Of a stretch of 64,000 nt of DNA, positions 1-64,000 are shown piece by piece. Both the position numbers and the translations under genes were made by a program. The DNA is taken from the NCBI GenBank assembly GCA_951406725.2, contig OX597825.1, positions 1 through 64,000 of the forward strand, in the 5' to 3' direction. Position 1 is the first letter of the stretch; every line of letters starts with the position of its first letter. Source of the stretch: Octopus vulgaris. Its lineage: Eukaryota. The notes beneath the pieces were generated by a model that made no database searches, was not told where the DNA came from, and saw nothing but the letters and a program-made list of their open reading frames with translations.

Positions 1-3000
1 CTAGTGAATTATACAGAATATGCAAAAAGGCGAGGCGAGGCGAGGCTGAAATAGTAAACAGAGTGGCGACTAGGGGGATCAGAATAATAATAATTAATAA
101 ATAATAATAATAAATAGAGATACGGATGAATTAAAGTTCAAAGATTTCTTATCTTGGGATCACTTCGTTTACGGACAGACTTGGCAAAAGGAATTCGGAA
201 TCAAGAATGAGGCAGCTTACTAGCTTAAGTATGCAACTAGCCATGGCGGGTGGTAGGAAGAGAGAAGTCCAGACAGACGACAATGTAACAAGAGGGGGAG
301 AGAAGGGAAGAGAAAAAGAAAAACCCCGCGAAGAATCGGCAGCCAATTTCTAATCAGCCCTGTAAGGGAGATAGATCTTAAATATCTATAATGATAACTA
401 GTGAATTATACAGAATATGCAAAAAACGAGGCGAGGCTGAAATAGTAAACAGAGTGGCGACTAGGGGGATCAGAATAATAATAATTAATAAATAATAATA
501 ATAAATAGAGATACGGATGAATTAAAGTTCAAAGATTTCTTATCTTGAGATCACTTCGTTTACGGACAGACTTGGCAAAAGGAATTCGGAATCAAGAATG
601 AGGCAGGTTACTAGCTTTAAGTATGCAGTTACTAGCTTATGGCATAGCCATGGCGGTAGGAAGAGAGGAGTCCAGACAGACGACAATGTAAAAAGAGGGG
701 GAGAGAAGGGAAGAGAAAAAAAACCCCGCGAAGAATCGGCAGCCAATTTCTAATCAGCCCTGTAAGGGAGATAGATCTTAAATATCTATAACGATAACTA
801 GTGAATTATACAGAATATGCAAAAACGAGGCGAGGCTGAAATAGTAAACAGAGTGGCGACTAGGGGGATCAGAATAATAATAATTAATAAATAATAATAA
901 TAAATAGAGATACGGATGAATTAAAGTTCAAAGATTTCTTATCTTGGGATCACTTCGTTTACGGACAGACTTGGCAAAGGAATTCGGAATCAAGAATGAG
1001 GCAGGTTACTAGCTAATGTATGCAGTTACTAGCTTAAGTATGCATAGCCATGGCGAGGGGTAGGAAGAGAGGAAGTCCAGACAGACGACAATGTAAAAAG
1101 AGGGGGAGAGAAGGAAGAGAAAAACCCCGCGAAGAATCGGCAGCCAATTTCTAATAGCCCTGTAAGGGAGATAGATCTTAAATATCTATAACGATAACTA
1201 GTGAATTATACAGAATATGCAAAAACGAGGCGAGGCTGAAATAGTAAACAGAGTGGCGACTAGGGGGATCAGAATAATAATAATTAATAAATAATAATAA
1301 TAAATAGAGATACGGATGAATTAAAGTTCAAAGATTTCTTATCTTGAGATCACTTCGTTTACGGACAGACTTGGCAAAAGGAATTCGGAATCAAGAATGA
1401 GGCAGGTTACTAGCTTAAGTATGCAGTTACTAGCCATAGCCATGGCGAGGTGGTAGGAAGAGAGAAGTCCAGACAGACGACAATGTAAAAAGAGGGGGAG
1501 AGAAGGGAAGAGAAAAAAAAACCCCGCGAAGAATCGGCAGCCAATTTCTAATCAGCCCTGTAAGGGAGATAGATCTTAAATATCTATAACGATAACTAGT
1601 GAATTATACAGAATATGCAAAACGAGGCGAGGCTGAAATAGTAAACAGAGTGGCGACTAGGGGGATCAGAATAATAATAATTAATAAATAATAATAATAA
1701 ATAGAGATACGGATGAATTAAAGTTCAAAGATTTCTTATCTTGGGATCACTTCGTTTACGGACAGACTTGGCAAAAGGAATTCGGAATCAAGAATGAGGC
1801 AGGTTACTAGCTTAAGTATGCAGTTACTAGCTTAAGTATGCATAGCCATGGCGGGTGGTAGGAAGAGAGGTGTCCAGACAGACGACAATGTAAAAAGAGG
1901 GGAGAGAAGGGAAGAGAAAAAAAAAAACCCCGCGAAGAATCGGCAGCCAATTTCTAATCAGCCCTGTAAGGGAGATAGATCTTAAAAATATCTATAACGA
2001 TAACTAGTGAATTATACAGAATATGCAAAACGAGGCGAGGCGAGGCGAGGCTGAAATAGTAAACAGAGTGGCGACTAGGGGGATCAGAATAATAATAATT
2101 AATAAATAATAATAATAAATAGAGATACGGATGAATTAAAGTTCAAAGATTTCTTATCTTGGGATCACTTCGTTTACGGACAGACTTGGCAAAAGGAATT
2201 CGGAATCAAGAATGAGGCAGCTTACTAGTTTAAGTATGCAATAGCCATGGCGGGTGGTAGGAAGAGAGGTGTCCAGACAGACGACAATGTAAAAAGAGGG
2301 GGAGAGAAGGGAAGAGAAAAAAAACCCGCGAAGAATCGGCAGCCAATTTCTAATCAGCCCTGTAAGGGAGATAGATCTTAAATATCTATAACGATAACTA
2401 GTGAATTATACAGAATATGCAAAAACGAGGCGAGGCTGAAATAGTAAACAGAGTGGCGACTAGGGGGATCAGAATAATAATAATTAATAAATAATAATAA
2501 TAAATAGAGATACGGATGAATTAAAGTTCAAAGATTTCTTATCTTGGGATCACTTCGTTTACGGACAGACTTGGCAAAAGGAATTCGGAATCAAGAATGA
2601 GGCAGGTTACTAGCTTAAGTAAGTATGCATAGCCATGGCGAGGGGTAGGAAGAGAGAGTCCAGACAGACGACAATGTAAAAGAGGGGGAGAGAAGGGAAG
2701 AGAAAAAAAACCCCGCGAAGAATCGGCAGCCAATTTCTAATAAGGGAGATAGATCTTAAATATCTATAACGATAACTAGTGAATTATACAGAATATGCAA
2801 AAACGAGGCGAGGCTGAAATAGTAAACAGAGTGGCGACTAGGGGGATCAGAATAATAATAATTAATAAATAATAATAATAAATAGAGATACGGATGAATT
2901 AAAGTTCAAAGATTTCTTATCTTGGGATCACTTCGTTTACGGACAGACTTGGCAAAAGGAATTCGGAATCAAGAATGAGGCAGGTTACTAGCTTTATGCA

Positions 3001-6000
3001 GTTACTAGCTTAAGTATGCCATAGCCATGGCGAGGTGGTAGGAAGAGAGAAGTCCAGACAGACGACAATGTAAAAAGGGGAGAGAAGGGAAGAGAAAAAG
3101 AAAAACCCCGCGAAGAATCGGCAGCCAATTTCTAATCAGCCCTGTAAGGGAGATAGATCTTAAATATCTATAATGATAACTAGTGAATTATACAGAATAT
3201 GCAAAAACGAGGCGAGGCTGAAATAGTAAACAGAGTGGCGACTAGGGGGATCAGAATAATAATAATTAATAAATAATAATAATAAATAGAGATACGGATG
3301 AATTAAAGTTCAAAGATTTCTTATCTTGGGATCACTTCGTTTACGGACAGACTTGGCAAAAGGAATTCGGAATCAAGAATGAGGCAGCTTACTAGTATTT
3401 ACTAGCTTAAGTATGCAATAGCCATGGCGAGGGTAGGAAGAGAGAAGTCCAGACAGACGACAATGTAACAAGAGGGGGAGAGAAGGGAAGAGAAAAAGAA
3501 AAACCCCGCGAAGAATCGGCAGCCAATTTCTAATAGCCCTGTAAGGGAGATAGATCTTAAATATCTATAACGATAACTAGTGAATTATACAGAATATGCA
3601 AAAACGAGGCGAGGCTGAAATAGTAAACAGAGTGGCGACTAGGGGGATCAGAATAATAATAATTAATAAATAATAATAATAAATAGAGATACGGATGAAT
3701 TAAAGTTCAAAGATTTCTTATCTTGGGATCACTTCGTTTACGGACAGACTTGGCAAAAGGAATTCGGAATCAAGAATGAGGCAGGTTACTAGCTTAAGTA
3801 TGCAGTTACTAGCTTATGGCGTATGCATAGCCATGGCGAGGGGTAGGAGAGAGGTGTCCAGACAGACGACAATGTAAAAGAGGGGGAGAGAAGGGAAGAG
3901 AAAAAACCCCGCGAAGAATCGGCAGCCAATTTCTAATCAGCCCTGTAAGGGAGATAGATCTTAAATATCTATAACGATAACTAGTGAATTATACAGAATA
4001 TGCAAAAAGGCGAGGCGAGGCGAGGCTGAAATAGTAAACAGAGTGGCAACTAGGGGGATCAGAATAATAATAATTAATAAATAATAATAATAAATAGAGA
4101 TACGGATGAATTAAAGTTCAAAGATTTCTTATCTTGGGATCACTTCGTTTACGGACAGACTTGGCAAAAGGAATTCGGAATCAAGAATGAGGCAGGTTAC
4201 TAGCTTAAGTATGCAATAGCCATATGCATGGCGAGGGTAGGAAGAGAGAAGTCCAGACAGACGACAATGTAAAAAGAGGGGGAGAGAAGGGAAGAGAAAA
4301 AAACCCCGCGAAGAATCGGCAGCCAATTTCTAATAAGCCCTGTCAGGGAGATAGATCTTAAATATCTATAACGATAACTAGTGAATTATACAGAATATGC
4401 AAAACGACGAGGCGAGGCGAGGCTGAAATAGTAAACAGAGTGGCGACTAGGGGGATCAGAATAATAATAATTAATAAATAATAATAATAAATAGAGATAC
4501 GGATGAATTAAAGTTCAAAGATTTCTTATCTTGGGATCACTTCGTTTACGGACAGACTTGGCAAAAGGAATTCGGAATCAAGAATGAGGCAGGTTACTAG
4601 CTTAAGTATGCAGTTACTAGCCATGGCGGCGGGGGTAGGAAGAGAGAAGTCCAGACAGACGACAATGTAAAAGAGGGGAGAGAAGGGAAGAGAAAAAACC
4701 CCGCGAAGAATCGGCAGCCAATTTCTATCAGCCCTGTAAGGGAGATAGATCTTAAATATCTATAACGATAACTAGTGAATTATACAGAATATGCAAAAAG
4801 GCGAGGCGAGGCTGAAATAGTAAACAGAGTGGCGACTAGGGGGATCAGAATAATAATAATTAATAAATAATAATAATAAATAGAGATACGGATGAATTAA
4901 AGTTCAAAGATTTCTTATCTTGGGATCACTTCGTTTACGGACAGACTTGGCAAAAGGAATTCGGAATCAAGAATGAGGCAGGTTACTAGCTTAAGTATGC
5001 AGTTCATAGCCATGGCGAGGGGTAGGAAGAGAGAAGTCCAGACAGACGACAATGTAACAAGAGGGGAGAGAAGGGAAGAGAAAAAAACCCCGCGAAGAAT
5101 CGGCAGCCAATTTCTAATCAGCCCTGTAGGGAGATAGATCTTAAATATCTATAATGATAACTAGTGAATTATACAGAATATGCAAAACGAGGCGAGGCGA
5201 GGCTGAAATAGTAAACAGAGTGGCGACTAGGGGGATCAGAATAATAATAATTAATAAATAATAATAATAAATAGAGATACGGATGAATTAAAGTTCAAAG
5301 ATTTCTTATCTTGGGATCACTTCGTTTACGGACAGACTTGGCAAAAGGAATTCGGAATCAAGAATGAGGCAGGTTACTAGCTTAAGTATGCAATAGCCAT
5401 GGCATAGGGCGAGGAAGAGAGAGAGTCCAGACAGACGACAATGTAACAAGAGGGGGAGAGAAGGGAAGAGAAAAAGAAAAACCCCGCGAAGAATCGGCAG
5501 CCAATTTCTAATAAGGGAGATAGATCTTAAATATCTATAACGATAACTAGTGAATTATACAGAATATGCAAAACGAGGCGAGGCGAGGCGAGGCTGAAAT
5601 AGTAAACAGAGTGGCGACTAGGGGGATCAGAATAATAATAATTAATAAATAATAATAATAAATAGAGATACGGATGAATTAAAGTTCAAAGATTTCTTAT
5701 CTTGGGATCACTTCGTTTACGGACAGACTTGGCAAAAGGAATTCGGAATCAAGAATGAGGCAGGTTACTAGCTTAAGTATGCATAGCCATGGCGAGGAGT
5801 AGGAAGAGAGGAGTCCAGACAGACAATGTAAAAAGAGGGGGAGAGAAGGGAAGAGAAAAGAAAAAACCCCGCGAAGAATCGGCAGCCAATTTCTAATCAG
5901 CCCTGTAAGGGAGATAGATCTTAAAAATATCAATAATGATAACTAGTGAATTATACAGAATATGCAAAAAGGCGAGGCGAGGCGAGGCTGAAATAGTAAA

Positions 6001-9000
6001 CAGAGTGGCGACTAGGGGGATCAGAATAATAATAATTAATAAATAATAATAATAAATAGAGATACGGATGAATTAAAGTTCAAAGATTTCTTATCTTGGG
6101 ATCACTTCGTTTACGGACAGACTTGGCAAAAGGAATTCGGAATCAAGAATGAGGCAGCTTACTAGCTTAAGTATGCAATAGCCATGGCGGGTGGTAGGAA
6201 GAGAGAAGTCCAGACAGACGACAATGTAACAAGAGGGGGAGAGAAGGGAAGAGAAAAGAAAACCCCGCGAAGAATCGGCAGCCAATTTCTATAGCCCTGT
6301 AAGGGAGATAGATCTTAAAAAATATCTATAACGATAACTAGTGAATTATACAGAATATGCAAAACGAGGCGAGGCGAGGCGAGGCTGAAATAGTAAACAG
6401 AGTGGCGACTAGGGGGATCAGAATAATAATAATTAATAAATAATAATAATAAATAGAGATACGGATGAATTAAAGTTCAAAGATTTCTTATCTTGAGATC
6501 ACTTCGTTTACGGACAGACTTGGCAAAAGGAATTCGGAATCAAGAATGAGGCAGCTTACTAGTTTAAGTATGCAATAGCCATGGCGGGTGGTAGGAAGAG
6601 AGAAGTCCAGACAGACGACAATGTAACAAGAGGGGGAGAAGGGAAGAGAAGAAGAAAACCCCGCGAAGAATCGGCAGCCAATTTCTATAAGGGAGATAGA
6701 TCTTAAAAAATATCAATAATGATAACTAGTGAATTATACAGAATATGCAAAACGACGAGGCGAGGCGAGGCTGAAATAGTAAACAGAGTGGCGACTAGGG
6801 GGATCAGAATAATAATAATTAATAAATAATAATAATAAATAGAGATACGGATGAATTAAAGTTCAAAGATTTCTTATCTTGAGATCACTTCGTTTACGGA
6901 CAGACTTGGCAAAAGGAATTCGGAATCAAGAATGAGGCAGGTTACTAGTTTAAGTATGCAGTACAGCCATGGCGGGTGGGCGAGGGTAGGAAGAGAGAGT
7001 CCAGACAGACGACAATGTAACAAGAGGGGGAGAGAAGGGAAGAGAAAAAGAAAAACCCCGCGAAGAATCGGCAGCCAATTTCTATAAGGGGAGATAGATC
7101 TTAAAAAATATCAATAATGATAACTAGTGAATTATACAGAATATGCAAAACGAGGCGAGGCGAGGCGAGGCTGAAATAGTAAACAGAGTGGCGACTAGGG
7201 GGATCAGAATAATAATAATTAATAAATAATAATAATAAATAGAGATACGGATGAATTAAAGTTCAAAGATTTCTTATCTTGAGATCACTTCGTTTACGGA
7301 CAGACTTGGCAAAAGGAATTCGGAATCAAGAATGAGGCAGCTTACTAGTTTAAGTATGCAATAGCCATGGCGAGTGGTAGGAAGAGAGAAGTCCAGACAG
7401 ACGACAATGTAACAAGAGGGGAGAGAAGGGAAGAGAAAAAGAAAAACCCCGCGAAGAATCGGCAGCCAATTTCTATCAGCCCTGTAAGGGAGATAGATCT
7501 TAAAAAATATCTATAATGATAACTAGTGAATTATACAGAATATGCAAAACGAGGCGAGGCGAGGCGAGGCTGAAATAGTAAACAGAGTGGCGACTAGGGG
7601 GATCAGAATAATAATAATTAATAAATAATAATAATAAATAGAGATACGGATGAATTAAAGTTCAAAGATTTCTTATCTTGGGATCACTTCGTTTACGGAC
7701 AGACTTGGCAAAAGGAATTCGGAATCAAGAATGAGGCAGCTTACTAGTTTAAGTATGCAATAGCCATGGCGGGTGGTAGGAAGAGAGAAGTCCAGACAGA
7801 CGACAATGTAACAAGAGGGGGAGAGAAGAAGAGAAAAGAAAAAACCCCGCGAAGAATCGGCAGCCAATTTCTAAACCCCGCGAAGAATCGGCAGCCAATT
7901 TCTAATCAGCCCTGTAAGGGAGATAGATCTTAAATATCTATAACGATAACTAGTGAATTATACAGAATATGCAAAAAACGAGGCGAGGCTGAAATAGTAA
8001 ACAGAGTGGCGACTAGGGGGATCAGAATAATAATAATTAATAAATAATAATAATAAATAGAGATACGGATGAATTAAAGTTCAAAGATTTCTTATCTTGA
8101 GATCACTTCGTTTACGGACAGACTTGGCAAAAGGAATTCGGAATCAAGAATGAGGCAGCTTACTAGTTTAAGTATGCAATAGCCATGGCGGGTGGTAGGA
8201 AGAGAGAAGTCCAGACAGACGACAATGTAACAAGAGGGGAGAGAAGGGAAGAGAAAAAAAACCCCGCGAAGAATCGGCAGCCAATTTCTAATAGCCCTGT
8301 AAGGGAGATAGATCTTAAAAAATATCAATAATGATAACTAGTGAATTATACAGAATATGCAAAACGAGGCGAGGCGAGGCGAGGCTGAAATAGTAAACAG
8401 AGTGGCGACTAGGGGGATCAGAATAATAATAATTAATAAATAATAATAATAAATAGAGATACGGATGAATTAAAGTTCAAAGATTTCTTATCTTGAGATC
8501 ACTTCGTTTACGGACAGACTTGGCAAAAGGAATTCGGAATCAAGAATGAGGCAGCTTACTAGTTTGCAGTATGCAATAGCCATGGCGAGGTGGTAGGAAG
8601 AGAGAAGTCCAGACAGACGACAATGTAACAAGAGGGGGAGAGAAGGGAAGAGAAAAAAAAACCCCGCGAAGAATCGGCAGCCAATTTCTAATAAGGGAGA
8701 TAGATCTTAAAAAATATCAATAATGATAACTAGTGAATTATACAGAATATGCAAAACGAGGCGAGGCGAGGCGAGGCTGAAATAGTAAACAGAGTGGCGA
8801 CTAGGGGGATCAGAATAATAATAATTAATAAATAATAATAATAAATAGAGATACGGATGAATTAAAGTTCAAAGATTTCTTATCTTGAGATCACTTCGTT
8901 TACGGACAGACTTGGCAAAAGGAATTCGGAATCAAGAATGAGGCAGCTTACTAGTTTAAGTATGCAAGTATGCTAGCCATGGCGAGGTGGTAGGAAGAGA

Positions 9001-10608
9001 GAAGTCCAGACAGACGACAATGTAACAAGAGGGGGAGAGAAGGAAGAGAAAAAGAAAAACCCCGCGAAGAATCGGCAGCCAATTTCTATAAGGGAGATAG
9101 ATCTTAAATATCAATAATGATAACTAGTGAATTATACAGAATATGCAAAACGAGGCGAGGCGAGGCGAGGCTGAAATAGTAAACAGAGTGGCACTAGGGG
9201 GATCAGAATAATAATAATTAATAAATAATAATAATAAATAGAGATACGGATGAATTAAAGTTCAAAGATTTCTTATCTTGGGATCACTTCGTTTACGGAC
9301 AGACTTGGCAAAAGGAATTCGGAATCAAGAATGAGGCAGCTTACTAGTTTAAGTATGCAATAGCCATGGCGGGTGGTAGGAAGAGAGAAGTCCAGACAGA
9401 CGACAATGTAACAAGAGGGGGAGAGAAGGGAAGAGAAAAAGAAAAACCCCGCGAAGAATCGGCAGCCAATTTCTATAAGGGAGATAGATCTTAAAAATAT
9501 CAATAATGATAACTAGTGAATTATACAGAATATGCAAAACGAGGCGAGGCGAGGCGAGGCTGAAATAGTAAACAGAGTGGCGACTAGGGGGATCAGAATA
9601 ATAATAATTAATAAATAATAATAATAAATAGAGATACGGATGAATTAAAGTTCAAAGATTTCTTATCTTGAGATCACTTCGTTTACGGACAGACTTGGCA
9701 AAAGGAATTCGGAATCAAGAATGAGGCAGCTTACTAGTTTAAGTATGCAATAGCCATGGCGGGTGGTAGGAAGAGAGAAGTCCAGACAGACGACAATGTA
9801 ACAAGAGGGGGAGAGAAGGGAAGAGAAAAGAAAAACCCCGCGAAGAATCGGCAGCCAATTTCTATAAAGGGAGATAGATCTTAAAAAATATCAATAATGA
9901 TAACTAGTGAATTATACAGAATATGCAAAACGAGGCGAGGCGAGGCGAGGCTGAAATAGTAAACAGAGTGGCGACTAGGGGGATCAGAATAATAATAATT
10001 AATAAATAATAATAATAAATAGAGATACGGATGAATTAAAGTTCAAAGATTTCTTATCTTGAGATCACTTCGTTTACGGACAGACTTGGCAAAAGGAATT
10101 CGGAATCAAGAATGAGGCAGCTTACTAGTTTAAGTATGCAATAGCCATGGCGGGTGGTAGGAAGAGAGAAGTCCAGACAGACGACAATGTAACAAGAGGG
10201 GGAGAGAAGGGAAGAGAAAAAGAAAAACCCCGCGAAGAATCGGCAGCCAATTTCTATAAGGGAGATAGATCTTAAAAAATATCAATAATGATAACTAGTG
10301 AATTATACAGAATATGCAAAACGAGGCGAGGCGAGGCGAGGCTGAAATAGTAAACAGAGTGGCGACTAGGGGGATCAGAATAATAATAATTAATAAATAA
10401 TAATAATAAATAGAGATACGGATGAATTAAAGTTCAAAGATTTCTTATCTTGAGATCACTTCGTTTACGGACAGACTTGGCAAAAGGAATTCGGAATCAA
10501 GAATGAGGCAGCTTACTAGTTTAAGTATGCAATAGCCATGGCGGGTGGTAGGAAGAGAGAAGTCCAGACAGACGACAATGTAACAAGAGGGGGAGAGAAG
10601 GGAAGAGA
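1..10608. repeat. Tandem satellite array, ~380-425 bp unit (typically ~395 bp), ~27 copies; continues beyond the left edge of the window
   Basis: Marker ctagtgaattatacagaatatgc recurs at about 1, 398, 798, 1198, 1596 ... 9904 and 10295. The last unit is truncated at ~10608 by a short (TA)n. Confidence 0.98.
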
Positions 10609-10620
10609 TATATATATATT

Positions 10621-11044
10621 ATGGCTGCCCCCTCGTTATTGAGTATGGCCATTGCATGAAGCTTAACTGTTATTGGTGCTGTGATCGAATGTGACTTTTT
10701 AGCGCAGCTAAAGATCTACAATGTCTGGACAAGAATTGGCAGCTAAAACCTTTACTGGCAATAGCCATCTGTAGTTGTAACTGGGCTTCATGTACCTATG
10801 CATGTTGTTTAAGTCCTCCTGCCAAATTACACTCTCTTCCACATGCCTGACAGATATGATTAGTATGGTGTGTAACAGCACCACCAGTGGCCAGGTTGTC
10901 ACTCATATGTCTTGCTTTATGACTACAAAGATGACTTTTGAGTCCAGCTTCACTGAGGCAGGGTCTTGCACAGACACTGCATGTCAGAATCAAAGGAAGA
11001 CCCTTCCCTTCTGGAACTTTAACAGCGATGCCCTTCCTGATGCC
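10621..11044 (-). mobile_element. 3' end fragment of an RTE-like LINE (C-terminal C2H2-like zinc fingers)
   Basis: ORF 10796..11161(-) encodes TCSVCARPCLSEAGLKSHLCSH and HICQACGRECNLAGGLKQH, resembling RTE C-termini. Confidence 0.55.
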
Positions 11045-12506
11045 CTGGTTGGTTGGAGTATTATTTGCGCCATGTACAGAGTGTTGATGAGGTTTAGGAG
11101 GGACCTCACCTGTCCTCATTCGCATCGTGTCATTCCTGGGAGAGAAAGGCCCTCGGGCCATCTGACATTGGGCAGATTGAAGTCTCCCATAAGAAGTACA
11201 CTTATGTGTTGTTCTAATGTGACTAGAACTTCTATTTTTATAAGGCAGTCTTCAAACTTGCCTACATGGCTTGGGGCATCTGGAGGGCGATATGTAGCTC
11301 AAATAACTACACCAAGTTGCCTTATATGTACAATTAGTGTGTCACACACCGAATTTGAGTATGACAAAAGGACCTGGGGTGTGAGGTCCTCGCGGATGTA
11401 CATAGCAACTCCTCCATGACTCCTTTCTTTTCTGTCAGTCCGTAGTACAACATACTTTGGTATGTGTATTTCTGCATCTGCTATGTCCAGTTTCAGGTGT
11501 GTTTCCGTAAGTGCTATGCATAAGGCTTGATTGCATGCAACAAGGTCTCTCAAGAAAGGGATTTTTGTCTTGTTACTGAGTGATAGCAGTCCTCTGATGT
11601 TCAGTAGGAGCATCGAGGTGATGTGTGTGCTGTTGCCACCTTGGGTCTATTTGCTGTGGCGGTCTTGTGCATTGTGGATGGTCCCATCTGCGAGTTTGAG
11701 TTTGATGGAGCCAGGTTAGCTGCTGTACGATCTTTTGTGCCATGCACAAAAAGATTCTTGTTCAGCAGCTGCCCTTTGAATAACATGTTGGTGGTTTGTA
11801 GCACGCACTACATCTGTGTACCTCCGTTTTGGTGTAGGTGGTGCATAGTCCATTCCTTTTCCTTTTGGTAGTTGGTTTCTGCCCTGTTTCATGTTTATGA
11901 GGCAGGGTCTTTGGTGTGCAAAACGGCAGCCTGCACCTTCCTCTCCATGCCAGCAGACACCTTTCTGGTAGAATTTATACATTCGTGTGCGCTGTCTCTT
12001 TCTATCCTTTTTGGTATATGGATAGTCAGGTTTGCTTCTATCCTTGGCTGTTTCATCTTTTGGTTTTGTTTGAATTTTAGTTTTTCCTTCTTTGGCTGTT
12101 TCATCTTTTGCTTTTCTTTTAGTTTTTCCTCCTTTTACTTCTTTTTTGGCTCTTTCATCTCCATGGTTTTGGCTTTTGGTGCTGGTAGGGGCACTTGCAC
12201 TTGGGTTTACTTCCCGGGCAGGTTTCTCACTTGAATCTTCTTTGTTGTCCTGGGTGTCTACCAAGTGCAGGTGACATCTTTACTTTGTTCATTGTCAAAG
12301 ATGGCATCAAGCGTACCGATGTGGGATCTTATGAGTGCATAGGAGCGTATAAACTCCTGCTTCTTTCTCTCTATCTGTGCTAACGTCCTTGTGTATCAAC
12401 TGCTCTTCAGTGCAGCTGTAATTATGTTGTTCAGATTATCTCCATCGGCGCATCCCCAGGCTCTCTGGAACAACGTCAATTCCATGCTCCTCCAGGTTCT
12501 GGACAT
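11045..12506 (-). mobile_element. 5' part of a CR1-group LINE (degraded ORF1 with CCCH-like finger, plus APE endonuclease); 3'-truncated
   Basis: [31 protein letters not shown] (11299..11613), YRPP and GDFNLP motifs; ORF1 has KFYQKGVCWHGEEGAGCRFAH. Same family as 18563-21645. Confidence 0.85.
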
Positions 12507-13566
12507 TTTTGGATATTTTATTTATTTATCTAATTATATTTAAAATTTAATAGTGAGATAGAGGGTAGAGAAGAAATAGAGAAAGAAAGTGTCTATGTAT
12601 TTAGGGAGATTGAGAGCTGAGAGAAGATAAGAGAGTAAGAGAGAGTGAGAGAAAGTTCGCGTCTATATATTTAGAAAGATTGAGAGGCAGAGAGAGGAAA
12701 GATGGTGTGACAGAGAGAAGTGAAGAGACAGAGAAAGAGGCGTGAGGGAGAGAAGTGAAGAGACAGAGAGAGAAAGAAATGAAAGAGAGGTAGTCATGCA
12801 ACAAATAAATATATATCTATATGCAGCTACAAAAGTTCTCTTCTAAGCTAATTATAAATATCTATCTATCCGCAACTACGAGAGAAGTGAAGGGGAGAAG
12901 TGAAGAGACAGAGAGAGAAAGAAATGAAAGAGAGGAGGTCATGCAACAAATAAATATATATCTATCTGCAGCTACAAAAGTTCTCTTCTAAGCTAAATAT
13001 AAATATTTATCTATCCGCAACTACGAGAGAAGTGAAGAGACAGAGAGCAAGAAATGAAAGAGAGGAGGTTGTGCAACAAATATATATATACCTATCTGCA
13101 GCTACGAAAGTTCTACGAGAGTTTTCTTCTGAACTAATTATGACTATATTTCTAATGTTTGCGTCTATATATTTAGGAAGATTGAGAGGCTGAGTAAAAA
13201 TAAAGAAAAATATATACATATAAATAAAGCAACAAATAAATATACACCTATCTAAAGTTGAATAATTATAAAGAGATATAGTGAGAAATTGACAAAAACG
13301 AAGCTGAAACAGAAATTGAAAGATTATTAACGGAATGTAAATTATAAATATATACCTATCCGTAGATACGAAAGTTTTCTTCTAAACTAATTGTGACTAT
13401 ACTTCTAATGTTCGCGTCTATATATTTAGGAAGATTGAGGGGCTGAGTAAATATATATATATATATATAAATAAAGCAACAAATAAATATATGCCTATCT
13501 AAAATTGAATAATTTTAAAGAGATGTATTGAGAAATTGATAAAAACAAAGCTGAAACAGAAATGTG

Positions 13567-13616
<50 letters not shown>

Positions 13617-13654
13617 CGAAGGGGAGACAAACACCCCCAACCGCTGGAACTGCA

Positions 13655-13700
13655 TCTAGGGACACCGTGTTTCAGGATCATTGTCCTTCATCAGCCTAGA
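13655..13700 (-). ncRNA. Type I hammerhead ribozyme (canonical core)
   Basis: Minus strand reads UCUAGG CUGAUGA AGGA caauga UCCU GAAAC acggu GUC CCUAGA: 6-bp stem I, 4-bp stem II, short stem III, GUC cleavage triplet. Confidence 0.9.
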
Positions 13701-14018
13701 GTAGCAGACACCGGTCAGCTGGCAATATCTGTCTCGACTTCGTATCTGTATATATCTATAGTCAGTGAAGTCTATTCACTGATTATCAAAAAAAGAAATA
13801 TTGAGTTTCTAAATCTCTCGTAGAGAGGTGTACGGTGGTGGAGCGATATAATGGTTGTATACTGTCAATCTAACAAGAACGTGACAGTAGGGGGTACACC
13901 ACCGTTATATAGCCCTAGGAGGCATCGAACGCCTCCTGACAGCTTCGACACATTTTATCCTGTGTCCTTATATACACATACGAAGGGGAGACAAACACCC
14001 CCAACCGCCGGAACTGCA

Positions 14019-14064
14019 TCTAGGGACACCGTGTTTCAATATCATTGTCCTTCATCGGCCTAGA
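14019..14064 (-). ncRNA. Degenerate second copy of the same hammerhead
   Basis: Core is mutated to CCGAUGA and the 3' arm of stem II to UAUU; probably inactive. Confidence 0.65.
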
Positions 14065-29117: not shown

Positions 29118-30612
29118 CATCATCATCATCATCATTTAGCGTCCGCTTTCCATGCTAGCATGGGTTGGACGGGTCAACTGGGGTCTGTGAAGCTGGAAGG
29201 CTTCGTCAGGCCCAGTCAGATCTGGCAGTGTTTCTACGGCTGGATGCCCTTCCTAACGCCAACCACTCTGCGAGTGTAGTGGGTGTTTTTTACGTGCCAC
29301 TTGCACAGGTGCCAGACAGAGCTGGCGAACGGCCACGAACGGATGGTGCTTTTACGTGTCACCGGCACGGGGCCAGGCGATGCTGGCAACGGACACGAAC
29401 GGATGGTGCTTTTACGTGTCACTGGCACGGGGCCAGGCGAGGCTGGATGGTGCTTTTATGTGCCACCGACACGGGGGCCAGACAGAGCTGGCAAACGGCC
29501 ACGAGCGAATGGTGCTTTTACGTATCACCGACACGGGTGCCAGACGAGGCTGACAGCGGACACGAAACGGATGGGTCACTTAACCCCTGCTTTCTGATAT
29601 ATGATTTGATTTTGATTGTTCTCACTGGTCTTGCCGGGTCTTCTCACGCACAGCATACTTCCATAGGTCTCGGTCTCTGGTCATTTCCTTAGTGAGACCT
29701 AGAGTTCGAAGGTCGTGCTTCACCACCTCGACCCAGGTTTTCCTGGGTCTACCTCTTCCACAGGTCCCCTCAACTGCCAGGGTGTGGCACTTTTTCACAC
29801 ACCTATCTTCATCCATTCTCACCACATGACCATACCAGCGCAATCGTCTCTCTTGCACACAACATCTGATGCCTCTTAGGTCCAACTTTTCTCTCAAGGT
29901 ACTTACACTCTGTCGATTATGAACACTGACATTACACATCCAACGGAGCATACTAGCTTCATTTCTCGCGAGCTTACGCATGTCCTCAGCAGTCACGGCC
30001 CATGTTTCACTGCCATGTAGCATGGCTGTTCGTACACATGCATCATACAGTCTGCCTTTTACTCTGAGCGAGTGGCCTTTAGTCACCAACAGAGGTAAGA
30101 GCTCCCTAAACTTTGCCCAGGCTATTCTTACTCTAGCCATTACACTTTCAGCACACCCACCCCCACTACTGACTTGGTCACCAAGATAACGGAAGCTATC
30201 AACTACTTCTAGTTTTTCCCCCTGGAAAGTGACGGAAGTTGTTTTCTGCAGATTTTCAGAGGTTAATGCTCCCGAGCATCTGCCACATACAAAAACCATC
30301 TTCCTAGTTAGCCTTCCTATGACATTGCTGCACCTCTTATGTGTCCATAGCTTACACTTGGTGCATCTTAGAATTTCTACCTACACCTTTTCTACAGATC
30401 GAGCAGGGCCATCTACCTGAAGGCGTTTGTGATTTGTCTACCTTCCTACTTATTACGACTTTGGTTTTAGCTAGGTTGACTCTAAGGCCCTTCGATTCTA
30501 AACCATGCTTCTACACCTGAAACTTCTTCTCCAGTTCTGATAATGACTCAGCAATTAGAGCAAGGTCATCAGCATAGAGGAGCTCCCAGGGGCATCCTGT
30601 CTTGAATTCCTC
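29118..30612 (-). mobile_element. 5'-truncated RTE-clade LINE with repeat-rich 3' UTR and (GAT)n tail
   Basis: ELLYADDL near 30560-30590; ORF 29622..30299 has FRYLG, MLHGSETW, RRLRWYGHV and RGRGRPRKTW. Confidence 0.92.
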
Positions 30613-32412
30613 CATTATTGCCTAACAGACAGTAAGTTTCTGTACAGTCTCTCCCCACCAAATTCCACAAACAAGGTTTGAGAAATCTAATAATATGGTT
30701 GAAAACAACTGCCAAAAAGTTCATACACACACACACATTTTGCTGTTGATATATATATAGAGAGATATCATCATTTAGTGCCCATATACCATACTGGTAT
30801 GGATTGAACATTTTACAAGACCCAACAGGTCAGAAGATGCTATCAAGCATTGTCTTTGGCATGACTTTTACAGCTGGATGGCCTTCCTAATGCCAAAATG
30901 CCTTAACCTTACAGCCATGTCGTGTGTTCTGGTGAAAGTAGTACGTATTTCCATTCATAAACAGAATGCTTCATTATCATCATCATCGTTTAACGTCTGT
31001 TTTCCATGCTAGCATAGATTGGACGTTTCAACCGGGGTCTTGGAAGCCAGGAGGCAGCATCAGGCTCCAGTCTGATCTGGCAGTGTTTCTACAGCTGGAT
31101 GCCCTTCCTAACTCCAAACACTCCGTGAGTGTAGTGGGTGCTTTTTACGTGCCAGGCAAGGCTGGCAACGTCCGCAATCGATTGGTGCTTTTTACGTGCC
31201 ACCAACACAGGGATCACAACTACAATTTCCATTTATTTTAAGCTTCAGTCTTAAAATAACATACAGACTAATGATTTGTGAACAGATTTTACAGAGAACA
31301 AAAAAAATTAATAAAAATATTGTCTCAAAAGTGAAGACATAAATACATCATCTCATAACTGTCATCATTTTTATGTCAACTTTTCTATACTTGCACGGGT
31401 TAGATGGAAGTGTGTTGGGGAAAAGTTTTCTACAACCAGATGCACTTCCAGTTGCCAACCTCAGTTTGTTTTCAAGTGAGGTAATAATCTTTCAGTGAAT
31501 CACACAACAAACAACCTGGGATGTTTATGGAGAGAACTGAAAATTAGATGACACCATCAGAAATTCCATTGGTTGTGTAGGGTTTAGACAACCGCACGTA
31601 AGGAGTTCGCAATAAATGTCTCCTTAAGAACACTGCACGGTCGTTCCCTAGCATAATATACAGCCAAATACATAATATATAAAATATAGTTTAATAATTA
31701 CAGAAATACACTCATTAATAAATTGAAGAACGTGAAGAAAGAGAAAATAATTTCTACATTATTTTATTATATACATATAGCAATTTTAATATTTATATAC
31801 ATTTTGAAGAAAAGTAATTTTTGTCGTAGAGAATTACGACTATATATTTTAGCTAACTAATTCCTCATTCTAGCTATATTAAATTTCAACAATTCAAACA
31901 AGTCTTGTTGGATATTTCATGGACACGGCATAAAAAATAACCAATGTCTCAAAGGAGTGAGTGTCATGGAGTTTAGTTACATCCCACAAACACTGAAGTT
32001 TTTCCCAAAATCCAGGGTTTTTATAACTGCTCAACTTGACTTTAAAGTATCAAAATCACATAAAAATATTCTTTAACTAACTTTTAGAATTCCTATATGA
32101 GCAGTAATATTAACCAATGGGAAAATCGACAATCATATTTCTTCGGCAATACGACATTACGTCAAGAATCAAAATCACAAAAATATTCTTTAACTAACTT
32201 TTAGAATTCCTATATGAGCAGTTATATTAACCAATGGAAAATCGACAATCATATTTCTTTGGCAATACAACATTACGTCATATTGCCAGCTACCACAACT
32301 TGGCGTTACTATTTGAAAATGGCTACACGCTACAGTTGCAACCAATGAAAGAACACACATGAAGATGATGGATATACAAATCCTCACACATATATATCTA
32401 TACACACACAAT

Positions 32413-32565
32413 AGGCTTCTTTCAGTTTTTGTTTATGAAATATACTCACAAGGCTTTGGTCAACTTGGGGCTATAGTGGAAGACACTTGCCCAAAGTGCC
32501 TGCAGTGGGACAGAATCTGAAACCACATGGTGGAGAAGCAAACTTCTTAACTACATATCCATGCT
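32413..32565 (-). mobile_element. tRNA-derived (CORE-like) SINE copy
   Basis: Reverse complement of the family at 47945-48288 (ttgggcaagtgtcttc..atagcc..gaccaaagccttg). Confidence 0.7.
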
Positions 32566-32874
32566 CGAGCCTCTGTGTTTCTTATTAATCATACAAAAAG
32601 GGAATCATTTCTAACTGAAGAATTTGCTTAGCAGTTATAATAAATATGTGATGGGCACAGGCATAGCTTTGTGGATTCCTTCTCTACCATATGGTCTCAG
32701 ATTCAGTCTCACTGCATGGCACAATGGGCAGGTGTCTTGCATTATAGCCTGGAGCCAGCAAAACCTTGTGAGAAAGAGAAACTGCAAAACCCAATGAATA
32801 TATGTTTATGTGTGTGCATAGAAAAGTGGTAAATGACAATGACGACAATGTGCTTGAAACTTCCAATAACTTAC

Positions 32875-33033
32875 TTTTCTCTGTTGCTTACGGGCTGAAT
32901 TTTTATCATTGTCCTCCCAAAGCTTGTCCTCAGCTTCCTTATTTTTCCGTTGTATTTCTTCTTGGCGTTTAGCTTCTTTACGTACACGAGCTTGAACAGC
33001 CTTGCTGTTCTCTCCTTGAAATTTCTTTGGCAT
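32875..33033 (-). CDS. CCDC124: First coding exon (53 codons) of coiled-coil domain-containing protein 124 (ribosome hibernation factor, Lso2 homologue)
   Basis: MPKKFQGENSKAVQARVRKEAKRQEEIQRKNKEAEDKLWEDNDKNSARKQQRK matches the conserved CCDC124 N-terminus (MPKKFQGEN..WxDxDK..RK). Acceptor ttttacttttcag precedes 33057; phase-0 donor gtaagt at 32874-32869. Confidence 0.92.
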
Positions 33034-34151
33034 CCTGTAGGGTGTCAGCTTGTCAAACTGAAAAGTAAAAACATATGAAAATAATATGGAATGTTACATA
33101 TCCATTGAAGTTTTCAAGTAATCAAAATCTATACCATATTTTCTAACACAGAAAGTTGAATTTTTGGTTAAACTAAAGCGTTTGACCCGGTCATAAAAAC
33201 AAAAAAAAAAAAAAAAGAAGAGTGTAATAGGTGAAAAACAATTTCCTCTAAACGAATATGACAAAAAAAATGCGTGCTTGCAAAGGGGGGTGGGGGAGAG
33301 GCCTCGGAAAATTCACATCTTCAGTCCATGGCCTTTAAACTATAGCGTTTGACCTGGGCCGGAAAAAAATTAAAAAATAGTGTAATTGGTGTAAAACTAC
33401 TTGTTCTAAACGATTATCAAGAACACACACAAAGAGAAATGGTTGGTTCAAGGCAAGTGTGCATTGAACTGAATTTAAATAAGCAAGAAAGATATAATCA
33501 AAGAAAAGGCCATAGCACCATCTTTAGTGTTTGTTGTTGTTGTTGTTATTATTATTATTGAGTTGAATGTGTGTGTGTGTGGTGAAGTTAATATCAATAT
33601 CAATACATTAGCCAACACCATTGAAGTGAAATAATAGTTTCTATACTTTTGGTTTGGCACTGCTGAATTGAGTCAAAGACCATATAATACAAGTCAGCAG
33701 AAAAAAAATGCAATATCCAAAATAACAGTAAAGAAATAAGACCTCCCCCAAACAGTAACCCTTGTGTTTAAAATCTCCATAACAAAAAGAAGAGAGGTTG
33801 TTTGGCTATCATTGTTTAACGTCCGCTTTACATGCTAGCATGAGTTGGACGATTTTGACTGAGGGCTGGCGAACCAGATGGCTGCACCAGGCTTCAATCT
33901 TGATCTGGCAGAGTTTCTACAGCTGGATGCCCTTCCTAACGCCAACCACTCCGAGAGTGTAGTGGGTGCTTTTTACGTACCACCGGCACGGAGCTAGTCA
34001 GGCGGTACTGGCAAAAACCTCACTCGAATCTTTTACACATGCCACCGGCACAGGTGCCAGTAAGGCGATGCTGGTAACGATCATGCTTGAATGGTGTCTT
34101 TTACGTGCCACCAGCACCGAGGCCAGATAGCCGCTCTGGCAATGATCACGA

Positions 34152-35400
34152 TCACTCCACCAATTTTCCTGCATCATCCGTAGCTTCCTCTGCACTGTTG
34201 CTTTTACTGCCTTGAAACATATAGCCACTGTCCTGTTCGCTGACATGTCAACATTTTGCAAGATGTTAAATGCCTTTCACTTCTCTTCTAAGACTAATTT
34301 CTTCAGCATTATCGTCAAACCAATCTCGATCCTTTTTTTCAGCAAAGCCAAGAATGTTACTACAAGCCTCATATACTCTTTCTCTGAAATGACTTCCAAC
34401 CTCCATCACAGGACAAATTATTTATCTCACTCACAAACTCATTATGTATTGACAGTATCTTAAGTTTATTGACATCAATCCATTTAGGTAACTTGTCATT
34501 TGCTCTAACCTTAGGCTTGACAACATTGGCACTCAAAAGCCTATGGTCAGTCCAGCACTCTGCACCATGCATCACTCGTACAATAGCAAAGTCCCTATTA
34601 ACTCATTTCCTGGTGAGGATGTAATCTATAAGATGCCATTTCTTAGAGCCAGGGTGCATCCATGTCGTTTTATACTTATTCTTTAGTTGAAACATTGTAT
34701 TCATGACACACAAATCCATCTCTATGCACATTTGTAACAGTAGTAAACCATTACTGTTGGAACTCCCAACCCCATGCTTTCCTAAGACACTCCAAGTCTC
34801 CCAAACTGCACCAACACGAGCATTAAAATCACCCAAAATGACAACTTTGTCATCATGGGGGATACTGCATAAAATTTCTGTAAGTGATAGATGGTAGGCA
34901 AGTTTATCATCCTCTGATGAATTCATAGATGGAGCATATGCACTTATGAGTGTTGTATAGTGATCTATTCTTAATGGAAGTCTTAAAGACATCAAACCAT
35001 CAGAATGACCACATGGTAGTTCCTCAAGTCTGGTGTAGCATAGTAAATTCCATTGTCTCGACCACAGTCGAACAATGATGATGAATTCCTCAAGTTTTAA
35101 AACCAGAGTTGTTTTGATAGCAAATCCCACTCCTCATTCTCTCTAACGCTCCAAAGTAAATGATACCCAGCAAATTTCTCTATGAAATTCCCCTTTCCAT
35201 GAATTCTTGCTTCGGCTAACACTACAACATCCATATCATATCGCTGTAACTCTTTTGCAATAAGTGCAGATCTTCTTTCTGGACAAGATTTCAGACAATC
35301 ACTGTCTAATAGCGTTCGAACATTCCAACATCCTATATTCATAGGTTTGCATCTTAACCTGAGTTTACTCACAGTTGTAGGACGATGACCAGATCCAGGC
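34152..35400 (-). mobile_element. Degraded RTE LINE 5' region (APE endonuclease)
   Basis: Motifs IGCWNVRTL, LISAYAP, ILGDFNARVG, TTWMHPGSKKWHLIDYIL and CWTDHRL. Confidence 0.88.
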
Positions 35401-36121
35401 TATGGTGCTCTGGGACACTTGCCGGACCAGACCACAGAACAAAATGTTCCATATCCCTTTTTGCCATTTGCTTCATTATCAATATCAACTTTCATTGTTT
35501 AGATGTACCTTTTTAAGCTCTGGCCAGCCATGTACATACAAGATGTCCATTTCTTTTACCTCTCCAGCAATACCAGTGCTTGACACTTTTTAAAGCGAGG
35601 AAAAGTTTTGCACAGCAACCATTCCCACTCTCTAAAATACAAAGCATGATCCAAAAAGAAGAGCAAGGCTAACTACAAGACAGCAGTGAAGTATTTAAAT
35701 TCAGAGTTACTTTCTCCTAGATAGCTGCCTTCGCAATGACTTGGGTAAACAGAGGAGCTCTATCTACCCTTCATCTATTTATTACTAAAAAAAAAAAAAC
35801 TAAAATAAGAGAAATAAAAAAAATTTAATTGAGATAAAACTGAGTAAAATTAATCAAATTAACATTCAATATATACAATATGTATACACACAGGTTGACA
35901 TAAATTATATACTATACATACACGCACACAGTTTAAAATGCAATATATACAATACATACACACAGTGTGTATGCACATATATGTGTGTGTGTGTGTATAT
36001 ATATAAATTTAAAATGAGGGGGAGAAATTAGATATTAATTTAATTAACATCGATTTCACACCAGTGGCCTAGCATATAAAAAGACTGAAGGTTCAGTAAA
36101 ATTGTATTATATATATATATG

Positions 36122-36344
<223 letters not shown>

Positions 36345-36588
36345 CTGTTCCGTTATTGGTGGAATCAACAAAACTATTACATCGAGTGAGAAATAAGTAT
36401 TTAATCATTACAAGATTTAAATGCGAGCTACAGTGGCTCGCATCAAGATCCTCTAATACTAAATTTTATTTGTGTGTGTTTATGCTTGCACACACCTCTG
36501 AATGATGCAACCAAAATGAGTAGAAACCCTATAAGCGGTTCAAAAACAGTAATTCATGAGACGAAATAGAGTACTGTGCAAAAATACA

Positions 36589-36820
36589 GGGTACTACTTG
36601 AGAACAGCGGTCCCGGTGCGCGCACTCGCGTATCCGCGCTAGCTAGTCGTGACTAGTCGATCCTTACTTTGCGTTTTTTGTGTTATTTACTTTGTTTAAC
36701 AAAAATTATTTTTGTGTTTTATTTACTTTGCTAGGTAGTCGTAGGATCGATTAGTCACGACTAGCTAGCGCGGATGCGCGAGAGTGCGCGCACCGGGACC
36801 ACTGTTCTCAAGTAGTACCC
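36589..36820. mobile_element. MITE-like element with ~78-bp GC-rich terminal inverted repeats
   Basis: gggtactacttgagaacag...ctgttctcaagtagtaccc; no clear TSD. Confidence 0.75.
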
Positions 36821-37115
36821 AATTCCAGTATCAGATTAACTCCTTAATTAATTAATATCCTTGTATCACACAAAAGACTAGTTTAAACACCGACTTAAGA
36901 CTTAATTCCATCGTTCTGACACGACTCACCTCGACCTATACAACTTTAACGAAATAAAAACACACTTTACATACATTTTAAAACATAGTAAATGTGACGG
37001 CAAAAAAGGTTGAAATCAATATTAAATGTTAACAAATATATATGTAGCGAAAAAATCAAGATATTAATGGATAACTTAAATAAAACGTTGATTAAGTTTG
37101 CAATATCTGACTTAC

Positions 37116-37200
37116 TTGATGGCCATATTATAGCGACACCGAGCTACATCTTGGCTGACTGCAGCGGCCACCGACAGTTCTGTCACTTTGAATTTCCAGG
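37116..37200 (-). promoter_or_regulatory. Candidate non-coding first exon / TSS region of CCDC124
   Basis: Locally GC/CpG-rich unique sequence with YY1-like motifs (aatatggcc, caagatg) ending in a minus-strand donor caa|gtaagt at 37115-37110. Confidence 0.45.
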
Positions 37201-37235
37201 ACTTCAGACGAATAAAGAGGAGGAAAAAAAAAATA

Positions 37236-37797
37236 TTGGGTTGTCCGGAAAGTTCGTGCCGATTTATAGTAGCTTACCTTTCGACTTATTTTAGAACATG
37301 GTTGAGTCCATAAAATAGGATTTGACTATACCTCCCTTTAGAGCATTGTCTAAGCTATCTTTTCGTGGAAGAAGGTTTATGTTCCTATAATCTGTGTTAA
37401 TTCTGTAACCCTTTAAAATGGAAGATAAGAAAGTTCATTTTCGGCACTTGATGCTTTGGGAACCAGACAAAAATTGCTGCAGCTTGGGATGTGTTATCCC
37501 ACCCTCCATATTCACCAGATATTGCTCCTTTGGATTTCCACTTATTCAGGTCTCTGCAGAATAGTCTTAATGGTAAAAATTTCAATTCCTTGGATGACGT
37601 AAAAAGATACCTTAACAAATTCTTTGCCATAAAACCACCTCAATTCTGGGAAGAGGGTATTTTCAAGTTAAAGGAAAGATGGAGACGCACTGTGCAACAA
37701 AATGGTTAATATTTGGTTAATACAAAATGTAATGCCAAGTATTTATTGACCTTTATCTTTCCTTTAAAAATTGGCATGAACTTTCCGGACAACCCAA
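37236..37797 (+). mobile_element. Internally deleted mariner transposon with TIRs and TA target duplication
   Basis: TA-ttgggttgtccggaaagttc...gaactttccggacaacccaa-TA; transposase C-terminus HPPYSPDIAPLDFHLFRSLQN. Confidence 0.93.
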
Positions 37798-38108
37798 TAG
37801 AATAAAATGAATTTTTGTTGGCTCTTTATGAGTGCTTTCGTGTATATATGTGTTAGGTATGTCTATGCGTGTGTGTGTGGGTGTATGTATATATATATAT
37901 ATATACGTGCAGGTGGCACGTAAAAAACACCCACTACACTCGCGGAGTGGTTGGCGTTAGGAAGGGCATCCAGCCGTAGAAACACTGCCAGATCTGACTG
38001 GGCCTGACAAAGCCTTCCAGCTTCACAGACCCCAGTTGACTCGTCCAACCCATGCTAGCATGGAAAGCGGACGCTAAATGATGATGATGATGATGATGAT
38101 ATATATAC

Positions 38109-38269
38109 ACAAAATTTAGAGGATTGACCACTAAGAGTGGACAGCCTCTATGGTAGATATAGACGCCAAAATTGTCATTTTCCACATTCTTCGTGGAAAA
38201 TGGCGATTTTGGCGTCTATATCTAGCATACAGGCTGCCCACTTTTGGTGGTCAATCCTCTAAATTTTGT
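38109..38269. repeat. Imperfect ~77-bp-arm palindrome related to the one at 36122
   Basis: acaaaatttagaggattgaccac...ttttccac attcttc gtggaaaa...gtggtcaatcctctaaattttgt. Confidence 0.85.
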
Positions 38270-38909
38270 ATGTAAAAAAATTTTTAATCTTCGGATTTTT
38301 TAAATATGCTAGGCCACTGGTTTTAATTGATTAATATCAATTTCTACCCTTATTTAATTTTATATATATATATAAATTTAAAATGAGGGTGAGAAATTAG
38401 ATATTAATTTAATTAACATCGATTTCACACCAGTGGTCTAGCATATAAAAAGACTGAAGGTTCAGTATATATATACTAGCAGTATCGCCTGGCGTTGCTT
38501 GGCTTTGTTTCGACCCTTTAGAATTGGAATTTTTGAAAAGTAAAAATTTTGCATTATGTAGCTCATTATTCTCTTTAAGTGAACATTTTTCTGGTTGAAA
38601 TACACCATAAAATGGCGACACAGCAGTCAAAAGATCGTAAAAAGTAGGGATTTTCATAGAAAAAAAGCACCTTTTTGATGTAAATAATTTTTGGTGTTAA
38701 CATGGTCTTATTTGAATTTTATTTTCTACGGAATGAAGAGCAAGCCTTCTTCTATCATCTCAATTTTGGTCAACTTGCACCGCAGGGTCTCAGAGGAGAT
38801 AGTGTTAGTTGAAGGCTACCAAACCTGCCATACAACAACTTCAGCTTTATATACATATATATATATGTGTGTATATATAGATGCGCGTGTGTGTGTGTGT
38901 GTACGTGTA

Positions 38910-38952
<43 letters not shown>

Positions 38953-39887
38953 GTATATATATGTGTGTATGTGTATATATGTATGAATGTATATGTGTAT
39001 GTATATGTATATGTATGTATATGTATATATATATGTATATGTGTATGTATATGTATGTATGTGTATGTATGTATGTGTATATGTATATGTGTATATATAT
39101 TAATTAGTGTATATGTATGGACTAGTCTTCTGTGGGTGTGTTGAGGTATGTATGTGTATGCGTGTATGTGAACATACGTGAATGTATGTAGATGCATGCG
39201 TGTATGAATAAAACACGTGCGTGTGCGTATGTGTATGTGTGTACGTGTGAGTGTGTGGGCGTGAGTGAGTGCTTGCGTTCGTATCAGTAAGTAGATAGAT
39301 AAACGGAATCTTTAGATCATCCCTTGAGACCGGCTGACCGGTCAAGATAAAAATAAAGATATAAACAAAAGTAGTAATAATAAAATTAAAATAAGAGAAA
39401 ATGTGTGTGTATGTGTGTGCATGTATATGCATTTGTATATATATGTGCGAGTGGGTATACATATGTGTATGTATATGTATGTATATGTGTATCTGTGTGT
39501 ACATATATGGGTATGTGTATATATATGTATATGTATGTATATATATATGTATATGTATGTGTATGTATGTATATATATATATATGTATGTATATGTGGGT
39601 TTGTATGTATATGTATAGATATATGTGAATATGTGGGTGTATATATGTGTATATATATATATATGTAGATGTACAAGTGAGAGTATCCCTACTTACCTAA
39701 AACTCTATTTTTCTATTTATACTTTTTTATTCTTTTATTTATTCTTTTATCTACTTTACCACCGATTCCTTTGACCACTCCCCTAATAATTACAGTTTTG
39801 CGCCATGCCTACCCCCAAAAAAGTCCCCCACCACCACCCATTTAAACCTGCCTAAATGTATAAATGCCAAAACAACTCTTGTCTACT

Positions 39888-39938
39888 AGCTTCCTGATGA
39901 TTTCTTTTGAATGAAACAGTTCTAGTCCTGTAGAAGCT
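39888..39938 (+). ncRNA. Type I hammerhead ribozyme (canonical core) in a solo pLTR-like remnant
   Basis: AGCUUC CUGAUGA UUUC uuuu GAAU GAAAC AG uucuaguc CU GUA GAAGCU: 6-bp stem I, weak stem II, 4-bp stem III. Confidence 0.8.
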
Positions 39939-39966
39939 CCTTCTATATAATAAAATAAAATATATA

Positions 39967-40022
<56 letters not shown>

Positions 40023-40051
40023 AATTAAGATTTGGCTACTGGTTTGGCTAC

Positions 40052-40093
40052 GCTGCATTGAAAAGGGGCAATACCCCGAAACGCGTCTGTAGC
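40052..40093 (+). ncRNA. Minimal type I hammerhead, variant core UUGAAAA
   Basis: GCUGCA UUGAAAA GGGG caaua CCCC GAAAC gc GUC UGUAGC. Confidence 0.78.
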
Positions 40094-40414
40094 TGCCGGC
40101 CAAGTAGTGTGGAGCGACTGACCTCCCTTGTTCAAAGGTTATATGGATACAGTTTGTGTATCAAATAGCTAACTTAAGGCGATGGCCTCATGGAGCTAAT
40201 AAGCGGTCAGCTTTATTCTTATTTTTATAAGAATGCCATATTAGTATGGCGATAACTAATATTTTCCGGGAACGCTGCCGTTGTTCTCTTTTAGAGAGAC
40301 TTAGTAATTTTAATATTTCTATTATTGAAAACAAGTGGATGTATTCCACCGAAGCTAGGTAAATAAAACCTTTGAACAGAGATTGTCAGAAGCGACACCT
40401 ACTGGTTTGGCTAC

Positions 40415-40456
40415 GCTGCATTGAAAAGGGGCAATACCCCGAAACGCGTCTGTAGC
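40415..40456 (+). ncRNA. Minimal type I hammerhead, variant core UUGAAAA (second tandem copy)
   Basis: Identical to 40052-40093. Confidence 0.78.
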
Positions 40457-40694
40457 TGCCGGCCAAGTAGTGTGGAGCGACTGACCTCCCTTGTTCAAAG
40501 GTTGTATGGATACAGTTTGTGTATCAAATAGCTAACTTAAGGCGATGGCCTCATGGAGCTAATAAGCGGTCAGCTTTATTCTTATTTTTTATAAGAATGC
40601 CATATTAGTATGGCGATAACTAATATTTTCCGGGAACGCTGCCGTTGTTCTCTTTTAGAGAGACTTAGTAATTTTAATATTTCTATTATATATG

Positions 40695-40725
<31 letters not shown>

Positions 40726-40770
40726 GTATATATATATGTATATATATATATATATATATGTATAAAACCT

Positions 40771-42204
40771 TAAATCCTTAAAAATGTTTTAGCCCGAAGG
40801 CCGCGGCCATGCTGGGGCACCACCGCTGAATGAGCTACACTAGTTTGTGAATCCACCTCTGATACGTGGCACTTGATCAACAAGGGAGTTCGATGCTGCT
40901 GCCCGCATCCGTGTCTCCTGTCGTGAGGTAGGTTCATCTGGGACTCCCAACAAGAAGAGATCCAGTTTAGTTTTAAAGAAACCCACATCCACACCATGTA
41001 AGTCTCTCAGGCATTTAGGGAGGATGTTAAAGAGCTGTGGTCCTCTGAAACCCAAGCTGTTGCAGTATCTGGACCTGTATTTTGATGGTGATGTTGGAAT
41101 CCTTGGCACCACGCATCGGCGCCCCGTTCTGCGGTTGGAGTAACTTTGAATGCCAAAGTTTGGGACAAGACCCTCCAGGATTTTCCAGATGTATATCACT
41201 GCATATCTCTCCCGCCTCCGCTCCAGGGAGAAGAGGTTTAATACCTTCAGTCTTTCCCAGTAGCTGACATTTTGCATTGAGACGATTTTCTTTGTGTAGC
41301 TTCTCTGAGTTGCTTCGAGTTCTGCTGTTTGTTTTATATTGTGTGGTGACCAAAGTTGGGAGCAGTAGTCCAAGCGGCTGAGGACGAATGTTTTCCATAG
41401 GACCATCAGTGTCTCCTTCTCTCTTGTTCTGAAAGTTCGGAGAATCCATCCAGCTAGCCGTCTGCATTTTATCACCAGATTAGCAATATGCATTTGGAAA
41501 GATGCATCATTGCTCATGTCAATGCCCAGGTCACGCACTGATTTTGACTCAGGGATTGCAATTCTTCCTGGGCCAGTGTATCCAGTCTTCACGTCATTTA
41601 CCTTTGTGTGCCAGTAGCGCAGGGCCTGGAACTTACCTGCATTAAACTGCATGTTGTTGTCCTCAGCCCACCTGTATATTGTGTCCAGCTCATGTTGCAG
41701 ATGCGCAATATTTTCAGGGTTTTGTATTGCGTGGGAGACTTTTGTGTCATCTGCATAGCTAGCAAGGGTGGTCATCGTAGCAACTGAAGGCATGTCTGAA
41801 AGGGCCACTATGAACATCAGTGGCCCCAAGACAGTGCCCTGTGGGACACCGCTTGTTATTTGCGTTTCCTTGGAGGTGGCTCCATTGCTCACAACTGCCT
41901 GTTTTCTGTCTTTTAGGAAGTTGTGCAGCCACTCTCCAAGTTTCCCGCCTATGCCGAGACCACGCAGTTTGTGACAGATCATACCATGGTCGACTTTATC
42001 AAAGGCTTTTGCAAAGTCAAGATATATTACATCCACTTTTCAGCCATTTAGTAGCTGTTTCAACACCCAGTCATAGTGTTGCAGGAGCTGTGTTAGGCAG
42101 CCTCTACCTGGTCGAAATCCATGCTGGGTGTCAGACAGTAAGTCATTTTCTTCAAGGAACATGATTAGTTTCTTACGGACTATTCGTTCCATGACTTTGC
42201 TGAT
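40771..42204 (-). mobile_element. 5'-truncated CR1-group LINE (RT), sister subfamily of the 14.7 kb and 18.6 kb elements
   Basis: ORF 40840..42036 has YLDFAKAFDKVDH, SGVPQGTVLGP and YADDTK. Confidence 0.93.
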
Positions 42205-42278
42205 GTATATATATATATATATGTATATATATATGTATATATATATATGTATATGTATATATATATGTATATGTATAT

Positions 42279-42342
<64 letters not shown>

Positions 42343-42513
42343 GTGTATATATATATGTATATGTATATGTGTATATATATATATGTATATGTGTATATAT
42401 ATATATGTATATGTGTATATATATATATGTATATGTGTATATATATATATGTATATGTGTATATATATATATGTGTGTGTATATATATATATGTATGTGT
42501 GTGTGTGTGTGTG

Positions 42514-42544
<31 letters not shown>

Positions 42545-42550
42545 TATATA

Positions 42551-42597
<47 letters not shown>

Positions 42598-42613
42598 GTA
42601 TATATATGTATAT

Positions 42614-42647
<34 letters not shown>

Positions 42648-42648
42648 G

Positions 42649-42688
<40 letters not shown>

Positions 42689-42716
42689 TATATATGTATA
42701 TGTATATATATATATA

Positions 42717-46888
<4,172 letters not shown>

Positions 46889-47944
46889 GCATCTTTGATT
46901 AAGTTTACTGATGCATTTTATCGAAGGGATATTGGACACAAGATTCTTTCAAGGTAAATTGTCACTTCAGTGAATTTCTGATTTAACAGCTGCACTTTTG
47001 CTGCATCCACCTATGATTGCAGCAACAACTACTACATAAACAAATGCATTATCTGAAAGATAAAATTGTCTGAAGACCAGTTTTTTTTCTATTAACATTT
47101 TTCCTCTTTAATTTCTTTAGGTAAATAGATATTAATGTGAAAATCATACCTTTTTAAAATAGACTGATTGGAATTAAATTTTTAATCAATATTCTACTGA
47201 ATATTGGAAGAATAAGCATAATTTCATATGTATCCCTATGTAAGAGGTGAATTGACAGTCATAAAAGCATTTGACAAAATGTTTCATATTTGTTTTGCTC
47301 TTTTGTAAGTTCAAATCTCAGTGAGGTTAATTTTCTTTCATCCTATCAAGGTCTATAAAAAAATATACTGATCCAGCTTGATGGATTGCAAGAACTGTAA
47401 GAATGCTAGACCAAATGCCTTTGTGGCTTTTAGCCTTTCCTAGAAACCTTTATGAACATAGTGGGGAGTGATTCTATCATTAGTGTATTATCATTAGTCT
47501 TTCTGTATTGTGTAAGTTCTTAATAGAGTTAGTTGTCTCCTCTGGATTTGAAACTGCTCCCTTGCAGTGGGTGTCTTGGAAAATCTTTTCGTTTTGTATC
47601 TCTTACTTAATCCTACAAGAAAATAGTTAACTTAGAAAAATAAATTAATAATAATACAAAACAGTAATTACTGTACTATTAATTATGACCAGACTTTGAG
47701 GGAGAAATATGAGGACTGTGTGGTTCTTGTTTCCAACCTAATTGTCATCATCATCATTGTCTAATGAATCGGGAAATTCAGCATAGCTTTTGTCTAAAGA
47801 GATATTTAGTTTTCTGATTCTCTTTGTTACATATATATTTTTATATAAGCATCTATTTAGTTCATTACATATATACATATCCACATATTTGTACAATAAT
47901 TTGTTTCATATCCACATATTGCTTTAGTTCGTTGCATATATATA

Positions 47945-48288
47945 GACACAGGAGTGGCTGTGTGGTAAGTAACTTGCTCACCAACATCATGGTTCTGGGA
48001 TTGGTCCCACTGCATGGCACTTGGGCAAGTGTCTTCTACTATATCCTTGGGCTGACCAAAGCCTTGGTAGATGGAAACTGAAAGAAGGCCGTCATATATA
48101 TATATATGTGTGTCTGTGTTTGTCCCCCCCACTATCGCTTAATAACTGATGTTGGTGTGTTTATGTCTCCGTAACTTAGCGGTTCAGCAAAAGAGACTGA
48201 TAGAATAAGTTCTGGGGTTGATTTGCTCGACTAAAGGCAGTGCTTCAGCATGGCCGCAGTCAAATGACTGAAACAAATAAAAGAATAA
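47945..48288 (+). mobile_element. tRNA-derived composite SINE with LINE-like 3' end
   Basis: A-box-like gtggctgtgtggtaag and CORE-like ttgggcaagtgtcttc; 3' end ggcagtgcttcagcatggccgcagtcaaatgactgaaac. Confidence 0.75.
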
Positions 48289-48580
48289 AGGGGTTGGACA
48301 AAATAATGCAAACACCTTAGAATTTCAAACAAATTTATTTTAATATTGGGTAGGACCACCTTTGGCAGTAATTACAGCTTGAATTCTACGAAGTATGGAC
48401 TCATACAAAGTTTGAATTGTTTCCACAGGAATTTTTGTCCATTCTTCAGCTAAAACAGTCTCCAGTTCTTGTAGCGATGATGGTGGAGGATATCAATTCC
48501 TTGTTTTTCTAAAATGTACCATAAATGTTCAATAATATTAAGATCTGGGGACTGTGGTGGCCAGATAAGATGTTGAACTT
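48289..48580 (-). mobile_element. Tc1-like transposon right-end remnant
   Basis: Minus strand encodes WPPQSPDLNIIEHLW; terminal sequence ggggttggacaaaataatg. Confidence 0.8.
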
Positions 48581-48598
48581 CACTAGAATATTCTTCGT

Positions 48599-50376
48599 AC
48601 TGAGGTGCAGCAATGTCAAAGGTAGGCTAACTGGGAAGATAGTTTTTGTATGTGGCAAATGCTCTGGAGCATTAACCTCCGAAAATCTGCAGAAAATAAC
48701 TTCCGTCACTTTCCAGGGGGAAAAACTAGAAGTAGTTGATAGCTTCCGTTATCTAGGTGACCAAGTCAGTAGTGGGGGTGGGTGCGCTGAAAGTGTAACT
48801 GCTAGAATAAGAATAGCCTGGGCAAAGTTTAGGGAGCTCTTACCTCTGCTGGTGACTAAAGGCCTCTCGCTCAGAGTAAAAGGCAGACTGTATGATGCGT
48901 GTGTACGAACAGCCATGCTACATGGCAGTGAAACATGGGCCGTGACTGCCGAGGACATGCGTAAGCTCGTGAGGAATGAAGCCAGTATGCTCCGATGGAT
49001 GTGTAATGTCAGTGTACATACTCGACAGAGCGTTAGCACCTTGAGAGAAATGTTGTACCTAAGAGGCATCAGTTGTGATGTGCAAGAGAGACGATTGCGC
49101 TGGTATGGTCATGTGGGGAGAATGGATGAAGATAGGTGTGTGAGAAAGTGCCAATCCTTAGCAGTTGAGGGAACCCGTGGAAGAGGTAGACCCAGGAAAA
49201 CCTGGGACGAGGTGGTGAAGCACGACCTTCGAACTTTAGGCCTCACTGAGGAAATGACCAGTGACCGAGACCTTTGGAAATATTCTGTACGTGAGAAGAC
49301 CAGGCAGGACAAGTGAGCCCAGCCCACTTATGAATGCCTTTCCTCCCTTGGACACAAAGACCTGTTGAGGCAAGCGAAGTCGATATAGAACCTCATCCGA
49401 CGACAGGCACCCATGCCAACCCCTTTGCTTGCGAAGACATGTTGGGGCAAGCGAAATCGAATTGAACCAGCCAGGATCCCTGGTCTGGTGGTACGTAAAA
49501 AGCACTATCCGACTCGTGGCCGATGCCAGCGCCGCCTCCACTGGCTTCCGTGCCGGTGGCACGTAAAATACACCAATCTGACCGTACGACAGGCACCCAT
49601 GCCAACCCCCTTGCTTGCGAAGACATGTTGGGGCAAGCGAAATCGAATTGAACTAGCCAGGATCCCTGGTCTGGTGGTACGTAAAAAGCACTATCCGACT
49701 CGTGGCCGATGCCAGTGCCGCCTCCACTGGCTTCCGTGCCGGTGGCACGTAAAATACACCAATCTGACCGTACGACAGGCACCCATGCCAACCCCCTTGC
49801 TTGCGAAGACATGTTGGGGCAAGCAAAATCGAAATCGAATTGAACCAGCCAGGATCCCTGGTCTGGTGGTACGTAAAAAGCACTATCCGACTCGTGGCCG
49901 ATGCCAGCGCCGCCTCCACTGGCTTCCGTGCCGGTGGCACGTAAAATACACCAATCTGACCGTACGACAGGCACCCATGCCAACCCCCTTGCTTGCGAAG
50001 ACATGTTGGGGCAAGCAAAATCGAAATCGAATTGAACCAGCCAGGATCCCTGGTCTGGTGGTACGTAAAAAGCACTATCCAACTCGTGGCCGATGCCAGC
50101 ACCCCCTCGTTTGGCTTCCGTGCAGGTGGCACATAAAATACACCAATCCGACCGTGGCCGTTGCCAGCCTCGCCTGGCACCTGTGCAGGTGGCACGTAAA
50201 AAGCACCCACTACACTCACGGAGTGGTTGGCGTTAGGAAGGGCATCCAGCTGTAGAAACACTGCCAGATAAGACTGGAGCCTGGTGCAGCCTTCTGGCTT
50301 TCCAGATCCCCGGTCGAACCGTCCAACCCATGCTAGCATGGAGAACGGACGTTAAACGATGATGATGATGATGATG

Positions 50377-50378
<2 letters not shown>
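48599..50378 (+). mobile_element. 5'-truncated RTE LINE whose 3' UTR holds ~4 tandem ~187-193-bp repeats; (GAT)n tail
   Basis: ORF 48525..49316 has FRYLG, HGSETW and RRLRWYGH; cgacaggcacccatgccaaccc is repeated four times between 49400 and 50000. Confidence 0.92.
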
Positions 50379-53222
<2,844 letters not shown>

Positions 53223-53223
53223 G

Positions 53224-53388
<165 letters not shown>

Positions 53389-53400
53389 ATATATATATAT

Positions 53401-53499
<99 letters not shown>

Positions 53500-53520
53500 G
53501 TATATGTATATATATGTATA

Positions 53521-55790
53521 TGTTTGGGTGCTGTAGTTCAGTGTGGTACAGGTTCCAATCTGCTCTCTTCCAATCGAAGGAAGCAGATTGGAGATGGTTC
53601 AGGTGTTTGTTGCCCGCAAGAGCCAGATTGGCGATGATCATAGCATGATCAGAGTCACCTAGAGGTTCCTCCGTAGTGCAATTGATAACCGCTTCAGGAG
53701 TTGTGGTGAAGAGCAGGTCCAAGGTGTTGTCGCCTCTTGTTGGAGAGGTGACTACTTGTGACCAGTTTGAGTCCAGCACAAGCTCAACAAAATCGTTTGC
53801 ACTCTGTGGCCAACGGAAGGTTTCCCAATCGATCTCAGGATGATTGAAATCGCCTGCAATAAACACATAAGTGGCTGTTTTCCTGGCTGCAGCTCGGAGG
53901 ATGTTGCAAAGCTGTGTGTCCTGATGGTAATTTGGGGGACGATAAACAACGCCAAGCAGGAGTGTTGACATGGTCATACGTACGTCACAGAAAAAAACTT
54001 CTTCTTGTGATTCGTTCAAATCGGCACAAGGAATTACCAAAAAATTTGAACGAACGTAGACCATCACACCACCACCACGGCGGTTAGTGCGGTCCTTACG
54101 GAAGAGGTTGTACCCCGTGATGTTGAAAACCCCATCACAGAGTAAGGAATGCGCCCATGTTTCCGTGACAGTGATGAAGTCAGGGTCAAAACTTCTGACG
54201 TAGGCGTTGAACAAATGTATTTTGTTGCATAAACTGCGAGCATTTAAGGACAACAATTTGTACCCTGCTCGCAGTTTATGATGGTGTGTGGAGGATGGCA
54301 GATTGTCCTGGCTTAGTTTCTCTGAGTTGCTGTAGTCTTTTTAGTTATTGTGGGTAGAGAGCACTCAGACCAGCTGGTATCTCTCTTCCACATTTCATCA
54401 GTCTTGACAAATCTCCAGATTTGTCCATCTTCCCGAAGACTGAAGCTTTCCTGTAGAGCTGAGTTCCTATTCAGGGAAGCCGCTACACGTAGCTTCGGAC
54501 GTAGATCGGACGGTAAGCCTGGGCGTGTTCGGAAGGTGGTCCGATTTTCACGCCCAGCTTTAACTGAGGCCAGATGGTAAGAGGTTGCCTCAGTGTGGTC
54601 CGAAAAAGACAGCTTGATGAGCCTAGGTTTTGGGCCAGGTCGTCCAAGGCGGATAGCACCCGTTGGGGGAACGCAGCCTAGGTCTTTGGCTGAGTTGGCA
54701 GCAAATGCCTGAAGATCAGCCATGTCTTCAGGCACCCCAATGGCAATGACTTCATGGGTAGCATAATCCGCGGTCTTAGATGCGACAAGAGGTACAGGTA
54801 GAGGGAGGTTCTTTAGCAGAGCATTCCGATAAGACCCCTCATTGTGGAGTCCAACCTGAATGGTTGCTTTTATTCCTGCTACTTCCCCTCTTAAAGCACA
54901 GATCGATTGTTGCAGTTCTACAAGAACCGCACTGGTCAATTGGTGTTGTTGTTGTTGCTGCTCTGGTTGTGGTTGATTTTGTTGTTGCTGCTGTTGTTGT
55001 TGATGTTGTTGTTGCTGCTGCTCTGGTTGTGGTTGATTTTGTTGTTGCTGCTGTTGTTGTTGTTGCTGCTGCTGCTGCTGCTCTAGTTGTGGTTGATTTT
55101 GTTGTTGCTGCTGTTGCTGTTCCGCCTCCTCCACGGGAGTGAAAGGGGGAGACACAATCGTCGGTTGTGGAGGCACGCAGGCCTGACACTGAAAAGTCCA
55201 AGATTTAAGCTGAACCATCTTCCAGAGTCTATCCATCATAGCATTATGATGGCTCTTTTTTTGGCCTGGGATCTTCTGAAAGTCCGTGGCACATTGGAGG
55301 CAGACAGAGATGAGGCATGTCCCATATTCGACCCAGCGATTACGGAACGTATTTTCGGGTTCCGTACAGATGTGGCAGGTGTGATTTTCTGGGCAGTGTT
55401 CTATTTTGGAGCAGCGACCAGTCTTATCGCACGCCGCTATGGATTCCACCATGGCGATTCTGTTGCTTCTGGTCATCCGTAGAGACAGAAAATGTAAACA
55501 ACAATACGATAAAAGTAAAATATAAGATATTTGTTTTTAATTCGTTCTTTTTTTGTGTATATTCCTTTTGTTCTTAAATATTGCGTGTGTATATACAAAT
55601 GTTTCGTTCTTTTTTGTGTATATTCCTTTTTTTCTTAAATATTGCGTGTGTATATATAAAAGGATTTGTGCGTATGTTTAGTGTAGACACGGAGAAAGTT
55701 TGTAAACAGAAATGAAATCAGTGATTTTTTGATTTCTTTTGCAGTGTAGTCCGTCACATTAAATAGTGTGACTTATTTTCACTCTGCACG
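53521..55790 (-). mobile_element. 5' portion of a CR1-like LINE: ORF1 (PHD-like finger, polyQ, coiled coil) and ORF2 endonuclease, cut off by (TA)n
   Basis: ORF1 54313..55476 has CHIC..CLQC..FQCQAC, Q-runs and RLGRPGPKPRLIKLSF; ORF2 has LNARSL, VTETW, RRGGGV, YRPP, GDFN and SDH. Confidence 0.88.
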
Positions 55791-56139
55791 TATATATATG
55801 TGTGCTACAAGTATCTATGTATGTATGTATGTCACTGCTTTATAAATTTTGGACGTACTTACTGTCGTTCAACGTTTTCTTTTACCCTCAACTACACGTG
55901 GTGAATTCTTCCATTGTAGATCTGTGGTGGTCATCGTCGTAATATTTTCTCTTTAGTTTCCTCGCCAAATTGATTATACCCTAATCAAACCATTTGTTTG
56001 TCTACATGTGAATGTGTCTTTGTTTTAGTAACATTGTATTTTCCTCCTTTTCCTTTTTCCTTCCCATATTATATGGAACTTCGGTGGACAGCTACTCTAA
56101 GACTCCAGCTGCCAGGTCGCCATATTCCTTGACCATGGG

Positions 56140-56290
56140 TTATTTTACTTTTTAGCTCAGGAATGTATTTATCGAGTATTAGATTGCTTAAGTTACATAG
56201 GTCTGATTTATTTAGGCATATTAGTCTTACTTTAGTATTGTTAAGGAAATTAGGTTTATGGTCTTTTATAGTGATATATACTTGACAACA
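56140..56290 (-). pseudogene. Penelope-like RT fragment
   Basis: YITIKDHKPNFLNNTKVRLICLNKSDLCNLSNLILDK overlaps in homology with PTKSDISRLSKTILDK of the 23-24.7 kb PLE. Confidence 0.7.
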
Positions 56291-57089
56291 GAAAGTAATG
56301 GAATAACAATATCCTTTTACCATTGTTGCTTTAGCACACATCGGGCAGAATGCCAATAAAATCTTTTAGTTGATGAAACTTCCAAAAGCAACAGTTTTTT
56401 TCATGTGAATAAACAATTTAAAGAAGAAAAAAAATTTGTAACAGATGGGATTGATTAGTAAACAATATGAAATGTCGGAGTCAACAGTTGTAACGATAAA
56501 AATTTGTTGTTATAACGCTAGGTTGTAGGATGTAAATGATGGACAGTACATGAAGTTTTAAGAAAGTATTTATTCACTGTTTCATTGAAAATACCTTGCC
56601 TTATCAGGCAGATTATAAAATCCGAGAGCATGTGAAAGAAAGTTAGATGTGGTGGAATTTTTTTTGTATAGTTTTGTGTACATGTTAATAGTAATCCACA
56701 GACGGCGATAGAATGATGTTGTAAGAGAACAGAATTAGAGCTAGTGAAAGTTGTAGGGTCATAGGACATTGTCTCACAGTTGCTGACAGTAAATTTCATT
56801 TCTTTGTCTGACTATTGTCTTTAGTAGCTGCCTTGCATATGATCATGATTCTAGTAGTTCGTTCCCTAACTGATTGAGTTGTCCCGAGCCAACTCATTCA
56901 GTTGTCACCAAGTGATTACTTGGTTGCGGGTTCTTGTTTTTATAACTATCCAGAAGGTTAGACATATCATTGAGAATAATGGGCTTCATTGGTGGTACTG
57001 TAATATCTCTATTCTAGCTTTTGGTGAAGTAGAAGAGGTTATAATGGTCAAATGGTGAAGACATTATTTTGGCCTGGCTAAAGGCATCT

Positions 57090-57850
57090 GGCATATGTAA
57101 AATTGCTGTCACTGAAAAAACTATTGTTCCACCATGAGAAAAATTCTGTTGAACTGTTAATTCAAATTTGGCTATGGTGGATCGAATCCATTGCATGCCT
57201 GCAAGATTCACTACAGATTGATAGAAAAAACACAGAACACAAAGTAATTCCAAGCACAAGTGCAATCCAAAGTTTCTCGCTGGTCTCAAAGTCTCCATTG
57301 AAGCCAACCCATCCACATTCATGAAAACTCTTGCAAAGAAATGCAATGTGTCCCTTTCCATGGTTTCCAGAGCTGTGAATAGGAATCTTGGCATGACCAG
57401 CTATATTCAATGATGCTGTCACCTCCTAACAGCCAAAGTCAAAACAATCAAAGCCAAGAACTGATCAAAGTTTGTCATTCATCAGGCATCGAGGTGCAGG
57501 GAAAACTCTCATGTTTGTGAACGAGAAGAAGTTCACTGTGTATGCTGAGATGAAATGTAGAAACACTTCTCATGTCACCCTTGTGTTTGAGACTAAGAAT
57601 CCTGCCTCTGTGATGGTATTTGGAACTGTGGTGACTGATGTGTCATGGACCCACACTTCATTGAGTCTGGCTTGAAGATCAACACAAAGGAGTATCCAGA
57701 CATCCCGAAGAACTCTCCGTTACCTTGAATGGAGCAGAAGTATGGGCTTGACAATGTGGTGCTTATCCAGGATTCTGCACCATGCCATGGGTCGAAAGCA
57801 ACACAGACCTTCCTTAGTGAGAAGGTGCCATTTTTTGTGAGAGCCAACAT
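57090..57850 (+). pseudogene. Degraded Tc1/mariner-superfamily transposase (maT/DD37D-like)
   Basis: Fragments FVNEKKFTV, PASVMVFG, GLKINTKEY and IQDSAPCHGSKATQTFL across frames. Confidence 0.7.
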
Positions 57851-57859
57851 ATGTATTTC

Positions 57860-58082
57860 TTTACTGCCCACAAGGGGCTAAACATAGAGGGGACAAACAA
57901 GGACAGACAAAGGGATTAAGTTGATTACATCGACCCCAGTGCGAAACTGATACTTTATTTATTGAGCCCGAAAGGATGAAAGGCAAAGTCGACCTCAGTG
58001 GAATTTGAACTCAGAACATAATGACACACGAAATACCACTAAGCATTTTGCCCGGCACGCTAACGTTTCTGCCAGCTTGCCA
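57860..58082 (-). mobile_element. tRNA-derived SINE (family of 63574)
   Basis: Reverse complement of gagttcaaattcc..gaggtcgactttgcctttcatcctttcggg. Confidence 0.8.
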
Positions 58083-61000
58083 ACATATGGTGCAGTAATA
58101 CCCCAAATCTCAACCTTCTCGATTACTTTTTATGGGGCATACTTCAAACAACGATCAATGCTTCACCACACTCGAGTGACAATAGTTTGAAAACCTGCAT
58201 CGTGTGCAACACACAATATCAAAAAAAGTAGGTTGCAGCAGCTGCAAAAAATTCTGTTCATGTGTGGAGGCAGAAATTGTCCAAAAGGGCAACCATATTG
58301 AGTGATAAATGTTTTTGTTGTAATAAATGTTACACTAAAATTATATCTGTCTACTGCCTTTATTTCAGTATTTATAACCAGTTTTATGCATAGTAAAAAT
58401 TGTCCTAATTTATCTACAAGATCCTGTATACATACATACATATACACACACACACAAACACAGTGTGATGAAGGAAAAGGACAACAGAAAAAGAAACAAA
58501 TGGGAGAAAGAAATACAAAAGGCCTTACTTGTTGACCTCGGTGAAATGAGCAGTCACTCTCACGAAATAAATATGTCTTGTCTCTCTGCCATCTCTGCTC
58601 GAACTGACCACACGTGCTTCCTGCCCATGCATGCCCTCTTCCTGTGTCACAGGCCCCTGCAGTTCTTACTTCCGTCTACCTCATCTGCAATCCCCTCCAC
58701 CAACACCACATAGCTCCATCACAGCCCATAACACCACAATACATAAATAAATATATATATAACTGTGCACACATAGTTTACACTGGGTTCAATATAAGGA
58801 ATTTCAATCTAATCTTTTTCTACATATCGAGTAAGGTCATTTTTCTGAAAGTAGTACAGTTTAGAAGTTTAGTCTGAAACTAGAAGTTTAGTCTGAAGTT
58901 CTTGATTCTAGGTTTTGCTTCCACACCTGGAATTTCTTCCCAAATGCAACAAATTCACCTATAAGAACGAAGTCATTTGAATGCAGGAGTTATAATAGAG
59001 AGCTAGTCAAACCCTTCTGTTATGGCCCAAAGGACTAAGATAAATTCAAGGGGACTGCAAACTGAAACTTGATGGATCCCTATCGACACACTAAATATAT
59101 TACTGTTAAGGCCTGGAAGACTATGATACTTAGCAGAGGACTGCTAACTCTCACATTGGTGACTGCACCTTTGCACCTGGCTTGTATAGCCATCACAAGC
59201 CATTTGTCAGTGACTAACTTTGTCAGCAACTACCACATCCCAGAGCAAAGCACCTAGTCAAAAACCTTTATCAGGTTTATGAATCTTTTCTACTTTCTGC
59301 CATAGGCACAAAGCCTGAAATTTTGGGGAAGAGGACAAGTCAGTTATATTGACTCAAGTACTTGATTGGCACTTATTTTATTGAAGCTGAAAGGATGAAA
59401 GGCAAAGTGGATCTCACTGGAATTTGAACTCAGAATGCATGAGACAAGAGAAATACCACAAAGCATTGTTTCCAAAGTTCACCATCTTTTACAGATCTAT
59501 GAATGCTAGGTAGAATGGTTCACTTTTAACAAAGTATTTCTCTTGCAGTCATCTCACTAGGAAGGTAACATAAGTAATACTTCTTTCTAACACAAAGTCA
59601 AACTGTATTTCATCATCATCATCATCATCATTGTTTAACGTCTACTTTCCATGGTTTGCATGGGTTGGACGAATGACTGAGGGCTGGCGAACCAGATGGC
59701 TGCACCAGGCTCCAATCTTGATCTGGCAGAGTTTCTACAGCTGGATGCCCTTCCTAACGTCAACCACTCCGAGAGTCTAGTGGGTGCTTTTTACGTGTCA
59801 CCGGCACGGGGGCCAGTCAGGCGGTATTGGCAATGACCTTGCTTGAATCTTTTTACACATGACACCAGCACAGGTGCCAGTAAGATGACGCTGGTAACAA
59901 TCGCACTCGAATGGTGCCCTTTTATGTGTCACCGGCACAGAAGCAAGTTAGCCGCTCTGGCAACGATCATGCTCGGACGGTGCTCTTGGCACCCTACTAG
60001 CATGGGCACAAGTGCCAGTAAGGCAACGCTGGTAATAATAATAACACTCAGGGGTTTCATTCCATTCACTGAAAACAGAATAATCATAAAACACACACAC
60101 AAATAAATTGAAATAAGTAAAAAAAAGCCATTTCATTTAGGTTAATTGTAAACTTAATCAACTGAGATAAGATTTAGTCTGAAATTTTCAGAACATAGCC
60201 CAACAATTTCATGCCTCTGTAATTTCCTCATTGCAAAGCATTCCATTTGTGCTTGTAGCAGCGTATAATGATGCTGCTATGGCAATCATTAGGTCTGACA
60301 CCTTCATGCAATACTTGATTGACTATGCAAGTGACAAGGGAATACCATATCCGAGCATGATCATTGCCAGAGCAGCTATCTGGCCTCCATGCCGGTGGCA
60401 CGTAAAAGACACCATTTGAACGTGATCATTACCAACGTTGTCTTACTGGCACCTGATGATGATGATGATGATTTATATATTACACAAAAATTATTTATCA
60501 TGGAAAAATAGTAAGGCATATAGTGCATGCGTTGCATACTTAGACCCTTCGCCCCTGATATAAATATATATATATATAGATTAAAGACAGGTATTCTCAG
60601 TATAGAATACACTTTGCAGTGCTCAAGAGATTTGAACTTGAGCAGGTAGAGGAGTCACGTAAAAAGCACCAACCGATCGTGGCCGTTACCAGCCTTGCCT
60701 GGCCCCTGTGCTGGTGGCACATAAAAAGCACCCACTACACTCATGGAGTGGTTGGTGTTAGGAAGGGCATCCAGCTGTAGAAACACCAGCATGGAAAACG
60801 GACGTTAAACGATGATGATGATGATTAAATACAAAAAAATATACAAATGTATACATATAAAATAAGTCTGACTTACAAAGAATGGAAATGATATGAAGAA
60901 TTAGGGGGTTGAGTAGGAGTTTTACGAGTCCAACAGCTGTTTCGGGGGGGGGGGGTGCTTGGTGATCCCAAATAATGCATGTAACTTGATTCCATCATTG

Positions 61001-61108
61001 GATACCACCAGACTCTGTCTTCAGAGAAGAATTTTACATTTGACATGTTGACACAATGGAGATTAAAGATTATATACAATATATATAAGGAGGTTGTTCT
61101 TTCTTAGG

Positions 61109-61757
61109 CATCATCATCATCATTTAACGTCCGCTTTCCATGCTAGCATGGGTTGGACGATTTTGACTGAGAGCTGGCGAACCAGACAGCTGTACCAGGC
61201 TCCAATCTTGATCTGGCAGAGTTTCTACAGCTGGATGCCCTTCCTAACGCCAACGACTCTGAGAGTGTAGTGGGTGCTTTTACATGCCACCAGCACGAGG
61301 GCCAGTCAGGCAGTACTGACAACAGCCACGCCCAAATGGTGTTTTTTTTTACGTGCCACCTGCATACTGGCACAAGTGCCAGTAAGGCAATGCTGGTAAC
61401 GATCATACTCGAATGGTGGTTTTTATGTGCCACCAGCATGAATGCCAGTATGCGCTCTGGTAACGATCACACTCGGATGGTCCTCTTAGTGCTCCACCAG
61501 CATGGATGCCAGTCATCGAATTTGATTTTGATTTCACTTGCCTCAACAGGTTTTTGCAAGCAGTGTCCAATGAAGGGAAGGTATGCATAAGTGGGCTGGT
61601 TACACCCCTGGCATAGGCCACAAGGTTATGGCCTCACTTGGCTTGCCGGGTCTTCTCAAGCACAGCATATTTCCAAAAGTCTCGGTCGCTAGTCATTGCC
61701 TCGGTGAAGCCTAATGTTCGAAGGTCATATATATTTATATACAAGTCTGTGTGGAAA
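61109..61757 (-). mobile_element. RTE 3'-end insertion with 19-bp target-site duplication
   Basis: gaggttgttctttcttagg at 61090-61108 and 61758-61776. Confidence 0.85.
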
Positions 61758-63573
61758 GAGGTTGTTCTTTCTTAGGGATATTTATCCAAGCATACACTGG
61801 TTTAACTGTATATCAATTAACAGTATAAGAAATCCCACATGTGCACATGTACTAGTTCTTCTTCGATATTAGTACCTTACACTTTTGAAATTCCAGTTGT
61901 CGCTGTAGATGTTTCCATCTTTTCGATAGAGGAGAAAGATTTTAACAATACAAAGAATGCAAACACAGAATAACCAATATATTTATTATAACAGTCATTT
62001 CATGTTGCCAATACATGTTTTGGTTCATCACTTAAATCCATATTTATGCAACTAAATTGCATTATGAATTTGAAAAGCAAAAACATTGACCATGGCAATA
62101 ATTGACTGTTATCAAGGTAAAAATTAACTGTTTTTTCTTCTTTTTTTTAAATAACAGCAAATTTTTACCTTGATACCTGGCAGGACAAGTGAGACCATAA
62201 CCCATGGCCTTTACCTGGGATGTAGCCAGTCCACTTATGTATACCTTTCCTTCTTGGGACACAAAATTCTGCTTGCGAAGACCTGCTGAGGCAAGTGAAA
62301 TCGAAATCGATCAAAAAATCAATGGAAATTGTAGTTGTGATACCAGTGCCGGTGGCATGTGAAAAGAACCGTCTGAACATGGCCGTTGCCAGCGCCGCCT
62401 TGACTGGCCTCCGTACCAGTGGCACGTAAAAAGCACCAACCGATCGTGGCCGTTGCCAGCGTCCTCTGGCACCTGTGCCGGTGGCATGTAAAAAGCACCC
62501 ACTACACTCACGGAGTGGTTGGCATTAGGAAGAGCATCCAGCTGTAGAAACACTGCCAGATCAGACTGGAGCCTGGTGCAGCCTCCTGGTTTCCCAGACC
62601 CTGGTCGAACCATCCAACCCATGCTAGCATGGAAAACAGACGTTAAACGATGATGATAACAGTCAAATTTTGCTTTTTCAAATTCATAATGCAACTTAAT
62701 TACATAAATATGGATTTAAGTGATAAACCAAAACACACACAACTTGAATTGACTATTGTAATAAATATATTATTATTCTGTGTATGCATTCTCCATTTTC
62801 TTTGTATTGTTATATATATATACATATATATATCATGTATATATGTATGAAGGTATGATGCTTGTATGCAGGCATGGCTGTATGGTTAAAAAGCTTGCAT
62901 TCTACCTGTGGTGTTATGGGCTGTGATGAAGCTATGTGGTGTTAGTGGGGGGGATTGCAGATGAGGTGGATGGAAGTAAGGACAGCAGGGGCCTGTGACA
63001 CAGCCACAGGGCATGCGTGGGAAGGAAGCATGTGTGGCCAGTTCGAGCAGAGACGGCAGCGAGACAAGACGTGTTTAATTTGTGAGAGTGACTGCTCATT
63101 CCGCCGAGGTCAACAAGTAAGGCCTTTTGTATTTCTTTCTCCCATTTGTTTCTTTTTCTGTTGTCCTTTTCCTCCATCACACTACACTACCCATGTGGCG
63201 TCAGCTTTTTGCTGGTGTTGCGTAACTAGCACCTGTGCTGGTGGCACATAAAAAGTACCTTTCAGCCATTGGATCTCATGGAGGCAATAACAAACGAATG
63301 AGACATTTGGTAATATGTTGTGCTTGAAAAAGACCCATGAAGCCAAGTGAAACCGTTGTTGTGATAGATACTGGTGTCACACAACTGGCAGCCTCGCTGG
63401 TAGCATGTAAAAGCATCCATTACACCCTTGGAGTGGTTGGCATTAGGAAGGCTATCTAGCCATAGAAACCACACCAAATCAGACTGGAGTCTGGTGCAGC
63501 CAATCAGCTTACCAGCCCTGCTCAAAGCATCCAGCCTATGCTATCATGAACAACAGATGCTAAATGATGATCA

Positions 63574-64000
63574 AGGCGGCGAGCTGGCAGAAACATTAGC
63601 ATGCCGAGCAAAATGCGTAGCCGTATTTCGTCTGCCGTTACGTTCTGAGTTTAAACTCCGCCGAGGTTGACTTTGCCTTTCATCCTTTTGGGATCGATTA
63701 AATAAGTACCAGTTACGCACTAGGGTCGATGTAATCAACTCAATCCGTTTGTCTGTCCTCTCTGTGTGTAGCCCCTTGTGGGTAGTAAGGAAATAGGCAT
63801 TTTGACTGCCTCTGAGTTCAAGTTCCGCCAAGGTTGACTTTGCTTTTAAGAAGAAGGGTATTTTGTCTGTCGTTATGTTCTGAGTTTAAATTCCGCCGAG
63901 GTCGATTTGGCCTTTCATCCTTTCGGGGTCGATAAATAAAGTACCAGTTTCGCACTGGGGTCGATGCAATCAACTTAATCCCTTTGTCTGTCCTTGTTTG
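63574..64000 (+). mobile_element. Cluster of tRNA-derived SINE copies (one full-length, two partial)
   Basis: ggcggcgagctggcagaa..., B-box-like gagttYaaaYtcc, conserved gcctttcatcctttYgggRtcgat. Confidence 0.8.

Follow-up and report, generated by a model that had tools for sequence, protein, structure and literature searches.

A young dispersed 363-nt hammerhead repeat family in Octopus vulgaris, likely a non-autonomous passenger of Neptune-type Penelope-like retrotransposons

Two hammerheads and the family to which they belong

As listed in Table 1, two identical 72-nt type I hammerheads lie 363 nt apart on the plus strand of the window, that is, the whole 64,000-nt stretch of Octopus vulgaris DNA that was analysed (contig OX597825.1). 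Direct comparison confirmed the original prediction that the two are identical and one unit apart. The second unit differs from the first by one substitution and one inserted T. The locus had also been described as a tandem array; it does carry two hammerheads at this spacing, but it comprises only 1.8 units, the second being partial (290 of 363). This copy is a single arm of 654 nt that is truncated at its 5′ end at about 40036, ends at the fixed 3′ site S2 described below, and is without an inverted arm.

Each hammerhead has a long stem I with an internal loop, a stem II of four pairs with the loop CAAUA, and a stem III consisting of one A-U pair over a CGCG loop. The earlier label "minimal" does not suit a ribozyme with this extended stem I and this loop II. 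As had been supposed, the ACGCGU stem III is too short alone and is not formed in cis. The build is that of a canonical metazoan type I hammerhead with a newt-like one-pair stem III. An Rfam search of the locus returned no hammerhead at the gathering score or at E values up to 10, which is expected because of the variant core and the minimal stem III and lowers the type I assignment little.

Table 1. Features of the retrozyme insertion in the window
Feature	Position	Strand	Remark
(TA)n upstream of the insertion	39960..40023		part of inferred target
Retrozyme unit 1	40036..40398	+	363 nt, 40.8% GC
Hammerhead 1	40036..40107	+	type I, extended stem I
Hammerhead 1 core, U3-U4-G5-A6-A7-A8-A9	40058-40064	+	
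Hammerhead 1 stem II	40065-40077	+	GGGG-CAAUA-CCCC
Hammerhead 1 GAAA	40078-40081	+	
Hammerhead 1 palindrome	40081-40086	+	self-complementary hexamer ACGCGU
Hammerhead 1 GUC end	after 40087	+	predicted cut
Predicted 363-nt monomer or circle between the two cuts	40088..40450	+	strongly self-paired
Long rod stem	40129..40378	+	predicted fold; 40129-40140 with 40367-40378, closes branched domain
Fixed 3′ site S1 (unit position 227)	40262 (unit 1), 40626 (unit 2)	+	
Fixed 3′ site S2 (unit position 290)	40325 (unit 1), 40689 (unit 2)	+	
Retrozyme unit 2, partial (unit positions 1-290)	40399..40689	+	stops at fixed 3′ site S2
Hammerhead 2	40399..40470	+	identical to hammerhead 1
Hammerhead 2 core, U3-U4-G5-A6-A7-A8-A9	40421-40427	+	
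Hammerhead 2 GUC end	after 40450	+	predicted cut
63-nt "tail" between S1 and S2	40627..40689	+	
(TA)n entered by the 3′ end of the insertion	40687..40764		

Is this repeat common in the genome? Counts were made over the 2.8-Gb genome (227 contigs). The exact 35-nt core occurs 769 times while the reversed control gave 0, so that the motif is not a matter of chance. A subfamily with a different N7 adds at least 233 further cores, and a looser pattern gave 209 more matches (control 5), mostly further subfamilies and an older family. For a 25-mer taken from mid-unit, 2377 occurrences were counted. Units that are 99-100% identical are found on many chromosomes, and the full monomers (54 distinct) are 343-366 nt long and 83-100% alike. 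The window locus is a single insertion belonging to a young family of non-LTR retrozymes that is dispersed over the genome in more than a thousand units.

The unit has the properties by which retrozymes are recognised. Tandem units within 150-450 bp, each with a type I hammerhead, occur at many loci, GC content is under 50%, the longest ATG frame on the plus strand is 38 aa, the minus strand has none of 30 aa, and no LTR layout was seen, PBS and PPT being outside the search. The metazoan non-LTR retrozymes of coral, mussel, and axolotl likewise have tandem units of 150-450 bp that carry a type I hammerhead, a GC content below 50%, no ORF, a self-paired predicted circle, and PLEs (Penelope-like retrotransposons) in the same genome, and the mussel units are 350-390 bp in length (PMC7229834). 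They differ from the present family, in which the U3-A8 core is fixed over the whole clade. Its insertions, moreover, are short pairs of arms arranged head to head whose 3′ ends lie at two fixed sites in (TA)n, a feature absent from the covered parts of the main text of that paper. The unit is also present in contigs from four runs presumed to be RNA (three organism labels), which are uninformative on level, ends, and circularity; one run's contigs span the second hammerhead.

The U3-A8 core and its predicted folds

Both hammerheads read U3 and A8, in agreement with the C3U and G8A changes noted in the original prediction. In an anchor test of 30 loci, whose selection was independent of the core, all 19 hammerheads located by flanking anchors have kept the U3-A8 core, the GAAA, and the GUC. 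In an alignment of 15 hand-picked variants (14 distinct, including one C3-G8 row), 99.2% of the cells were paired, a value reached in none of 500 shuffles, while pairing dropped to 27-54% in slid controls. Both-sided changes were found in 10 of the 17 pairs, three of them within the U3-A8 clade and seven via the single C3-G8 row. In accordance with a type I hammerhead, stems I and II and the G10.1-C11.1 pair are backed by covariation, and the core boxes are conserved with a Watson-Crick 3-8 pair, the GAAA, and an NUH.

It was revealed that two C3-G8 families are homologous to the family over the unit (z 10 and 14). One of them has its stem III hexamer replaced by another self-complementary hexamer, and this exchange favours pairing between two ribozymes. 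The covariation, together with the C3-G8 homologues having another self-complementary stem III, supports the claim that U3-A8 is compensatory. The family's stem II was found in none of 16 C3-G8 cores that precede the same stem III. The U3-A8 ribozyme is likely to be active.

The retrozyme class, natural U3-A8 cores, and cleavage as a dimer have already been published (PMC7229834, PMC3088659, PMC4209133). Newt satellite 2 and axolotl HHR_Amex1 likewise have a one-pair stem III, a palindromic tetraloop, and a predicted dimer (PMC7229834), but their cores are C3-G8, whereas the octopus family has U3-A8 and dispersed insertions of the PLE type. The same compensated U3-A8 pair exists in natural cores (PMC3088659) and in the minimal hammerheads of the Schistosoma Cercyon PLE, with about 1,300 U3-A8 motifs in S. 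mansoni (PMC4209133). The Cercyon motifs are heterogeneous, minimal, and mostly single, in contrast to the full type I hammerheads in near-identical tandem units found here. For U3-A8 catalysis, the clade provides an extensive natural test set, and C3-G8 relatives occur alongside it in the genome. Since searches with Rfam and with a CUGANGA descriptor miss this family, the number of such families is probably underestimated.

The unconstrained fold of 40036-40480 is a double hammerhead with pair probabilities of 0.83-1.0, in which six pairs form between the two palindromes and the stem I strands are swapped. The double hammerhead proposed earlier was thus recovered for this segment, but its probability falls to 0.4-0.5 with a transcript extended to 40600 and to 0 for the whole locus. 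Among eight natural dimers, four gave the complete double hammerhead and six formed stem III in trans with P of at least 0.58, depending on the context; the complete fold was absent in the C3-G8 family. The predicted monomer is more self-paired than its shuffles (z -7.5, 0 of 100 shuffles), and strong self-pairing was found in four subfamilies (z -5.6 to -10.1). Folded as a circle, the monomer has -119.5 kcal/mol (z -7.0, 40 shuffles), and the predicted folds give a stable self-paired circle that leaves the hammerhead free, as in other retrozymes.

A hotspot of 5′ truncation was observed at unit positions 89-97 (window 40124-40132; 21 observed versus 3.1 expected). It falls within the 5′ strand of the rod stem, at a 6-nt palindrome in most subfamilies, and may be due to stalling of reverse transcriptase or to end joining.

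Insertion anatomy and the candidate mobiliser

Ninety-two loci of the youngest group were examined in two sets, one comprising every mid-unit pattern match in the first 117 Mb of chromosome contig C1 (44 loci) and the other selected on the core (48 loci). There were 64 head-to-head pairs, 25 single arms, and 3 others. The 3′ ends lie at S1 or S2 rather than at the ribozyme cut. Of 153 S1 or S2 ends, 138 continue into (TA)n; I infer that the two sites are internal start sites of reverse transcription. One S1 end and one S2 end were found in 59 of the 64 pairs (binomial P 2e-18), one atypical end in the remaining 5, and the same end twice in none. The single S1/S1 pair (L254) came from a separately chosen set. 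One end per site, and never the same site twice in 64 pairs, is the Penelope "tail" signature.

The arm junctions mostly overlap by 1-6 nt. The cut site is crossed by 59 of 113 unconditioned arms; 47 of the 113 are longer than one unit, and 14 are longer than two. Arms of up to 5.5 units occur (L077). Opposite arms within a locus diverge by 0.76%, compared with 2.1% between loci. In 10 of 68 loci, a variant private to the locus relative to the sample is present in every pass, and in 6 of them it extends across both arms. The closeness of the arms and the private variants point to one template molecule that was read repeatedly, a pattern that gene conversion could mimic. Target-site duplications longer than 4 bp are unreadable because the ends lie in (TA)n. 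An excess of 5′ ends at unit positions 48-60 (8 observed versus 3.6 expected; P 0.03 in one of 15 windows, uncorrected), with 7 copies whose start is precisely position 53, where about 2.1-2.6 were expected (denominator 1234), gives a weak genomic hint of cutting.

The known signature of PLEs consists of inverted, 5′-truncated arms, a tail at one end, and a bias to (TA)n (PMC8557442). In work with a purified PLE protein, both strands were cut and cDNA synthesis began at two internal RNA sites, which mark the limits of the tail (PMC11167929). Neptune and Poseidon PAc resemble the retrozyme in the inverted 5′-truncated arm and the tail at one end, and PLEs also share with it an AT-rich or (TA)n target and a hammerhead upstream of the start sites (PMC11167929, PMC8557442). 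The retrozyme differs from PLEs in having no ORF and no homology to the pLTRs tested, and its tail is 63 nt compared with 30-40 nt in those papers.

Young families of the Neptune type, with open frames of up to 1091 aa, exist in the genome. The Neptune label comes from blastp grouping and from motifs read by eye against PMC8557442, and a Pfam search of the Neptune frame in the window gave no match. Screening 212 overlapping retrozyme locus records against the Neptune families yielded one retrozyme-Neptune insertion (L133, G000:C2:202267797-202268875). It consists of a retrozyme arm starting from S1, a 6-nt fold-back, and a Neptune arm that ends at its own tail end; the junction is without TA, which is present only outside. 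At 99% identity, the Neptune arm matches the 3′ terminus of a Neptune copy that has an RT, a zinc-finger-like CxC..CxxC linker, and a GIY-YIG domain. This Neptune family, sampled at 20 loci, has a tail of 111 nt, and all 7 of its inverted pairs combine the two kinds of end; a microsatellite target is common to the retrozyme and Neptune ends. The single hybrid is suggestive evidence for Neptune as the mobiliser. Comparison of the unit with four Neptune termini gave no sequence likeness (z -0.3 to 2.1), so that recognition would be by structure or short motifs. Matches of 63-64% between the unit and the antisense of Neptune frames were rejected as weak, AT-rich chance.

The family is probably a non-autonomous passenger of Neptune-type PLEs. 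The shape of the insertions and the one that is half repeat and half Neptune make it likely that the retrozyme is pasted in by the Neptune enzyme copying a small RNA circle. A two-unit transcript is predicted to fold into the double hammerhead, with a 6-bp stem III between the palindromes, and to cut after 40087 and 40450, which would free the 363-nt monomer. By analogy with other retrozymes (PMC7229834), the monomer would be circularised, a host RtcB-type ligase being the probable enzyme. Both strands of the (TA)n target may then be nicked by a Neptune RT/GIY-YIG protein, which probably acts as a dimer and would prime two cDNAs at the internal sites 227 and 290 of the same RNA. Each cDNA would be extended around the template over a distance that differs from case to case, and microhomology of a few bases would join the two growing ends. 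The product would be a head-to-head arrangement of tandem arms or, as at the window locus, one arm alone. The full version, in which a Neptune dimer reads a ribozyme-made 363-nt circle sharing no sequence with its own RNA, with two-site priming and rolling synthesis, is put forward tentatively, as something rather short of an even chance.

Can other explanations account for these data? An ordinary DNA satellite or a segmental duplication would agree with units in tandem, head to tail, but is hardly tenable: the arrays are short and dispersed, their flanks are unrelated, their 3′ ends are fixed and their 5′ ends vary, and inverted arms occur. These end statistics refute it. It is also very unlikely that the U3-A8 ribozyme is catalytically dead or negligible and that the family spreads only via a tail recognised by a PLE. 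A stem III of one pair, the poor cleavage of newt-type monomers (6% in 1 h; PMC7229834), and the inactivity of most tested Xenopus dimers (10.64898/2026.07.22.740005) would fit a dead ribozyme. However, subfamilies 83-100% alike have changed at N7, at wobble positions, and at compensated pairs while the core stayed fixed, and in vitro activity has been reported for U3-A8 cores (PMC3088659).

Another element might mobilise the family (a LINE, or a PLE of the Poseidon, Naiad, or unsampled Neptune type), in which case the hybrid would represent two adjacent insertions that a deletion has fused. This is unlikely, even with a single hybrid among the 212 overlapping records, no pLTR homology, Naiads that also favour (TA)n and form tails (PMC8557442), and a scoring that covered some of the many PLE candidates, since the hybrid junction lacks TA, has a fold-back, and keeps the S1 plus S2 rule across two RNAs. 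Poseidon-like PLEs are present in the genome, but the sampled family is an old one, its copies being about 64-85% identical and most of them interrupted by stops, and the poly(A) and fixed single 3′ end that LINE passengers would show are absent. Alternatively, the same PLE machinery may have used the uncleaved multimeric transcript of an array, any circles being a by-product. In the Poseidon PAc study, insertion used unprocessed RNA and did not need hammerhead cleavage (PMC11167929); the 59 of 113 arms that pass through the cleavage site could come from a multimer just as readily as from a circle, and the excess of 5′ ends at that site is weak. This reading is nevertheless rather improbable in view of the arms of up to 5.5 units, the private variants in all passes and in both arms, the strong self-pairing of the monomer in four subfamilies, and a hammerhead maintained by covariation.

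Passenger status under PLEs has also been proposed for Xenopus retrozymes, based on co-occurrence and pLTR homology, and eight of nine predicted dimers there were without cleavage in vitro (10.64898/2026.07.22.740005). The octopus case is argued from insertion anatomy and the hybrid instead, and while Xenopus retrozyme-pLTR pairs share sequence, the present unit is unlike the four Neptune termini. The words "tail" and "head-to-head" are absent from the main text of that preprint. Non-autonomous PLE passengers with tandem insertions are known from Chlamydomonas (PMC8557442). A literature search turned up neither this family nor a two-end rule for retrozymes nor a hybrid of retrozyme and PLE, and the supplement of PMC7229834 may list relatives. 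The new part is the insertion anatomy. Until now, the case for a mobiliser of animal retrozymes has been based solely on co-occurrence and pLTR likeness; the genomic evidence for it is unusually direct here. The family, with over a thousand young units, yields a two-end rule that is close to absolute, which bears on the standing question of how PLEs build inverted, tailed insertions. With a named candidate enzyme that has a young open frame, and a 363-nt substrate, the retrozyme-PLE question is directly testable. If the proposed route through Neptune is true, the retrozyme would be a natural minimal cargo that defines a start signal read by structure, and the one-of-each rule would explain the formation of all head-to-head PLE insertions.

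Other hammerhead repeats and neighbouring elements

Several other repeats were observed. A young C3-G8 retrozyme family of 359 nt (L141, L189-L193, L198) has the same insertion anatomy; the two end sites are 233 and 280, all 6 inverted loci have one end at each, and most ends run into (TA)n. A further family (L180-L188), old, diverged, and seemingly unrelated, consists of single U3-A8 hammerheads with the stem III hexamer of the 363-nt unit; no PLE frame was found within 8 kb of it at 10 loci. A pair of U3-A8 motifs 5.3 kb apart, which looked like pLTRs, turned out to be a 3.3-kb segmental duplication.

The window itself begins, at the very start of the contig, with a 391-bp satellite of 26.8 copies (1-10608), in which a scan gave no hammerhead-like fold. 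A distant hammerhead repeat on the minus strand (about 13600-14240) has a 364-nt period and a C3-G8 core, with one hammerhead intact at 13694 and the other with a changed U4; it is homologous to the 363-nt unit (z 13.9). A truncated Neptune-type PLE on the minus strand (about 22887-24910) has a 559-aa frame, an inverted arm, a tail of about 85 nt, and a hammerhead of its own in which loop II is long, and belongs to a young family with frames of up to at least 842 aa. Close to it lies a second insertion of the retrozyme clade (25025-25548, plus strand), from a subfamily about 85% alike with the core UUGACAA at 25340; it comprises 1.45 units and ends at S1 in (TA)n. Pieces of LINE reverse transcriptase are present at 14600-16444, 18817-21807, and about 40800-42200, and the window also contains many (TA)n runs and recurring SINE-like repeats.
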